Shown here piece by piece: positions 1-64,000 of a stretch of 64,000 nt of DNA. The stretch comes from Pelagomonas calceolata. Its lineage: Eukaryota. The stretch covers positions 3,348,001 through 3,412,000 of the forward strand of contig CAKKNE010000005.1 of the NCBI GenBank assembly GCA_918797485.1. Reading direction: 5' to 3'. The position numbers were made by a program, and so were the translations under genes. The notes under the pieces are model-generated. The model was not told the DNA's origin and did no database searches. It saw nothing but the letters and a program-made list of their open reading frames with translations. Every line of letters begins with the position of its first letter. The first letter of the stretch is position 1.

Positions 1-2
1 GC

Positions 3-1805
3 TTCGCCAAGCTGAAGAATTGGGAGGACGCCGAGGAGGAGTCGCGACGCGCGTTGGAGCTCGAACCCGCATCCATCATATACCGGAGGCGCCTCGCCAC
101 GACGTTGGATAAGGCCGGCAAGTGGGGCGCCGCCGTCTGCGAGGCGCCGCGCGGCGATCGCGTTTTCGAGGCGCGCGCGCGCGTTTTTGAACAGCGCGCG
201 ATGCTTAGGAATGATCGAGAGACGCGGGCCTACGCGAACGACGTCGCCGCGTCGGAGTGGTTGGAACTGGTCAAGGCCGACGAGGGCAACCCGCTGGTGA
301 CCGGCGCGAACCCTTTCCAGGGTCTGTCGCGCGACGAGCTGCGCCGCGAATTGGAGACAAGAAGGGAGCGTAGAAAGGCGCAGGAGGCCATCAACGCCGC
401 TTTAGATGTTGAGGACGACCGGCGCGTCGCGGCCTGTGCTGTCAGATTGTGTGCGTCGACGTTCAGGACGCGCCTGCGCAAGCGCTTCACGTCGCCGCTG
501 TTGGTTGTGGCGGACAAAGGTATGAAATTGGAGCAGACGGCGAGTGATGTGGGAGGGTGCTCCCTGTCGCGGGACCCCCTCCCGTCGAGTGGCGTCCACG
601 CGTTTTGCGTCTACCTCGACGGTGCGGTGGGCGATTTGAGAATCGGCCTCGCGGCGGAGGGCTGCGACTTCACGCGACCGCTCGGTGATGACGGCAAGGG
701 CTGGTGCGTGGGCTTTTCTCCGCACGGCCTTGTCGTGGGCCACCGGAAGCGGCAGCGCGACCTCTTGCATAGGGGCAAGGCCGTGCCTCAGCTCCAGGCC
801 CACGACTGCCTGGGCGTGGTCTGGGATGCGGACGCCAAGATTCTGGATTGCTACGTGAACGGCGTTTACAGGGGCGCCGCGTTTACGGCCATGGACTTTC
901 CCGCCGTTTGTATTGATGGCGACGGCGAGGAGATGCCCATGCCTTCACTCTATGCGGCGGTGTCCTACGGCACGGAGTGCAAGGACGCGGGCGCTTGTAA
1001 ATTTGTGTGCGGGCGCGTCGACGCGATGGAGCGCATTGAGCGACTGGCGGCCATCGACCGCTTGACCAAGGGCCGCGGCTACGGCGAAGGAGGCAAGCGC
1101 TTCGCGCTCGTGACGGAAAGTGGGGAGAGGCACCGGAAGATGGACGCCCAGAAGATGAAATTTGGTTTAACAAGGATCCACACCAAGGGCGTCGAGGACG
1201 CCGTCTGGGTGCAGACGGACCAGTGCCGCTGGACTCAAAGTGTTCAAACCGTGACGCTGATTGTGTCGCACTTTCCTGGACATAGTGTGGAGGCTCAGGA
1301 CGTCGATGTGGTGTTCAAGCAGCAGTACCTGAAAATAAGCCACCGCGTCACGGCACAAGTCTACCTCGAGGGCGCCCTGCACCGGCCCATTTTGCCTGCC
1401 GAAAGTTTGTGGTACATTGATGAAGGTGTTCTGGAGGTTGTGCTGGCGAAGGACTTGGCCCTCTACCATTCGCAGTCGGTCGTCGAGCTCAGCGCGTGGC
1501 CGCGGCTCTTCGAGTTCGACGACGACTTGTCGGATGGGGACATGGAGCACGACCAGACGGACTTGGATCCGGAGCGGAAGCGCCGCGACGATTTAGCACA
1601 ATTACGGTCGTCGCAGCAGGCGAAGTACGAGCTCGCGAAACGCGCGGCCGTCGAGGCGTCTGGCAAAGAATGGCACTGGGTCCACCGGGACGGTGAGATC
1701 GAGCCGTCCTACGCCGTCGCGGGCGAAATTGGGTATGACGTGCCGTGCGATCGCGACGCTGCGCTGCTCGCGTCGGGCGAGCCGCGGATGATGCTGGGGG
1801 CGTGA
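3..1805 (+). CDS. TPR + SPRY + CS (p23/NudC-like) domain protein, 5' end outside the window
   Basis: The frame is open from base 3 (FAKLKNWEDAEEESRRALELEP, TPR-like). SPRY-like segment (LRIGLA...LGDDGKGW...DCLGVVWD...YVNGVYRG...LYAAVS). CS-like segment (WTQSVQTVTL...LEGALHRPILPAESLWYIDEGVLEVVLAK). Confidence 0.7.
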   Translation, partial: FAKLKNWEDAEEESRRALELEPASIIYRRRLATTLDKAGKWGAAVCEAPRGDRVFEARARVFEQRAMLRNDRETRAYANDVAASEWLELVKADEGNPLVTGANPFQGLSRDELRRELETRRERRKAQEAINAALDVEDDRRVAACAVRLCASTFRTRLRKRFTSPLLVVADKGMKLEQTASDVGGCSLSRDPLPSSGVHAFCVYLDGAVGDLRIGLAAEGCDFTRPLGDDGKGWCVGFSPHGLVVGHRKRQRDLLHRGKAVPQLQAHDCLGVVWDADAKILDCYVNGVYRGAAFTAMDFPAVCIDGDGEEMPMPSLYAAVSYGTECKDAGACKFVCGRVDAMERIERLAAIDRLTKGRGYGEGGKRFALVTESGERHRKMDAQKMKFGLTRIHTKGVEDAVWVQTDQCRWTQSVQTVTLIVSHFPGHSVEAQDVDVVFKQQYLKISHRVTAQVYLEGALHRPILPAESLWYIDEGVLEVVLAKDLALYHSQSVVELSAWPRLFEFDDDLSDGDMEHDQTDLDPERKRRDDLAQLRSSQQAKYELAKRAAVEASGKEWHWVHRDGEIEPSYAVAGEIGYDVPCDRDAALLASGEPRMMLGA

Positions 1806-2040
1806 GTGTAGTTTTCTGGTGCTGTATATGTCTATTCCCCGTGTTTTTCGTCTTTTGTCTAGTATGTATGATTGCTAGGGCAAGTTTTTAGTCGAGAGGA
1901 TCGGCATTGCTTATACGCTTGGGTACGAGCCTGTGCGCTGCCAGGGCGCGGCAGGCGTATCTTCTGGTCCTGATTTCCTTTCCTTTGGCATTGCAGCGTC
2001 AGCGATGGCCCGTCGCAAGAGCTACAGCCATGTAACCAAG

Positions 2041-2490
2041 ATGCTGCTTATTGCTGCTGTCTCCGGTCTGGACGCGCCATATCTCGCAAGGCGTGGAGTT
2101 TTGGCGCGGGCGCTGCTGGTCGCGCCGGGCGCCGCGCTTGCCGGCGTCGTGGCACCAGGCGCAGCGAATGCGGGCATCGCCGACCAGCTCGAGGCCGCGT
2201 CGAGGGCGTCCGAGATCACTTACAGTCAAAACGGCCGTAATTTTGCACGCATGGCGGCCGGCGACAATTCAATGGGTGCCAAGAAGAACACTTCCTTGGA
2301 GCCGCGTGCAATGAAACGGCGGGCCACGATGGGCTGCAAGTCCGGCAAGGTCCTGGCGCAGGCAAAATTTGCCGACGAGAAGGCGTGCACGGTCGCCGTG
2401 CTCGACGGGCCCGGCGTGCAACGCGTCGTCGACGCGCTCGACGCGCTCGGCGACGAGTGCCTCGTCGATGCGACGCATGTATGCCTCTAG
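2041..2490 (+). CDS. small protein, possibly plastid/thylakoid-lumen targeted
   Basis: Hydrophobic N-terminus, an RR + hydrophobic + ANA motif (RRGVLARALLVAPGAALA...ANA), and GC3-biased codons. Confidence 0.55.
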   Translation: MLLIAAVSGLDAPYLARRGVLARALLVAPGAALAGVVAPGAANAGIADQLEAASRASEITYSQNGRNFARMAAGDNSMGAKKNTSLEPRAMKRRATMGCKSGKVLAQAKFADEKACTVAVLDGPGVQRVVDALDALGDECLVDATHVCL

Positions 2491-2539
2491 ACTATCATCT
2501 AAGATTTTATTTGTGACCCCTTCGTGTTTTGGCACGCAA

Positions 2540-4420
2540 CTACGGTGCGCGCGAGAGAAGTTCCATCTCGCGCGTCCGCGGCGTCGCCGCGCTGTGGAGC
2601 TGCTCCGCGTACGAGAGCGCGGTCCGACCGCGCTTGTCCTCAAGGGAGACGTCGGCGCCCGCCGCGAGGAGCCGCGCCACGACATCTTCGTGGCCCCCGA
2701 TGACGGCCAAGTGAAGCGGTGACATTCCTTGAGGATTCGCGGTCGACGACACGTCCGCCCCGCGCTCGATGAGCAGGTCGACGGCTTGCAAAACGCCGAA
2801 GTACGCGGCAACGTGGAGCGCGGGCGTGCGCGTGCAGTGAGTGAAGAAGACCAAATATTCCGGCGCCGTGGCGATGTCGTCGACCGCCATCGATTCTATG
2901 ATGGGTCCCATAATACGTGTGGCCACCGGAGCGTAGAGGTCGACGGGCTCACCGCTGTCGAGTATCATCTTCAAAAACTCCAGAGGCGCCGAACCATTAC
3001 CTAGAGCTGCAGAACACAAACTCCGACCGCAGCAGCCTTCCACATCGTGCGTCGTTATCATCGCGCCGAACTGCTTCGGGAACTCGTCCCGGAGCGTTTC
3101 GAGCATGCGCCGTTGTCCCGTAAAGCAAGCGCCGAGCGTCAAGGGCAGCTCGCCGTGGCCATTTCGCACTTCTAATAAAGTCTCGTCGTGCGCCGAGAGC
3201 GCCCGTATGCCGCGAACGTTGCCGGCGACGCAGGTGAAGTGAAGCGCAGTCAAGCCGAATTCGTCTATGTGTTGGCGGGGGTCCGCGCCCCGCTTTAGGA
3301 GCAGATCGACGATGGTACTGTCCCTTGCGTATTGCCCTGCAACGGCGAGAGGAGTATTTCCCTTAATCATCGTATAATGGGGTGCCTCCTGGACGTACCC
3401 GCAGTCGATGGGCGCGCCCTTGTCGAGCAAGGTCTCTACAAGATCCGCGCGGCCGGACATTACCGCGAAATGTAGCGGCGTCTGCCCCGACCCCTCGACG
3501 TTGTCCGTCGCCGACTCGAAGCGCATCGTCGCCATCCAGTCGTCGTAAGCCTCGTCCTCCTCACGTTCAAGTCCGCAGCCGTCCAGGAGCCACGTCGTCG
3601 CCGCGTGCAGCACGCGGAACGTCAGGATGTCGTCCTGAGCGAGCGCGAGCTTCTTCCTCGCGGCGATGAGGTTGCGCAACAACGGCCCGAGCTCTAGCTT
3701 GTCCGCGTCGACGGTAAAGTCACCGTGGCCGACCCGCGCCGCGACGAGAAACTCCCGACCAATGGCGCCGCCGGGCGGGAGCGTGACGACGCGCGACGGC
3801 GAGCACGCCAGGATCATGGGCTTCGCCACGGGCGACAGCGCGTTCGCCGCGAGCTCCATGCGGCACCAGCCACGCCCGCTCCACGCCAAATCATCGCGCG
3901 CGTCGCCGAAGTCCTCGTGCGTCCAGGGCCCCGCCAAGCACATGAAAAAGGCGGACGACGACACGTAGCTCACCAGCGACGCGATGGCGCGGCCCTGGGC
4001 CTCGCGGTCCTCTTGCGGGATGCTCATGTAATCGAAGAAGACGTAGCCGTCCTTCAGCTTACGAAGGTCGTCCGCCTGCAGGTGCAGGGCCGCGGAATCT
4101 TCCTTGTAGGCCAGGGCCGTCAGATAGTGCGGCGACAAGTTGCCGAGCGAGCCCGCGACGGCGCGCCGCAGCACCGACTTGAGAAGTGTGAGCTTGACGT
4201 GCTGGCTGTTGTCCGGCGCGCTGCGGCGGAGCCACGTGTGGCTGCAAAACAGCACCGGCGCGCTCATGCTGTCCTCGTACTCGACGAGGAGTCCCTCCTT
4301 CTTCAGCACCTCGTGCTTGCGGATCTCCGTGAACGACTCGTCCAAAATTGTGCTGACTTTGACCACATAGAGGGGGTGCTGTCGTCCCAGGGTCTCGGCA
4401 AAGTAGTTGGGCGCCTCCAT
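2540..4420 (-). CDS. HET-like N-terminal domain + ankyrin-repeat protein
   Basis: FCSHTWL..PD, FFDYMSIPQ and W.GRGWCR.E motifs, followed by ankyrin repeats (GQTPLHFAV, GNTPLAVA, GLTALHFTC, GMSPLHLAV). Likely start is MEAPNYF at 4420. Confidence 0.8.
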   Translation of the reverse strand: MEAPNYFAETLGRQHPLYVVKVSTILDESFTEIRKHEVLKKEGLLVEYEDSMSAPVLFCSHTWLRRSAPDNSQHVKLTLLKSVLRRAVAGSLGNLSPHYLTALAYKEDSAALHLQADDLRKLKDGYVFFDYMSIPQEDREAQGRAIASLVSYVSSSAFFMCLAGPWTHEDFGDARDDLAWSGRGWCRMELAANALSPVAKPMILACSPSRVVTLPPGGAIGREFLVAARVGHGDFTVDADKLELGPLLRNLIAARKKLALAQDDILTFRVLHAATTWLLDGCGLEREEDEAYDDWMATMRFESATDNVEGSGQTPLHFAVMSGRADLVETLLDKGAPIDCGYVQEAPHYTMIKGNTPLAVAGQYARDSTIVDLLLKRGADPRQHIDEFGLTALHFTCVAGNVRGIRALSAHDETLLEVRNGHGELPLTLGACFTGQRRMLETLRDEFPKQFGAMITTHDVEGCCGRSLCSAALGNGSAPLEFLKMILDSGEPVDLYAPVATRIMGPIIESMAVDDIATAPEYLVFFTHCTRTPALHVAAYFGVLQAVDLLIERGADVSSTANPQGMSPLHLAVIGGHEDVVARLLAAGADVSLEDKRGRTALSYAEQLHSAATPRTREMELLSRAP

Positions 4421-4675
4421 GGTGATGGGCAGCCCACTCGGCTCGTTGTCGCCGGGCAGCCGGGGAGCAACGAATATGCGACGAATGAGGTACGAGCGCT
4501 CTCCTCGCAGCCCGCCTCGCCTCCTCGTCGCCTCGGCGGCCGGCAGAGCAGCCCCAATCACGACGATCTGCGGAGTTAGAATGGGGCGGGGCGCCGCTCG
4601 CCGAAAAGTTACGCTCGTTCGAACGTGTGGGCTAGTGCTCCTCGGCCCGGCGAGACGTCGCACGGCGTTGTGCGA

Positions 4676-4700
4676 GCTAGCGGCCAGTAAGACACTAGCA
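4676..4700 (-). promoter_or_regulatory. copy of 25-bp upstream motif (consensus TGCTAGTGTCTTACAGGCCGCTAGC on the named strand)
   Basis: Plus strand GCTAGCGGCCAGTAAGACACTAGCA, 1 mismatch, in a divergent intergenic region. Confidence 0.65.
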
Positions 4701-4983
4701 AGGATGCAGGCACAGGCTGCGGATTTTTGCGAATAGCGGTGCAACCGCATGGCTAGGCCCTTGCCTAGAGGCTCGTGGTGAAGTTCGAAGGAGGCCTGCG
4801 CACGGTGAGCGCAGCGCGACCTCGTGCCGCGCGCTGGGAGCTGTCAGAGCAGAGCCTGAGAGCTGTCAGAGCAGCCGCCGCGGGGCGCCCCGAAAGCGCG
4901 GCGCTGGCCGCAAGGAAGCAAAAAGCGCGCTGGAGGTTCCCGTCCTCCTCCAGCCTAATCTAAACCCCGGTGAATAAATAGTC

Positions 4984-6603
4984 ATGGCGGACGCGCTCAG
5001 CGCCGCGGCGAAGGCGCGCCGCCAAAGGACGCCCCAGGGCAACGCGCCCGCGCCGGACCAGGTCGAGACGCGGAGCGGCCACTTGGTTGTGCGCGCGGCC
5101 GCCATCGCGGACCCGCGCGGCGTCGACGTGTCGGTCAAGCCGCGGACGTTGATTGAGCAGGCTTTGGGTTGCGACTTCGTGAGGGAGCGCTTCGTGGTCG
5201 GCGCGGGCGCGGGCACGGGCGCCTTTTCCTCGTGTTTCTTCGCGGAGGACCGCCTAGCCGAGAGGGACGTCGTCCTCAAGTTTACCGATGTCAGGAAGCG
5301 AGAGCATGCCACGATGTGTCTGCGAGAGACGGCAGTATTAAAATCCATCAGCCATCCAGCTATCGTCGGCCTCTACAGCGAACACACGATCCCGTGTGGC
5401 ACGCACCACGTCGCGGTCATGGAGGCGTTACATGGTCCTGAGTTAAATGATCTGATCGAGTCGATCGGAGCGTTGAAGGAGTCCTATGTGCGCGTGGTCG
5501 CGCGGGATGTCGCGTCGGGCCTCGGGTATCTTCATAGAAGGGGCGTTTTACACAGGGACGTCAAGCCCGACAATGTCATTTGTGTGGGGAGTAGCCGGAC
5601 GGCCGACGACCGCCCGCCGACGCGGTGCGTGCTCATCGACTTTGGGCTGGCTCGTACGCTGTCGCCGGCGGACATCGATGCCGCCGGCCTGAATTCCGAG
5701 GAGCTGGACAAGTCGCTGTCGAGACTGGCGATCGACATGTCCGCCGTCGGCAACCGCTTGTATAGTGCTCCCGAAACCAAAAGAGCTGCGCCGAAGGCCT
5801 ACCCCGAAGCCTTGGCGCCGTGCACGTCGAACTACGGCGTGGCGGCCGACGCTTATGCCCTCGGGAAGACGCTCGCGCACGCGCTGACGGGGCGCGTCGG
5901 CGAGCCGCTGACGGGCGTCGAGCAGCTCTGCGGCTTCCTTTGTTCGAGGGGCAAGCCGAAGCGCAAGACCTACTCTTCGCTAAGGGACTGCGTCTCGGAG
6001 GACTGCGCCGATGCGGTGCGCGGTTTACTGAAGGCCCGGCCCGAGGAGCGGACCAAACTAAAACAGTTTCTGGTAAGCTCGTGGGTGCGGCCGACGACGT
6101 ATGACGATAATATGGCGCCCGCTTCTTCCTTCCATTTGCTGGAGTGCGCGCTGGATCTGAGTGCGAGGCGCCGGTCCAAGGACTACGACGAGCAAAACAT
6201 GGCCAACATGAATCCCAGCGCTGCTTATAAGGGGCGCCAGGCGCCGCTCATCGAGCTGAGTTCGTCGACGAAACCCATCGTGTCGCCGCCGGACCCGCGC
6301 ATGGCCGCCGCCGCGCGGACGCCGCCCTTCGAGCGGAGTCCGCAGTCGACGCCCGCGTCGACGCCGGGCCGGAACTCGCCCTCTCAGATGGACGACCACC
6401 TCGCCGCCGTCGCCGAGAGCCCGCCGCGGCGGCGGCGGCCGCCCAAGGTTACGGGCTCCATGGAGATGGACGCGTCGCAGCGGAGCGGCGCGTCGTCGCG
6501 CAAGGAGTCGCCGACGGAGATCTATAGGACGCTCGAGGACTCGCCGACGGACCAGACGGAGCTGGACCGGCCGCAGCGGCGGCCCTCCCTCGAGATGGAC
6601 TGA
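4984..6603 (+). CDS. Ser/Thr protein kinase with low-complexity C-terminal tail
   Basis: GTGAFS, VVLK, HRDVKPDN, DFG, Y.APE and D.YALG motifs. Confidence 0.9.
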   Translation: MADALSAAAKARRQRTPQGNAPAPDQVETRSGHLVVRAAAIADPRGVDVSVKPRTLIEQALGCDFVRERFVVGAGAGTGAFSSCFFAEDRLAERDVVLKFTDVRKREHATMCLRETAVLKSISHPAIVGLYSEHTIPCGTHHVAVMEALHGPELNDLIESIGALKESYVRVVARDVASGLGYLHRRGVLHRDVKPDNVICVGSSRTADDRPPTRCVLIDFGLARTLSPADIDAAGLNSEELDKSLSRLAIDMSAVGNRLYSAPETKRAAPKAYPEALAPCTSNYGVAADAYALGKTLAHALTGRVGEPLTGVEQLCGFLCSRGKPKRKTYSSLRDCVSEDCADAVRGLLKARPEERTKLKQFLVSSWVRPTTYDDNMAPASSFHLLECALDLSARRRSKDYDEQNMANMNPSAAYKGRQAPLIELSSSTKPIVSPPDPRMAAAARTPPFERSPQSTPASTPGRNSPSQMDDHLAAVAESPPRRRRPPKVTGSMEMDASQRSGASSRKESPTEIYRTLEDSPTDQTELDRPQRRPSLEMD

Positions 6604-6814
6604 TTGATATGATATACATACTTCCCCCGCCCGACCATGAACATTACAGGACGCCAGCAGGCTCCGCTTGACCACTTGCGCGAGAAACCGCAACGTCAGG
6701 GAGTTGCCGCCTCGGAAGCCGCACTCCTCACATCGTCGCCCATCACCCCCTTGTTTGCTGCACATAGAGAATCATCCCCCATTGCTTGTAACATACTTCC
6801 CGGTTTTTAGATCT

Positions 6815-8320
6815 CTAAGAGACGGCGCAGCGGGATTGCTTTGGCGGCGGCGGCGGCGGCACGTACCCGTCCTCGTCGATGAGAGGGGGGCGGTGAGCCG
6901 GTGGTGGTCGCGACGCCCCCTTGTCGTCCTCGACATGCTGCCCCAACGTCGTGAGACCCTTGCCGTAATAATCGGCCCACGCGTGGGTATCCCGCTGTCC
7001 CGCGCGGCTGATGCGCTTTTCATTCAGAACAGGTGCCGCATTCGCTAATTCGGCGCGGCGATCGACGTCGCGCAGTCGTAGACGCCGTCTTTTCATCGGC
7101 CGCTGGGAGGCCGAATCGCGATCAAACGCGGCGATTGAGCTCGACACACGATCGCGGAAACGGACCGCGATCGTGGTTATCTCGTGCCCGCTACCGTAGG
7201 TCTGCCGCGCGACCCGCACCGATATCACCAGTAACGAAGCAGCCTCGACCATATCCTCGCGGGGAGCGTCGCCGGCGCGGTACAGCGACGACGCGAGGCC
7301 GTTCCGGAGATTGTAGGTCGTATCGTCTTCGGCTCCAAGAAGGTGCGTCGCCCTTTCGTAGGCGTCCCGTAGGAGCGTCCGGCGCCGCACCTCGAACCCG
7401 CAGCCAGCAAGACCCACCGTCAAGTTGTTGACTGCGTTCAGCGTGCTTCTATGGTCCGGACCGTACTGGCTCATGTTGTGGGCGTAGACTTCTTCGGCCA
7501 GTTGTAACGCCTCATCGTGCCGCCCGAGCTTCGTGTGACACATGATGAGCTTTACTTTGGCGGCCGTGACTCTGTCGCCGGTGGGGTCTTCGTGGCTAAA
7601 GTGCTTCTGCAGCGTCGCCAGATGCGCCTCGGCCGCGCGTAAAGCTTCGGGATAGCAGTAAAGCTCCTCCGACAGCGGCGTCACCAGCGTATCCAGGGCC
7701 CACATGCGTCGCCAGTCGTCCTCGGGCTCGGAGCAGTAAGTTTTCCAGCACTCACGGGCGAGCGCGAGTCGCGTCGTCCCCGTGAAGCTGGATCGACAAT
7801 TTCGGCACGAGTGCCACCGGAACGAGAAGGAGTTCTGGGGCGTCAGCGTCTTCGCATATTGAATCAAGCACTCGAGGTGCGCAAAGCCCGTGTTCCCGCG
7901 GCAGTTACACTCGCGCACGAGGCCGTCGCCGCCCTCGAGGCAAATGTAGCACGTGGGCGGTTCGTCTAGATCTTGCGTCGCCCGCGCTATTTCAAATGAG
8001 TTCGAACGCACGGCGGCCAGCCCCTCCTGCTTTGCTTCGACGTTCGCGTAGTGCTGCTCCAGGCCGACGCGCGCTATGTCGCCACAGATGTCCATGTGTC
8101 TCGTCCGAGCGGGGCGCACGCATTCACCGGTTTCCTCGTCGAGCGCGGCTTCGTTCCAGCGCAGACGACACCCCTCGGTCTTGTCCTTCGCACGGCAGTC
8201 GACGGAGCAGTACGGCGTCAAGCACCGGGCGCATGGGAAGATGGTGGGGGCGCCGTCCATCGGCAGGTGCTTGAGGCAGAACGCGCAGTGGAGCGGGACC
8301 AGGGTTGGGATCTCGGCCAT
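6815..8320 (-). CDS. MYND finger + RINGv + TPR protein
   Basis: CAFC...CARC...YCSVDC (MYND), CYICLE...CNCRG..GFAHLECL...CRNC (RINGv), and TPR repeats (YGPDHRSTL). Confidence 0.8.
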   Translation of the reverse strand: MAEIPTLVPLHCAFCLKHLPMDGAPTIFPCARCLTPYCSVDCRAKDKTEGCRLRWNEAALDEETGECVRPARTRHMDICGDIARVGLEQHYANVEAKQEGLAAVRSNSFEIARATQDLDEPPTCYICLEGGDGLVRECNCRGNTGFAHLECLIQYAKTLTPQNSFSFRWHSCRNCRSSFTGTTRLALARECWKTYCSEPEDDWRRMWALDTLVTPLSEELYCYPEALRAAEAHLATLQKHFSHEDPTGDRVTAAKVKLIMCHTKLGRHDEALQLAEEVYAHNMSQYGPDHRSTLNAVNNLTVGLAGCGFEVRRRTLLRDAYERATHLLGAEDDTTYNLRNGLASSLYRAGDAPREDMVEAASLLVISVRVARQTYGSGHEITTIAVRFRDRVSSSIAAFDRDSASQRPMKRRRLRLRDVDRRAELANAAPVLNEKRISRAGQRDTHAWADYYGKGLTTLGQHVEDDKGASRPPPAHRPPLIDEDGYVPPPPPPKQSRCAVS

Positions 8321-8637
8321 CTTGACCGCGTTCTGGCGATCTCGGGAGCTTATGCCGCGCCGAGTTTATCTTATTGTGAACGTGGTGGCTTGTGACCCTG
8401 GGGCCCAACTCTATCTCAGAGCTCTTGTCCGGCGCGCGCTGGTTAGCGCAGCGTAGCGGCTGTATACTGCAGCGTATCCTGCAAGTCCGGTGTCTCCTAG
8501 CGATATATACGCAGAGCTTTGCCGCGCCAGAGACCCGGTCGCCTGCGCTTAGTACTTTTACGCTAGCTTAAACAAACTGAACCCGAACCAGTCGAGAGAT
8601 TGGATACATATAATTATTAAAATAGACGATCGACAAC

Positions 8638-10275
8638 TCAGTCGCTGTGCCGCAGCCGCAGCTCGACCGGCCGCCGCCCGTGCTTGAGCGTCGCCGCCGT
8701 GTGCGCGTGGGACAGGTACCGCTCGCCGTTGACGCCCAATACGACGTCGCCGGCCCGCACGCCCGCCGCCGCCGCTTGACCCGCGGCATCCACCGAGGTC
8801 ACGAGCGACACGGCCACGAGGCCGCCCCGCTCCTCGAGGCGAAAGCCGAGCGGCCCGCTCTCGAAGGTCACGTCGTACTCGTTCGCGTCGTCGGGCGACG
8901 GGAGCCCGACCTTGGTGGTGGATCCGTCGTCGAGCTCCTCGGCGAAGACCTTGGACCCTTTACCATTGAACGCAGGGCCGCGCGCGCGCGTCACCTGGGG
9001 CGGCTTCGTCGGCGACGGCTTCAGCGCGTCGTCGATGACGATCTGCTGGGGCCGTCGAAATTTTAACAAAGTCGGCCGCGGCAGCGCGGGCAGGTCCCGG
9101 ACCACAGATTCGTAGGCCGGCGCGCTAGTCCCGTTCAGCGCTATAACCACGTCGCCCACTCTGACACCAGCTTTGGACGCCTGGCCGTCCTCGGCCACGC
9201 GCGTGACGCAGGGCGCGCCGGCGGCGTCGCGGTCGACGGTGAGGCCCAGCGGGCCGGGCCCGAACGACGCCTCGAGGACCTCGGGCTCCGGCGGCTTCCG
9301 TTTCGGCGTCGGCGGCGAGTCCGGCGGCGGCGGCGGCGCGGGCGGCGGCGGTGCCGTCTCCGGCGCGTCCTGGGCGGCCTCTGGCTCGGTGGCCGGCGGC
9401 GGCGCGCCTCCAAAGGCCGCGGACTTCTCAGGGAGCGGCGGCGGCGGCGGCGAGGCACCGCGCATCGCGTCGCGCGCGGCTTCATCGGCGCCGGCCGCGG
9501 ACGCGTCGCCGCCGAAGCGCCGCACCGTCAGCCGCAGCGGCCGCGGCGCGCGCGCGAACAGGGCCACGACCTCGTCGTAGTCGGTGGCTGGCCGCCCGTT
9601 CAGCGCAACCACATAATCGCCCACGCGGACGCCGGCCGAGTGGGCCGGCCCGTTCGTGACGACTTTGGTCACGAGCGCCATGGAACCGTTGCCCTGGATG
9701 GGCGACGTGACGCCGGGCGGCGGCAATGCTCTAGTTAACGATGCCCCTAGCGAGGGCGTGCGTAGAGCCACATCAAAATCGCGCGCGAAGCCGTCGTCGG
9801 GCTTCGGTGGAGGTTCTGGTGTGGCCGGCATACTAATAGGAGGCGGGCTCTTGGACTTGCGTCGCTGTAGCGCCATCTTCGCAACTTGCGCCTGGAGCTG
9901 CTCTCGGTAGTACGACGCCTGCTTCGTCCGATACAGGACCTCAATATCGCTATTCTCAATCGTGTGCGTCTCGAAGAAGGTTCTGAGTTGCTTGTTCCCT
10001 CCTAACAACATGGCTAACAAATTGGCCTCGGTCCAGTTGTCCATGGTTAAACTTCGTGTCACGCTCACTTTCACGCCCAGGCCCCGGTGGCGGCCCGCGC
10101 ACTGGATGCAGTGCAAGCTTCCATGCTGGACGTCGGCCCAGTCCGGCTCGGCAGCTCTACAGTCCAAACACAAGTCGTTGCCCGGTACACACCTAATCTT
10201 CTCGATGGCGTTCGGCGGCAGCGGCTGGGCCGGCGGGCTGCGCGAGGCGCGGGGCCGCCCCTTCGTTGTGGCCAT
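8638..10275 (-). CDS. ArfGAP + three PDZ-domain protein
   Basis: CLDC-x16-CIQCAGRHR ArfGAP zinc finger and three PDZ-like units (GPLG...A..AGVR.GD.V.A.NG). Confidence 0.88.
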   Translation of the reverse strand: MATTKGRPRASRSPPAQPLPPNAIEKIRCVPGNDLCLDCRAAEPDWADVQHGSLHCIQCAGRHRGLGVKVSVTRSLTMDNWTEANLLAMLLGGNKQLRTFFETHTIENSDIEVLYRTKQASYYREQLQAQVAKMALQRRKSKSPPPISMPATPEPPPKPDDGFARDFDVALRTPSLGASLTRALPPPGVTSPIQGNGSMALVTKVVTNGPAHSAGVRVGDYVVALNGRPATDYDEVVALFARAPRPLRLTVRRFGGDASAAGADEAARDAMRGASPPPPPLPEKSAAFGGAPPPATEPEAAQDAPETAPPPPAPPPPPDSPPTPKRKPPEPEVLEASFGPGPLGLTVDRDAAGAPCVTRVAEDGQASKAGVRVGDVVIALNGTSAPAYESVVRDLPALPRPTLLKFRRPQQIVIDDALKPSPTKPPQVTRARGPAFNGKGSKVFAEELDDGSTTKVGLPSPDDANEYDVTFESGPLGFRLEERGGLVAVSLVTSVDAAGQAAAAGVRAGDVVLGVNGERYLSHAHTAATLKHGRRPVELRLRHSD

Positions 10276-10657
10276 TCCTGCCACGGCGACGGCTTGCCGC
10301 GTCTCTATCCGATAAATGGGCTAATGCACCTCCTCTTGTGTTTGGCCTAGGCTGCGAGCGTCGATGGCGTAGGGCTGCGGCGTTTATAGTGATGGTTGTC
10401 CGCTGCACAACGCACCACTTTTGCAGACCCCAATGCCCCCTCAAGGGGTGAAACTACCGAGCAAAAGTGCCGGTGCAAGAAGCTAGCGTGCAGGTTACAC
10501 ACTAGATTTTAGATACAGCTCGTATCAGAGAGGCAGTAACATGATAAGCGAGGCAGTCGAGCCGTCGGCTCCTCCCGGAGAACCGAGGGAGCGAGAGAGA
10601 GAATGAATAGATAGTTAAATATAGGATTCCATTCGCGCCGCCGCCGCGTACGTCGAC

Positions 10658-11067
10658 CTAGAGAAGCTTGAAGGTCTTGCAGAGGCGCTGCTGCTTGAGG
10701 GCCCGCTGGTCGGCCTCGTCGTCCGTCGCGTTCATGCGCTTCGTGACCAGGTCGAGGGCGATGTGCTCGTGCGTGCCGGCCACCGCCAGCACGTGCACCG
10801 CGACCGACCTTTTTTGCCCGATGCGGTGGACGCGACCAATCGCCTGGCGGAACGCAGCAATGTCCAGCAGAGGCTCAAAGAAGACGGCTCGCGACGCTTG
10901 CGTTAAATTGAGACCGACGCCTCCCGCGGCGACCGTCGTCACCAGAACAGTCCAATCCGCGGCAATCGCCTTGTCCCGCTTCGCGCGAGAAGCCGCGCCC
11001 GTGAACGACGCCGTCGCGACGTCTGCAGCTTCCAGCGCGGCCACGACGAGCGGCACGCTTTCCGCCT
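10658..11067 (-). pseudogene. headless duplicate of the 3' end (HelicaseC) of the neighbouring SNF2 gene
   Basis: 135 codons differ from 14989-15398 by only 5 amino acids. Homology extends through the 3' UTR (10608 vs 14937). No homologous 5' part is present. Confidence 0.8.
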
Positions 11068-12175
11068 CAGACCGTCCGTCGCCAAGCGAGCGTGGCCGAT
11101 TGGGCCACTCACCCATTTACATCGTCCGTCGCCCTCTCGACGCCGGCGCCGCCTAAGACGCCGCCGACAACTCAAGCACCGCCGCCTCGGCGCCAGCTCT
11201 CCGCTGGTGAGGGTAGTTGTAGGCCTCCCGCGACGCTATATGACATTTCCCTTCCTGATGGTGCAGGGCGCGCGTTGCTGCGTCGCGACGTCCCCAGGGG
11301 TTCTACGTGTCGAGGGCGTCCGCTACGACGCCGCCGAACGCCTTCTCCGGCTCCTAGCTTGTGCTGTAGGCAAACGGCGCTGTACGAGATTATGAGGATG
11401 GGCCCCAATCGGCGCCCGAGGATGCGTAGCTCGTCCGCCGCGGTGGTGCGGACGTCTGTCGGTTGTCGGGAGGCCATCGACGGGCTCGGCGGCCGGCGCC
11501 GGCCGCCGCTGATGGTGGTGCAGCCCCATTGGCAAAATGGTTGTCAACGCTGCGCAAAGCTAGTAAAACACTACGCTAGCTGCGGGGATCGACCGCGAGA
11601 AGGTCCCTGCGCACGCCTGCAAGCGCTGGGCAGCCAAGGCAGCCATTTGAGCACCAAAAGGAGGTCCCGAATACCCGCGTCCGAGTCACTCTAGAGTCTT
11701 TACGCCGCTGCCGCGCACAAAAATAACTTCACACGCCGAGAGTGGCCACACCCAAAAAAAACACCACCACAGCCTCCACACCACACGGATCTCGTTCTGA
11801 GCGGTCCTAGAGTGTACCGACTCGGCTGCGACCGCGGCGGCGGCCGCGCGGGCCCGCGTCGCCGTCCAGCACCGGAGGAACAAAGCCATGGGGCTCCCTG
11901 TACCGGTGCTGGGCGGCGCGCGGCGACGGCGCGGGCGCGGCGCGACTCCCGAGGCTGTGGCGGCGGCCCAGCGCTCGGAGGCGCGTCGCGTGCGGCGGTG
12001 ATGCTTGCGGCGGCGGCACGACGGGGACGCGCCGATAAGGCGTCGTCGATTTTTACGAGGAGCGGCGCAGGTCGCACCGCAGACACGCCCGACCACGCGA
12101 AGGCGGTCCCAGTAGACGCCGTCGCCCGCAAGACGCCGCGCCGACGCACCGCGCTCATTGTCGTGCCACCTAGCC

Positions 12176-14887
12176 ATGGGTAGCAGCAAGAAGCCGAGGG
12201 GGTCAAAGGCCGACCTAAAAGAAGCCGACCGGGAGTCGCGGTGCCTCGCCTTGCTCGAGGAGGTCAAGACCGCGACGCCGTTCCCGGACGGCCCGGACGA
12301 CCTGAAGAACAAGTCGTCGAAGTGGACGAACGTCGACGCCACGAACGTCCACAACATCAAGAAGATCATCGCGACGCTCACGCTCGCGGACGTGCCGACG
12401 GACGGCACATTTAGGCAGGACGGCGGCAAGGGCACCGACAGAGGTTGGATCGGCACCTACGTGCGGTTCCTGATCAACGACCTTGCGACGCAGAAGCGCA
12501 AGGCCAAGGACAAGCTCGACAAGGAGGAGAGGAAGAAGCGCGGCGAGTGCGACCTGCTCTTCGCGGACCTCGACCAGCCGGCGAGGGAGGCCGCGTGGCG
12601 GGCCGTCCTCTTCAAAGACGGAAAAGTGACGATGGGGATAAGGACCTTCGAGGCGCGGGCCGGGAACGCGAACAACTGCCAAGTCTTCTGGAAAGCCCTC
12701 AAGGAGGAGGAGAAAGCCGCGACGGTCTCCAAGGCCAAGGCCGACGGCGAGGTGCGAGAGATGACGCGCGAGGTCAAGCTGCCCGACGCCTTGGTGCCGG
12801 GCCAGGAGGACGACGGCGCGATGCCCTTCGGCGCGGGCGGCGGCGTGATGTCGGGGGCCTGGTTGATCGGCGACCTCAAGGACAAGTACATCATCGGCGT
12901 CGTCGAAAAGGCCGCCGCGCGCCGCGGCGTGTCTCTGGAGGACATGGGCGCGGACTGGGCGCGTGCTCTGTTGAAAATAAAGCGCGCGCTGGAGATGAAG
13001 CTGCGCCGCGTCGGCATGACGACGAATGCACGGTGCGTGACGACCGCCCTGACCACTGGGAGGGACTTCACCCTGCTCGGGGTGCGGGCGAGCGAGCGCG
13101 CGCTGGTGCGGCTGGTCGCAAGACTGCGCGAAGCGCCGACGCGCGACGCGCGGGACGTCGTCGCGCTCCGGGATTGGAACCGCGGCGACGCGCGGGCGTG
13201 CCTCACGGCCTGCGGCGACGCGCCGCGCGTCGGCTTCGGCGCGGCGGCCGGCGGCGTTTTAGGAGGCGGCGCGGCGTCGCGCGGCTGGCTTCAATCGGGT
13301 CGGGTCGGCGCGGCGAGACTGAGCGCCATGGCTGTTTCCGATGAAGCGCCGGCGTCGTTGGGCGACGCCTACCAGGGCTACGACTGGGCGCGGGCGGTTG
13401 TGGAGAGCGCCTCGAAGTCTAGTTCCGCGTCGCGCGAGCCGCTCGTGGTGATGACGGACACTGGCTCTGAGGTCTCTCTGGATCTCAGAAGCCCGACCTT
13501 CCTGGCGGACTACGCGCGGCTCTTCTCTCGGAACCTCGGCGAGGTTCCAGCGATCAACGCCGCTTTAGATAAGCTCGGGCTCCACGAGACGCCGGGGGGC
13601 GAAGGCGGGCTGTGCTTGCTGGATTGGGGTCTGATGGCGTTCGACCCGCTGACGGGCAAGGGCGTGGCTGGACCTTTCATCGAGACGTGCGAGGACATCG
13701 ACGCCGAGGAGTCGAAGAAGAAGGAGATAGGGGCCCAGGGCAAGTTCTACGCCCCGAAGATTTTGCATCTCGCTCTGCAAAAGGCGATTCTGTCGGGGAA
13801 GCTCCACTTCGAGCGCGACATGCTGACCCTCTTCTACTGCATCTTTGGGAAGCTCTTCTTCGCCTTGCTCTTCTACGCGGGCCGCATCACGATGCTCAAG
13901 GCGCGGGCCATGGGCTTCGACCCGACGCTGGTCCCTCTGGAGCTGCCGTGCGAGGACCTCCCGATGGTGGACCCCTCGATCGCGAAGCGCTTCCCGAACG
14001 GCATCGTCATCGAGTCGAGCGACCACCTGCTCCCGATCCTCCACGCGACGAACGACAAGTTCTTCGACGAGGGCAAGTGCGTCCTCTGGGCGCTGGCCTT
14101 CGCCGCCTACTACGGCGCCGACCACCCGCTCGCGCGGGCCGCGCTCGCCGCGGTCGGCGCGCGCAAGGACGACCACGAGCGCGCCGCGTCGCGCGTCGCG
14201 GCGTGCAAGAAGGCGATCGACGCGCTCGCGACGGGCGGCGGCTCGTCGGCGCGGTCCCGGACCGCCGCCCCGGCACTGCCGCCGCCGCCGCCGCCCGTGA
14301 TGAAGCGCTGCGGTGGGTGTGCGCCCTGCCGCAGAAAAGACGGCTCCCCCTGCAACAACCCGGTCCCGCGCGGGCCGGTGCAAGGCCTCGCGGCGACGGA
14401 CGGCGCGGCGGCGGCGGCGCCTTTCCTCAAGTTCCCGTCGCTCGAAGCCGCTCTCGATGCGGCGAAGACGCCGCTCACGTTCCAGATCCGGTTCGCGGTT
14501 CCCGCCACGGGCCCTGGCGAGCCGCCCATGACCAAGTGGTACTCGATCGGCGACTTCGCTCCTGTGATGAATGTGCTCTCGAGCTACAGAAATTGGGATG
14601 CTGTTAGATCGAACCACTCATGGGTCCTCGAGTCGGAGACGTGCCGCGCCATGGAGGCCGCCGCGTGCGCGTCCTCCGCGATCTTCGCCGGCATGCGCAT
14701 CACGGAGATCGCGCCGCCGCATTCGGTCGCCCACGTGTTCGACCCGACAAAAGAGTGCAAGCACGACCAGACCTACACGATCTGGGCGGGCGTCGACTTC
14801 GAGATCATGCTGCCCGGCGGCCGCGTCATCTCGAAGTCCGAGTTCCTGCTCCAGGAGCTCGAGAAGTACATGGCGGCGCGCGCCTAG
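12176..14887 (+). CDS. orphan ~900-aa protein with CxxC-finger-like motif
   Basis: Long ORF with strong GC3 bias and a KRCGGCAPCRRKDGSPC motif. The segment ~13030-13325 may be an intron or a gene boundary. Confidence 0.7.
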   Translation: MGSSKKPRGSKADLKEADRESRCLALLEEVKTATPFPDGPDDLKNKSSKWTNVDATNVHNIKKIIATLTLADVPTDGTFRQDGGKGTDRGWIGTYVRFLINDLATQKRKAKDKLDKEERKKRGECDLLFADLDQPAREAAWRAVLFKDGKVTMGIRTFEARAGNANNCQVFWKALKEEEKAATVSKAKADGEVREMTREVKLPDALVPGQEDDGAMPFGAGGGVMSGAWLIGDLKDKYIIGVVEKAAARRGVSLEDMGADWARALLKIKRALEMKLRRVGMTTNARCVTTALTTGRDFTLLGVRASERALVRLVARLREAPTRDARDVVALRDWNRGDARACLTACGDAPRVGFGAAAGGVLGGGAASRGWLQSGRVGAARLSAMAVSDEAPASLGDAYQGYDWARAVVESASKSSSASREPLVVMTDTGSEVSLDLRSPTFLADYARLFSRNLGEVPAINAALDKLGLHETPGGEGGLCLLDWGLMAFDPLTGKGVAGPFIETCEDIDAEESKKKEIGAQGKFYAPKILHLALQKAILSGKLHFERDMLTLFYCIFGKLFFALLFYAGRITMLKARAMGFDPTLVPLELPCEDLPMVDPSIAKRFPNGIVIESSDHLLPILHATNDKFFDEGKCVLWALAFAAYYGADHPLARAALAAVGARKDDHERAASRVAACKKAIDALATGGGSSARSRTAAPALPPPPPPVMKRCGGCAPCRRKDGSPCNNPVPRGPVQGLAATDGAAAAAPFLKFPSLEAALDAAKTPLTFQIRFAVPATGPGEPPMTKWYSIGDFAPVMNVLSSYRNWDAVRSNHSWVLESETCRAMEAAACASSAIFAGMRITEIAPPHSVAHVFDPTKECKHDQTYTIWAGVDFEIMLPGGRVISKSEFLLQELEKYMAARA

Positions 14888-14988
14888 CTTGGGGCGCATG
14901 TGCTTCTGTTCTAAGTCAAGATTTCCTCAAAGTTTGTAGATAGTTAAATAGGATTACCATTCGCCCCGCCGCGTACATCCGAGTCGAC

Positions 14989-17900
14989 CTAGAGCAATTT
15001 AAAAGTCTTGCAGAGCCGCTGCTGCTTCAGGGCCCGTTGGTCGGCCTCATCGTCCGTCGCGTTCATGCGTTTCGTGACCAGGTCGAGGGCGATGTGCTCG
15101 TGCGTGCCGGCCACCGCCAGCACGTGGACCGCGACCGATCTTTTTTGCCCGATGCGGTGGACCCGACCAATCGCCTGGCGGAACGCGGCGAGGTCGAGGA
15201 GCGGCTCGAAGAAGACGGCTCGCGACGCCTGGGTCAAATTGAGACCTACGCCGCCCGCGGCGACAGTCGTCACGAGCACGGTCCAATCGCCGGCAATCGC
15301 CTTGTCTCGCTTCGCACGCGATGCCGCACCGGTGAACGACGCCGCGGCCACTCCGGCGGTTTCTAGGGCAGCAACTACGAGCGGCACGCTCTCGGCCTGG
15401 TCGCAGAAGACAATCGCCTTCCGGTCATCTTGCGTTACTAATCTCACGACCTGTGTGGAAGTAAAAATTTACGGTGCGTTCGTGCAAAATCATCGACGCA
15501 ACGCCTGCTCGATGACGTGGTGATGCCGGTTCCTCACCGCTCGACCGAGCCAGGACGGCCGCGTCATCGCCGAGAAATGAGCACCCGACGCACTGGTTGA
15601 TTTCCACACAGCTCGCGACTTCCTCGGCCTTGGCCTTGGCCGGTGCCAGGTAGGCCTCGTTGACTGCGGCCTTCTCCGCGGCGCGCCGCGCGGCTCTCTG
15701 TCGCGCGCGTGTCAGCGCGAAGTTGCGGACGGCCACGGACCAGCGCCCGCCCTGCGGCACATCCAATACATCGTCCTCGAGGTCCAACAGGTCCTCGGCG
15801 CAGAAGCGACCCTTGCACGCGGGGCACACGACCGACGCGAGCGTGCGGTGGGGCCGCGCCACGGAAATGGGCGGCACCTCGTCCTCGTAGTGGGAGAAGT
15901 CCGCGCCAGGAAAGACTTCTGTTGCGTCCTTGCCGTGTAACGCCTGGGCCGCCCGGTCCTCCTGCTCGCGCGACGCCAGGATCACCTTCGCGCGCGGGTC
16001 CTTGCCGTACTCGACGGATAAACGGACCTCCGGGCGCGAGTCACAGTACGGAGCAAACAATCTCTCCAGCGCCTCCGTGGCCCGTCGTTGATCGGCGTAG
16101 TTATGTAAACCGGAGGGGAAGCCGCCCGTGACCATGAGGTAGGGCCGGTCCCGGACGACGTCGTCGGCCTTGAGCTGGTCGTCGGGAACGGCGTACTGAA
16201 CGCCCTCCACGGTCTCGGAGGTGGACTTGCACCTCTCGAAGAGGCTCTCGACGCAATCGCCGCAGAACAGGTGCCCGCACGTCGCCGGCGCGCGCGGCGC
16301 CAAGCTCCCAACGTTCGTCCGCAAACAACACACGCAGCGCCGCTCCGTCCCGCGGCTCCGCAGGTTCTCGTCGAGGTCGCGGCGGAACGCGTGCAGGTCC
16401 TGCGTCGCGACCGTGTCGGCCGTGGCCTCGGCGTCCGGCCGCCGCGGCACGTTGACGGGCAATTTATCCAAATTCGAGGCGCCCGCGATGGAGTCGTGCT
16501 TGTGGCGCTCCGCGGGATCGACGCCCGCGCACAACCAATCCAGCGGCTTCAGCGCTTGCGCGGCGGCGTGGAGCCGGCACTCCGGCTGCTTCTTCGCCGC
16601 CAGCTTGTCGAAGAGGTCGCTCTTCACGTGGACGGCGCGGTCGTCGCGCGCTTCTAGTGGAGGCAGGGCGACCAAGGCGGCCCCGTCGCGCTCCGCGTTC
16701 TTCGAGTGGCGCACGACCAGAGGTTTGAGTAACGAGCACATGACCTCCGCCGTCGAGTTGAAGGGCGAGAGCCAGTTGTTGGCCAGGATGCAGCGGAAGT
16801 AGTTCAATGATAATAACTCGGGCGCCAATCTCAAAAAGACGAGCGGCCCCAACAAATCAAATAAGGAGTTCGTGACCGGCGTGCCCGTGACGCACCACCT
16901 ATGAGGCGCGTCGACCGCCGCCGTCACGGACACAGCTGGCGAGAAGTTAATGGCGTTCGCCGTGGGCCGGGCCGTCAAGTGCGCGTGGGGCTCATCCAAG
17001 CAGACGCGCCAGAACTCGACGTCGTCTCCTAGAGCACCCGCGGCGGCGTAGGCGCAAAGGATCAAATCAGCTTCCCGGGCGCCGCGCTGTCGTAACACGC
17101 CGTCCGTGGCCTGGAGGCCGTACTCGAGCACTTTTAATTGAGGCGCGCGGTGGCGGCACTCGCGCGCCCACTGGCTCAAGAGCGAGGGAGGCGCTATTAC
17201 GAGAGTGGCCTTGATACGTCTTCTAGACGCCGCGACCCATGCTACGGGTGCCGGGTGCGCCAGCGTCAGACATATAACCTCGAGCGTCTTGCCGAGGCCC
17301 ATGTCCTCCGCTAAAAAACCTCCCCGATGTTTCCGCGCGACGGGCGACCGGAAGTAGCACCGCACGTCTGCTTTAGCTCTCTGCTGGGCGCGTTCGGCCT
17401 CCGTGCCGCCGCCCTTGGGCCAGTCGTGCCGGAAGCGCGGCGCCGGCAGCGTGACGACGGCGAGGTCCTTCGAGAAACTCGACGAGAAGAGGTCCTCCAT
17501 GGATCTCGATGACGTCTCGCGCGCGACCAGCCACGCTATCGTTTCTCTCTGGTAGTCGCCTAATTCAACACCCTCCAGCAAACCGTCTCCATTTTTGGGG
17601 CCGCCCTCGGTCTCCAAGGCGTCGGCGAGCCCATCGCACGTCCTTAGTGACGACCACTTGGCCCTTTGTGCCCTAGGCGGCAGGTCGAGCCCACTGGTCT
17701 TGAGAGAGAGGGCTACGGTAGTGTCGGTGGCTCGTAGTACGCTGCCGACGGCGTCCTCGATGCCGGCGTGGCCGTCCGCGTAGTGGCCGCCGCGGTGCTC
17801 GACCATCGCCGCGTTGACCGTGGCCTCGGCAGAACAGGAGACGATGGTCTCGCCCTTTTCCGTCGCGGCCATGGCTTGTGGCGTCGCCGTCGCCGCGATG

Positions 17901-18454
17901 AGCTGGCCGCCGCCTGCTCTAAGGATCGAGTCCAGCGCCGGCGCCGCTTTTCTTAGCGCCGCGAGCCCGGCGCCTGACGCCGCGCGCCCGACTTCCAAGT
18001 GTTGGGCGTCCGCGTCGGCGATGACGCAGGCGCAATTGATCTTGGCCGTGCGGCCCTGGCCCAAAGGAGCCGCCTCGGCCTTGTCGTGGGCCCAGACGCG
18101 TGTTTGATACGACACCTCGGCAGCATGGCGGGCCGCGGTCGCGTCCTTGGCCTGCTGGAGCTTCTCGGCCTTCACCACAATCTCCTTCGGCGCCGTCGCC
18201 GGCTCGTGGACCAGCGGCGCCGCGGCGGCGTCGTCCAGGGCGTCCACATCGATGATGTCTCCTGCGGCCTCGGCCGCTCGGATGGCCTCGCGCGCGCGCG
18301 TCTCGGGGTCGACGACGTGGTCGATCTCGACTTGCTGCGAATCCCCTTCCGGCGTCACGACGCGCTCGAGCTCGTCCGGCTTCAGGCGCTTGTTCGCCGG
18401 CGTGCCGTCGCTCGGCTCGGGCTTGACGCGTTTTAGCGTGGTTGCTTCTTGCAT
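14989..18454 (-). CDS. SNF2-family (Rad5/Rad16-like) helicase with RING finger; one intron 15451-15619
   Basis: GGFLAEDMGLGKT, TLVIAPPSLLSQW, RVCLDEPH, RWCVTGTP, GVGLNLTQA and QAIGRVHRIGQ motifs. Splicing gives KAEE|VVRLVTQDDRKAIVF in frame. Confidence 0.9.
15451..15619 (-). mobile_element. introner intron (TIR + 8-bp TSD)
   Basis: TIR CTGTGTGGAA...TTCCACACAG (15451-15611). TSD GTCGCGAG/GTCGTGAG. The GT donor lies in the TSD and the AG comes from the TIR end. Confidence 0.9.
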
Positions 18455-18637
18455 CTTTTTGCCCCTCATGCTGTGGCAGGGCGGTTTTGCAGTGTGGAGC
18501 CGCGCAGTGGTGCTTTTGGGCTGGCGCGCGGCTGAGAGATCGTCTCCTTTGCAATATGCAGTGCTCGTACGGCTCTGGCAAAGCGCGCTGACGCCGCAGT
18601 GTGGCACACTGGTTCAAAACCAAGGAGAGCGGCGGCT

Positions 18638-18662
18638 TTCTAGTGTCTTACTTGCCGCTAGG
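18638..18662 (+). promoter_or_regulatory. copy of 25-bp upstream motif
   Basis: TTCTAGTGTCTTACTTGCCGCTAGG between divergent starts. Confidence 0.55.
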
Positions 18663-18820
18663 TAACAGTTTTAGCCACACAATTCTTCTCGCGCACCGAT
18701 CCTTCGTGAGCCCGCCCCACGTGTCTTTCGCGCGACGAGTCGCGCTCAGCAAATCGGTGCCAAATTACAAATCAGTTGGTGTGTGTTGTCAAAGACAGAC
18801 AGTGCATCCTATCAACCACC

Positions 18821-19216
18821 ATGGGCTGCCCCCGCACGGTCTACGTCTTCTTGCTCCTCTCCAGCTACTTCGTGCTGGCCGAGGCGGGCCGCGGCCGCCA
18901 AGCGTTAGAAGAAATCAAGAGGAGGCAAACGCAGGCGCGCAGGTCGATGGAGGAGCGCGTCCAGCGGGCGAACCGCCAGCGGCCAAACAACGGCAAGCCG
19001 CGCAAGAATCCCGCCGCCAAAGTCGCCGCCGCCGCGTCTGCCACCGCGAACGTGGCCGCGGCGGCCGCCTTCGACGGCGCCTTCACGGCCGAGGAGGCGA
19101 CCGTCCCCGCCGCCGCGCCGCCGACGACGCAGCCGACGGACGTGCTCGTGGACTTGAGGGCGAGACTCGCGAACCTGCGCCGCGACATTGCCGCGCACTC
19201 CGCCGCCCGCGCATGA
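18821..19216 (+). CDS. small signal-peptide protein of unknown function
   Basis: N-terminal signal peptide (VYVFLLLSSYFVLA) and GC3 bias. Confidence 0.6.
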   Translation: MGCPRTVYVFLLLSSYFVLAEAGRGRQALEEIKRRQTQARRSMEERVQRANRQRPNNGKPRKNPAAKVAAAASATANVAAAAAFDGAFTAEEATVPAAAPPTTQPTDVLVDLRARLANLRRDIAAHSAARA

Positions 19217-19524
19217 TGCGGACACGTCGCTCGGTCCCCCGGCACAAGGCCACATCCGCCGCGGTGCGGTACCTGCTCGAGGTCTTCCCAAGAAACCACA
19301 GTCTCGCGGAGCCAGGCAAGAACAGCCCAAGTACCGCCCCACACGCCGTCGCCGTCGATGCGGTGAGCGTAATTGTACTCGTATACTACTTCTAGTACTA
19401 GAATCGACTTCCCCATACCTGGGCCATACGCCGGGCGCTAGCCGGGCGCCACCGCGGCACCGCCCCGGGCCCGTAGAAGTAATCAATCTACTAGTATTAC
19501 GGCGGAAATACGGACGAAAGAGAC

Positions 19525-21717
19525 CTAGACGGCCGGCACCGTCGCGCGGTCCATGAGCTTGTTCACCGTGCCGACGATGTGCTTCGCGTTGAGGCCCGCC
19601 TGGTCGTACTGCTGGAACTGCGTCGCCGTCTCGATGAAGCTGTCGGGAAGGACCATGGGCCGGAACTTCAGCTTGCCGTCATCGAGCGCGCCTTCCAACG
19701 CCAGGAAGTGCAAGACGTAGTCGCCAAATCCTAAGACCGAGTTCTCCTCGATCGTGATCAACACGTCGTTCTCGGAAGCGAGCTTGCGCACGAGATCAAT
19801 GTCCAGCGGCTTCATGAACCGCGCGTCCGCTACGGTCACGGCGATGTCGTCATTCGTGCCCTCGATCTCGGCCGCGGCCTCGCACGACGCCGCGAGTCGC
19901 GTGCCCAAGGACAAGATGGCGACCTTTTTGGAGGCACCAGCTCGACCCTCCTTGATGATCCGACCTTTGCCCATCGGCAGGACCTCGCCGGCCTCCGGCA
20001 TTTCTTTCAGGTTCAGGCCGAAGAGATCATTCAATTTCTCGAGGCCGTAGCCCGTGCCGCGCGGGTAGCGCACGACAGAAGGTTTATCGTCAATCGCCGC
20101 GGCGGTAGCCACCATGTTGATCAAATCCACTTCTTCCGCAGGAGCCATGATCACGAGGTTCGGCATGCATCCTAAATAAGTCAAATCGAAGCTACCGTGG
20201 TGCGTCGGGCCGTCGTTTCCTACCAAACCGGCCCTATCCAGGATAAACCGAACCGGCAGGTTCTGGATCACGACGTCGTGGACCAATTGGTCATAGCCGC
20301 GCTGCATGAACGTCGAATAAATGCAGCAGAAGGGTTTGAGGCCTTCTACCGCTAATCCAGCGGCAAATGTGACGGCGTGCTGCTCCGCGATGCCCACGTC
20401 GTACGTCCGCTTCGGGAACCGCCGCCCGAAGATGTCCATGCCCGTGCCGCCGGGCATCGCCGCCGTGATGCCGATGATGTCGCGATCCGTCTCTGCTATT
20501 CTACAGAGCTCGTTCGCGAAGACCGACGTTAACGAGGACGGTTTGGGCGGCGCCCCGGCAGGAGCAGGCGCCCCTTTGAACTGCTTGCCCGTGGCCACGT
20601 CGAATTTCGCCACGCCGTGCATCTTGTCCGACGCCGTCATCGCCGGCTGGTAGCCGTAACCCTTCTCCGTTTTTAGGTGTAATAGTACGGGCTTGTTCGA
20701 CGGCGTATCCCGCAGATTCTCCAAGATCGGCACGAGGTTGTCCAAGTCGTGGCCGTCGACCGGACCGATGTAGTAGAAGCCGAGCTCCTCGAAGAGCGTG
20801 CCGCCCGTGACGATGCCGCGCGCGTACTCGTCGATCTTGGCGTTGATCTGCTGGATCTCCTCGGGGAACAACGACGAGATGCCTTTTGCTACTTGGCGGA
20901 AGTCCGCGAAAGGTTTGGAAGAGATCAATCGAGACGTGTAGGCCGACAAAGCACCAGACGGCACGACGCCGCCGGCGGAAGGAGTACCGGTAGGCAAGGA
21001 CACCTGCCCGTTGTCGTTGAGGACGGTGATCATGCGCGCCTGCAAATAATTGGCATTGTTCATCGCCTCGAACGCCATGCCGCCCGTGATCGCGCCGTCG
21101 CCGATGACCGCGATGCAGTTGTTCTGCTGCTTGCCCTTCTGGGACTTGCCTACGGACATGCCGAGGGCGGCGGAGATGGAGGTCGTCGAGTGGCCCGCGC
21201 CGAAGCAGTCGTATTCGCTCTCCGCTCGTTTCTGGAATCCCGACAGGCCGCCCTGCTGGCGAAGGGTGCCCATTCTAGATCTACGTCCTGTGAGGATCTT
21301 GTGCGGGTAGCACTGGTGGGAGACGTCCCACAGTATTCTATCCTCCGGCGCGTCGAAGACTTTGTGGAGGGCTACGGTCAGCTCGACGACGCCTAACGAG
21401 CTACCAAGGTGGCCGCCGGTCTTCGAGACGGCCCGAATCGTATCCCAACGTAATTCATGAGCGAGCTGTTTGAGCTCCGGGAGCGACAAGCCGTTCATGT
21501 CGCGCGGCTCCACGACGCTGTCGAGGATGGGCGTGCGCTCGGGCCCCGTGTAGAAGCCGGGCGGGCCGCCCATGTCGTAGGCCGACCGCTGGACGCTGGC
21601 GCGCGCTGTTCGCGCGACGGGAGCGACGAGCGAGGCCGCGGGCGCGCAGCACGCTATCGTCGATAGCGCGACGCGCAGGCGCCGTCTCGTCCTATTTCGC
21701 TGAGACCCGCGAGCCAT
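19525..21717 (-). CDS. DXS: 1-deoxy-D-xylulose-5-phosphate synthase (plastid MEP pathway)
   Basis: [54 protein letters not shown] and [15 protein letters not shown] motifs, plus a bipartite presequence. Confidence 0.97.
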
Positions 21718-22045
21718 GATGCTGGCACGCTGCTACGAGCTGTGCTGGCTTGCTGACAGCTCGTCGACGAGCTGTGAGCTTGTGTCAGCCCTTCACCGCG
21801 GCGAATAAGCGGTAGATAAGCGCCGCACCCTCGACGACGCGGTCATCAAGTAAGGCTAGTAGCTCCAATGTCCGAACATGATTCGTCGCTCGCGTCTGAG
21901 ACCTCTCCTCAAGCGCCGGGGGTGCTCGAAAACCGGAGTTGGGGGGTCGTCTGGTGTCTTGGGGGCAATTAGGTACTTTTTTGAGGTTCGCGTTCGTCGA
22001 CGACGCTGCCACACCTCGAAAGGAATCAACACAAACACAAAAAAC

Positions 22046-23906
22046 TTACAAAATCAGCGCGTCACAAGCCCGCAGATCATCATCCAGCTTCGCCGCCAAC
22101 AAATCGTACAACTCCAAGTCGTCGCGCAGCGCCGCCGACACGTAAGCTAAAGCAGACGCGTCGTCCTTCGCCGCCCCGAAGCGCCGCACGTCGCCTGCGA
22201 GCTCCTTCAACGCCGCGCGACGTTCGATGTTCTGGTCCGCGTCGTCAACGGGCACACTCTTGGCCACGTTCAGAAAATGAGACGGCAGCACGCGCTCGAG
22301 CACTCGTAGCGACGTGCGCGGCCGCGACTCCGCCAGGACGACCTGGAAGTTCGCGTCCGCGAGTTTGTAGGCGCACCGGACCTTCGTCGTCGAACCTTTA
22401 CAGCTCTCACCATCGATAAACCACGCCACCAGGCGATTCGCGACTTGCGCGCACTCGTGGCCCGGCTTCCCGTCGTGGATGCACGCCACGAGGTGGGCCG
22501 CGGCGCCGTCCCTAGCGGCGGCGACGGCCGGGTCGTGGGCCCCTGCGTTATTTGATTGCGTGCGTGTCGCGACTCTCGCTCTCTCGCATCTCGTACGCCA
22601 TCGACGCGACACCATGATTGAAGGACACTGCACACACACAAGCGATGAGCACGGGCGCGCCGCGCACGTGCAGGGGCGGCTGGGGTAATTTCGCGACGAC
22701 GGCCACGGCCGCGTAGCGCGTCTTCGAGGCGAAGCACTTCTTCAGGGCCGCGTCGAGGCCGCGGCGGTTCTGGCGGCGGTCGACCTTGCAGGGCGTCGCG
22801 TCGTTGTCCTTCGTGAGGGTCTGGAGTCGCTCCAGCAACACCTCCGCGAAGCCGCGCCGGCCGCCGCCGTGCGCGCCGGCCTCGGCGACCACCACGAGGG
22901 GGTGGCCGCCGCCGAGCTGGGGGCAGGGTCTCATATAAGCGTCCGTGAGGGCCTGGCGGCGCGCTCGCACACCTAATTGAGGAGCGCTCCGCGCGTCGGC
23001 GTCGGCCGCCGCCGCGACGCCGTGGCCTGTGTGTTTTTGTAAGCGGTCCTGTCTTCTGCTCGATGGCGTCAAGCTCCAGGCCGTCGACGCGACCGCCACG
23101 CCATACGTCGAATGAACGGTTGGTCGGGGTGATGGCGTGCTGGGGGGATTTACGCCACCTCTACGCCATCGACGCGGCTCGAAGTAAAAAACGGACGCCG
23201 TTTCCAAACCGTGGATGATGACGCAGCGCCCCTTCTCGCCACTTTTCAGAGTCGTCTCGGAACACGTATCCGCGCCCCGACAATTGAACGTCCTGTCGAG
23301 CCGCCCGTACTTTATCTGAGTGTTCGCCTCGGCCCATTTCAAAGCCTCCTGCAGGATGGGCTGCTCGCGCCGCTGCGTCGCCATCACCGCAGAAAACATC
23401 GACTCCCACCGCTCATACAAAGCGAACGCTTTTGAATTGGACCGGTAGACCTGGACGCCGCCGTTCACTATCGTAGAATGCTGCGCGACGCCGCCGGCGT
23501 CGTACGCGTCGAGGGCGTCGAAGAGCGGTTGTGGCGATTGGCACGCGAGCGTGTCCGAGTCCAGATATAAAGTCTTGGCGTAGGGCGTCCTCCTTAATGC
23601 TCGCAGCTTCTGCAATCGAAATCCCATGGAGTCCGTCGTGCGCGTGCCCGGGAACAGTTCTTCCGACGCGATGACGACGTCGAACAGTCTTTTAGCCGCG
23701 CCGCCCAGTTTTGATCGTGATGCCAATTCGCCCAGCGTCGCGGCGTCGGCGACGAGCGTCGAGTTCGCGCGCGCGTCGACGCGTTTTAGTTGCGCGGCGG
23801 CTAGCAGGACTTCATCTAACCGATTCGAGACGAAGAGGTAGCCGCGGTTTTCGGGGCTTTGGGCTGCACATGCGGCGGCTAGCAGCCAGCCTATTGCGCG
23901 GCGCAT
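22046..23906 (-). CDS. secreted/Golgi GT-A-fold glycosyltransferase-like protein; introns 22543-22639 and probably 23049-23198
   Basis: Signal peptide, TPYAKTLYLDSDT (DxD), NGGV and REQP. Splicing T|GT...AG|GG gives LIAWAHDP and joins ORF 22046-22639. Confidence 0.7.
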
Positions 23907-24034
23907 TGGCGCTGCACGACCAGTGGCGCTTTGCAGCCGTTCGCAGCGGTCACAGAACGTATCAAAGAGCTGGCTATTGGATGCTACGAAGCGATTGGCG
24001 CATGGGTGTGTGCAATTGCTCGATTTTTGCACCA

Positions 24035-24059
24035 TGCTAGTGTCTTACAAGCCGCTAGC
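24035..24059 (+). promoter_or_regulatory. copy of 25-bp upstream motif
   Basis: TGCTAGTGTCTTACAAGCCGCTAGC, 1 mismatch. Confidence 0.65.
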
Positions 24060-24328
24060 GCGCAAGGCCCAGAGATGCCGTTAAAGATCGTCGGCAGGTC
24101 GCCGAGACGCGGTGATTGCAGACTTCTGTAAATCAGCCTCGTGAGGCCGCTCTCGATTGGCTGCTTGTCGGATGTGAATTGTAGAAACTTAAACTCCGCG
24201 GTTACGCGAGCAGCGATCGGCAAAACGCCGTCGTCGACTTAGAGGAGACTAGCTTCCTTGCTGCTTGACGCGCGGTTGCAGCTGAGCCATAACGAGTGCA
24301 TACAACAGCTGTACACCAAAGCTGCACG

Positions 24329-25336
24329 ATGCGCAGCCTCGTCCTAGCGTGCGCGCTCACGACGGCTGCCGCCTGGCGCTTCCCGGGCCTCGCGCGCCCG
24401 CGGGAGGAGGACGTCATCGAGAAAGTCGAGACCACCGGCCCGCGCGAGCTAACGATCGAGACGCACGACTACGAGGCCCACGAGTCGACCATGGTCCTGC
24501 CCTTCGAGGACACGCACGCGTGCCTCCTGCAGTCCCTCAAGGACTACCTCGATACCCACGCTGAAGATCAATTCGAGTCGAAGATCATGCTCAAGATCGG
24601 CGGGCACCGCGTCGACTCGAATGCCGCGGACTACTTCAGGATGATGCCCGACGGCGTTTGTGCGCGGCGTCCTACCTTTCTGCGACGCGGCGATGGCGTC
24701 CGCGGGGGCACCGCGACCCTCCCATACGCCATCGACGCGATGCCCGCAGGTCATCTCCAAGACGCTCATCCACTTGATGGAGCGGCCGCCGGGGCGCACG
24801 TCGCGGCACATCGAGCGCATCATCGGGTCGCAGAAGACGTTGAGATTGCAGGACCTCCTGATCCTCGCGACGGACACGGAGTCGCTCCACCCGGACATCG
24901 ACACGGACATCGTGCTGTTGTTATCTGTGTGGAAATGAAACTTTGGGCGGCCCGCGCCATCGACGTGCTTCCCTAGCTGCGTCTGCTTGTTGGCGCGGCG
25001 ATTCCACGCCATCAACGCGACGTTGTCCCCGTGGCCGCGTCGGCTCGATCGCGTATAACCTAACTCACCGGTCGATCTTCGCACAGGTCGACGGACTTCT
25101 CGGAGATCCACCCCTGGCTCGTGGTCTGGCACGGCAACGAGGTGCCCGTCCTGCAGTACCTCCACGACCACAACTACGTCTGCTACAAGGAGGGCCACGA
25201 GCACTGGTGCGTCGGCGGCCAGCGCGCGATCGCCGCGGGCCTGACGGAGTTCTGCGGCTGCCAGCATATCTACGCGGGCTGCCAGGCGTTCCCCGCCGAC
25301 CCCGCGGCCACTCCGCCGCCGACGGACGAGGACTAG
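24329..25336 (+). CDS. signal-peptide protein with FkbM-methyltransferase-like C-terminus; introns 24656-24749 and 24917-25086
   Basis: Both GT-AG introns join three ORF pieces in frame. DLLILATDTE...IVLSTDFSEIHPWLVVW...L..HNYVC resembles the FkbM tail. Confidence 0.6.
24917..25086 (+). mobile_element. introner intron, degenerate TSD
   Basis: GT lies exactly 8 nt before CTGTGTGGAAAT, and the intron ends TTCGCACAG. Internal CGCCATCGACG-type motifs are present. Confidence 0.75.
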
Positions 25337-25601
25337 AGAAGTCTTTCCCCCCTTCCTTTTCCCCGTGGTATACGTTCTTCCTTTGTTGACTTTTGTCTGC
25401 GTCTTTCGCTCGCTGCGATGACTCCCTGAACTGATGGCGTATCTCGACAACGACCCCGTTGTTGGAACTTGTGAGCCACCGACGCGTCTACGCCACCGCC
25501 ACGCCATCGCCGCGATGAGAGACTAGTAGTGTGGATACTTACCCGCCTCCCAGAGCGGGTCCTCCGCGCCGCGGCCGGCGCGGGTCTGTGCCCTCGCGAG
25601 T

Positions 25602-26103
25602 CTACTTCCTCCAGAACGCGAGCCGGCCGGCCACGTTCTTGAGGCGCGTGCCGAGCGGCTTCTTCTCGACGACCTCGTCGCTGGAGGAGTCGTCGCTCGC
25701 CGACGAGGAGGAGGACGACGCCTTCGCGGCCGTCGACGCCGGCGCCGCGGCGTCGTCGGTCTTGGCGTACTTGGACGCGAGGTCGTCCATGAGCTTCGTC
25801 TGCCACTCGAAGAAGCCGTCCTTGACGTTCTTCTTCGGCGCGACGGCGTCGCTGCCGGCGACGGCCGAGAAGCCTGCGGTCGGAAAGGGGGCGGTTTTCG
25901 CGCGCCGCGCGGCGCGGGGGCGAGCGGCGGCTCGCGCGCAGCGCTCGGCAGCGTCCGGGGCCCTCTGGCACCGGCGCGCAGTCAAACAGGCGGGACAGAT
26001 GCCATGGGCTCAGCCGATTTAAGCGGCCTCCGGGGGCGATTTTTGGGCACGTACCAGATGCAGCGGCAAAGCTGCCGACGACGAGCGCAGACCGAAGCTT
26101 CAT
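25602..26103 (-). CDS. small probable plastid-targeted protein; intron 25874-26054
   Basis: Signal peptide ending AASG|F after splicing G|GTACGT...CAG|GC. Confidence 0.65.
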
Positions 26104-26632
26104 GATGGCTACGGCGCGCGAACAAGCAAACTATAAGCGTCTATCTTGGTGCAGAGCTTCGACGCCAGATCGGGTTTTGCGCGCCGTTTCAGCCCTCTTC
26201 GTGGCACTACGCGACCCCTACACTGATGCTACGACGTCAAAGGAGCAGTAAACACCGGGAGCGAGGGGGGCTCGAAGTACATGGCGTCATACGGCAGCAC
26301 AGATTTTGCCCCCCGCGCGACGGTCTGGCGGCAGCGTTGAACACGGAGAAAGCGCGAGAGAGGTGCTGATTGCCACGGCGGGCGGTCCTTGCAAAAGCAG
26401 CAGCAGCGATGCACCATTTGGCTGTCTTGCTGTGCCCTCAGGCTTGCACCATCCAGCCCTCGCGTCGCCGCGCACCGCGAGAGCGATTGTGGAGTGCACG
26501 AGTGACGCTGGACCGCCACCAAACAACTGCTGCAACCGAGAACTATGAAAGGAGACATGTCCGCGAGACGCACTCGAGACGAGCCCTACAGCCTATTGGA
26601 ACCGACCGCCGCACGCAGGTGATCAAAACAAG

Positions 26633-27539
26633 ATGCAGTCCCTCATCGTCGCCCTCGCCCTCACGGCCTCGAACGCGCTCGTCGCCAAGACGCTGCCCGC
26701 GGCGCGGCCGCGCGCGGCCCGCGCGTCTGTCAAGATGGAGCTCATCATGCCCGAGAAGGACTTCCTCATCGCGCCCTCCATCTTGTCGGCGGACTTTGCG
26801 AAGCTCGGCGCCGAGGTCGACGCGTCGCTCGCGGCCGGCGCGGACGTCGTGCACTTTGATGTGATGGACAACCACTACGTGCCCAATTTAACGATCGGCC
26901 CCATGGTCTGCTCGGCCCTGCGCAAGCACGGCGTCACGGCGCCGATTGATGTCCACCTCATGGTGTCGCCCGTCGACCGCATCGTCCAGGACTTCGCGGA
27001 CGCCGGGGCCTCGTACATCACGTTCCACCCGGAGGCGTCGCCCCATGCAGGATGCGGCGTCCGTTGTTCAACGTCGCGTCGATGGCGTAGGGGGCCGGGC
27101 ACGCCATCAACGCGAAAAAACACAGGTCGACCGCACGCTCCAGCTCATCCGCTCGACGGGCTGCAAGTCCGGCCTCGTCTTCAACCCCGCGACGCCCCTC
27201 GACATCCTCAAGTACGTCATGGACAAGGTCGACATTATTCTGCTGATGTCCGTGAACCCGGGCTTCGGCGGCCAGGCCTTCATCCCGGCGACGCTCGACA
27301 AGGCGCGCGAGGCGCGGAAGATGATCGACGAGTCCGGCTACGACATCCGCCTCGAGATCGACGGCGGCGTCTCCGGCGCGAACATCAAGGAGGTCGCCGA
27401 GGCGGGCGTCGACATGTTCGTCGCCGGCTCGGCCATCTTCCGCGACCCCCGGACCGAGGAGGCCTACAAAAAGACGATCGACGCCATGCGCGACGAGCTC
27501 GCGGCGGCCAAGGTGCCGGCGAACAAGGTCGCGGCCTAG
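26633..27539 (+). CDS. RPE: ribulose-phosphate 3-epimerase (plastid); GC-AG intron 27047-27125
   Basis: [57 protein letters not shown] and EIDGG motifs. Confidence 0.96.
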
Positions 27540-27665
27540 GTTTGTTTCCTTCGTCGTGGTAACTTCTGGTTTCGTGTAGTCGTCGCGTCGGTTGGCGTCT
27601 CGTGGGACTTGTTGTTACGCGTCGGTGGGCGTCGTGGAACTTATGGTTTTGTGTACAACTTAGTC

Positions 27666-28079
27666 TCAGACGAGCGCCGGCGACGTCTCGCTCGGGCCCG
27701 GCAAAACTAGGGGAGGGTCCAGTATCCGCTCGATTTCGCTTCGCAGCGCGGCGGGTTTCACCCACAGGCGCTTCGCGGCGTCCGCGATCGCGGCGTCGTC
27801 GGCGGCGCGCGCGCGCAGCGCCGCGGCCTCGTTTTGCGCGGCGGCGAGATCCGCCTGCAGCGCGGCCCGCTCCAAACGACCGCTATAGTTCTGCGACGCG
27901 AGCACCGTGAGGAAGAACGCGGCGCCGACGTTGAAAAAGCCCTGGTGGTTTTGCCCCGCCCATTCCTTCCACCAGGCGCTCGTCGTCGTCGGGTCAACCA
28001 TGTCTTTCGCCTTCGTTGTTTTCGTTCGCCGCAGCGTGCGGAGCGCGGGCCGTAGGGTGGTGAGGCGTGTTGCTAACAT
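27666..28079 (-). CDS. small membrane protein with mitochondrial-type presequence
   Basis: Arg/Thr/Leu-rich N-terminus, one TM segment and a coiled coil. Confidence 0.6.
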   Translation of the reverse strand: MLATRLTTLRPALRTLRRTKTTKAKDMVDPTTTSAWWKEWAGQNHQGFFNVGAAFFLTVLASQNYSGRLERAALQADLAAAQNEAAALRARAADDAAIADAAKRLWVKPAALRSEIERILDPPLVLPGPSETSPALV

Positions 28080-28433
28080 GTTGCGCTGCTCCTCGTGTTA
28101 GCCACTCCGGCTGCTACTCCAGTGTGAGGCGATTTGTGGTAACGCGTTGCTCCTTATTGTGATGGGAGCCAATGGTCCAGTGCAAGAGCGTTCCCAGCCA
28201 GCGGATACGAAGCTTAAATGCCCTTGCTATCGCGAGCCAGCCACAAAAAACTTGTTTTGGCTGCTTGTCTAGTGTGTCTTACACTAGCTAATCTCGACGT
28301 GTCGAGGTAAATCTCGTTGGCATTCGGCTCAATCGTCGAGCTGTGCATCGCCACTTCTGCAAAACCAACGCATCGCATCACTCTCTCACCTCGTGCCACA
28401 AATTTGTGCTTGCGCCAGCCAACCTACGCAAAA

Positions 28434-29091
28434 ATGCAGTCGATCCTCCTCGCCTTAGCTTTATCTGCTGCCCCTGCGGTCGCCTTTGCGCCGAGCGCCC
28501 AGCCGCGGGCGTCCGTCGTGCGCTTCATGGACGAGGACGCGCTGAAGAACAAGATTCTCAACGCGGGCCCGGCCGAGTTCAACAAGATCGGCGGCGTCGA
28601 GGTCGCGACCGAGATGCCCGACGACATAAAGTTCGAGGTGCCGATTCCGGCCAAGGTCATGGGCCGCTGGGACGGCGAGTGCGCCATCACCGTCTCCGAG
28701 GGCGAGATGAAGGCCGGCTCCGGCAACTCGGCCACCGTCAACGTCGTGCCGGACAGCATGGGCTACGAGGACTACTACGCGGGCTTCGAGGACGCGCCCG
28801 AGTGGGTCACGGTCGAGCCGGCCATCGGCAAGTTGGACAGAAGGGGCGGCGCGGAGACGACGCTGACCGTGACGGCCTGCCCGCCGCCGGGCACGTCGTT
28901 CTCGGGCGAGCTCGGCCTCGTCTGCGTGCTGCCGGACGACATCGACAAGGCATGTTGCCGGTGTCCTCAATCGATGCGCGGCCGACACTCACTCGTCGGT
29001 TACCACACAGGCCTTCAAGGTCACGCTGACCGTCGGCGACGGCGTCGCGACGAGCGACTTCGACGCGGGCTCGGACGCGGACATGGGCTAG
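28434..29091 (+). CDS. plastid-targeted protein of unknown function; GC-AG intron 28950-29010
   Basis: Signal peptide with AVA-FAP cleavage motif. AAG|GCATGT...CACACAG|GCC keeps the frame. Confidence 0.75.
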
Positions 29092-29224
29092 GCGCGTCGT
29101 AAGATTCACATTGTTATTAGTCTTGGTGTGCGGCCGCCGGAACGGGACTCGGAGCCGCGGGTGAGTGTCGCCGCGACGGCGTGCTGTCCCAGCAGCACGC
29201 CGTCGCCGCGACCCATGAAGGTCT

Positions 29225-30007
29225 CTATACGACGACCGAGTGGGACACGATTGATAAATAAGTGTCCCAGAAGAAGGACACGACGGCCTGGAAGATGACC
29301 CGGAACCGCAACGGTATGAGGCCCTGGTTCACCAACTGGACCGGAAACCAGACGGCCGTGCAGTCCTTCCACGTGCTGAGGAGCTTGAGCTGGATCTTCG
29401 CGAGGCAGTATGCTGGAGAGTGCCCCTCCGCCAGCGACGAGAGGGAGAAGATGATCGAGATCATCACGGGCACCTCGATGGCCTGGTCCAGGACCGTGCG
29501 CTTCAAAATTGCTCTTTTGGACCGCCCTGGTACGATACGCTCCAGGAAGTCGAACCACACAGTGAGTAGAGGACCAACAGCCAAGCAGCCCACGCCCGTC
29601 AGGCTGATGGCCCTTCTGCATCGCATGGCCAGCGGGACGACCTCGCCGTGTGCTAAATATGCGAACAATTGCGCCGTCATGTCCGCCAACCCGTAGGTGA
29701 TGCCCATGGACAGCGACTTGGCCAGGAGCGGGTGCCTGTCGATGAATGCTGTTTTCTCCGGTATTAATGGTTCGACGTCCGCAAGTACTAAACCGTCCGT
29801 GGGAATCTCGAGCGGTTTCAGGTCGGTTGTTGATGCCGCGTCGATCGCGCCGTCGTCGTCGAGCGCGACGGCGGCGCTGCGCCGCCGCACGTCAGCTACT
29901 CTTGACGAAAACGGTCTCGACAGTCGCAGCGGGGTTCGCAGTGCATTGCTGCTCACCGCCAGGGCCAAAATAATGGCAGCTCCTCTATTCTGTGCGCGGC
30001 GCGCCAT
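29225..30007 (-). CDS. Mpv17/PMP22 family membrane protein
   Basis: HPLLAKS, GLADMTAQ, GP...WF.FLE, LDQ, W.PVQLVN and FFWDTYLS motifs. Confidence 0.9.
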   Translation of the reverse strand: MARRAQNRGAAIILALAVSSNALRTPLRLSRPFSSRVADVRRRSAAVALDDDGAIDAASTTDLKPLEIPTDGLVLADVEPLIPEKTAFIDRHPLLAKSLSMGITYGLADMTAQLFAYLAHGEVVPLAMRCRRAISLTGVGCLAVGPLLTVWFDFLERIVPGRSKRAILKRTVLDQAIEVPVMISIIFSLSSLAEGHSPAYCLAKIQLKLLSTWKDCTAVWFPVQLVNQGLIPLRFRVIFQAVVSFFWDTYLSIVSHSVVV

Positions 30008-30448
30008 GCTGGACGTTCCGTAGGTATTTTGTGTATACGTGAGAGCGTTGTCGCCCGCTCACGACCGTGGGACGCGCGGTAAGCGCTCAGAGCTGTCACT
30101 GCTACCAGCCACGGTGTCCCTTGCCCGATCACGCAGCATGAAACCACCCAGTAGAGAAGGGCTCTTCTTCCGTGAGTGAAGACTCGTCGGCACTAGAAAT
30201 TTCGGCCCGCATGGGCCCACGAACTCGCGGGTTCGACCAGGCTGAGAGGGCGCTCTGCGAGTGATAAGCCTGGATAGCGGCAGTTTGACGCGTCGTCGAA
30301 CTGTTTAGGGAGCGCTGTAGTGCAGTCGTACGCGGACGACGCGGAAACCCAGCGCTCGCGCACCCAACGCCACTTAAAAATCCAACAATTAGCACTGACA
30401 GCCTGTGAAGCCAAACGCTGAACGACGCGCAGCGAACGACGCGCAGCG

Positions 30449-31801
30449 ATGGAGGATGCTCCGCTGAACGACGCGGAGGGCCTGCGTCGCCGGCCAACGC
30501 GGACGCAGAGCGGGTCGAGAGTAGACGAATACAAGCGAGCGCCGGACTTGGTACAGCGAGCGCCGTCCTTACGACGTACCAAGTCCGGCACGTCCGTCGC
30601 GAGCCCGCCCGAGATTGCAAGGGTAAGGTCCTTCGGCGTCGCGCTGTCCAAACGGTCGAGGAAGCTGCGACGACGGCTTCGGAGGAGGTACAATAGAGCC
30701 GCGGAGGCCTTTGAGTTGCTGCACAGAGCGCAGATCGAACAGAGGCGCTTCCTCATGGCCCATCCGACGGCTCTCTGGCGCGTGCTCTGGCGTTTTTTTG
30801 TTTTCTGTCTGTTGGTGGGAAGAATCCTGGCGGACGCGCGCGAGACGTTCGCGGCCGCGCGGTGCGCGCAGGACGAGCTCATGCAGCCGTGCGTGGATGC
30901 TGCATTAGGAGAAGCGACGAGAGGCGCGTCTAGAGATAGGTGGTTCTTCCTCGTGGCCTTCCTCGAGATCCTGTTCAACCTGCGGACGGGGTCGGTGGAT
31001 GCCAAGGGTCATTTCGACATGCGGCCCTGGGCGGCTTTTAAAAGATACATAAGGTGGCAGTTCTGGTTCGACCTTGTATTATTGCCGCCGTGGTGGCTCG
31101 TGGTCAGGTACTACTATACGAATGAACCGAAGCGGGGCGTCGACGCGCTCAACCTAAGGATGCTGTCGTGGCTGCGGCGCGCGCCGCCCGTCGACGCGAC
31201 CGTGAGGTGGTGGCGCGGCGCGGGCGATTTGAACCATTTATTACGTATACCACCACCAGCACCGGTGAAGCGGTTCTTGGACGACTTTCTGGTGCCCTGG
31301 TTGCTGGGCCACGGGTTCGAGCGGTGGTCGCGCGTCGCGAACCGCCTTCCACAGTTAGGAGACCTCGCGTTCGAGTATCGGGTGTTGAGAAGGACGGTCT
31401 ACTCGACGCTGGGGTCGGCGAAGCTCGTGTTGTTGGTGCTGGCGGCGCGGCGCGCGCATAGAGAACGGTTGCTGCTCGTGGCCGCGTTGCGGTCTCGCGC
31501 GGCGCGGCGCATAGCGACGGTGCTCCGCCTCAACGCGGCGCGGAAGCGGCGCGAGCGGCGGGCGTCGTCCATGCTGTCCCTGACGCTCCCCGACTCGCTG
31601 GGGTCGCTGCCCTCGGTCGAGTCGGAAGAGGGCATGGGCGGCCGCGTGCGCTCGGAACTGCGGCCCGAGGCGCTCCGGAGCCCGCAGTGGTACCGGCGGC
31701 TGGAGGCGTCGTCGAACAAGCTGCTCGAGGCGCTCGGGTCGCGGCGGTCGCGGTCGCCCGCATCAATGGACGACGAGCACCCCGAGTCGCTGCGGTTCTA
31801 G
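30449..31801 (+). CDS. membrane protein with CNG/EAG-type S2-S3 segment
   Basis: FLEILFNLRTG..D..G......AFKRYIRWQFWFDLVLLPPW. No pore signature or cNMP domain was seen. Confidence 0.55.
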   Translation: MEDAPLNDAEGLRRRPTRTQSGSRVDEYKRAPDLVQRAPSLRRTKSGTSVASPPEIARVRSFGVALSKRSRKLRRRLRRRYNRAAEAFELLHRAQIEQRRFLMAHPTALWRVLWRFFVFCLLVGRILADARETFAAARCAQDELMQPCVDAALGEATRGASRDRWFFLVAFLEILFNLRTGSVDAKGHFDMRPWAAFKRYIRWQFWFDLVLLPPWWLVVRYYYTNEPKRGVDALNLRMLSWLRRAPPVDATVRWWRGAGDLNHLLRIPPPAPVKRFLDDFLVPWLLGHGFERWSRVANRLPQLGDLAFEYRVLRRTVYSTLGSAKLVLLVLAARRAHRERLLLVAALRSRAARRIATVLRLNAARKRRERRASSMLSLTLPDSLGSLPSVESEEGMGGRVRSELRPEALRSPQWYRRLEASSNKLLEALGSRRSRSPASMDDEHPESLRF

Positions 31802-31827
31802 GTTCTTTAGGTTTTGTGTGATTCTAT

Positions 31828-32740
31828 TTACCCTTTCGGCGACAGCGTCTCGTGGACGCGGAGCGCGGCTCGCGCGTTTTGCAGGTGGCGCTCAATCGCC
31901 TTCGTAAGCGAGTGCGCGCCACCGAACACGCGCCGCGCGATCCGTTCCGTCTCCTCGAGCGTCGTCACGGCCTCGCGGAGATCGTCGGGCGAGGCGTCGG
32001 GGTCCCTGTAGAGCACCCGCCCGTAACTCAACAATATTCTGAGAGTGAGTCCATGACCCTCGCCGAGAACGCGTCGCGCCACGGGCATCGTTTTGCGCGA
32101 CAGAGACTTAACCTCTTCGAAGCGATCTAGGTGAAAGAGCAGATTCGCGAGGTTATTGGCTTCTATAAGTGTGTCTTTATGTTCTTCGCCATTTTGCTTC
32201 AAGCGTCCAGCGTATAGATCCCGTCGGATGCGTAAGGCCTCGTCGTTGCGGTCAACCCATTCATACGAGATCGCAAGATTGCCCTGTGCGCAGAGGATGT
32301 TGTATTCTGGTGCTTTAATGCGATGTAGCATGGACAGCTCAGTCTCCCTCACGGACAACGCTTCCTCGTAGTGTTCTGCGTCGAATAAACCGTTCCCAAG
32401 CAGGCTCATCGCCAATCGCCGAGCCTCATCCGTCTCCGGCCGGCCCACGTACGTCTTCCAGCATCCCCAGGAAAGCGCGCACCGAACGACGCCGTCGTAT
32501 CGTTGCTTGCACAGGCTACACTCGTCCCACCGATGCCACCTCTCAGTCCGCGCCTTGGCGCCCAAATTGTTCTCCTCGCCCTCCGCGACCAAAATCTTCG
32601 CCTGTTCCGCCAGACACGACACATGCGCGAAGCCCGCCGTCCCGCGGCACGCGCACATGCGCACGAGGCCCTCCTTCGACTTCCAGTGGAGGGCCTGCGT
32701 GCAGATGAAGCACGTCTGGCCTTTCGTGTCGTCGGCGCAT
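31828..32740 (-). CDS. RINGv + TPR protein, apparently 5'-truncated
   Basis: CFIC...CACRGTAGFAHVSCL...CSLC plus TPR repeats. It is a paralog of 6815-8320 but lacks the MYND part. Confidence 0.7.
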
Positions 32741-33596
32741 CGCGTCGGACTCCACGGCCGCGACGCTCTGGGCATCCGCGGCGACTGGCCTCCGCGGGCG
32801 CGCCGCCGCGGTCGCGTGGTTCGACGGCGCGTCGGACTCCGGCGACGAGGACGACACCGACGCGCCGCCGCCGTCGGCTCCGGTCGTCATCGACGTCGAC
32901 GCGCCGCCGCCGCCGACGAGCTTCGAGCGCCCCATCGTCATCGACGACGACGCCGTGCCCGCCGCGACGCCCTCGCCGCCGGCCGCGAAAGAATTGCCGT
33001 GGTGGGCTGAACCGCTGCCGGCGCCCATCTTCGATACGCCGGCGGAGCGCCGCGCCGCCCGCGCCTTCACGACGCGGACGCGGGGCACCGCGACGCAACG
33101 CATCAAGCGACGCGCGCCGGCGCCGGCGGCCGCGCCGCGGTCCCGCTTCAAGCGGACGAGGCGGGTGCCTCGCGCCGCCGCCGCGCCGGCCGCCGCGCCG
33201 GCCGCCGCGCCGGCCGCCGCTCCGGCCGCCGCTCCTGTAGCTGCTCCGGCCGCCGCGCCCGCGGACGCGTTCGCCGTCGGCGCGACCGTCGAGCTCCACG
33301 GTCTCGTGTCGAACCCCGCGGCGAACGGCCGGCACGTCGTCGTCGTCCAGACGCCTCCGGACGTCGCCGATCGCGGACGGATCAGCGTCAACCTCGACGG
33401 CGCCGTGCGCGCGGTGAAGCGCGAGAACGTGCGCGCAGTGCCTGGCGGCGTCGGGGCCGCGCCGTCGACCGCGGCGATGGCCTGGCTAACTCCTGGGTTT
33501 TTGTCTATGCGTCTCCATGGGCAATGGTCGGACGAGTCGCGCGGCATCTATCCATGGGTATTGGTCGTACGAGTTGTGCGGCAGCATCGTGTCTGA
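32736..33596 (+). pseudogene. headless coding fragment with SH3/KOW-like motif
   Basis: Open GC3-biased frame with no ATG near its 5' end, containing VGATVELHGLVSNPAANGR..V......GRISVNLDG....VKRENV. Confidence 0.55.
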
Positions 33597-33606
33597 GGCC
33601 TCCGGC

Positions 33607-33631
33607 GCTAGCGTCCTGTGAGATACTAGCA
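33607..33631 (-). promoter_or_regulatory. copy of 25-bp upstream motif
   Basis: Plus strand GCTAGCGTCCTGTGAGATACTAGCA, 3 mismatches. Confidence 0.55.
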
Positions 33632-33834
33632 CTCACCAAAGCCGAGGCGCGACACAAGCCGGCGGCGCGACGCTACGCAAACACGACGCGCTGGATCCCT
33701 CGCAGCCATCATAAAAAAGCAAGAAGCGACGCGTACGCCGAACGATTGATAGTGCGCTAGAGCGCTGCGCGCCCTGCACCACCTCTCCAGCAGCTACTCG
33801 CAAAACAAAGCAGCCGCGCGCGGAGCCATAAAAA

Positions 33835-34359
33835 ATGCCCAGCGACACGCCAGTAAGACTGCGCATCAACCTCGCCGCGGCGACGGTCCAGGGCGTCCCC
33901 AGGCCCCCCGGCGCGGAGCACCCCGACGCCATCATCATGAGCACGACAGAGGCGCAGCTCTCCCAACAAAAAAAGCACAAGGCGGACATCATGGCCAAAA
34001 GGGCGATGGAGACCGGCTTAGCCCCAGGGAAAAACATCTTCATGCAGGGCTTCATGATGTACATGTCCGGGTCGTCCATCAACATCTGGTCGATGATGGT
34101 CGTCGGACACGCTTTTTATAACCCCATCAAGGCGTTGCTGTCCATCGACGAGGCCTTCGCGCGCTACGCGTCCGCCGATTCCGAAATCGATCTGACGCTG
34201 CCCAAATTAGCGTTCATCGGCTGCAACGCCGCGATGCTCGCGCTCGCGCTGTGGAAGCTGAACACGATGCGGCTCCTGCCCATCACGGCGGCGGACTGGA
34301 CGTCTTTTTTAGTAGACAAGGTCGACGTCGAGAGCTCGGGCGTGCCACTAACTTTGTAG
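33835..34359 (+). CDS. EMC4: ER membrane protein complex subunit 4
   Basis: A.APGKNIFMQGFMMYMSGSSINIWSMM...NPIKAL...WKL.TM.LLP.TAADW. Confidence 0.88.
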   Translation: MPSDTPVRLRINLAAATVQGVPRPPGAEHPDAIIMSTTEAQLSQQKKHKADIMAKRAMETGLAPGKNIFMQGFMMYMSGSSINIWSMMVVGHAFYNPIKALLSIDEAFARYASADSEIDLTLPKLAFIGCNAAMLALALWKLNTMRLLPITAADWTSFLVDKVDVESSGVPLTL

Positions 34360-34375
34360 ATAGTCTATTACACGA

Positions 34376-35143
34376 TTACACAGGCAAATCCGGCTGCGGC
34401 GTCGTCCGGTACCAGGGCCGCTGCTCCGTGACGCCCTTGGGGAACGCCTCGTTCGCGGCGACCTTCGTGAGGCGCGGCGCGACGTAGACGTCGCGGCCCT
34501 GGAGCCAGTTCGCCGGCGTCGCGACCTGGTGGAACAGCGCCAGCTGGCACGCATCTAATGTGCGCAACACTTCATAAAAGTTCCGGCCGCACGTCGTCGG
34601 GTGCTGCCACGTCGCCTTCACGCGCTTATCGATATCGCACAATATGACGAGCGTCGAGGGCACGAGCGCGTGCACGGGCGCGGGGCCCCACGTCTCCCAG
34701 TCCTGCTTGACGAGGCCGAGCTTCGCCCCAATCACGGCCTCCGGGTCGGAGATGAGCGGAAAGGACACGGAGCAGTCCTCTATTTCTTCCACTGCTTCTA
34801 TCCACGCGCGATGCTGCTCCTTCGACGCGCAGGACACGCCCATCAGGCGACAGTTCCGCGCTTCGAACTCGCGGTGCAGTTTCGACAGCTGGCCCATTTC
34901 GGTCGTGGCGACGGCCTCGGCGTCCGGCGGGAACGTGACCAAAACGCTCCAGACGCCGTCGATCATGTCGTGGTACCCAAATTCTCCGACGGTGCTATCC
35001 GCCCGAAAGTCCGGGACCTCGTCTCCCACCTGCAATTGTAAAAACCGGAACCCGATCTCCTTCGGTTTTTTGGGCTCCCTGGGCTCCTGGTCCGCCCGTT
35101 TCGAGTAGAGCATGAACTTGCGGTTCTCCGAGGACTCGAGCAT
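34376..35143 (-). CDS. 1-Cys (Prx6-type) peroxiredoxin homolog lacking the peroxidatic Cys
   Basis: GDEVPDF.ADST.G, EFEARNC, FPLISD, GRNFYEVLR.LD..QL and VATPANW..G motifs. The active site reads AVATTEMG instead of PVCTTE. Confidence 0.85.
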   Translation of the reverse strand: MLESSENRKFMLYSKRADQEPREPKKPKEIGFRFLQLQVGDEVPDFRADSTVGEFGYHDMIDGVWSVLVTFPPDAEAVATTEMGQLSKLHREFEARNCRLMGVSCASKEQHRAWIEAVEEIEDCSVSFPLISDPEAVIGAKLGLVKQDWETWGPAPVHALVPSTLVILCDIDKRVKATWQHPTTCGRNFYEVLRTLDACQLALFHQVATPANWLQGRDVYVAPRLTKVAANEAFPKGVTEQRPWYRTTPQPDLPV

Positions 35144-35251
35144 CTTGTCCCGCCGCAGTGGCCTTCTGGGGCAGCGCAGCGCTTGTGTGTTGCTGTGTGT
35201 TTGCCGCGCTGGCGGCGTGGGGCAGCCCGCAGCTGCAGCGCCTTTTTGGCT

Positions 35252-35276
35252 TGCTAGTGTCTTACAGGCCGCTAGC
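35252..35276 (+). promoter_or_regulatory. perfect copy of 25-bp upstream motif
   Basis: TGCTAGTGTCTTACAGGCCGCTAGC. Confidence 0.7.
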
Positions 35277-35454
35277 ACGCTCCCGGATTAATCTTAGTCT
35301 CTTCCTTTTGGCATTGTATTGCGCGCTTCGCGTATTGCGGGACGAGAGAGTACTCCACGACTTTTATCGAACGCGCAGACTCGGATCCCGCGACGCCTAC
35401 GACCTTGCAAGTTTTGCAACTTTAGACAAGACAACAAAAACCAATAATTCACAG

Positions 35455-36481
35455 ATGGGCAATAGCTGCAGTTCGTTCAAGTTATATCTCGAGAAGAAGG
35501 TAAGTTAACGGCAGGTACAGTACGATTATTAAGTGAAAGGCGCGCGCAGGTCGCCGGGTCGATCACGAAGCGCACGCTCGCGGCCGACGCGAAACCGATC
35601 ACCAAGGACGGCCAGCCGGAGCCGCCCGAGCTCGCGGCGATCCACGACAGCTGGGACGCGTTATTGGCCAACCACCTGAGACCGTCGGGCGCGCCGGTCG
35701 ACGGCGTGAAATTCGCGGCCGTCTCGTACCTCGAGCTCGCGGCCGAGGACGGCTTCGCCGCGCTCGTCGAGTCCATCGCGAAGGTCTCGCCGAATGCGGT
35801 CAAATCATGGCCGCCGAACGCCCAGTGCGCCTTCTACATCAACGCCTACAACATCCTCTGCGCGGAGCACGTCTGCCGCACGATCAGAAACGGCGGAGGC
35901 CTGCCCGCGTCTGTCAAGGACTGCGTGCCCGAAGGTTCGAAGAAGAAGGAGATCTGGGACGTCCCCGCCGGGGCCGTCGCGGGCCAGACGCTTAGTTTGA
36001 ACGAGATCGAGCACGGCGTCATCCGCACGCGCTGGGACGAGCCGCGCGTCCACGCCTGCGTCAACTGCGCCTCGCGGTCCTGCCCGGATTTGCTTGGGCA
36101 AGCGTATCGCGGCGACCTGTGTGGAAATCAACGAGTGAGTTAGGTTAACGTGGCGTCGACGGCCTGGCAACTCCACGCCATCGAGCAGACGCAGCTACGG
36201 AATAACATCGCGTCGACACAGGCGGCGACGACCGCCTCGACTACCAGCTCACGGCCCAATTCAAGCTCTGGCTCCGGGACGAGACGAAGGGTCTCACGCT
36301 CGACGACGCGAGGAAGCCCATGCTATCGCGCATCTTCCTCTGGTACGCCGGCGACTTTGAGACGAGGGGCGGGTCCCCCGCGTACGCCGCGCAGTACGCG
36401 CCCGCGGGCGCCGCGAGAGACGCGCTCGCGACAATGGCGCCGAGCTACTTCGCCTACGACTGGAACCTCAACACCCAGTAG
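35455..36481 (+). CDS. DUF547-domain protein; introns 35500-35549 and 36109-36221
   Basis: AFYINAYN, SLNEIEHGVIR, EPRVHACVNCASRSCP, LSRIFLWYAGDF and YDWNLN motifs. The MGNSC start suggests acylation. Confidence 0.88.
36109..36221 (+). mobile_element. introner intron with perfect 8-bp TSD and GC donor
   Basis: GCGGCGAC-CTGTGTGG...GACACAG-GCGGCGAC. Removing one TSD copy plus the element restores the DUF547 frame. Confidence 0.92.
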
Positions 36482-36483
36482 GA

Positions 36484-37488
36484 CTAAGTGTCATTAACCC
36501 CCCACCGCCGGAGCACGTCGCAGATGACGACGGTCGCGGCGCAAGCGACGTTCATCGAGTTCTTCGCCCCGTGCGTCGGGATCTCCACGACGTGGTCCAC
36601 GAGACCAAAAAGGGCCTGGTCCACGCCCGTGACCTCGTTGCCGAAGACGAGCGCCACGCCCGGCGATTCCAAAGGTGGTAAAGGAGCAGAAGTATAAGAT
36701 ACGGCGCCGTCGACCGTCTCGAGCGCCCAGACCACGACACCTCGCTCCTTGAGCTCCCGTAAAGCGTCGGCCGTGCTCTCGTAGTGCCGCGTGCCCACGG
36801 CGGACTCCGCGCCGAACGCCGTCTTCGCGAGTTTTGAGGTGGACAGCGGATTCGGCGTGAACCCACAGGTAATCACCGCCTCGACGCGCCCGCAGTCCGC
36901 CGAGCGGTAGATAGACCCCACATTCTCGGCGGACCGGACGTTGTCCAGCACGACATGCAGGGGGTGCGGCTTTAGACCAGCCGCCCGGCGCGCCTGTGCC
37001 GCTAAATCGGTATTCCGCAGGTGCGTCGCCCTTCTAGCTAGCTCGTGCCTTTGTAAAAACGCGATCTGGTGCGCGGCGTTCTCGGGCGTCTGGCCGACGG
37101 CGTTGTCCTTCGCGCGCGGCCTTATGTACGTCTGGAAGGCCTTTTTTGGCGGCCCGCCCTCGATACTATCGGCGTCGACGCCGAGCTTCTGCAGGGCTTC
37201 CCTTAATTCCTTTTCTCGTTTGTCCGAGTCCGCGGCCTTGTCCCTTAACGAACCGACGACGTGGCTGCTCTTCTTTTCTTCTCGAGCATCACTCGCGTCC
37301 AGGTTCCGCCGCGCGACCTCGGCGAGGAGCTGCGCGCTGTCGACGGCCCGCAGCGCGTCGAGCGCGTCGTCGCTCGTCGCCGTGGAGAAGAGCGACGACG
37401 CGGTTTGGCCCATGCGGCGCGTCGGTCGCGTGGGCTGCAGGGCGTGAGCGGAGGCGAGGGCGAGCACCGTGCGGCACCGGCGCCACAT
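36484..37488 (-). CDS. SpoU/TrmH-family RNA 2'-O-methyltransferase
   Basis: VVLDNVRSAENVGSIYRSAD, LVFGNEVTGV and IPTHGAKNSMNVA motifs. Confidence 0.92.
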   Translation of the reverse strand: MWRRCRTVLALASAHALQPTRPTRRMGQTASSLFSTATSDDALDALRAVDSAQLLAEVARRNLDASDAREEKKSSHVVGSLRDKAADSDKREKELREALQKLGVDADSIEGGPPKKAFQTYIRPRAKDNAVGQTPENAAHQIAFLQRHELARRATHLRNTDLAAQARRAAGLKPHPLHVVLDNVRSAENVGSIYRSADCGRVEAVITCGFTPNPLSTSKLAKTAFGAESAVGTRHYESTADALRELKERGVVVWALETVDGAVSYTSAPLPPLESPGVALVFGNEVTGVDQALFGLVDHVVEIPTHGAKNSMNVACAATVVICDVLRRWGVNDT

Positions 37489-37671
37489 GTGTTTGCAGTG
37501 CGGAGCACTGCTACCTGAGGGCTAATGCTGTTGCACTACGTCTGCTGAGCCTCTCAGGATGTTTGCGGCGCAGCAAACTGGATGGGTCGGTCGAGAACCA
37601 CGAGCACGCGACAATGCCAACCTGGCAACGTCTACACAAGCGATTGCTCTGCGCTGCCCGCCCTTGAGGCA

Positions 37672-37696
37672 GCTAGCGGCATGTAAGACACTAGCA
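37672..37696 (-). promoter_or_regulatory. copy of 25-bp upstream motif
   Basis: Plus strand GCTAGCGGCATGTAAGACACTAGCA, 1 mismatch. Confidence 0.65.
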
Positions 37697-39333
37697 AGCA
37701 TCGGAACACTCATGCAGCCGTTCGAGTATCGTTCCGTTCGCTAATGGTCCAAAGAGATCAATGGGACACTTCCTCGGGGCCGAAAAAAGACATAGTTTAA
37801 TTCGCGGCGACGACGCCGCCATGGGCCATGCCGGCTGCGCCAGTTTAATCCTGTCAATCCCTGCCAAACAGGTCTCCCTGGGGTCGCCTAGGGTCGGTAC
37901 TTTACACGTGCACGCGCCTACACCGCATACGCCGCCGCTTCAAGCATTTTTGGCCCAATTCTCTCAACAGCCCGCGCAGATTAGCAATAATAGGCCATGG
38001 TTTGCTTCCAGGGCTCTCCGAGAGCACTAGGCTGCTGCATCGACGGCGTATGCGGTACAGGCGACTACCCACCACCAGACCTGCCCCGAGGGGCCTCCAG
38101 GAGCTGATCTGCCCCCGAAAAAAGTAAACAATTTGGGCCCGATGGCGCCCCGTCCCCGTAAAAAACGTCAATTACCCGAGGCCCCCCAGGAATCGTAATA
38201 GCGGTCTCGTCGGACCCCATACTACCCCAACGATAGTCAATTACAAGTATATGACATCTACACCACGAGAAGGGTACTTTTGGCTGCCCACGCTTGGGAC
38301 GTGAACATCTTGATCTGGACCCCGCGCAAGTCGGTCGTTCATGAAACAAATGATCGCGTTATGGTCCACGGTGAGGGTACACGGGCTGATGGACGCAGGT
38401 CCAGCTCTAAGCCCGAATTAGCGAGATCGTGGGGGCCGCGAGACCGACGACCCGCTCCGAGCATCGTGGGGTCTCGAGCAATGTAGTATTGGCTCAGGCC
38501 GGTTAGCTGGCCCGTCCCGGAACCGAAGCGCCTGAAACGCAAATTTATTTTATAACTCACGGGTCTGGGGCCTTTCTGATGCTCCGTCTCCGCACCGTCG
38601 TCCGCGGAGAACGGGCAAGTCGATCGATCGTGAATAGAACAACGGTGTTATGGTCCATCTGGGGGGTGGCGTCGCCGATACCCGCGGGTCCAGGTTTTGA
38701 GCCCCCCTTCATGAAACGTGGGGTTGCGAAGATGACGAATCGCGCCGCTCTAACGGACCACCTACCATAGCTCATAGTCGCTGAGGCGGACTGGATGGCA
38801 TCTACCGACAACAAACGGATAAAAACGAACATAAACTCGGGAGTTGTCTAGTAGAATTCTTCTCCCGCCCTCCGAGCGCGGGCCGTCGGCTCCGGTTCCG
38901 TCGAGTGTGGATGAAAACTGAGCTGGAGTTGATATAATGTACCATCTGGACGGTGGATGGCGGCGTCAAGCGCTGGTGTATTTTGGCGAGCCGCAAGACT
39001 CATCCGTGAATGTCGCGAGCGGTGCCTTCCGGGAGGCGAGAGGGTATGTTCCCGGGCCGCTACTCTGAAATATTTGGTCTCGGCGAACGACTAGGATGTG
39101 TTCTGAATTTTGGTCATTCTTTTGACGCTATCCAAGCGTATCTTTGAATTTGCTAGTGTGTCGATATACGCTAGCTCCGGTCGGCTCTTTTTGGGCGGAG
39201 CCGAATAACCTCGCACCTTGGTACATGGGACTACTTCCGGCGCGCTCGCGCAGTCATAGACGCCATCGACGCGATATATATATATATATATCAAATACTT
39301 ATCGGGCCTTTGCCGCGCGGTCCGTCGAGACTC

Positions 39334-39501
39334 CTATCCCACGACCGTGCCCTGAGCCGTCGCCACGGGCGCCGCGGCCGGCACCGCCACCGTGAAGTAC
39401 TGGCCCGGGCCGACCCCTGGCGGGACGGTCACCTGGACATTTTGGCCGTTGTGTGGCGCCGACACAAGCGTCCCCGGGCCGGCGCCGGCGGGGACCATGA
39501 C
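39334..39501 (-). pseudogene. headless 3' exon of a host gene abutting the left TIR
   Basis: 55 codons plus TAG: VMVPAGAGPGTLVSAPHNGQNVQVTVPPGVGPGQYFTVAVP..., with an internally repeated VP.G..PG motif. It is below the ORF-track cut-off. Confidence 0.7.
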
Positions 39502-39560
39502 CTATTTTTTAGCTATTAATTTAATCCCAGGTTTTAGTCGCGGCTCGCTCGCGCCTCGCT
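39502..39560 (+). repeat. left TIR (59 bp)
   Basis: CTATTTTTTAGCTATTAATTTAATCCCAGGTTTTAGTCGCGGCTCGCTCGCGCCTCGCT. Confidence 0.95.
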
Positions 39561-40373
39561 AAGACAAAATCGCGTCTTGCTCGGCCCGTCTTGCACCTCC
39601 GAGGCCTGGGCCGCGCGACTGGCTCTACGTGGGCCGTGACTTGCCCCTCGTAACTTACAGCGCTCAAAACGGTGCCGGAGTCGCTCGTTCTCGAGGAGAG
39701 CCCAAAATCGTGACGCGCCGCGCTCGCCGCTGGACGAAAGCGGGGCTGGTCCGAGGCGCCCCGGCGGGGCCCCAGGGTCATATGCATCGGCGCTGAGCGA
39801 AAACAGGAAAAGTTATCGAACCCCGACGCAAATATTCGCGGCGGACCGCGGACGCGTTTTTTTCCGACGCGGCTCACGCGGCAGGAACTGCACGAGCGAT
39901 GAAGGTGGCGGTACCACGCGAAGGTTTGGACGTCGGCCAGCCCTCTGACAGCTCGTGAGGGTCGGCGGTGTCGTAGGGTGCTTTTCCTCTCGCGCCCCGG
40001 CGCGTGCGAGCGCGAGAAACGGGTCTGGCGGCGCGCGGGTGGCAATTTCGAGGACGCGAGGCGCGGCACGTCGCCGTCGTGATGGAACCGCGTCGTTTGC
40101 CCGCCTCGGCCGAGTACGTCGAGGCGTGATGGGCCCTGCGCGGGGCCATGACGCGCAGCGGTTTTCGGGCGACGGCGTCGGAGGCGTATTGGTGGTCTCC
40201 GAGGCTCAAAGCGTGCCGCGGGGTCAGGTGGGCTACGGAGAGCCGCCGCGCGCCGCCCGGCGAGGCGGCCAGGCTCCGGTCTCGGATATGGCTCCCTCGG
40301 CTCGCCCGGGTAGCCTTCCAAGTAACAATCTTACACCAAGACTACAAACACGCTCCCAGAATAAGAGGGTCGT

Positions 40374-42720
40374 TCAATTTTCGGAGTTGTCGTAGATTCC
40401 CCGTCGTCGGACCTGTCGGCCCCTCCGCGTCTCCGTGGGAGACTCTGGCGCCGCCGGCGCCGCGTCGGAGTCGGAGTCGGCGTCGCGGACGAGCGCCATC
40501 CTCCACGAATCTAGATTCAGCGACAGGTTCATGCGCCGCGGCCGGGGCGGCGGCGGGTCGAGGGGTTCGAGGCCGGCCGCGCGCCGCAAATCATTAGTGT
40601 CGTCCAGGGGGACGTCGAAGGTAAGGTGGCCGCGAGGCCCCACGTAGCCACCGGTGGAGTCCGTCAAAAGGGCCCGCTGCGAGTCGACGCGCTCCTCCGC
40701 CAAGCGCGCCGCCTCGGCGTGGCACGCGGCGACGGCGGCGGCGTCCGCCTCATCCGACGCCCACCGCGCACGCAGGTGCTCGACCGACGCGTGCAGCCCG
40801 ACGCCCGGCTGTCGCTCGCCGAAGGCGGTCTCGTACAAAACAGCGGCGGTCGGCGTCTGGCGCGCAGCCGGCGCGCCCGGCAACAAACTCGTCCGCTCGA
40901 GCTCCGTCGCCGTTCCCTCGGCCTCCAGCGCGGTTTCGAAGGCCGCATCGTAGTCCCGCCGTCGCTCCGCGAGAGCCGCCGCCGCAGCCGCCTCGTCCGC
41001 ATAAGCGGAGAGGATGCGCGGGTCGTCCCTCGGCAAATTCCGCCAAGGGTTGCTCGCGTTGATCATCCGTAGACTCGAGGCGACGCGCGCGTCCAGCTCC
41101 GGGTCCAGCGCAAACATTTCTTGAAAAAACGAATAGCCCCCCTTGGCCCTCGACTTCGGCGCCTCGAGGTAGAAGCCGCTCGGCACGTGTTGCGCCGCCC
41201 GCGCCAGCGAAGCCGCCTCGTGCGACGCGGCGTCGGCGCCGGCCCACGCCATCGCACAGCGCGGCGGCCGCTCGCCGACCAGCCGACCGCCGAAGAACAG
41301 CGCCGCGAATTTGACGCGGAATCCGGAGGACGCGAGCGTCGTCGACCTGCGCGGGGGCGACCGGTCATGCGCCGCGCCCCCGCCGTCGCGCGGACGGCGG
41401 GGACGCGGCGCCGCGTCGATGGCGTACCGGTACAAACTCATTTAAAAGACCTTTGACTGCAACGCGAGGCACTCGCCCGCCGTCGTGAATTACATACATG
41501 GAATTCATGCCCTCAATAAGCCGGCGGAGCTCCTGGACCACGGCTAAGTCGTAGGTCGCCACGGCGCGCAGGCACCACGTCGGGGAATACGTGATGCCCG
41601 TCTCACTGCGTTCCTGCCTCAAGATCGCGGCCGCCGCTTTGTTCGCGAGCTTGTGCTGGGCCATGAAGTCGTAGACCTCTCTCAAATAACGAGCCGGAAT
41701 CGGGCGCCGTCCCAGCGTCAGCGCCTCCTCCAGCGACTCGACGAGCGAACGCGGCGCGGCGCGGCGAGACTTCAAAATCACGGCAGTACCGGCAGCGATG
41801 GCAGGTTTTAACCCGAGGTACTGTCGCCGGAAGTCGACGATGGGGAGGTCCCGCGGTACGACGGGCAGCCAGCCCTGCGACGCCTCGGCGTGCGCGTTGT
41901 AGAACTGCCGCGCTTGCTTTATCGACCGGCGCATGCGCTTGAGGAATAACTGCTTGTTCTGGCGCGCCGCCTCGAGGTGCGTCTCCATCGCGGCCTGAGG
42001 CAGCACGACGCCGAGCTTTCTAAAGTAGACCACGGCCTCCGCAGCGGCGCGCGCCTTGCACCAGTCCCTCGACACCGCCTTGCAGATGAACTCGTCGGCC
42101 ATGGTTCGGGTGAGCGACCGCCAGGCCGCCACGGCGACGGCGGGCGCCGCGGCGCTCGACGTCTCCAGGGCCGCGAGCGCCGTCGGCTCTATCTGGAGCC
42201 TCGGAGGACGGCCGCGACGCGCAGGCGGCGGCTCCAAGGTCCCGTCGGGATACTCCGCCACCACGCGCTTGCGTTTTTTCTTCGAGCCCGCGGCGCCGCC
42301 CGTCCGGGGCGGCGCGTTGACGCCCCCGAGGCTTTGACGCCGATAGGCCGTGGCCGGGGGGACGTAGGCTCGGGCAGCGGCCGCAGGCGCAGGCGCGGGG
42401 CTCAGCGCGGTCTCGTCGGTGCCCGAGACCTGGGCCAGTCGATGCTCGAGGAACGTGAGCACGCCTGCAACCGCAGGCGCAGCGTTATTATTTTGCAAGG
42501 GGGCGGCGGCCGCGTACAGCTCGCCGCCGAAGCCGCGCCCGAACACTTGAGGAGCGCCTTGGAGCTGCAAATGGCTCATGACGTTGTGGAACTCCCTCGG
42601 GGTGTTGCGCACGACGCCTTTTTTGGCTAAGACATATTCTATCATTTTTGTGATCTTAGTCCCAGGATGAGCTTTGGGTGGTGGCTGCCTCCTGCGCCTT
42701 GTTGGCCCCGTAATGGTCAT
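40374..42720 (-). CDS. transposon second gene, hAT N-terminal-like; intron from 41476 or 41437 to 41347
   Basis: The 474-aa and 355-aa ORFs can be joined by a phase-2 intron containing CGCCATCGACGCG and ending GCGCAG. It has an AT-hook-like RRGRPP and a YSP...MYVIHDGG segment. Confidence 0.6.
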
Positions 42721-42980
42721 GGTGATGATTTGTGACAGCGATGCTACATGTTTTTCGTTATTTCGAGAGCTGTGCGGCGCGTCGCGCACGGGCGCTTGAG
42801 CCGCATCCTAAAAAGCATCGGAGCTAGCTCATAGAGCTACTAGCTGTCTGGCCTCGGCCCGCGATCTCGTCGTAAACGAGTATGCACGCCCTTCTACGGC
42901 TCCGACCGCTCGATTCACAAGTCCGTCCGGCCAGGCCTGGTCTGCGGACTGCATAAAGTAGCAGGCAAGCCAAGGTAAAA

Positions 42981-45900
42981 ATGATCCGTGTACGCCCCAC
43001 GGTCGTCCGGAGCACGATTTTGATTCTTCACGTCCTCGGTCCTGGCGTGCAGTTGGCGCTGACGGTCTCGAATAATGATTCCGTCGCGTTCCTCAAGAGT
43101 TTGGCTGCAGCCAACTTATGGCAAAGAATGTCGCATCCGGGCCTCGCCTCGCCCGACGATCTCGCCAAAAAGATGCGCATCGGCCGCCTCGATTATTTCT
43201 GGGACGATGCCAACGAACTGCGCATGTACGGCGTCGGCGAGGGCGCATACGAGCATCGTTTCACGGCGTTCGTGTTCGGCGTGGGCCCACAATCGTACAC
43301 GGTGGGCGTGAACGACATCAACTCTCAGAGCTTTTATTTCCCATTGTCCGGCGCGACCACTACTGGTGTTGAGACAGGGCTCTCCATCGCGACCGTCATT
43401 ACCGACGCGATCGACGGTATCACCGACACGATCGAGGCGGCCGCAGTCTTCAGGCGAGCAGGCCAGATGATATCTTTTGTAAGTGATGGAGCAGCGACTG
43501 CTATGAAGGCGCGGTATCACTTCGAATTGCTAAAGGAACAGGTCCTCGGGAAGGCTTCCGTGGGCGTTTTTCAAGTCATGTGTTTCTGTCACGTGCCACC
43601 AGTGCGGAAAACCGACTACGCTTCTAGGACGACGGAGATGCCGACATTGGGTCGCGACGCCTTCGACGCGACGTCGCGTCCACGCGCGACGCCGTCGCGC
43701 GCCCGACGCACGCGCTTGGGTCCTACGTAGGTCATTCACGACGGAGTCCTGCACGCCGTGACGGAGAACTCGCCGCCGCACCCTTCCTGGAGGCGTCAAA
43801 ACCACAACGCCGTCTTCATTTTCTTTTTGGAGCATGTATCGAACTACCTGCACAATTCCTTCCGCGAACTAGACATTGGCTTCATTCCGAAATGTCCTCT
43901 CGGCCAGGAGACGCGCTGGGGAACTTATATCAAAGTAGCTTCGTATCTTGTGTCGTATAGAGCTCTATTGTTAGTCGCGTTGCTGGCTCTTCGCGACAAA
44001 AAAGATAGGAAGGTCTGGTTCAGCGTGGACCTACAGGACGCCTTCAACGTGGCCTGGTCCCCGTGCCGTCGACGTGCCAATTGCGCGACGACGCCGCGAT
44101 TCAGCGATCGACGTCGCGCAGGCCCGCGAATCGGACAAGGACCTCAACTACACCATCTTCATCCTGTCCGACCCGAGCATGTTCATTCAATTGTGCGTCC
44201 TCGCCGAGTTTGGCCTCGGCCTGGCCATCCCCGCGCTCATGTGGGGCCAGCAGAGAAAAGGGCAGCGCGTGATGGAGATCCACGAATATCTCATAAGGCA
44301 CTTCGCCTTGATCGCCTCCCTGCGCGCGGACCCGCACGCTTTCTTCGTCCACACGTTCTACCACGCCGAGGAATTGGGCCTCTCCGAGGAGGACGTCTGC
44401 GCCCATATTTCTAGCATGCTCCGCGCCTACGAAATGTACATCGCGAACCGTTTTGGGCATTGGTTCCGATTACCGTGGGCCTGGGCGCTGCTCTGCCACT
44501 CGGTCTACGGCCGCGACGTCGCCAAGCAACTCGTGCAGCTCGTCAATAGCGGCCGGCTCGCGCGCAGCGGCATGCTCGCCGCCAAGATTGACTACGCCGG
44601 CGTCCTGGCCGACGACGCGCTCTGGGCGGCCGTCGTCGCGTTCGCCGGCGGCACGGACCCCCTCGACGCCGCGGCGCACACCCAGAGTCTGAAAAAATTA
44701 CGGCGAGAGCGATTCCCCGCGCGCCGCGCGCCGCGATCAGCCGTGGCCGGCGCGCGGCCGCGTCTAGACGCACACACAACACAACACAACACGCGCCACG
44801 CGAACGCGCCGTCGACGCGCCACCGCCGGTTCGCGCACCACCTCGACGCCGCGTCGGCCTTCGGGACCCGCGTCGACGGCGTGGGAGTGGGACCACTTCA
44901 ACCAACGCCGCGCACGCCGTAACCCGCCCACGCACACCGTCGCCGCAGGTCGTCACCGCCATCACGAACGTCTTCGACCACATCCCGATCCACTCGGCCA
45001 TGGCCGAGGTCGGCGTGAAGACGTGCCGCGGCGCGGACGTCAACACATTGTTGAATGACCACGGCCTGGGCACGGTCCTGCGGAGCATGAACTCGGAGTT
45101 CAACCTGTCGGACCGCGTCGCGAACGAGGCCTCCATCGCGGGCGCGCGGCACGCCCTCGTCGCGGCGGAGGCCGCGCGGCGCCAGGAGAAGCTCGAGCGC
45201 GCGACCAAGGCCCGCGCCGACTTCGGCGACGCGTGGTCCGAGCTCTTCGACGGGGAAGAGGACGCCGCCAAGGTCTACTCGGACCTGGCGCGCGACAGCG
45301 CCGCGTACGCCCAGGGCCTCGCGTCCGCCGCGTCCGCGCGATCGGATCAGGCGCACGCCCGGCGCCACGGCATCGCCGCCGCGCCCGCGCCCGCCGCCGC
45401 CGACGTCGAGGAGGCGGCCGCCGGCGCGCCGTCGGTCAGCGCCCGCGCCGCTTCAAACGCCGCCGCCTTCGCCGCCTCGCCGTTCGCGATCCTCGAGCCC
45501 ATCGTCCCGTACCTCGTCCACATCCTCAAGATCATCACCATGGACCGCTGCACCGACTCCGCCGACATCGCCAAGTACCTCTCGTACCTCGTCGCCAAGC
45601 TACCGTCCGTGGGCGCGATCCCCGCCGCGAAGGCCAAGTGCCCGTTCTGCACCAACTCGTGGACGTCCGTCAAGGGCGCCACCGAGCTTCGCGCGAACCA
45701 CATCCACACAAGGCACATCCTCCCGATGCAGGCGGGCGCCGGCAGCTACTTTGAGGGCCTCGTCGGCGGCCTCGGCGCGTACGCGCTGCCGACGCAAGTC
45801 GCCGACGTCGCCGACTACCGCTCTGCGTGCGCGGCCGGCGCCCCGAAACCGGCGTCGTATCGACCATCTATCCGCAGGTCCACGCACAAGTACCTGGACC

Positions 45901-46319
45901 GCCACATCGTGCCGCTCCTCCGGCCGGCCCTCCGCACGGTCTTCGAGACGGTCCGGGCCGCGCCCGCGGGCGCCGCCCCGCTGAACTTGACCGACCTCCT
46001 CCAGAAGGCGCTGCCCGAGGCCGCGCCCGCCGAGAGGCCCGACACGGAGCCCTACGAGGACATCCTCGAGGACGACGTCCTCGGCCTGGAGCGGCCGCGC
46101 CCACAGGTCGAGTCGCTGGCGTCGCTCGAGAGCTTGGTCCCCGGCATCATCGTGTCCGCGCTCGTCGCCGCCGCGGACCCGAACCCGCAGCCGCTGCCCG
46201 GCGAGGGCGAGCAGGACGAGATCCGCCTCTCGTACAACGCGGCGGTCAAGGACGATAGCGCCAAGGTCCACCACTTCATGTTGACGCTCATCCCGACCCT
46301 CGCCGATCGGGGCTCGTAG
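42981..46319 (+). CDS. hAT-like DDE transposase with C-terminal BED-like zinc finger; introns 43593-43730, ~44049/44052-44121, ~44700-44948
   Basis: TTTGVETG, FVSDGAATAM, CFCH|VIHDGV, QETRWGT and PIHSAMAEVGVK occur in hAT order, followed by KAKCPFC...NHIHTRH. Confidence 0.75.
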
Positions 46320-46958
46320 GTTAATCACATTTTGTTTCTCGGACAGCTGTCGGCGCGGGACACCTGTGTGGGGAGGGAGGCGAGCGGGCGCGCGTGTGGT
46401 CCGCTTCTCCAGGAAGGCGCCGGCACCGCTCCGTCGCACGATCACCGCCACCGCGGCGCCCGAACGCGCGCAGCGCCGTCGACGCCCTCGCAAATGCGGC
46501 CGGCGCCGACCCGCGGCCCGGCCGCGGCCCTCGGCGCGTCCGGCTTGCACCCCGGACCGTCGGCGCGGCCCGCGCTCGCTCGTTTCTATCCCGGCACCGG
46601 TCCCCGACGCCGCCGCGTGCCACCGGCGTCGTGACGCCGCACGGCGCGCGACGAAAGCCCGAGTCGGCGCCGTCGGCCGTTTCGAGGCGACACGAGCTCG
46701 CGCGCAGCCGGTGAACCGCCCGCGGGCCGCGCCGACCATGTGGCCAACCGACGCGACCGGTCCTGGGGTCGCGCGACGCCCGTCGTAGCCCCCCGACGCC
46801 GCGGCAGCGCCTCAAACCGGGACGGCTCGTTTGCGGCCGCCGCGGCCGCACAGCTCGAACCGCTTTGGTCAAGGCTCGTCAGGAGGTCACAAAAGACGAT
46901 CCCAATCGCTCATGCCTCTACGATGCGCTGCGGCCGCGTACCGGACGTTTTTGTTCCA

Positions 46959-47017
46959 AGCGAGGCGCGAGCGAGCCGCGACTAAAACCTGGGATTAAAT
47001 TAATAGCTAAAAAATAG
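46959..47017 (-). repeat. right TIR (59 bp)
   Basis: Exact reverse complement of 39502-39560. Confidence 0.95.
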
Positions 47018-47286
47018 GCAAGCCAAGGGTTTCATAAAATGAACGCGCCGGGCGTGAGGTCACACGCGACTTTTCAGCGAGGCGGGTAGCCGGCCGCGGT
47101 ACCGACGAGGCCGCTAGCGTGCCTAGTATCGACACGGAGACCAAGAGTTAACTCGAGCTAAAAAAATTTGCTTACAAAACCCGTCACGGTTTCTTAAGTG
47201 ATGACCGGAGGGAACTATCTGACTCGGAGATGATGGTGGTTAGACCCTACGGCGACGAGAGGGTCAATGCAGCGATCTACAACGCC

Positions 47287-47946
47287 TCACTTCTTCTCGG
47301 CGGCGACGGTCTCGACGACGTTGCCCTGGACGACCGGCGGCTCCTCCGTGCGCGGGGCCGCGGCCGGAGCCATCTCCGTGTCCGGCGGCGGGGCCCGCTT
47401 CTGGTTTCTTTTCTCGAAACCGTAGCAACCCGGGCAGAGGAAGCAGCAGCAGCAGATCCCGATGATGATCGCCACGATAATTCCGATAACTAAGCCAGCG
47501 ATCGCGCCTGTGTGCAAATTAACCAGTGTGACGTCGCGTCGATGGCGTGGAGACGCGCCGCGACGATTTGATTTATCCACTGGATCGTACCGTCGTCCGC
47601 GTCGCAGCAATCGTCGAAATTGGACGCGCAGCAGGTGTTGGACTCGCAAAAATCCACGAAAAATCCCCCAGCGGCGAAGCCCCACTCACCCCAACGGCTC
47701 CCTCGCTTCTTGTAGAGGGCGCCGCAATTGCCTTTGTAGAGCTTCTTGTGCGAGCACCTGTGCGGGAATCAACCAGTGCGTCGCGTGCACGCGGCCGTGC
47801 TGGCTCCGTCGAACGGTGGAGGTGATGATGGGCCGTGGGAGAAGATGCGCCGCGACATTTGATTTCCACACAGGCGAGAACGCCTTGCAGCGGGCGAGCG
47901 CCGGCTCGACGACGAGCGCGGATAGAAGGAGGAGGGCGCGCCACAT
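47287..47946 (-). CDS. small single-pass membrane protein with Cys-rich ectodomain (Shisa/CX-like); introns 47758-47881 and 47508-47590
   Basis: Spliced product: signal peptide, CKACSH...CESNTCCASNFDDCC, TM segment GAIAGLVIGIIVAIIIGICCCC, Pro-rich tail. Confidence 0.8.
47508..47590 (-). mobile_element. introner intron, partly decayed
   Basis: CTGTGTGCAAATT...ATTTATCCACTG with TSD GATCGCGC/GATCGTAC; the GT donor is in the TSD. Confidence 0.75.
47758..47881 (-). mobile_element. introner intron
   Basis: TIR CTGTGCGGGAATCAA...TTGATTTCCACACAG with TSD GCGAGCAC/GCGAGAAC. It shares AATCAACCAGTGCGTCG with the SNF2 introner. Confidence 0.88.
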
Positions 47947-48169
47947 CGTGCCTGCGGGGCGTCCAGACGTCTCTCCGCGATTTGATTATAACGCGGCGCG
48001 GTCGTCTCGGCGGCAGAGCCTCAGGGTGTTCTCACTTGGCTCAGTCGGTTAGATTCGATCGAGCGGCAGAAAACGCAGGACGGGGGATTGTCAGAGTTGT
48101 TTACGCGGCGTTTACTAACGAAGTCAAGCTACCTGGTTCGCGGTAGCGGCAAATTCCCTGTTTTGCGTG

Positions 48170-48194
48170 GCTAGCGGCCTGTAAGACACTAGCA
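48170..48194 (-). promoter_or_regulatory. perfect copy of 25-bp upstream motif
   Basis: Plus strand GCTAGCGGCCTGTAAGACACTAGCA, followed by CCTGAG repeats. Confidence 0.7.
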
Positions 48195-48262
48195 AGACGC
48201 AGCCTGAGCCTGAGCCAGTAGAAGCACAGCTCTATTAGCGGGGGAGAGAGAGGGATAGATAA

Positions 48263-51200
48263 CTAGGCCGACGCCAGCGCCTTCTGGAGCGCCTCCTGCG
48301 CCGGCTTCATGAGGCCCGCGTAGGCCGACTGGATGACGGCCGGCTGCTCGGCGTTGACGCCCTTCAAAGCCCGGACGGCGCGCTGCGCCGTATTAGAATC
48401 GAGCGGCGTCTCGCAGGGCTTCGTCGGTGAAGATGGAGGCGAGCCCTCCAACGTAGAAAGAGCGTCCGCGAGGCGCGCCGTGACGAGCGGCAGGTGCGCC
48501 CGTAACGCGGGATCGCCCCGTTCGAGACCAGTCACCAGCGTCCGGTGGGCCCTTCTAGCTTCCTCGTCGTCCTCCTCGAACGGCAAGGCCCCGAGCCACC
48601 ACCCGACCAACTGCTGCCGTTCTGTGCTATCGGGCGCGTACAACGCATCCGCCACCGCCGCGACAGCGTTCGCCGCGTTCTCGACCGCCCTCGACTTCGT
48701 CTCCTCGTCGTCGTCGTCGTCCGCCGACGCACCCCCGGCGTCGACGACCGCTTTCAGGACCGCGCAGGCCTGGTTCACGTCCACAGCTTTTAATGCAGAA
48801 GCACACTTCCGCGCGACGACGGCGACGCCGTAGGCCGCCGTGGCGCGCACGCCTGCTGAGGTCTCCCGCGCGCCGACCAACCTCAAAGACACCCCTAGTA
48901 CAGTGGGCGCCGCCTGCGCGACCAAGCCCGAAGCACCGCCGTGCTCGACGACGTCGATGAGCGTACATAACGCGGCATGCACGTCCTTTTCCCTTGCATT
49001 GGCCTTCGTTAATACAGGAGCGTAGTGCGGCAGGACCGTCGACTTGAACGTCGAGTCGGCGAACGCGTCTCGCTTCGCCTTGAGCGCCCAACCCACGGCA
49101 TTCACCACATTCTCCTGGAGCTGGTCCTCGGCCTCCAATGCTTCCGCTAAGGCGTCGCCATCGTCGTCGTCGAAGGCGCCGTCGGCTTTCAAGTCCTGCT
49201 CGACCTTGTCCCTCCTTGTATCAGATTCCTTTGCGGCCGCGATGAGGGACTTCACTAATGAATCTAAAAATTGATCGTCCACGCTATCAGCTAACGGAGA
49301 GGGCTTCGAGCCCTCGAGTAAACCAGCTTCCAAGCCGCCGACGTGGGATTGGGCCACGTGTTCTAAAACATCAGACAAAGCGCGCACGTGCAACGGTCTA
49401 GCTTCATCACTTCTTTCAGCCTGCAACGCGTCACTTGTCGAACGTAAAGCGCCGTCGATGAGCGCCGAGGCTTGCGGCTTCCGGGACGCGTCTTCGCGGA
49501 AGGCAGAAACAGCTGACCCGGCGACCTGAGCTAGCGAGCAGGAAGCTGTTGATCTGACAGCTTCGGCCCCAATGCACGTTTGATTGGAAGCTAGCGCCGA
49601 AGCGAAGGCACAAGCCACGGACGGAGGTAACGCCGGCCCGCAGGCCTCGGCCAACTCCCCGAGCAAGTCACAAGCTTTTTCTTTCCCCCAAATAGCTCGT
49701 AGATTCACGGCAACTCGATGCCCACCGATCACGCAGGAGTAAATACCGGAAGCTTCTCTCCGAACATCTTCATCACCAACATTGTTGGAGTGACTGATCT
49801 GCGTCTCGGCTTGCGCGGCGACTAACAACGGTTTGGCTACGGCTTCGAGGGCCGCATCTCCTAAGTGTTGCGCGCCGCACGTGGCGACAATTCGAATAGC
49901 GGCTGGGAGTAAGGTAGATAAAGCCAGGTCGTCCACGTCGTCCTCGGCCGTATCAGTGGTAGGCGGCGGCACGGACGCGTCGGCGACCAACGCCGTTAAT
50001 ACAGCAGGCGCGTCGTTCCTGAATTGAGATGGTACGGCGGCCCCAATAGCCGCGGCGCACTCGATGGCTCTCGCCCGCATCTGCGCCACTTCCTCAGATT
50101 GGGACGCTTGCGTGCCTTGGAGTGCTTGGGCTAATAAGGGCATCAGAGTAGCATAATGCGGACCGAAGACGGAATCCGCCCTCGAGGCGATGGCGCCGAT
50201 GGCCTCTAACACGGCCTTCTGCGCCGACGCGTCGCCGTTGGACGCGCCGAGAGCCCTTGCCAGCGCGGGCACGAGAACATTGAGCGAGTCCTCGACCCAC
50301 GCTGACTGCTCTTCCACATCATCGTTGCCGGCGGTCGCGTAGAGAGACGCGGCGGCACATAAAGCACCCGCTACTCGACCAGAAGTCACACCAGATAATG
50401 CTTGGGCGATAGCCAACAGAGGCGACGGGACCTTGTTCTTCGCCGCGGCGCGTTGATAAGGTTCGCCCGACGCGCACGACAACGCACCGACCAATCTACA
50501 AGCTTCCAAGACACACCGCGGGTCTTCACTGTTCGAAGCGTAGCGCTCGAAGGTCTGGGACGCTACAGTAGCGACAGTGGCCAAGTGGACCTTGAGCTCC
50601 TTGGGCGCACCTAAAGCTAGAGCGTGGAGCGAAGCTAGGGCAGCTCGTCGATCTTCCCACCGCTCGGACGCTAACGCGGGCCCGGCGTCGCCTAGTAATT
50701 TCGGAGCGACCTTCTTGCCTAACGTAGCCGCGAGTCTACGCAGAGCCTGGTCGCCGCCCCTAACATGTTCACCTTCGTCGTCGCAGTCGGCTAAGGCTAA
50801 CAAAGGACAGGGCTGCGCCGCCCATTCTTCCGGGGAGATCTCCTCCGGCGTCCGCGACAATCCAACGGCCACGGGGATGACGTTCGTGACCACATCATTG
50901 GCGTGCCGACGCGCGACGGCCGGCGCCGCCTCCGCGAGAGCCAGAGCGACCTCGAGCGCTCGGGAACGCGTCTCGGGCTCGAACTGGGCCGCGTTCGCCG
51001 CCGCGCCGACCAGCCCTAATAATTGACCGGCATCGGCGGCGAGAAACGCGGGCGCCTCGCCCGCCGCGTCCACGAGCGCGTCGAGGCACTCGACACCTTT
51101 ACTTTCGTCCTTCGTCAGGAAGACTTGCGTGGCTTGTAACACGGCCTTGGCTAATGAAGGAGCGAGGACCTGCTTCCTCGCGGCCGACGAGCACCGGATC

Positions 51201-51881
51201 GCTAGAGTACAAGCGGCCTTGACGGCTAAAACACCGGTCTCGGCGTCCGAAGCTAAATGTTGTTGTAATGGTGCAATCACCTCGGAGATGCTGGCGTCGC
51301 CCGCGAGGCCGACCTTGGCGTCGTCGCCGTCGGCGAGGGCCTGCGTTCGTGTTTTCGCGTTTCGTGTGGTGTGTGTGGGCGATCGTCCACGCCATCGACG
51401 CGATATACGGACGCCGATCGCCGACGGCGCAGAGCGTGAGCGCGACCGTCGCCTGCGGCGAGCCCGGCGCGGCGCCCAGGCCGGCGACGCAGTTACTGGA
51501 CGCGGCGGGCCAGGGTTGGTTGGCGTCGCTCGCCTCTTCCGCGACGGCGACGCATAAAGCGCGCGCGACGGGCGGCTCGGGCCCGCTCGCCAAGGCCTGC
51601 CAGAGCGCGCCGCGGAAGCCGTCGACCGCTTGCGAATTCCACTCGCCGAGCGCGCCGAGCGCCCGTCGAGGCGCCGTGAACCTTTTGGAGAGCGTCGCGG
51701 CGAGCTGGCGCACGGCCGGATTTAGTTGACCGTTCCCGAGGCACGAGACTAACTCCGAAGCGAGCTGGCGCGGGTTGGAGCGCTGCTGCTGGGCGAAGGC
51801 CTCCTCGGCGGCCTTCTGGGTCTTGGGGTCGAGCTGGGCCGCGAGGAGGGCGGGCGTGTCCTGGAAGAGGGCGGCCTCCAT
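48263..51881 (-). CDS. importin-5/Kap121-like HEAT-repeat karyopherin; GC-AG intron 51341-51428
   Basis: IBN-N-like start (Q..AEEAF...VRQLAA.L..R), WEDRRAAL, F.PHY..LMPLL, RARAIEC, ENA..AV and W...LP...D.EEA...H motifs. Confidence 0.8.
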
Positions 51882-52426
51882 TTTTAGCTTTGATTTTGGC
51901 GCGCTGCGGGCGTTTTCAGTGCGCTCTTTCGCCACGCGTGCTGTGCAGTACTGTCGCTTGCTGCTGTAGCTCGGAGAGCTTCGGCGTCGATCTATGCGGC
52001 GCTTGCGAGCTCACCAATTTAAAACTCGAGCAGCATCTCCGGCGTTTTTTGGCTTGATTTATGCGTCCAGAGGCGTCCCAGCCGCCGGAGGAGTGCGTGT
52101 ATGACCGCGCGACTGCTTTCTTTGGCCCTTCTTGCTTGAGTGTCGGGTTTTTGTCAAGTTGAGCGCCTTCATTTTGCGCAATATCTCTGCTCATAGCTCA
52201 CTTTGAGCATTCGTAAGACCGTCTCCTGCAGCAGCGACGCCAGCTCAGGACGAATCGCGCAGCGAGAGTCAGCATCTCACCTGCTACAGCACGCGCCTGC
52301 TCTCAGCTGCAGGGTATCGAGCCGCTGAGCAGTCGCATTCCTGGATTTGTGGCGGTGCTGAGGCCGGTATCGAACCAATTGCTGCGAATCCTTGCGAAAT
52401 TCCATCGGTGACAACACATCGCAACC

Positions 52427-52783
52427 ATGCGGCTGCTAAAAGTGCTCCTGTGCGCGCGCATCGCTGCATTGCGGCCACCGGTACGCGCTGCAGCATCTTT
52501 GCGAGACGCGCCTGCTGCACACGCGATGGCGCCGTCCGCCGCACGGATGCACGCCGCGACCAGTGCCGCGGCGGCGGCCGCAGCGGCTCTCGCGCCAGCG
52601 GCCGCGCTCGCCGCCGCCACGACGGAGGCTGAGCTCGACGACTACTTCAGCCAACCGCACCCTGAGTTCGCAGTAGCGCTCGTGATTCACTGGATCCTGT
52701 GGGGCAAGTTCGACCGTCGCATCGCGCTCGCCTACGACTTCGGGGGGCTCGTGCTCTTTGCGGCGGAACCGTTCTTTCGATAG
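52427..52783 (+). CDS. small membrane protein of unknown function
   Basis: Signal-like N-terminus, hydrophobic C-terminal segments and GC3 bias in the 3' half. Confidence 0.5.
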   Translation: MRLLKVLLCARIAALRPPVRAAASLRDAPAAHAMAPSAARMHAATSAAAAAAAALAPAAALAAATTEAELDDYFSQPHPEFAVALVIHWILWGKFDRRIALAYDFGGLVLFAAEPFFR

Positions 52784-53369
52784 CGTCTCTAAGTGTGTTT
52801 TGTTAATACTGCTCCAGAAACGCATCCCCTTTGCCAGCGCGCGTCCGCGGCCGCTCGGTAACGCGAGCAGCCCACTATGACACTTGCGCGGCGCGTTGGA
52901 GCCGTTGCGACGGCCCGAAGACGGGTGGGGCAATAGTTTTCGTCGTGGCTCGTGGTCGCAGTTGCATTCAAGGTCCATGGCCGTCAGCAGTCACAGTCGT
53001 GGCGCTCCCGCAGCCGAGGCCTAATATCTCGCTCCTGCTCATAGAAGATCCAAGTTATTGCGTGCACCGGCGTCCCCGCGAAAGTCCACAGTTGTGCCAC
53101 GCGTTTGCAACCGCTTCTACGGCAACGCGCCATGCCCGCGGCGCTCTGCGGTGGTGCGCGTGCCGCGGCTGCAGTAGGCAGCTATTGGCATGCGCGAAGC
53201 ACACCGCGGACCGACGGCGCGCGCAACCGGGTAACCCAGTCATGCTACGCTGCCGCAAGGAAGCTGCGCGCTGATCTGTTGCCTCCGGGCGCAAAAACAC
53301 ATCAGCGCCGGGGGGACGCCTTCCGCCGCCGCGGCCGTCTCAAAACTCACGCCGCACCGCAGATATAAA

Positions 53370-54014
53370 ATGGCCAAACTCGCCCTCGCCCTCCTCGCCG
53401 CCCCGGCCGCCGCCTTCAACTTCGGCGGCGGCGGCGGCGCCCCGGCCCGCGCGGCCGTCGACACGACGGCCGACATCGGCGTCGACCCCGGGCCGATCGA
53501 GCCGACGGGTCCCTTCTGGGAGGACCAGGAGGGCCTCGCGCGCCGCCGCGCCGTCGAGATCAAGCACGGCCGCATCGCGATGATGGCGTTCATCGGCATG
53601 ATCGTCGAGGAGCTCGGCGTCACCTTCCCGGGCTCCATCAACCTCGACGGCTCGGTCCAGTTCGCCGACATCCTCAAGGACGGCATGGGCTTCCCGGCCA
53701 TCTCGAACATCCCCGTGTTCGGACTCTTCCAGATCGTCGCCTTCGCCGGCTTCGCCGAGATCGGCGCCATGCCCGCGGCCCAGTACACGGGCGGCCCGCA
53801 GAACCTCCCGGGCGGCTACGACGGCTCCGTCGGCACGATCCCGGGCGGCTACCCGTTCACGACGCAGATCGAGGACGTCACGGCGCGCAACCGCGCCCTC
53901 ACGTGCGAGCTCCAGAACGGCCGCGCCGCCATGCTCGGCACGTTCGGCGCCATGTGCCACTCGTGCGTCGACTCGTGCGACCACCACTTCTTCTACCCGA
54001 TCACGCACAACTAA
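53370..54014 (+). CDS. light-harvesting fucoxanthin-chlorophyll binding protein (Lhc)
   Basis: RRRAVEIKHGRIAMMA, ELQNGRAAMLG and an AAA-F cleavage motif, with extreme codon bias. Confidence 0.95.
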   Translation: MAKLALALLAAPAAAFNFGGGGGAPARAAVDTTADIGVDPGPIEPTGPFWEDQEGLARRRAVEIKHGRIAMMAFIGMIVEELGVTFPGSINLDGSVQFADILKDGMGFPAISNIPVFGLFQIVAFAGFAEIGAMPAAQYTGGPQNLPGGYDGSVGTIPGGYPFTTQIEDVTARNRALTCELQNGRAAMLGTFGAMCHSCVDSCDHHFFYPITHN

Positions 54015-54114
54015 GCGCGCGGCTGCTGAAGATGTTCGAGTTATTTCGTGATCATGATGCGCACTCACCCTGGGGCGACGGCGTAAGGAGGAGTGCCTAG
54101 TAGTCTTAGTAGTC

Positions 54115-56010
54115 TTACACCTCAAACGCCACCACCGGCTCCGCCTTCCGTCTTGCAAGAGCGAGCGAATCTTCGCTCGCCCGCGCGGCGGCGTAGCGAC
54201 GACGCACCTCCTTCCGTAATCCAACGAAAAAGGCCACGGGCGGCCACTCGTGCGCTTTCCGCACCGCCTCGGCCGCGGGCAGCGGCTTGCCCAGCAGGTT
54301 GAACGCCTCCTCCATCGTGAACTCCTTCGACGTGCCCCTGTAATCGTCGCGGATGGTCTTCGAGGCGTACCGCTTGCCGTGCGCGCGCCGGCGATCTCTG
54401 ATAATTTCCGAAAACGCGGCGTTCCTGGCAGCCACGGGAACGGGCGCGAAGGCAGCCACGGGCGCGGTCCTACGGCGCCTGCGAGTCTGACGACCCGTCG
54501 TCTTCGCGAGGAGGGCCGCGAACTTCGCGTCCGTCCGGTTCCAGGTTTTCTCGTCCTTGGCGATGGCCTGCGCGTTATCGACGCGTCGCGGCGATGGCGT
54601 GCTGGCGGGAAATGGACGCCGCGTCGGTACCTCGTCGCGCTGCTTCCGCCGCCGCTTCTCCTGGGCGGCCTTCACGAGCTCGGCCTTGCGCCGGCGCCAG
54701 GCCGCGGCGCGCTGCCGGGCGTCGCGGATCTCGGGGTCGGGACCCGCCGTCATCGAGACCTCCTCGGCGAACGTCGCGGGGTGCTCCTTCGCGCGCGCCG
54801 CCGCCGCCTCCGCCGCTTGCTTCAGCTTCGTCGCGAAGGTCTCCTCCGCCTTGCCTTCGCAGGCGTCCCAGACGCGGCGCATCGCCAGCTTCCGCGCGCG
54901 CGTGCACGCTCCGTAATCGCGGAAGAGCCGCTGGAACAGCCGGACCGCCCTAAAATATTTTCGGCGCGCGGTGCGGATGCGAATCGCCCAGGCCGTCTCC
55001 TTGAGGAACCGCTGGAGCTTGCGCGACGCGAAGCGCTTCTTCCAGACCCGTATTTTGATCGTAACATTTAAACTCCGCGCCTTTAATAAAGTCGCGGCGG
55101 CGTGGAGCCGGCGCCTTCTTGTTATCGAGCGGTAGAACCTACTTAACGTCCTTTGCGCGTCTTCATGCAATCGCGCGTCCTCTTCTTGGATACACTTCAA
55201 CAGAAATCGATTCGCGAGCTCCATCGCCGCCCGTCCACTCACCACCGCCACGAGCCATTTCTTCCACCGCTTTTCGCGGACGAACCGCAGCTTCCGCTCC
55301 GCTACTTTGTCGAGCTTCGCCTGGACCGCTTCCCTTTGCAACCGCTCCTTCTTCGCCCGCACGGCCTCGACGGCCGAGCCCGAGCAGCCCGTCGGGAACG
55401 TGTTTTCCACCGGAGACAGTGGGCTTCGCGGCTCGTCGGGTTCCGTGAGGAAGACCGGCGGCGCTTTTGGAGGCGGCGAACCGAAGCTCTCGAAGTCACT
55501 CGGCCGGATGACCGATTCTTCATCTGGTGCTCGGTCGACGTACTTCGACACGGAAGGTGGTGGAGGCAGCGAATCCATCACCCTTTTCACCTTCCTTCTT
55601 ACTTTGGTGGGCGTCTGTTTCGGTGTCCTGGTCCAGCCGTACTTCTTTTTTGACGCAGGTGATCTAAAGATGGGCGCGCCGGTGGTTGGGTCCAACGTCA
55701 GCGATTTCGGCGGCGGCACGTAGGCATCTACCGCTTGCCGCTCCCTCACGACCCGCCCGAAGGCGATGTGCTGCTTTGACACTTTTGGTGTCTGTGCCTT
55801 GTCGATCTGGATCTCGAGCTGCTCGCCTTCGGGCGCCCGGAGCGGGCCATCATCGATGGCGCTGACCGCGTCGGTCTCGTCAATCTCGAGCGCCGGCGGT
55901 GGGAAGGTCGGGTCGGGCGACGGCGGCGGCTGGTCCGCGAAGCCCACGCGCCGCTGGCTCCGTCGGCGGCGCGCCGCCGCCGCCGCGGACGCCTCGGGCT
56001 GGTACACCAT
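54115..56010 (-). CDS. basic helical protein with IQ-like segments; likely in-frame intron 54568-54630
   Basis: 631-aa ORF with A..LQRF/FQR.FR-type motifs. GAG|GTACCG...GCGCAG|GCC. Confidence 0.6.
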   Translation of the reverse strand: MVYQPEASAAAAARRRRSQRRVGFADQPPPSPDPTFPPPALEIDETDAVSAIDDGPLRAPEGEQLEIQIDKAQTPKVSKQHIAFGRVVRERQAVDAYVPPPKSLTLDPTTGAPIFRSPASKKKYGWTRTPKQTPTKVRRKVKRVMDSLPPPPSVSKYVDRAPDEESVIRPSDFESFGSPPPKAPPVFLTEPDEPRSPLSPVENTFPTGCSGSAVEAVRAKKERLQREAVQAKLDKVAERKLRFVREKRWKKWLVAVVSGRAAMELANRFLLKCIQEEDARLHEDAQRTLSRFYRSITRRRRLHAAATLLKARSLNVTIKIRVWKKRFASRKLQRFLKETAWAIRIRTARRKYFRAVRLFQRLFRDYGACTRARKLAMRRVWDACEGKAEETFATKLKQAAEAAAARAKEHPATFAEEVSMTAGPDPEIRDARQRAAAWRRRKAELVKAAQEKRRRKQRDEVPTRRPFPASTPSPRRVDNAQAIAKDEKTWNRTDAKFAALLAKTTGRQTRRRRRTAPVAAFAPVPVAARNAAFSEIIRDRRRAHGKRYASKTIRDDYRGTSKEFTMEEAFNLLGKPLPAAEAVRKAHEWPPVAFFVGLRKEVRRRYAAARASEDSLALARRKAEPVVAFEV

Positions 56011-56313
56011 TTGTGAGGGCCGTCAGTGCTGCCCAGGAGCTGCCCCTGCCACCGGAGGGCCGTCGCCGGGAGCCGTGCGGCTGCCCGCGTGCCCAGGTGC
56101 TTATTTAAGGTCGATGTACGACCCAAAACTGGCCTGACAAATGTCAACGCCGTGCCGGACGCCGCCCCGCACTTTGGCGTCTGCTCCAATTGGCCAAAAA
56201 AAGGCACCCAGACGCGGTGCCAAAGCAAGCACCGGTCCTCGCCCGGCCGCAGGACTCGGCAATCTGTTTGATTCGTCCCTTGCGGGCTGCCCCGGGACCG
56301 ACAAGAGACCAGC

Positions 56314-57186
56314 ATGGCCGAGGAGGAGGCTGCCCCCGACGCCGCCGACGCCGCGACGGTCGAAGAAACGCCGCCCCCGCCCCCCGAAAAGATGATGAAG
56401 GCCATGCTCAGTAAGCACGGCACCTTCGCCTACCATTCGCGGGTGAACCCTAGGCCCGTCGATTGGTGGGGTAAACCGGAAGACCCTTCATACTCGTTAC
56501 TGCGGGACTGCTTTAGAGGAAGGGCCAACCTCGTGACGCGTTATAAAACGGAGACCTTCGTGCCTAACATAGGCTCACCACCGGTAACAAAGGAGGTCCC
56601 CTACACGGCGCTCGTCGCGCAGTGTTTGAGTCACAAGCAAATAGTAGACGCGCCTAGACTGTATGCCGCCGCTTGCGACGAGGACACGGGCATCAAGTGC
56701 ATCCATGCGTGCTGCTTCAATGGCTACTCGGACACGCTGAAAGTTTTGCTCGAGGCGGGCGGCAATGATGCCAGAGATACAACTTCAGATGGTATCGATT
56801 GCTGGTTCATCGCGCGAGGGAGGGGCAACGATCAATGCTTAATAGTTTTAGATGGAGCGGAAGCCGCGCGCGTCGCGAAGGAAGCGGCACTGGCCAAAGC
56901 CCCGGACGAGCTCGCGAGGGAACGGAGGAAACGAAGGGAGGCCGAGATGAGAAGAAGGAAGATGGCCGCGCAGCAGAAGGCCGAAGAGGCGCGGCGCGAG
57001 ATGCTCCAGGCGGAAGCTGAAAAACTGAGGAAGCGCCGCGAGGAGGAAAAGGCCTGGAAGCGGCTCGGGGTCATTCCGACGCGGCGCGTGACCTGGAAGG
57101 GCCTCGTGGTGGACGTCGACGGGACGCGGGGGATTGGGTATTACCCGAAGATTTTGCGGGACCTGCCGAAGGCGCCGCCGAAGTAA
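56314..57186 (+). CDS. ankyrin-repeat + coiled-coil protein
   Basis: IHACCFNGYSDTLKVLLEAG and IARGRGNDQCL..L repeats, followed by a charged coiled coil. Confidence 0.75.
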   Translation: MAEEEAAPDAADAATVEETPPPPPEKMMKAMLSKHGTFAYHSRVNPRPVDWWGKPEDPSYSLLRDCFRGRANLVTRYKTETFVPNIGSPPVTKEVPYTALVAQCLSHKQIVDAPRLYAAACDEDTGIKCIHACCFNGYSDTLKVLLEAGGNDARDTTSDGIDCWFIARGRGNDQCLIVLDGAEAARVAKEAALAKAPDELARERRKRREAEMRRRKMAAQQKAEEARREMLQAEAEKLRKRREEEKAWKRLGVIPTRRVTWKGLVVDVDGTRGIGYYPKILRDLPKAPPK

Positions 57187-57289
57187 GCTGTGTTTTGTTG
57201 ATTGGTGTTCGTCTATTCAAGAGCCGTCGGATGGGCGTCTCGGGGCGTGGATAGGCGGCGTTTCGTTCGTTTCCCGCCCGCTGCTCGTG

Positions 57290-57314
57290 GGCTAGTGCCT
57301 TACAGGCCGCTAGC
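57290..57314 (+). promoter_or_regulatory. copy of 25-bp upstream motif
   Basis: GGCTAGTGCCTTACAGGCCGCTAGC, 2 mismatches. Confidence 0.6.
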
Positions 57315-57352
57315 TCCTGTTCTTAGTTGAAAAGCTTGGGATATAGCACACC

Positions 57353-57813
57353 ATGCGTCTCGCGCGCAGCCAGCGTAGTCCTTGTTCGCACCTTCATGAT
57401 GTGCCGGGGCCAGCTCCAGCAAAAACGCCCGTCCAGTACGCTCCCGCTGCGGTGAAAAAAGCAAGCTCGGTGAAGTCCGGCTGTTTAGCCCGGTTGCGGG
57501 GCCGCTTCCGCCCCCCACGCCGTCAACGCGACGACTATGACCCACACACCCCGCGCCCCACATTTTGGAACGGCTTTCCGCCCCCCGGCCGTCGACGCGA
57601 AACCGCCCGCAGGCGAATTTCATAGGAGCCCTGCTCCTGGCGGCGGCCTACGGCTTCCTGAACCAGCCGGCGCCGCCGCAGCCCGTGCTCCGCGAGGCCA
57701 CCATCGTTAACGCCGAGGAGGCGACGTTCTTCGACGTCGGCCTCGACGACGCGTCCATCCCCTTCGACGACGGCATCACGGCCGCGCGCAAGTGCGGCTT
57801 TTGTATGGGCTGA
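57353..57813 (+). CDS. small TM protein ending in CxxC (RKCGFCMG); 5' exon uncertain, last exon from 57613
   Basis: GC3-biased exon after CCCGCAG: ANFIGALLLAAAYGFL...AARKCGFCMG*. Confidence 0.5.
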
Positions 57814-58191
57814 GCCGGAGACACCAACTGCCCGGTTGGTGGCCTCTAGATCGGACCCGAGCTTTGCGGCCCCGACCACGCCCACATGACCCCCGCCGCG
57901 CCAAAGCCGGCGCGCCGGGGCGAGCCGCGTCGTCGACACGCGGGGCCGCGCCCTCTCGAACAAGTTCCCGTCCCCTATTCCCCAACCGGCCGCGCCGTTC
58001 TCGGCGCGCTCTTTGGCGTGCTCGCCCACGTGCCGGCCCATCCCCTCTCTCTACTACCGCCGCCGCCTACCCGCCGCGCGCGCCGGGGCTCCCTCAAAAG
58101 ACATAAGGTCGAGCCTCGAAATTTGCTTGTCCTGTTTCACACACCGCACGCGCCGCCGATATGACTTAGACTTGGGGTCGGGAGCGCGGCT

Positions 58192-58679
58192 CTAGGCGCC
58201 GCCCATCGCGAACGTGTTTTTCGCGACAGCGATCTCCTTGACGATCTCGCAGATCTCGGGCTTGAGGCTCGCTCCGCCAACTAAGAAGCCGTCGATGTCC
58301 GGGTAGTTCGAGAGCTCGGGGGCGTTCTCGGCCGTCGCGGAGCCGCCGTACTGGATGCGGATCTCCTGCGCGGTCTTCTCGTCGACGTACTCCTCGATCC
58401 AGTCGCGGATGCCCTTGTCTGCGATGGGACACACAGTAAGAGTGGCTGCTGGTATACATATGGGACGCGGTCGCGCCACGGGTCTCTTGCGCCTGCTCGG
58501 CCGTCGCCGCGACGCCCGTGCCGATGGCCCAGACGGGCTCGTACGCGATGACGATGGACGAGCTCGGGCAACGACGCGGCCGTCGCGGGATTGCATTTCC
58601 AGTTGCCGCCGACTATCGGTCGCCGCGTCGAGTAATGACGCGACGTCGGTCTGAGTCCTCTCGCGACGCGACTGAGCAT
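58192..58679 (-). pseudogene. TPI: triosephosphate isomerase with mitochondrial-type presequence, internally deleted and frameshifted; intron 58419-58479
   Basis: [12 protein letters not shown] is joined out of frame to [14 protein letters not shown]...AQETH..IR.W...RIQYGGS...[15 protein letters not shown]. Confidence 0.85.
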
Positions 58680-58941
58680 AGTTTATGTGCTGCAAAAAAA
58701 GCCTGGTCTGCCTCAGTTTTGTTAAAGCTCTCGGAGGAGGCAGAAAGATCGATCGCGCTACACCACGCGCAGAATCGTACTTGTAGCGTCGCGTTTGGAC
58801 CAGCCTGAGACCCGGTGGGCAACTCGCGCCCGCGCTGGCAATCGAGGCTGGGGGCAAAACGGGTTTTCCACGTACTTGTCGCTACGCCGCCGCGCCATCG
58901 CCGCGAAGGGATTCATCACGCCGCGAAAAACTCTATGCTTC

Positions 58942-60428
58942 TTACGCGAGCGCGTCCCGCAGCCAGTTCAAAGCCCCGCGGAGGCACCGCGCCGCCGGGT
59001 AGGACATGTCCCGCGGCACGCCGACCCTATCCCTGACATAAGCCAGCGACGCTCGAATATCATTCCTCATGGACTCGTCCAAGGCTTTCAGGGACGACAC
59101 GTCAACAGACGTGTCGCAGTCCCCGACGAGGCACGCGCCGATGACTAATAAAGCCTCTTGTACCTTCTCCAGCACGACGCCCTCGGCCGGCTTCGCGTAG
59201 GGGTCGGCTAGTCGAGCCCGGTCCGGCCGCATGAAGCTCCAGCCGCCCTCCTTTCCCGCGCCTCTCGCCGCGAAGCGGGCTACATTCTCGAGGTTCTCCA
59301 ACACATGATACGCGGCCTCGTAGGGCGCGTCCTGTTCAAAAGCGCCCCAGCCCGGCTGCAACTTGTCGGAGGGGGCGTCCGACGACGATAAGGGCGGGAG
59401 TGGCAAACGCCACGCGGCGTCGCCGCCGTCCAAGGCCCGTCGAATAGTCTGCTGCTCCTTCGAGCCGTCGTCGACGCCTGCGCGGGACGACGCCGTCGCG
59501 ATAGACTCTCCGACGGCCACGTCGATGGCGTCGATCGAGGCGACGTGGTCTCAGGAAGACGCCATCGACGCGGAGTCCTGCCGTTGCCGTACTGGGGCGG
59601 GATGTCGTTCGCGTGCGTGTACCAGTCGCTCCTCGACGCCGAGTACGAGGGCCTTTGCTCGAAGGCCTCGAACCAAGCATCGATGTGCTTCCACCGCCCA
59701 CCCCGCAACGTGTCGCCCTTCCAGTAGGCCACGGACGCGGCCATCCGCTCCACATGGCTGACATATTGGAGGTCCACGATGCCCGGGCCCTCGCTCTCGA
59801 GGAACCACGGGCCACTCGTCTTCGCGAGGGCTCCGTCGACCTCGTCGAGGCACGACTCGAACTGTCTTTTAGAACCCCAGCCCCCGCGAAACACGTAGTC
59901 GCACCATACTCTAAATAACTTCCGTTCGAGCTGGAGCAACGCTCTAGCTCGTTGGAACTCGTCCGAGTCGCGCGGTGGTAACGTAGGAACCTCCGGAAAC
60001 GTGTCGTCCAACATGGCCATGATGTCCAGGGACTCGGTCCACATCTGGCCGTCGAGCTCCAATGCCGGTAAGAAGCCACCGGGCACCTTGCTTGTGAAGG
60101 ACTGGGGCTTCTCCCCATAACTCCTCATATTGATGAGCTGCACGTCGTAATTAATCTGCTTCTCTTCCAACAACATCCAGAGCTTCTGGCAGTAGGGGCA
60201 CCAGGCCGCGCTGTCGCGGTAGAACGTGACCCGTGTCGGCTTTTGCTCGTCAAAAATACGTTTCAACGACGCGCGGTGCGGCGAGCCCTTCCCTTCGGCT
60301 CGCAGCGCGAATTCCTGGGAGATGCTCGCGCCGGCGGGTGTGGCCTTGAGCTTGTCCAGCAGTTGCGCGCGCTGGGCGCTGAGGCTCGCCGCCATCCCTA
60401 GCTGCACCGCGGTGACGAGTCGGCGCAT
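58942..60428 (-). CDS. glutathione S-transferase (CPYC type, omega/lambda/DHAR-like); GC-AG intron 59478-59581
   Basis: YRDSAAWCPYCQKLW, INMRSYG.KP, LPALELDG..TES, DIPPQYG and RDRVGVPRDMSYPAAR motifs. Confidence 0.88.
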
Positions 60429-60712
60429 CGACGACTTAGCAGTGACACTTGTTCCGGCCCGCCGTGCGCTACGGCAGCGTTGTGGCGGCCACGTATTGGC
60501 TGCACCGGCCACGTCTAGGCGCGGCGGTGGCGACAGCACGGCCACGTGCACTGCCACTGCAAAGCTTGCAGCTCGCCTCACAGGTCTGCAAGCTGCAGTT
60601 CCGCTGCGGCCACGCTATACGCAGTCGCAGGAATACTGGAGCCGTCTCTACGAGAGCTGTGAGGCTTCGTAGGGCCGCTCCGCGAGTGCTTACGACACGG
60701 AGAGCAAGCAGA

Positions 60713-60737
60713 GCTAGCGGCCTGTAAGACACTAGCA
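60713..60737 (-). promoter_or_regulatory. perfect copy of 25-bp upstream motif
   Basis: Plus strand GCTAGCGGCCTGTAAGACACTAGCA. Confidence 0.7.
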
Positions 60738-60738
60738 A

Positions 60739-60915
60739 CGGGGAACCCTGCGACGTAACTAGCCTGAGCCTGAGCGTAATTAGCCTGAGACTGAGCGCTA
60801 GTCCTAGCACCGTAACAATTAAAACTGAGCCTGAGCGGGGAACGGGAGGGGTACGGGGGACCCCGCGACGTAACTAGCCTGAGCCTAAAAGCAAACGACA
60901 CGCTGCCTAGCACCG
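60739..60915. repeat. imperfect tandem duplication with (C)CTGAG microrepeats
   Basis: GCGACGTAACTAGCCTGAGCCT occurs twice about 116 bp apart, and CCTAGCACCG occurs twice. Confidence 0.75.
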
Positions 60916-61006
60916 CTCAGCTGAGGATTTCTGTTGATAATCTAGTGTCATTTTAGTAAGCTAGGAAATATAGGAAATAGGAAAAAAGTCGACGGAAGGG
61001 GGCGGC

Positions 61007-62944
61007 TCAGATGAGCGCCGTCTGGGTCTGGCAGCGGTCGCCCATGTAGCCCTCGAAGCACTCGCACTCGCCGGACGAGTAGTCGCACTTGCCGCGGCGG
61101 CCGCACTCGAACGAGTTGTAGTCGGCCTGGACCGTCTCCTTGACGCTCGAGAGGATGTCCGGGTGCGCGCTTAGTTGAGGGGCGCTGCTGCCCAGGAGAT
61201 ATACTTTTGTCCCGTCGGCGATTGTCGCCGCGGTCGTTCCGACTTGACCGCGGAGTACAGTAAGATCGTTAGTAGAGACGCCGGTCACCTTTAGGACCTC
61301 GCTGCCGATTAGGATGTAATCGTTGGCAGCCGCACCAAGACCGCCAGTGTTCGGATCCACCGCAATAGTTGTATCACTAGCAGTATAGCCAGCACCGTTA
61401 TCGACTTCTGACTCGGCCAAGAGATATACTTTCGCCCCATCGGCGTGCGCAACAGCCGTCGTGCCGTCTTGAGCGCGGATTACTGTCAATTTGTTAGTAG
61501 CAACGTTAGTCACTACCATAACCTCGCTGCCGATCCGGATGTAAGAATTAACAACCGCACCAAGACCGCCAGTGTTCAAAGTCACGTCAATATCTGTATC
61601 ACTAACAGCACCCCCATTAGTAGCAGCATTACCGGTAGCAATAGTCGTCTCAGTCGGTGGAGGTGCCTTGAAGTATTCCGCCGCCGTCGAGGCCACCAAG
61701 GCGGACTTGAGCTGGACCGGGTCCGACAGCTGGGGCGTGCAGCCGGAGCCGCACTTGTCGGCCTCGACCTCCAGGAGGTACTGGGGGCCCGCGACGGACG
61801 ACCCGGTGAACTCGACCTCGCACTTCACGGACGGGTAGTACGTGCTGACGCCCGCGGCCCATTCGTAGGTGCAGGTCACGTCGCAGTCATCGATGACGTA
61901 GTTCGGGAGCTCGTGCAGAGCCGTCTTCACGGCCAGCGACGTCGTCAACGGCGCGGTGGCGCGGCCGGCGGCCACGAATAAATCGGCTTCCACCTGTTGG
62001 TACGCGAGACCAGTGAATGGGCTCGTGGCTCCGGTGTCAACCAGGTACTGAACGCCAGCTCCGATGGCAAGAAGATCATCCCTTGTCGCCGCGGATATCG
62101 CTCCGAGGTCATACAGCCCCTGCACGGCGGCCGTCGCGATCGACGTGACGATGATGGGCTTCGTCGTGTAGGACTGGTTGAGCTTCGACGTGAAGGTGAG
62201 GGCGAACGACTTGTCGAAGAGGTCGGCGAAGCACGCGTCGGTGATGGTCTCGTCGCTAGCTGCGCCGCACTGCGTCGCGCCGTCCTTCGCGATGCCGTCG
62301 CCGAGCGCGCCGGCGCCGATGAGCGTCACGGTCTGCGTCTGGTTCTTGCGCGCCTGGTCCAGGTTGTTGCGCTCGTCCATGACGTCGTTGCCCTGGGGGC
62401 ACATGCGGCGCGAGCAGTCGATGTCCGTGTAGCCCGGCTCGCAGACGCACATGCGCACCTTGCCCGAGTCCCAGTTGGGCATCTGGGGGACCTTGGCGGC
62501 GCCGACGCCGATGCCATTGGCAACTATGTTGCCGTTGGCATCGGGGACGCCGGCGTAGTCGCCGTAGACGGTGCCGAAGGTCACGTCCTCGGCGTAGACG
62601 CACTTGCCGTGGCCCGAGCAGTCGTTCGGGCAGGTCTGGAGGCCGCAGCCGCGGCCCGCGTAGCCCTCGAAGCACTCGCAGTCGCCCGAGCCGCGGTCGC
62701 AGACGCCGACGCCGGCGCACTCGGCGTACGTGTGGATGTTGCCCGTCTTGTCGGGGCCGGCCGACCAGGCGACCTGGTAGGGGCAGCGGCGGTCCGAGCA
62801 GTCGCCGCCGTCCTGGTCGCCCATGACCCAGTCCTGGTAGCACGTGCACGTGTCGTCGGCGCCGCACGTGCCGTGGCCGCTGCACGAGTTCGGGCAGGCG
62901 GCGTGCGCCGTGGTGGCCGCGAGGGCGAGGAGGGCGAGCTTCAT
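61007..62944 (-). CDS. tubular mastigoneme (Ocm1/Sig-type) EGF-like protein
   Basis: Signal peptide, CPNSCSGHGTC, GDCSDRRCP..AW, H.YAEC.G.G.CDR, CPNDCSGHG, CSRRMCP.GND and terminal ECGRRGKCDY..G.C.CFEGY.G. Confidence 0.85.
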   Translation of the reverse strand: MKLALLALAATTAHAACPNSCSGHGTCGADDTCTCYQDWVMGDQDGGDCSDRRCPYQVAWSAGPDKTGNIHTYAECAGVGVCDRGSGDCECFEGYAGRGCGLQTCPNDCSGHGKCVYAEDVTFGTVYGDYAGVPDANGNIVANGIGVGAAKVPQMPNWDSGKVRMCVCEPGYTDIDCSRRMCPQGNDVMDERNNLDQARKNQTQTVTLIGAGALGDGIAKDGATQCGAASDETITDACFADLFDKSFALTFTSKLNQSYTTKPIIVTSIATAAVQGLYDLGAISAATRDDLLAIGAGVQYLVDTGATSPFTGLAYQQVEADLFVAAGRATAPLTTSLAVKTALHELPNYVIDDCDVTCTYEWAAGVSTYYPSVKCEVEFTGSSVAGPQYLLEVEADKCGSGCTPQLSDPVQLKSALVASTAAEYFKAPPPTETTIATGNAATNGGAVSDTDIDVTLNTGGLGAVVNSYIRIGSEVMVVTNVATNKLTVIRAQDGTTAVAHADGAKVYLLAESEVDNGAGYTASDTTIAVDPNTGGLGAAANDYILIGSEVLKVTGVSTNDLTVLRGQVGTTAATIADGTKVYLLGSSAPQLSAHPDILSSVKETVQADYNSFECGRRGKCDYSSGECECFEGYMGDRCQTQTALI

Positions 62945-63259
62945 GAGTGGCGGGTTCGCGGGGCGGCGTCGATGCCAGAGAAGAGGGGCTGCCCCCAGAT
63001 TGCTTTTCTTTTATTGCTCCCACTCCCCGCAGCGCGTGGAGATGGGACAGTTGCGCGTGTGGCGGGGTCGTGGGACGCGGCGAGGCGTTCGCTGGTTTTT
63101 TTGGGAGGCGGGTGGCGGAGAGGCTGATACGATCTGGGCGCAGCGGCACTCCAAAAGTAAAGTATCGGGGAGTGAGAGGTGAACTCATGAGAGAGCCCCG
63201 GAACGCATTTGAATTACTACGTATGCACAACATAGAAACTTATTCACCACAAAAAACAA

Positions 63260-64000
63260 CTACAACCCGCGACACGCGCGCGGCTCCGGCGTCGCCCCGC
63301 CGTTCGCGAGGACCTCGAAGCCTCGAGCCTCAGCAAGAGCAATCGCCGCCGCGTGGGGCGGCTTTTCGTTATACGAAGCGTCCTTGACGGCGAACACGAC
63401 GTCCAGCAGGTCGGGCACGAGCTTCAGGACGACGTCGCGCACGGCCTTCGTATTTGTGGGCAGGCCGCAGCCGCTCTGCACTTCCGAGAGGTACACATTC
63501 AGGTTGGCGTCGATCATGACGTCCAAACCCAGCAAAATAAACGCGTCGTGCGTCTCGCGCGGCTCGAGCAGATGCTTTTCGGTACTTTCGTAGGCCCGCC
63601 AGACGTCTTGGATCGTCTTGCGGATGTGGCAGTCGACGTAGGCCGCGGGGTCAGCGGGCCATCCTTCTCGTTTCTCCGACGAAAGTTGGTCCCACAGCTC
63701 TTGCATCGATCTTCGCGTCGATTCGTCATGGGAACTATGGCCGCCCTGCTGCTGCGCCGCATTTGTTAGGTGAGTGCCCTTGCCTCCACCCGTGAAGTTC
63801 GACGCCGACACCCGCAAAGTACCGCCTCCGTAAAGGACGAGCTCCGGTCGAAACGACGCGACGACCCAGTAGACCCGCAGATCAAACTTCCTGCCATCAG
63901 GGGTCAGTAGCAAATCAGACACGTATCTTTGAGCTAATCTATCTTTCATTGATCTTTTCACAGAAGTACCATCTAACACATCCCTAGCGTTCTGCACTAA
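63260..64000 (-). CDS. tubulin-tyrosine ligase-like (TTL) protein, 3' part
   Basis: QRYV, GRKFDLRVY, HLTN and GLDVMID..L.VYLSEV motifs. Confidence 0.85.
   Translation of the reverse strand, partial: LVQNARDVLDGTSVKRSMKDRLAQRYVSDLLLTPDGRKFDLRVYWVVASFRPELVLYGGGTLRVSASNFTGGGKGTHLTNAAQQQGGHSSHDESTRRSMQELWDQLSSEKREGWPADPAAYVDCHIRKTIQDVWRAYESTEKHLLEPRETHDAFILLGLDVMIDANLNVYLSEVQSGCGLPTNTKAVRDVVLKLVPDLLDVVFAVKDASYNEKPPHAAAIALAEARGFEVLANGGATPEPRACRGL

What the first reader, a model, noticed from the sequence alone, without database searches (positions are those of the whole stretch)
10608..15398. SNF2 3' end duplicated under purifying selection around a 3.9-kb orphan-gene insert
Seen: 10608-11067 and 14937-15398 are direct copies including the 3' UTR. 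A manual count gives roughly 40 synonymous against 5 amino-acid changes over 135 codons, yet the left copy has no 5' part. Homology stops at AG|GC in both copies (TCTGAG|GCG vs GACCAG|GCC). Inference: either integration of a DNA piece carrying a diverged allele's 3' end that restored the target gene, as genomic islands do, or alternative last exons via a GC-AG splice. A dead local duplicate would not show this synonymous bias.
Basis: partly seen in the sequence, partly recalled or inferred. Interest (0 to 1): 0.7.

Follow-up and report, generated by a model that had tools for sequence, protein, structure and literature searches.

The report
Orphan cassette splits two helicase alleles
In an ocean alga, the end of a DNA-helicase gene is present twice around an unknown, fast-changing gene; both copies match gene versions found in wild cells, so they were likely joined by an unequal exchange between two parental chromosomes rather than kept by selection on the broken copy.

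Summary
In detail: 10608-11067 and 14937-15398 are 86% identical, with 42 synonymous and 5 amino-acid-changing codons of 135 (dN/dS 0.013-0.039). The window is from the alga Pelagomonas calceolata. The paradox dissolves. Both copies are ordinary alleles: all ten residue states at the five differing sites occur in intact SNF2 proteins from ocean samples, and wild DNA pieces differ from either copy as much as the copies differ from each other. The silent bias therefore most likely arose while both were working genes. Raw RNA shows no splice into the left copy, which is read from a start inside the insert. DNA depth is even, arguing against a mis-join. The insert is a cassette: an expressed 903-aa orphan gene, a conserved hairpin and a divergent second transcript. 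Relatives lie beside other genes without any SNF2 tail, so it is not a dedicated target-restoring island. Its protein forms block-mosaic variants that change almost without amino-acid constraint (dN/dS 0.7-1.5 by method) yet stay open. Best reading: an unequal exchange between two haplotypes, homologous on one side and joined over 4 bases on the other. The orphan family, possibly a conflict gene, is the more interesting part.

The parts
14989..18469 (-). Intact SNF2-family helicase gene (SNF2 domain, RING-like stretch, Helicase_C); exon 1 18469-15620, exon 2 15450-14989; 1103 aa
   Evidence: Pfam PF00176 E 7e-28; PF00271 on the duplicated end; spliced product equals P0107, named as a Pelagomonas calceolata protein
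14937..15398 (-). Right copy: working 3' end of SNF2 (codons 969-1103 and 3' UTR); allele type T13-G15-A18
   Evidence: RNA depth 26-42 on the minus strand
10608..11067 (-). Left copy: displaced SNF2 3' end of another allele (A13-D15-T18), no frameshift or stop; transcribed from inside the insert
   Evidence: residues 1-45 identical to 3 intact SNF2 proteins from other samples; RNA depth 27-48
10658..11116 (-). 152-aa ORF P0001: 17 insert-derived residues plus the displaced Helicase_C end; five ATGs lie upstream in the transcript, so translation is doubtful
11064..11067 (-). Non-homologous junction with 4-base microhomology AGGC (15395-15398 in the right copy)
   Evidence: bridged by a DNA contig 10766-11259 at full depth
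11068..14936 (.). The cassette (insert): GC 0.673, like its neighbours (0.669, 0.696)
11120..11653 (-). Divergent second transcript of the cassette, starting near 11653; 72% like L001, whose 123-aa ORF is broken here by frameshifts and a stop; further copies are expressed in the same culture
11836..11945 (+). Long hairpin upstream of the orphan ORF, kept in L001 and L002
   Evidence: z -4.75 (window), -3.78 (L002), -2.81 (L001); no covariation available from 3 rows
12176..14887 (+). 903-aa orphan gene P0002, expressed, tail-to-tail with SNF2; member of a fast-changing, block-mosaic family
14888..14936 (+). Right edge: likeness to L002 ends at 14901, 14 bases after the stop; first mates begin at 14915 and 14921 (likely the 3' end of the P0002 RNA); 35 bases of unknown origin before the right copy
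15451..15619 (-). 169-base intron made by an introner-like element (inverted ends CTGTGTGGAA, 8-base target duplication with one mismatch), 52 bases upstream of the breakpoint; probably unrelated
   Evidence: very high DNA depth here shows it is a genome-wide repeat
8638..10275 (-). Downstream neighbour, ArfGAP with three PDZ domains

Best explanation
The two SNF2 ends match allele types found in intact genes in the wild, and they were likely brought onto one chromosome by an unequal exchange between two haplotypes at a movable orphan-gene cassette. Step 1 (inferred): in one haplotype a copy of the cassette came to lie just behind the SNF2 3' UTR, tail to tail. Step 2 (inferred): in a transient diploid, or with incoming DNA, the far end of the cassette was joined over 4 shared bases to codon 969 of SNF2 on a second haplotype. 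This could be by break repair, a circle that re-integrated, or both cassette ends landing on different homologues; steps 1 and 2 may be one event. Result (shown): intact SNF2 with one allele's end, the cassette, the other allele's end, then ArfGAP. The silent bias would be purifying selection from before the event. The left copy is now read from a start inside the cassette (shown) but probably makes no needed protein (inferred). The cassette gene changes fast at the protein level while staying open (shown); its likeliest role is in a biological conflict, such as defence, recognition or drive (inferred, low confidence).
For: (1) Of 42 SNF2 proteins examined, 34 had the C-terminal part and 31 had it attached to the normal upstream residues. 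Of these 31, 15 are left-type (A-D/E-T), 7 right-type (T-G-A, one being this genome's own) and 9 a more distant cluster. All ten states at the 5 differing sites occur, so the left copy has no private amino-acid change, and 3 are identical to it over residues 1-45. (2) Wild DNA-level pieces: 9 of 163 differences from the left copy where left and right differ at 29; 23 of 144 from left where left and right differ at 21; 18 of 215 from right where left and right differ at 15. The left-right distance is thus within the range of wild variants. (3) One wild contig runs from the SNF2 upstream exon into left-type sequence with no insert; it switches between 11045 and 11059, not at the AG|GC site. (4) No splice joint in raw RNA. 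(5) DNA contigs of run X3 have depth 435-585 over flanks, both copies and insert (8 listed pieces) and bridge 10608, 11067 and 15398. (6) L002 shares the cassette to 14901 and then runs to a PWWP-like gene; L001 shares it from 11230 with no SNF2 in the 375 bases beyond. A paralogue, P0070, lies on a different long contig of the same species. (7) The species is reported homozygous or haploid in culture and to hold 18 of 23 meiosis genes (PMC9481584, passages; 10.1101/2024.10.30.620910, passages).
Against: No chromosome with cassette plus SNF2 but without the duplicate (the predicted donor) was seen, and the order of events is not shown. The insert-free joint is a single contig at depth 3 laid at 83% likeness, which the tool warns may come from another organism. 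Two of the three wild pieces have depth under 5, and only 24 of 468 pieces were listed. Wild allele evidence is mostly at protein level and from metagenome assemblies that may mix strains or cryptic species. L001 and L002 have an identical ORF (0 differences in 700 codons), so they are probably one locus, and the different right neighbour rests on one metagenome contig. The 14901-14937 junction is not bridged by any listed DNA piece (2993 pieces not shown). A 56-base identical run (18 codons; permutation p 0.012 over all codons, 0.13 within codons 70-135) would also fit later crossovers. Positive selection on the orphan gene is not established: NG86 1.53 and LWL85 1.37, but YN00 0.71 and ML 0.76.
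Confidence: 0.62

Rival explanations
1. The cassette inserted with an identical 460-base target duplication; later crossovers or gene conversion with cassette-free chromosomes replaced parts of each copy with other alleles.
For: Same end product. A 56-base identical run at 10740-10795 could be an unreplaced remnant (p 0.012). Wild alleles are mosaics of the diagnostic residues, so recombination in this stretch is common.
Against: Differences start at codon 1 and continue into the UTR, right up to both junctions, where a crossover has little anchor. It needs at least two further events. The identical run is not significant within the less diverged 3' half (p 0.13).
Confidence: 0.17
2. The cassette is a target-restoring integrative element that carries the SNF2 tail as its attachment site, as the first reader proposed from genomic islands.
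For: The geometry fits: gene restored, old end displaced, empty-type allele seen.
Against: L001 and L002 carry no SNF2 sequence on the sides they cover. No recombinase was recognised by Pfam or fold search (low-confidence model, so inconclusive). A 460-base, 86% repeat is unlike a site-specific core (own knowledge).
Confidence: 0.08
3. The left copy is kept by selection as a separate 152-aa Helicase_C protein expressed from the cassette's second promoter.
For: It is transcribed at depth similar to the right copy, is open, has an in-frame ATG at 11116, and is on record as a predicted protein.
Against: Five ATGs precede it in the transcript. It starts behind the first strand of the domain (own knowledge of the fold). 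Of 14 other listed cluster members, none has its 17-residue leader; 12 have the normal SNF2 upstream residues. Standing alleles explain the pattern without it.
Confidence: 0.06
4. Alternative last exons through a GC-AG splice from 15397 to 11065.
For: AG|GC at both breakpoints; both copies are transcribed in the same direction.
Against: 0 of 9 listed joints have reads from the raw RNA run at depth 47.5 (about 6% of the run read, threshold 3 reads). The acceptor would be GAG, with no pyrimidine tract. Minus-strand RNA is continuous from about 11650 through the left copy.
Confidence: 0.03
5. Assembly mis-join of two haplotypes.
For: The 14901-14937 junction is not bridged by a listed DNA piece, and no long reads were laid.
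Against: Even depth, 435-585, in a run from another study than the two flagged as possible sources, with three junctions bridged. The species is reported homozygous or haploid.
Confidence: 0.03

Closest known systems
Insertion with long target duplication (restriction-modification genes; PMC2853133, passages read)
   Same: A gene with no mobile-element enzyme beside it sits between long direct repeats that overlap a gene end, and an empty-type allele exists.
   Different: Eukaryote. The repeat is 460 bases and 86% identical, and the copies are two alleles, whereas the bacterial cases in the passages seen are near-identical repeats of about 46 bases. The cargo is not a restriction system.
Homology-facilitated illegitimate recombination and C-terminal displacement at T6SS/Rhs loci (PMC5361080, passages read)
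   Same: One end homologous, one end illegitimate; the new 3' part restores the gene and the old 3' part is pushed downstream as an orphan.
   Different: There the displaced part is a toxin tip or immunity gene and the DNA arrives by horizontal transfer. Here it is a housekeeping helicase end, and the donor is probably a homologous chromosome.
Hybrid element insertion / flanking duplications at P elements and Ac (PMC3744419, passages read; Preston, Sved and Engels 1996 seen only as a reference title, mechanism recalled)
   Same: A duplication that runs from the element's edge to a new junction nearby; if the junction is on the homologue, the two copies are allelic (recalled).
   Different: Needs a cut-and-paste transposon with terminal inverted repeats and a transposase; none was found here.
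wtf meiotic-driver family of fission yeast (10.1101/461004, abstract and outline read)
   Same: Lineage-restricted multi-locus family with rapid amino-acid change, patchwork between members and movement without an own transposase.
   Different: No sequence or structural link was found; poison-antidote action and drive were not tested; the protein is larger and the alga has no described spore stage (own knowledge).

Membership tests
SNF2-family helicase (target gene) | SNF2-related N domain and Helicase_C domain | tested here: met
   PF00176 E 7e-28 on exon 1; PF00271 E 4e-7 on the duplicated end
Insertion with long target duplication | Direct repeat over 30 bases, insert under 20 kb | tested here: met
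   460 bases and 3.9 kb
Insertion with long target duplication | Empty-site allele with one copy of the repeat | tested here: inconclusive
   Intact alleles of both types exist and one RNA-run contig skips the insert, but no DNA contig showing SNF2 next to ArfGAP was obtained
Insertion with long target duplication | Restriction-modification cargo | tested here: inconclusive
   No Pfam family for P0002 or relatives; fold searches gave no clear match on a weak model
Insertion with long target duplication | Near-identical repeats copied from the target | tested here: not met
   86% identical, 47 of 135 codons differ
Target-restoring integrative element (genomic island) | Element carries the target's 3' end at other loci | tested here: not met
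   No SNF2 sequence in L001 (375 bases left of the shared part) or L002 (2.2 kb right of it); probably one independent locus
Target-restoring integrative element (genomic island) | Encodes a tyrosine or serine recombinase | tested here: inconclusive
   No Pfam hit, no PDB sequence hit under E 0.05, no clear fold match
Cut-and-paste DNA transposon (hybrid element insertion) | Terminal inverted repeats | tested here: not met
   None of the 25 longest inverted pairs shown (of 529) joins the two ends of 11068-14936
Cut-and-paste DNA transposon (hybrid element insertion) | Transposase | tested here: inconclusive
   No family or fold recognised
Helitron or other rolling-circle element | HUH/Rep protein | tested here: inconclusive
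   No Pfam or fold hit
Helitron or other rolling-circle element | Subterminal 3' hairpin | tested here: inconclusive
   A 7-pair stem at the L002 end is imperfect in the window and no better than shuffles (z 0.26 and -0.98)
Retrocopy or retroelement | Poly(A) tail at the insert or duplicate end | tested here: not met
   No A-run after 14901, 14937 or 10608
Ribozyme-bearing RNA element | Known ribozyme family | tested here: inconclusive
   Rfam scans gave only chance-level matches (E 0.2-4)
Alternative last exon | RNA joint 15397 to 11065 | tested here: not met
   0 of 9 listed joints carry raw RNA reads
wtf-like killer meiotic driver | Multi-locus, mosaic, fast amino-acid change | tested here: met
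   Blocks of 100% beside 44-58% identity; 258 non-synonymous vs 47 synonymous codons; paralogue on another contig
wtf-like killer meiotic driver | Poison-antidote products and biased transmission | not testable with these tools
   Needs crosses or expression tests
Introner element (15451-15611) | Short repeat with inverted ends and 8-base target duplication that forms an intron | tested here: met
   introner-length introns reported for this species (PMC9481584); the 8-base duplication as a family trait is recalled

The most novel reading that the evidence does not exclude
P0002 defines a new kind of selfish, movable gene cassette in pelagophyte algae. It has no known transposase, spreads between loci and homologous chromosomes by provoking or exploiting breaks in the diploid phase, leaves long allelic duplications of the host gene end, and diversifies by block shuffling like a poison-antidote or anti-virus system, with the divergent small transcript as its partner.
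Probability: 0.13. Interest if true: 0.8.

Novelty: new variant of a known kind. Interest (0 to 1): 0.45.

Why it matters
The duplicate is a frozen record that two haplotypes about 14% apart met and recombined in an abundant open-ocean alga whose cultures are reported haploid and whose sex is inferred from gene content. It also warns that low dN/dS in a truncated duplicate need not mean current function when alleles are this diverse. The cassette gene is an uncharacterised, expressed, shuffling family whose dN/dS is 20 to 60 times that of the neighbouring SNF2 alleles by the same method, a candidate for defence or drive that can be tested. A search for 'Pelagomonas calceolata' with 'SNF2' found 0 papers; one with 'transposable element' listed 5, none on this by title or abstract start.

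Tried and rejected
No whole genome was held, so copy number of the cassette in this assembly was not counted. Pfam: no family above cut-off for P0002, 4 close relatives and 25 of 26 further hits; the exception, P0094, is a repeat protein judged a false hit. ESM Atlas: no usable hit for P0002 or P0084. AlphaFold: P0002 mean pLDDT 38 (not searched); compact relative P0084 mean 61, with no Foldseek match at E 0.001 in PDB or viral models and best VIA Z 5.8 over 43 residues; this shows neither a new fold nor absence of a known one. PDB sequence search: 2 weak hits, E 0.06 and 1.1. No relative in viral contigs or prokaryote genomes. The third protein search returned only its own query. Rfam: chance matches only. 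A pair count on the upstream hairpin was mis-registered by 3 columns; the slid version pairs 97% of cells with no compensatory change, so it says nothing. Positive selection on P0002 was first suggested by NG86 (1.55) and then weakened by codon-frequency-aware methods (0.71, 0.76); it is not claimed. An overlapping antisense gene as the cause of that pattern was considered; all three antisense frames hold stops (5, 12, 26). The joint table showed 15 of 53 rows, dominated by introner reads, so it is not used against splicing. The small second ORF is not on record by exact look-up (0 of 3). Earlier notes: none for this place or these sequences. Two papers could not be opened; no supplements were read, and supplementary notes on repeats in PMC9481584 may bear on whether the cassette is annotated.
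Full report
OBSERVATION. The repeat is real: 10608-11067 and 14937-15398 align at 86.1% over 467 columns, E 2e-154. On the minus strand both encode the last 135 residues of an SNF2 helicase, the stop and about 50 bases of UTR. 42 codons differ silently and 5 change the residue; NG86 gives dS 0.61, dN 0.022, ratio 0.036, p 8e-24, and four methods give 0.013-0.039. If half the divergence had accrued neutrally on a dead left copy, about 62 non-synonymous differences would be expected against 6.5 seen. Likeness ends at AG|GC, with 4 shared bases.

ORGANISM AND GENES. Removing one 169-base intron (15451-15619, an introner-like repeat) gives a 1103-aa protein identical to P0107, which its source names as a Pelagomonas calceolata protein. 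The break is at residue 969. ArfGAP-PDZ follows downstream. Published assemblies of this species are described as homozygous (PMC9481584, passages) or haploid (10.1101/2024.10.30.620910, passages); the first also reports 18 of 23 meiosis genes.

NOT A MIS-JOIN, AS FAR AS TESTED. In DNA run X3, from another study than the two runs flagged as possible sources, the 8 listed contig pieces have depth 435-585 across flanks, both copies and insert, and bridge 10608, 11067 and 15398. The junction 14901-14937 is not bridged by a listed piece; 2993 pieces were not shown. No long reads were laid.

NOT A SPLICE. With the noisy repeats left out, the joint table lists 9 joints; none has reads from the raw RNA run X23 (about 6% of the run read, threshold 3 reads), while depth at the left junction bin is 47.5. 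Minus-strand RNA begins near 11653, inside the insert, and runs through the left copy; the orphan gene is read on the plus strand, with first mates starting at 14915 and 14921. Five ATGs precede the one that would give the 152-aa product.

BOTH COPIES ARE WILD ALLELES. I examined 42 SNF2 proteins from the collections; 8 lacked the C-terminal part and were dropped; of 34, 31 have it attached to the normal upstream residues. At positions 13/15/18, 12 are A-D-T and 3 A-E-T (left type), 7 T-G-A (right type, including this genome's own), and 9 belong to a more distant cluster. Position 36 is G/A/C/S in 16/6/5/3 and position 69 L/I in 15/15. Every residue of either copy is therefore standing variation, and three intact proteins equal the left copy over residues 1-45. 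At DNA level, three of the 24 listed pieces (of 468) fall in the duplicate: 9/163 from left (left-right 29/163), 23/144 from left (21/144) and 18/215 from right (15/215); two of them have depth under 5. One contig of run X15 (depth 3) goes from the upstream exon into left-type sequence with no insert, switching 6-20 bases away from the AG|GC site, as an intact allele would; the tool warns such joints can come from other organisms. The silent bias is thus best read as selection before the two ends met.

THE INSERT IS A CASSETTE FOUND ELSEWHERE. P0002 has 7 other clusters at 65-70% identity, and a profile finds 36 proteins, down to about 25% identity, including P0070 on another long contig of the same species. 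Of 238 candidate stretches in metagenome contigs, 2 were confirmed. L002 matches 11495-14901 and then runs to a PWWP-like gene; L001 matches from 11230 with no SNF2 beyond. Their ORFs are identical, so they probably show the two sides of one other locus. RNA and DNA reads show further copies of the 11.1-12.1 kb part in culture, one with L001-like letters. A long hairpin upstream of the ORF is kept in all three. I found no terminal inverted repeats among the longest pairs, no poly(A), and no recognisable recombinase, transposase or fold (weak models, so absence is not shown).

THE ORPHAN GENE CHANGES FAST. Against L002, 258 of 893 codons change the residue and 47 are silent; differences at codon positions 1/2/3 are 167/162/113; upstream non-coding DNA differs at 7.8%. 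dN/dS is 1.53 (NG86) and 1.37 (LWL85), with block-bootstrap ranges above 1, but 0.71 (YN00) and 0.76 (ML). Positive selection is therefore not proven. The frame is nonetheless kept: about 13 stops would be expected from 442 random changes and none is present. Variants are patchworks, with 50-residue blocks at 100% beside blocks at 44-58%.

MECHANISM. Shown: the anatomy, the allelic nature of the copies, the transcripts, and the cassette's presence beside other genes. Inferred: the cassette first sat behind SNF2 on one haplotype, or landed during the same event, and its far end was joined over 4 bases to codon 969 of another haplotype, so that the gene stayed whole and the second allele's end was left behind. 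Break repair between homologues, a re-integrated circle and a hybrid insertion all give this product and cannot be told apart here (0.62 together). Duplication first with later allele replacement (0.17), a dedicated target-restoring element (0.08), a selected mini-protein (0.06), splicing (0.03) and mis-join (0.03) are the rivals.

COMPARISON. It is not a member of these as defined: the repeats are allelic, and no restriction system, integrase or inverted ends were found. The cassette gene behaves like wtf genes in its evolution (10.1101/461004, abstract), with no evidence yet of drive.

VERDICT. Real; the selection paradox is explained by standing allelic diversity; a new variant of a known kind of rearrangement. 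The uncharacterised cassette family deserves follow-up. Interest 0.45.

Noticed in passing
window 39501-39572 and 46946-47018: A 73-base inverted repeat (94.5%) brackets about 7.4 kb whose 7 tested ORFs have no Pfam family; possibly a large element with terminal inverted repeats, or two copies of a small repeat.
   Followed up: partly
window 15451-15619: Introner-like intron with inverted ends and an 8-base target duplication; similar ends recur at 4667-4708, 24028-24064, 35249-35280, 37671-37701, 48160-48196 and 60711-60738.
   Followed up: partly
window 61192-61608: Two 192-base copies at 74% inside a gene region with teneurin-like EGF domains; an internal protein repeat.
   Followed up: partly
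window 11819-12107: At several positions (for example 11819-11853, 12081, 12092) DNA and RNA runs show mostly or only another letter than the window; either a second cassette copy dominates the reads or the assembly has local errors here.
   Followed up: no
P0002 residues about 700-740 (window 14270-14390): A poly-proline plus CxxCxxC-like segment is present in P0002 and P0005 but absent from 6 of 7 other clusters: a swappable module.
   Followed up: no
SNF2 codons 981-986 (window 15343-15360): Two deep residue haplotypes segregate here with local dS near 1.1; the right type resembles the more distant cluster P0015, hinting at old polymorphism or introgression.
   Followed up: partly
P0050: A metagenome protein with an unrelated N-terminus fused just before the KAIVFCDQ motif: intron read-through or a second truncated SNF2 end.
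   Followed up: no
L002 4485-5641: Right neighbour of the cassette at the other locus is a convergent gene with a weak PWWP match (E 4e-4, under the cut-off).
   Followed up: partly

What the first reader, a model, noticed from the sequence alone, without database searches (positions are those of the whole stretch)
39334..47030. Large CT...AG-ended hAT-like transposon that resembles a giant introner: candidate autonomous relative of pelagophyte introners
Seen: perfect 59-bp TIRs enclose 7.5 kb that encodes a transposase with hAT-ordered motifs (SDGAA, CxxH, TRW, S..E). The element begins CT and ends AG, as the small introners here do (CTG...CAG), and both ends read AG|G outward. On the minus strand the left end reads AAAAAATAG|GTC ATG GTC, an AG placed exactly before an open 55-codon host exon. 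Known: hAT transposases make 8-bp TSDs, and Aureococcus-type introners are non-autonomous TIR elements with 8-bp TSDs. Inference: this family, or a sister family, could supply the enzyme for intron creation. Caveats: its TIR differs from the introner TIR beyond CT.T.T, and this copy has no TSD.
Basis: partly seen in the sequence, partly recalled or inferred. Interest (0 to 1): 0.88.

Follow-up and report, generated by a model that had tools for sequence, protein, structure and literature searches.

The report
Jumping-gene enzyme split across two genes
This 7.5-kb mobile element in a marine alga carries two back-to-back genes that likely each encode part of one cut-and-paste enzyme, predicted to lock together into a single active site; it is not a giant intron and is probably not the source of the alga's small self-copying introns.

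Summary
The element is real: perfect 60-bp inverted repeats (39501-39560, 46959-47018), both junctions bridged by independent DNA contigs, no target-site duplication. The introner reading is not supported: its ends match the introner end at 6 of 15 bases, the AG at 39503-39502 and the exon behind it have no RNA, and the repeat is present about twice in the genome (this copy only). The plus-strand gene (B) holds only the second aspartate, CxxH, RW and the glutamate, behind a ubiquitin-like domain; its model matches Hermes from residue 212, past catalytic D180. The divergent minus-strand gene (A, spliced and polyadenylated in RNA) carries a conserved aspartate-ended strand plus a second strand. 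The same head-to-head pair stands in all 6 fetched loci long enough to show it. For an intron-free relative the two proteins are predicted to complete one RNase H sheet (score 0.81, best control 0.00; the pass may rest on likeness to Hermes). Best reading: a hAT-derived lineage whose DDE triad is split over two proteins; no such case came up in five literature searches or in this scan's notes. Activity is untested; gene B is silent in the one RNA sample seen.

The parts
39501..47018 (.). TIR element, 7518 bp (ends could also be read as 39502-47017, or 39505-47014 inside a TA duplication)
   Evidence: junctions bridged by contigs
39501..39560 (+). left terminal inverted repeat, 60 bp perfect
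46959..47018 (-). right terminal inverted repeat
   Evidence: one 60-bp unitig at depth 30 against 14.4 for the interior in X2
41477..42720 (-). gene A exon 1 (start at 42720 or 42642): basic N-terminal part, helical region, predicted strand beta1
   Evidence: RNA depth 6-57 on the minus strand; near-identical homologues P0058, P0059
41482..41484 (-). candidate first catalytic aspartate (D1)
   Evidence: aligns with D420 of L004 gene A and the D of L007 gene A; codon checked
41347..41476 (-). gene A intron, 130 nt, GC...AG
   Evidence: RNA joints, 16 and 5 reads; ends read
40374..41346 (-). gene A exon 2: predicted strand beta2, then an HMG-box-like region (about 40930-41170); poly(A) near 40316
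   Evidence: HMG_box only weakly on the L007 homologue (E 0.33), none on the window's own
42981..43592 (+). gene B exon 1: ubiquitin-like domain (about 43010-43250), predicted beta3-alpha1-beta4, D2 at 43485-43487, CxxH at 43581-43592
   Evidence: the top 25 of 30 PDB sequence rows are ubiquitin-like or ubiquitin fusions, best E 0.035
43731..44048 (+). gene B exon 2 with RW at 43914-43919; intron 43593-43730 inferred from intron-free homologues
44122..44676 (+). gene B exon 3 (helical insertion region); its 3' end is uncertain
   Evidence: no RNA
44949..46319 (+). gene B exon 4: catalytic E at 45006-45008, long tail with a C2H2-like finger near 45640-45720
   Evidence: finger seen by eye in L003, L007, L008 too
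39334..39501 (-). orphan 55-codon frame outside the left end, likely the 3' remnant of a host gene; not transcribed in the sample seen
   Evidence: no Pfam match
47758..47873 (-). neighbouring introner (CTG...CAG, 8-bp duplication 7/8), used for comparison

Best explanation
The element is a TIR DNA transposon carrying two head-to-head genes that likely encode one hAT-type DDE transposase in two pieces, predicted to assemble into a single RNase H active site. Shown: the repeats, the two genes, gene A's splicing, the motifs, and the same divergent pair in relatives at about 30% identity. Predicted: protein A gives strands beta1 (with the first aspartate) and beta2; protein B gives beta3, beta4 with the second aspartate, beta5 with CxxH, the helical insertion with RW, and the glutamate helix. 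The break lies in the beta2-beta3 loop, and each new end has gained a domain (HMG-box-like after beta2 on A, ubiquitin-like before beta3 on B). Inferred: the heterodimer would bind the repeats and cut and paste as hAT enzymes do, with hairpins on the flanks; activity would need both genes on, and in the one sample seen only A is. An old inversion of the 5' half of an ordinary hAT gene would give this layout. The missing duplication and the orphan exon at the left end would follow from a deletion next to the element after insertion (inference; one copy only).
For: (1) Gene B lacks room for beta1-beta2: in the window and in L003, L004, L007 only a short linker lies between the ubiquitin-like domain and the strand before alpha1. 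(2) The AlphaFold2 model of L004 gene B (pLDDT 64, pTM 0.41) has Hermes at rank 1 of 48,161 chains (Z 7.0, rmsd 5.7, 164 aligned) and at ranks 1, 2, 3, 5, 8, 9 of 50 rows in the second look (best Z 8.0, rmsd 6.0, 165 aligned); four of these six alignments start at Hermes 212, past D180 (key residues D180, D248, R318, W319, E572: PMC6027215, passage). (3) Of 8 loci fetched, 6 reach upstream of gene B and all 6 have a divergent reading frame there; L005, L006 and L007 are near-identical over gene B, so these are 4 families besides the window's own. (4) Gene A is homologous across them: L004 against L007 E 4e-22 and 6e-24; spliced window A against L004 A score 158, 300 shuffles mean 48, maximum 93, colinear with the aspartates aligned. 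(5) RNA joins the aspartate strand to the next strand in gene A. (6) Complex of L004 B core with 119 residues of L004 A: score 0.81, best of 3 controls 0.00; the mark was reached by 51 of 78 solved and 2 of 108 mismatched microbial pairs (eukaryotes: 39 of 65 without a like older complex, 2 of 126 unrelated); runs agree in at least 96% of contacts, partner pLDDT at least 81. Best contacts pair B 52-56 with A 198-201 in parallel and B 9-16 with A 221-229 antiparallel, the beta1/beta4 and beta2/beta3 pairs of the RNase H order given in PMC5499845 (passage); A's D (203), B's D (58) and B's E (396) all lie in the listed interface. (7) Exons 1-2 of B show dN below dS against L002 (0.39 vs 1.27; pN 0.19 vs pS 0.75).
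Against: The complex was folded for L004, not for the window's own proteins, and halves of a split gene tend to pass by likeness to a solved structure (Hermes). Z 7-8 is middling; Foldseek gave Hermes only E 0.54; two untrimmed alignments (6dww, 2bw3) start at Hermes 168 and so span D180. No Pfam hAT family hit any piece and no PDB transposase was hit by sequence. Window A against L004 A is weak by BLASTP (E 0.005, no hit at 0.01) and by profile comparison of exon 1 alone (probability 0.8%). D1 can be seen in only 3 families. Gene B has no sense reads over 43022-44629 in X22 and X23, and antisense reads cover its 3' part; all three RNA runs come from one sample. Exons 3-4 of B show no clear purifying signal (dN near or above dS against L001 and L008; third positions may be compositionally bounded). 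No second insertion with flanks was found, so mobility is not shown, and L007 has no inverted repeats around its pair.
Confidence: 0.75

Rival explanations
1. One reading: the element, or its family, is the autonomous partner that moves the CTG...CAG introners and is itself a giant introner.
For: Introners here have 8-bp duplications (3 of 6 candidate sites), the usual hAT length (PMC12730594, passage); both kinds start with CT and are flanked C|...|G; the enzyme is hAT-type. A split enzyme would be easy to miss in the BLASTP search for mobilizers described in 10.1101/2022.06.06.494994 (passage).
Against: 6 of 15 terminal bases shared; no duplication at this copy; no RNA at the AG or the exon; about two repeats in the genome; no introner-type end paired around the gene pair in L001-L008 (most loci too short to hold ends).
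Confidence: 0.08
2. Gene A is only an accessory DNA-binding gene (as the second genes of Kolobok or Harbinger) and gene B is a truncated, dead or domesticated hAT remnant; the aspartate in A is a coincidence.
For: B is silent and has antisense RNA; copies with internal deletions in B are common (P0009, P0028, P0032, P0043, L008); A carries HMG-like and basic motifs; two-gene elements with accessory proteins are known (PMC9587614, passages).
Against: B keeps D, CxxH, RW and E across 30%-identical families, which a dead remnant would not; the A fragment is predicted to fill exactly the two missing strands.
Confidence: 0.12
3. Split enzyme as above, but the ends differ from hAT's: the element stops four bases further in and duplicates TA inside a CCTAGG target, or makes no duplication; then this copy is an intact insertion and the lineage is not hAT in its target chemistry.
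For: A TA match exists at offset +4; the ends do not fit the hAT consensus (T/C)A(A/G)NG (PMC6027215, passage); L007 has a 39-bp direct repeat with a TTAA-centred palindrome instead of inverted repeats.
Against: The TA match follows from the inverted repeat and proves nothing; the gene to the right ends with its own stop at 47287, so the orphan exon on the left lacks a 5' half in a plain empty site; hAT variants known from the passage read have 5-8-bp duplications.
Confidence: 0.2

Closest known systems
hAT superfamily, Hermes transposase (PDB 4d1q, 8edg, 8sjd)
   Same: Order D...D...CxxH...RW...E, helical insertion, RNase H strand order, TIR-bounded element (PMC6027215 and PMC5499845, passages).
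   Different: Triad on two divergently transcribed genes; ubiquitin-like and HMG-like additions at the break; no BED finger or hAT dimerisation family detected; ends off consensus; no 8-bp duplication at this copy.
Aureococcus/Pelagomonas-type introner elements
   Same: Same genome; CT start, AG end; hAT-length duplications in the introners (P. calceolata holds 956 putative ones with GT/GC donors and TIRs, PMC9481584 supplement 2, passage).
   Different: Different repeat, 7.5 kb with two genes, not spliced, no duplication, one copy.
Two-gene DNA transposons: Kolobok (KolX and other accessory proteins), Harbinger/Nuwa (Myb protein), IS3EU
   Same: Two genes inside one element, in some cases on opposite strands (PMC9587614 and PMC12730594, passages); Kolobok shares C/DxxH.
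   Different: There the passages describe the second protein as accessory to a whole transposase; here it is predicted to carry a catalytic residue. The window element lacks TTAA duplication and RR...YY ends.
Bacterial IS elements with the transposase in two frames (IS1, IS3; recalled, no call)
   Same: One transposase encoded in two reading frames.
   Different: Those frames are co-oriented and joined by frameshifting into one chain; here the genes are on opposite strands and A is polyadenylated on its own.

Membership tests
hAT | DDE triad with C/DxxH and RW | tested here: met
   D2, CxxH, RW, E in gene B, D1 in gene A; D1's role is predicted
hAT | RNase H fold with helical insertion like Hermes | tested here: met
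   Hermes top match, Z 7.0-8.0, rmsd 5.7-6.0, about 165 aligned; moderate scores, model of relative L004
hAT | single polypeptide holding the whole triad | tested here: not met
   two divergent genes in the window and relatives
hAT | terminal inverted repeats | tested here: met
   60 bp perfect; not found in L007
hAT | terminal consensus (T/C)A(A/G)NG | tested here: not met
   ends read CCTAT or CTATT against the consensus quoted in PMC6027215
hAT | 8-bp (5-8) target-site duplication | tested here: inconclusive
   absent at this copy; no second copy found; may have been lost by a flanking deletion
hAT | BED zinc finger and C-terminal hAT dimerisation family | tested here: inconclusive
   no Pfam hit on any piece; sequences are very remote from Pfam models
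hAT | hairpin-forming excision | not testable with these tools
   needs in vitro cleavage
Aureococcus-type introner | removed by splicing at its terminal AG | tested here: not met
   no reads or joint at 39503-39502 in three runs of one sample
Aureococcus-type introner | 8-bp duplication beginning GT or GC | tested here: not met
   flanks ACCATGAC and GCAAGCCA differ
Aureococcus-type introner | terminal repeat shared with the introner family | tested here: not met
   6 of 15 positions
Kolobok | TTAA duplication and RR...YY termini | tested here: not met
   against PMC9587614; the TTAA-centred palindrome of L007 is unexplained

The most novel reading that the evidence does not exclude
A eukaryotic DNA-transposon lineage of marine algae whose DDE transposase is a natural two-subunit enzyme: the first catalytic aspartate on one protein, the other two catalytic residues on a second, made from head-to-head genes, so that transposition is gated by co-expression; being invisible to single-gene searches, a sister of this lineage could be the long-sought mobilizer of pelagophyte introners (that last step about 0.1).
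Probability: 0.7. Interest if true: 0.85.

Novelty: new variant of a known kind. Interest (0 to 1): 0.76.

Why it matters
If true it is a naturally split DDE active site, showing that the RNase H core of a cut-and-paste transposase tolerates a break between strands 2 and 3. That offers a ready design for two-part, switchable transposases, a new way for an element to limit its own activity, and a reason why such enzymes are missed in annotation (no Pfam hit, no named homologue among 12 hits in 1.84 billion representatives). It also tells the search for the introner mobilizer what to look for: two divergent genes rather than one.

Tried and rejected
No genome was held, so the genome-wide TIR search could not be run. 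Exact TIR patterns found 0 matches in metagenome contigs and viral contigs; the protein pattern found no relatives in viral or prokaryote contigs. A generic TIR+TSD scan of the window gave mostly GC-rich chance pairs. Homologue searches: none longer than 624 aa, 2 near-identical for gene A, 1 for the B alignment. The ESM Atlas gave no result. Alignments A4, A6 and A7 misplace parts of exon fragments; A4, the least affected, was used; the complex run ignored the alignments. Profile comparison A8 against A2 found no homology between the A fragment and B. In one search the orphan frame was given in a wrong frame; it was redone. One search was swamped by introner reads (125 joints and 970 loose ends not shown), hid 158 loose ends, so flanks of sister copies could not be read; depth in metagenome run X11 is higher at the ends (49-98) than over most of the interior (3-54), but the tool says depth is no copy number, so it is not used as support. 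The earlier notes' six-base scar pattern does not occur at either junction. Literature searches for a split transposase (listings only, three papers then read in passages) found none; Repbase and most subscription papers could not be searched. Huff et al. 2016 was not held; the appendix with the mobilizer table of the 2022 introner paper was too large to read and may bear on the introner question.
Full report
Observation. The inverted repeat is perfect over 60 bp from 39501 and 47018 and is the longest in the region. No duplication of 3-12 bp was found at ten boundary offsets. Contigs of independent DNA runs bridge the junctions (X3 39302-39530 and 46989-47560, X6 39156-39560; X2), so the structure is no assembly artefact. 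In X2 the 60-bp repeat forms one unitig at depth 30 against 14.4 for a 7028-bp interior contig, which fits two repeats, those of this copy. No genome was held.

The introner idea. Small CTG...CAG elements are present; 3 of 6 candidate sites have 8-bp duplications beginning GT or GC. The big element shares 6 of 15 terminal bases with them and has no duplication. The 55-codon frame behind the left AG is open, but depth over 39270-39537 is 0 and 0.08 in two RNA runs and none of the 5 listed joints lies there; a third run has 0 over 39428-39741. All three runs are of one sample. The element is thus not seen to be spliced. The 2022 introner survey searched for mobilizers by terminal matrices and BLASTP (10.1101/2022.06.06.494994, passages and section 8); its result table could not be read. 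The 2025 survey says most introners are non-autonomous and some have no known autonomous partner (PMC12130899, passages).

Gene B. The plus-strand gene has four exons. Pfam found nothing. A full scan of 1.84 billion representatives gave 12 hits at E up to 0.001; of the 10 looked up none carried an informative name. Intron-free homologues confirm the first splice and keep D, CxxH and RW; the last acidic residue is E in all 5 rows that cover it. The N-terminus is ubiquitin-like, weakly but consistently (Pfam ubiquitin E 0.06 on L007). Only a short linker separates it from the strand before alpha1, leaving no place for the strand that carries the first aspartate. The model of the intron-free relative L004 has Hermes as best match, four of six alignments starting at Hermes 212, two at 168; Foldseek alone was not significant.

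Gene A. The minus-strand gene is transcribed, spliced at a GC-AG intron (41347-41476; 16 and 5 reads) and polyadenylated near 40316. Eight related loci were fetched. Six reach upstream of B and all six have a divergent frame there; L001 and L002 begin inside B. In L004, L007 and the window an aspartate ends a hydrophobic strand and a second strand follows; L003, L006 and L008 stop before that point. L004 and L007 A are clearly homologous; the window's A is more remote (score 158 against a shuffle maximum of 93 in 300; BLASTP E 0.005; exon-1 profile comparison not significant). An HMG-box-like region follows (E 0.33 on L007 only).

The pair. Folding L004's B core with 119 residues of its A gave 0.81 against a best control of 0.00; the mark was reached by 51 of 78 solved and 2 of 108 mismatched pairs; runs agree in at least 96% of contacts, partner pLDDT at least 81. 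The pass may come from likeness to Hermes and does not show binding, but the geometry is the point: A's aspartate strand pairs in parallel with B's second-aspartate strand, A's second strand antiparallel with B's first, and all three acidic residues are in the interface. This is the beta1-beta2-beta3-alpha1-beta4 order with D on beta1, D after beta4 and E on the later helix given in PMC5499845 (passage).

How it likely works. A and B would form one transposase that binds the 60-bp ends and moves the element by hAT chemistry (inference from the family). Both genes leave a shared 260-bp spacer (42720-42981), yet only A is expressed in the sample seen, with antisense RNA over B's 3' part; gating by B would keep the element quiet. 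Internally deleted B copies exist in ocean samples. The layout would arise by inversion of the 5' half of an ordinary hAT gene. The missing duplication and the orphan exon fit a later deletion beside the left end; a TA or no-duplication target cannot be excluded, and L007's ends (direct repeat with palindrome) remain unexplained.

Against. Activity and mobility are not shown; the structural work is on a relative; selection on B's exons 3-4 is unclear; D1 is seen in three families only.

Comparison. It works like hAT but fails the single-chain and terminal-consensus features, and the duplication could not be settled. Two-gene elements with accessory proteins are known (PMC9587614, PMC12730594, passages). 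Five searches listed no split DDE core; the one hit for 'bipartite transposase' concerns binding sites (PMC7780238, passage). Repbase was not searchable. This scan's notes hold nothing alike by sequence, place or words; two notes on the same genome speak of scars of an unfound cut-and-paste element, whose pattern is not at these junctions.

Verdict. Observation partly confirmed; first reading partly supported; best explanation a split hAT-type transposase (0.75); new variant of a known kind; interest 0.76.

Noticed in passing
window 4667, 18629, 24035, 33607, 35250, 37672, 48169, 57291, 60713: A 24-37-bp motif bounded by two CTAG recurs at 9 places in the window; reads at 48170-48196 show many different flanks. 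Promoter element or tiny repeat.
   Followed up: no
window 42963-42975 and 47016-47028: The same 13-mer stands just before gene B's start codon and across the right junction; unexplained, may be chance.
   Followed up: partly
L007 4309-4347 and 15421-15459: 39-bp direct repeat holding a 28-bp TTAA-centred palindrome, enclosing the gene pair and an ankyrin-phosphodiesterase gene; no inverted repeats found.
   Followed up: partly
window 38800-39150: Very high summed contig depth in three DNA runs: a high-copy repeat next to the left flank, single in the window.
   Followed up: no
window 39621-39860 and 46777-46885: Variant contigs and RNA reads show a sister element sharing the subterminal sequence.
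   Followed up: partly
window 44630-46505: Minus-strand (antisense) RNA over the 3' part of gene B, depth up to 23.
   Followed up: no
window 15451-15611, 36117-36221, 47758-47873; also 24925-25086, 29010, 47508: Introners with CTG...CAG ends; the first three have 8-bp duplications, the others do not or lack a clear second end.
   Followed up: yes
window 48263-51721 (-): Importin-beta-like HEAT-repeat gene (Pfam).
   Followed up: no

Follow-up and report, generated by a model that had tools for sequence, protein, structure and literature searches.

A two-gene hAT-like transposon whose catalytic triad may be shared between divergently encoded chains

Main finding

A transposon of ~7.5 kb with inverted-repeat ends carries two head-to-head genes that may together encode one transposase. 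It lies in the window, by which we mean the whole 64,000-nt stretch of DNA analysed here, and the presence of two head-to-head genes inside its TIRs is confirmed. Our preferred reading, to which we give a probability of roughly 45%, is that the pair specifies a single hAT-like transposase with a shared catalytic triad, in which the minus-strand chain would supply D413 and the plus-strand chain D169 and E502. Such an enzyme would be a eukaryotic DDE transposase with its RNase H site split over two chains, and the element would represent a new two-gene C/DxxH lineage that makes 2-bp duplications and is switched through expression of one half. The minus gene has the D413 half and the plus gene has D169, CxxH, RW and E502, so each has what the other lacks. 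In the literature searched we found neither this element nor any eukaryotic DDE triad split in such a way; Repbase, most subscription journals and supplements lay outside that search and could hold one.

Results

Database searches placed the element in two families. Against 1.84 billion representatives, phmmer returned seven matches: five from family A, one from family B (a 41% relative of plus-protein aa 10–96) and an unrelated repeat protein (P0026), which was dropped. A close-relative search gave two clusters of 87 and 4 members, all family A, and word-index searches found no longer relatives of either gene's exon 1. By alignment with the 41% relative, 8 of 229 pattern stretches in metagenome contigs were confirmed as related loci; none of 78 was confirmed in genome contigs, and viral contigs gave 0 of 15, 0 of 129 and no TIR match. 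Three loci (L001–L003, 93–97% nucleotide identity) belong to family A and five (L004–L008, about 67–82%) to family B, which at the protein level is about 50% identical to the window copy (L004). One mis-clustered member (P0043) was excluded, and the P0025 cluster, considered as a stand-alone ubiquitin-like protein, proved to consist of shortened reading frames from plus genes of family B. The searches reached no relative beyond these families, and the conservation described below therefore rests entirely on two lineages.

The divergent gene pair is a shared property of both families. By tblastn, four of the eight loci have it (L002 and L003 in family A, L004 and L007 in family B), and the remaining four extend 0–316 nt upstream of the plus gene and show no different neighbour. 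The first-pass annotation had proposed checking co-occurrence and orientation of homologs, and the minus gene does accompany the element in family B in the same orientation, so the refuting outcome named there did not occur. The L004 copy, which has no intron, shares 47% identity across 687 aa.

The ends of the element are extended inverted repeats with short target duplications at most. The outermost 60 nt form a perfect complement (left TIR 39501–39560, plus strand; right TIR 46959–47018, minus strand), and the full arms (39501–39569 and 46950–47018) are 94% complementary. The true left end falls within 39501–39506, at 39505 if TA was duplicated. In family B the right TIR has an 85% counterpart (L005) with a different flank, and the right ends of the window copy and L005 have five further bases in common past the inverted match, which may mean that the right end extends farther or that insertion favours certain targets. 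A scan of every end pair between 39490–39512 and 47008–47031, covering one insertion with no empty site seen, allowed direct repeats of 2 bp at most, namely TA (39505/47014), AT (39506/47013) or CC, for which the termini match poorly, and found no 5–8 bp target site duplication; a possible deletion at insertion could hide the true duplication. No TTAA duplication with RR..YY ends was found either, as the inner TTAA precedes TC and the repeat extends beyond TTAA. At the left boundary, a 55-codon exon-like frame on the minus strand (39334–39501) begins exactly at the TIR, whose end gives AG; no upstream part of this frame occurs across the element, so the insertion may have brought a deletion.

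The element resides in a eukaryotic genome, with its interior present once. The window has ~64% GC and spliced, eukaryotic genes; the available part of the Pelagomonas calceolata genome report describes 63% GC and short introns (PMC9481584), and a pelagophyte alga is the likely source. Near-identical DNA is present in culture sequencing runs of one organism and in marine metagenomes, the run evidence covering 8 of 24 listed sequencing runs, with contig joints of short sides (<30 letters) taken as repeats save two confirmed by other data. DNA run X3, possibly the source of the window itself, is the single run used for copy number; in it one contig spans 39831–45366 at depth 169, similar to the flanks, the interior is single-copy, and there is no sign of current mobility. 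Also in this run is a second, divergent left end (39501–39650) beside a different flank, and the family-B right end in L005 adjoins a dihydroorotate dehydrogenase gene, a different genomic site. Two families at different sites and the extra left end are indirect signs of mobility.

The minus gene encodes a 738-aa protein from two exons. Exon 1 (41477–42720, minus strand) begins at ATG 42720 and has the D413 codon at 41484; a 130-nt GC-AG intron (41347–41476), missing in family B, separates it from exon 2 (40374–41346), which ends at the stop at 40374. The splice predicted in the first-pass annotation, which joins IHDGG to STTL...KFAALFFGG, is seen in 36 raw RNA reads (9+16+5+6 from four runs of one sample). 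Exon 1 encodes, in order, a basic KKKRKR stretch (aa 147), RGRPP (aa 169), a helical region, and a helix plus strand ending in D413; we take RGRPP to be AT-hook-like. Exon 2 encodes predicted strands 2–3 and helix 1, an RNase H-like half (aa 416–470), and then an HMG-box-like region (aa about 478–545), for which an HMG_box match (E 0.11, family-B copy only) fails the Pfam cut-off. ESM Atlas neighbours of the exon-1 part are helix-turn-helix proteins at 0.78, and the minus proteins of both families have no Pfam match to Myb/SANT or YqaJ domains.

Conservation in the minus protein centres on D413. Residues 411–471, which read like strand 1 with its Asp, strands 2–3 and helix 1, are the best-conserved stretch between families (31-aa windows at 0.71–0.77 vs 0.48 overall). 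IHDGGSTTL and RPPRCAMAWAG are invariant across both families, and D413 is retained in all 20 stored proteins that reach the site, which represent only two lineages. The dN/dS is 0.42 in the D413 region and 0.60 over the whole gene, and the frame is open wherever seen (part of L002, L003, L004 and 91 clustered exon-1 ORFs). Shuffling the minus protein 5000 times produced the first-Asp pattern 4 times; because the shuffle-test patterns were fitted after the data had been viewed, such counts are indicative only. Neither CxxH nor the later-motif chain was found in the minus protein of either family, and no profile or fold match ties it to RNase H.

The plus gene carries the later catalytic motifs, as the first-pass annotation had stated. 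Its start codon lies 260 bp from that of the minus gene, the distance originally estimated, across a spacer (42721–42980; ~150 bp in family B) that is likely a two-way promoter; a bacterial promoter scan, unsuited to this organism, found nothing. Exon 1 (42981–43592, plus strand throughout; ATG 42981) encodes an N-domain (aa 10–96) that includes FWDD at aa 73, then ETG (aa 131), SDGA (aa 168) with D169 at 43485, and CFCH (C201xxH204). TRWG (aa 265) in exon 2 (43731–44012) contains R266-W267 at 43914–43919. Exon 3 (44122–44673) is insertion-domain-like, and its 3' end may reach about 44700. Exon 4 (44949–46319) encodes SAMAE (aa 498), with E502 at 45006 in AMAEVGVKTCRG, followed by a C-x2-C-x16-H-x4-H finger (45639–45716; CPFC...HIHTRH, aa 713–738) whose zf-C2H2_4 match (E 0.11) fails the cut-off. 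The protein is at least 938 aa long and its gene has three introns. Splicing of introns 1 and 2 is not seen in RNA, and L008 reads through both sites intronless with identical joins; for intron 3, both families share the acceptor (44948|44949), and the donor is uncertain.

The four later motifs are fixed in both families. D169, CxxH (CFCH in the window, CMCH in L008), TRWG and AMAE are invariant, assigned by motif without structural alignment, and the chain in order occurred in none of 5000 shuffles of the plus protein. The dN/dS values for exons 1–2 are 0.35 and 0.08 and those for exons 3–4 are 0.86 and 1.39, the latter affected by GC3 of 0.88–0.95, which compresses silent change.

A first catalytic Asp is harder to place in the plus protein. 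FWDDA, to which the first-pass annotation gave this role as a further option, is not the first catalytic Asp: in an ungapped alignment 11 of the 24 stored proteins, every one of them from family B, have DWRND at this place, so that D75 and D76 are lost. At the strand where spacing predicts the first Asp, family A has Thr95 and family B Ser, and the first-Asp pattern is absent upstream of D169. Ten acids in exon 1 are invariant (D33, E87, E131, D142, D145, D149, E152, D169, E182 and E186). None of the Asp residues among them lies in a predicted strand before ETG, bar D33 in the N-domain, and E87 is the sole invariant acid near the expected strand in the least-deleted copies. AlphaFold models of exon 1 are poor (mean pLDDT 34.0 and 37.6), and Foldseek searches with them returned no match that passed E<=0.001; the matches listed include no transposase. 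ESM Atlas neighbours with a family assignment are DUF659, ZBED1_RNase-like and TNP-like_RNaseH_N (0.76–0.79), which we treat as a lead only.

The N-domain that holds FWDDA (aa 10–96) may be ubiquitin-like. Its strand-helix order in the same poor models fits a beta-grasp, and non-significant Foldseek rows (E 0.2–0.7) name PI3K delta, the Ring1B C-terminal domain, UBLCP1 and the plexin B1 effector domain, all of which hold beta-grasp folds; ubiquitin-like motifs also underlie this putative assignment. Pfam and PDB sequence searches gave no match to this segment.

The two genes are expressed very differently. In RNA from a single sample, covering 6–12% of each of its four runs with depth taken in 300-nt bins, the minus gene reaches about 4–82 per bin and its RNA extends to about 42800. 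Sense RNA of the plus gene stands at 0–0.5 over 43014–44518, that is, exons 1–3. The 3' half of the plus gene is instead covered by unspliced antisense RNA (44683–46858, from raw-read strand and gapless contigs), with minus-strand RNA over 44820–46926 at depths up to 27.

Wild copies of the plus gene are broken. Internal deletions occur in six of the seven wild loci that span the plus core and end at plus aa 341–409 (two shorter ones in L007), and the seventh, L008, carries a frameshift. The L001 deletion recurs in run X13 and in a 6-member protein cluster. Because loci were found through the plus N-domain, the deletions seen are biased. Those in L001 (79–2410) and L007 (561–2960) preserve the plus reading frame, and shortened, possibly repressor-like proteins could arise from them.

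Comparison with known transposons

The element resembles hAT transposons in its motifs and departs from them in its organization. Hermes has key residues D248, R318, W319 and E572 (available part of PMC6027215), whose roles would be matched by D169, R266, W267 and E502, and the C/DxxH signature lies between the second Asp and the Glu (available part of PMC9587614). Order and rough spacing agree with Hermes and Ac: D169 to W267 is 98 aa and W267 to E502 at least 235 aa, vs 71 and 253 in Hermes (same part of PMC6027215). Unlike hAT, the plus chain has no first Asp corresponding to Hermes D180, the candidate D413 being on the minus gene; the element has two divergent genes in both families, where hAT has a single transposase ORF; it has a C2H2-type finger after the Glu in place of an N-terminal BED finger (no zf-BED match); and only a 2-bp duplication fits, vs 5–8 bp in hAT (available part of PMC12730594). 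As it departs from hAT in these four features (same-chain first Asp, BED, duplication length, single ORF), we do not file the element as hAT. Neither protein matches any hAT profile (Pfam, NCBIfam) or PDB sequence, the PDB rows being chance only. The hAT likeness originally proposed stands for the motifs and falls for the ends.

Other two-protein systems offer partial parallels. PHIS elements (PIF/Harbinger, ISL2EU, Pangu, Nuwa) have two ORFs, one of them DNA-binding (PMC4482050), and ISL2EU and PHISTA make 2-bp AT or TA duplications (PMC4482050, PMC12730594). Kolobok (Kol0 with KolX) pairs a C/DxxH transposase with a second protein (PMC9587614). As far as the available parts of these papers go, PHIS and Kolobok elements keep the triad whole in one of their two ORFs; the second PHIS ORF carries Myb/SANT or YqaJ, to which the minus proteins have no Pfam match, and Kolobok has TTAA duplications and RR..YY ends, not found here. 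In Paramecium, PiggyMac and its PgmL partners form a heteromeric complex of related transposase subunits, but these are host genes that belong to no single mobile element, and PiggyMac has a full triad to which the partners add none (available part of PMC6143343). The available part of a survey of DDE transposons lists stramenopiles and related groups as minor hosts and shows no such case (10.1101/2021.09.26.461848).

Proposed mechanism and alternatives

A shared triad would assign a distinct task to each chain. The minus protein would bind the element ends, binding and bending DNA through its AT-hook-like, helical and HMG-box-like parts, and would bring the N-terminal RNase H half with the first Asp, D413. 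The plus protein would contribute D169 as second Asp and E502 as the Glu, together with CxxH and RW, while the Asp of its own matching strand would have been lost (family A has T95 there, family B Ser). Since strands 2–3 and helix 1 appear to be present in both chains, a shared site would need a domain swap. Probably a single transposase gene would have been duplicated in inverted orientation, and the two copies would then have undergone reciprocal losses; the minus and plus proteins show no similarity to each other in a BLOSUM shuffle test (98/200, 998/2000) or by hhalign (P 0.49). The plus gene alone would limit transposition, and silencing or breaking it would turn the element off; we infer this from its being silent and antisense-covered in the sample and broken in wild copies.

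The first-pass interpretation, a triad shared between chains or a paralog acting as an accessory subunit, is partly supported, and on motif evidence both versions stay candidates. In an unlikely but serious version of the second, catalysis would rest entirely with the plus protein, whose first acid would be atypical (E87 is the best candidate, or else D142 or D145). The minus protein would then bind DNA without a catalytic role, like the partner protein of PIF/Harbinger, and might be a paralog in decay. In favour, E87 lies after a predicted strand and is Glu in the window, L001, L004 and L008, strands 1–3 seem to be present in the plus protein itself, and the minus protein joins DNA-binding-like parts to the absence of any later motif. 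Accessory DNA-binding proteins are also a familiar part of two-ORF elements (available part of PMC4482050). Yet the residue is Asp in L005–L007, and replacement of the first catalytic Asp by Glu is unusual; the D413 half-fold, as the best-conserved minus part, would also be left unexplained. We consider it improbable that neither chain holds a working triad, the element being a hAT-like relic that has decayed or been partly domesticated, is mobilised in trans or not at all, and has an expressed minus gene that serves the host or acts as a repressor. The near-zero plus sense RNA over exons 1–3, the antisense RNA over exon 4, the damaged wild plus cores and the single-copy interior point that way, and catalytically dead partners occur among domesticated piggyBac proteins (available part of PMC6143343). 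Against a relic stand the 60-nt perfect TIRs, two families at different sites, the intact window copy, and the retention of D169, CxxH, RW and E502 despite about 50% overall identity; the deletions, moreover, come from the biased recovery through the plus N-domain.

Two further explanations carry little weight. The D413 motif could be a chance likeness, with the minus protein an unrelated accessory and the plus protein a member of a C/DxxH lineage that has gone unrecognised, its first Asp having been overlooked. The missing profile or fold link between the minus protein and RNase H and the helix-turn-helix neighbours of its exon-1 part are consistent with this, whereas the rarity of the pattern in shuffles, its presence in both families and the failure of the plus strands to offer an invariant Asp candidate make it very doubtful. 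It is most improbable of all that the halves are united into a single chain, whether through protein splicing or through RNA trans-splicing at the intron that closely follows D413. The family-A intron does lie three codons past D413, but family B is intronless there, and the RNA shows ordinary cis-splicing and no joint linking the two genes; the sole strand-change joint (43676–47551, 22 letters) falls inside a repeated intron motif. With plus sense RNA absent, this RNA test of trans-splicing is weak.

If the triad is indeed shared, the element would show by natural example that an RNase H core can be built in trans, would model the passage from a transposase encoded by one gene to an enzyme of two subunits through duplication and reciprocal loss, and would provide a naturally split, AND-gated transposase design. 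Even if the plus protein alone is catalytic, abundant marine plankton would harbour a hAT-like lineage with two genes that has not been described before and that current profiles miss.

Other observations

Introns in the element resemble those of the host. Three of them (41347–41476, 43593–43730 and 44013–44121) share a short motif with host introns (39260, 47530–47554 and 51389). Families A and B disagree at three intron positions, and exon 2 of family B contains an intron that is peculiar to it; together with the shared motif, this suggests recent introner-type intron gain.

Several repeats lie in or beside the element. An identical 13-nt sequence occurs at 42962–42974, just 5' of the plus ATG, and at 47015–47027, just outside the right TIR; family B has part of it at its right end. 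The adjoining segment 38800–39160 has RNA on both strands, many fixed differences and loose ends, as in a transcribed multi-copy repeat. Seven copies of a 26-nt sequence (0–3 mismatches; 0 expected) are present in the window, at 4676, 24034, 35251, 37672, 48170, 57289 and 60713, and another adjoins the family-B right end (L005, about 3185–3210); it resembles an abundant short interspersed repeat or a footprint near gene ends. Elsewhere in the window, an open frame of 923 codons on the plus strand (12116–14884) has no Pfam match at E<=1.
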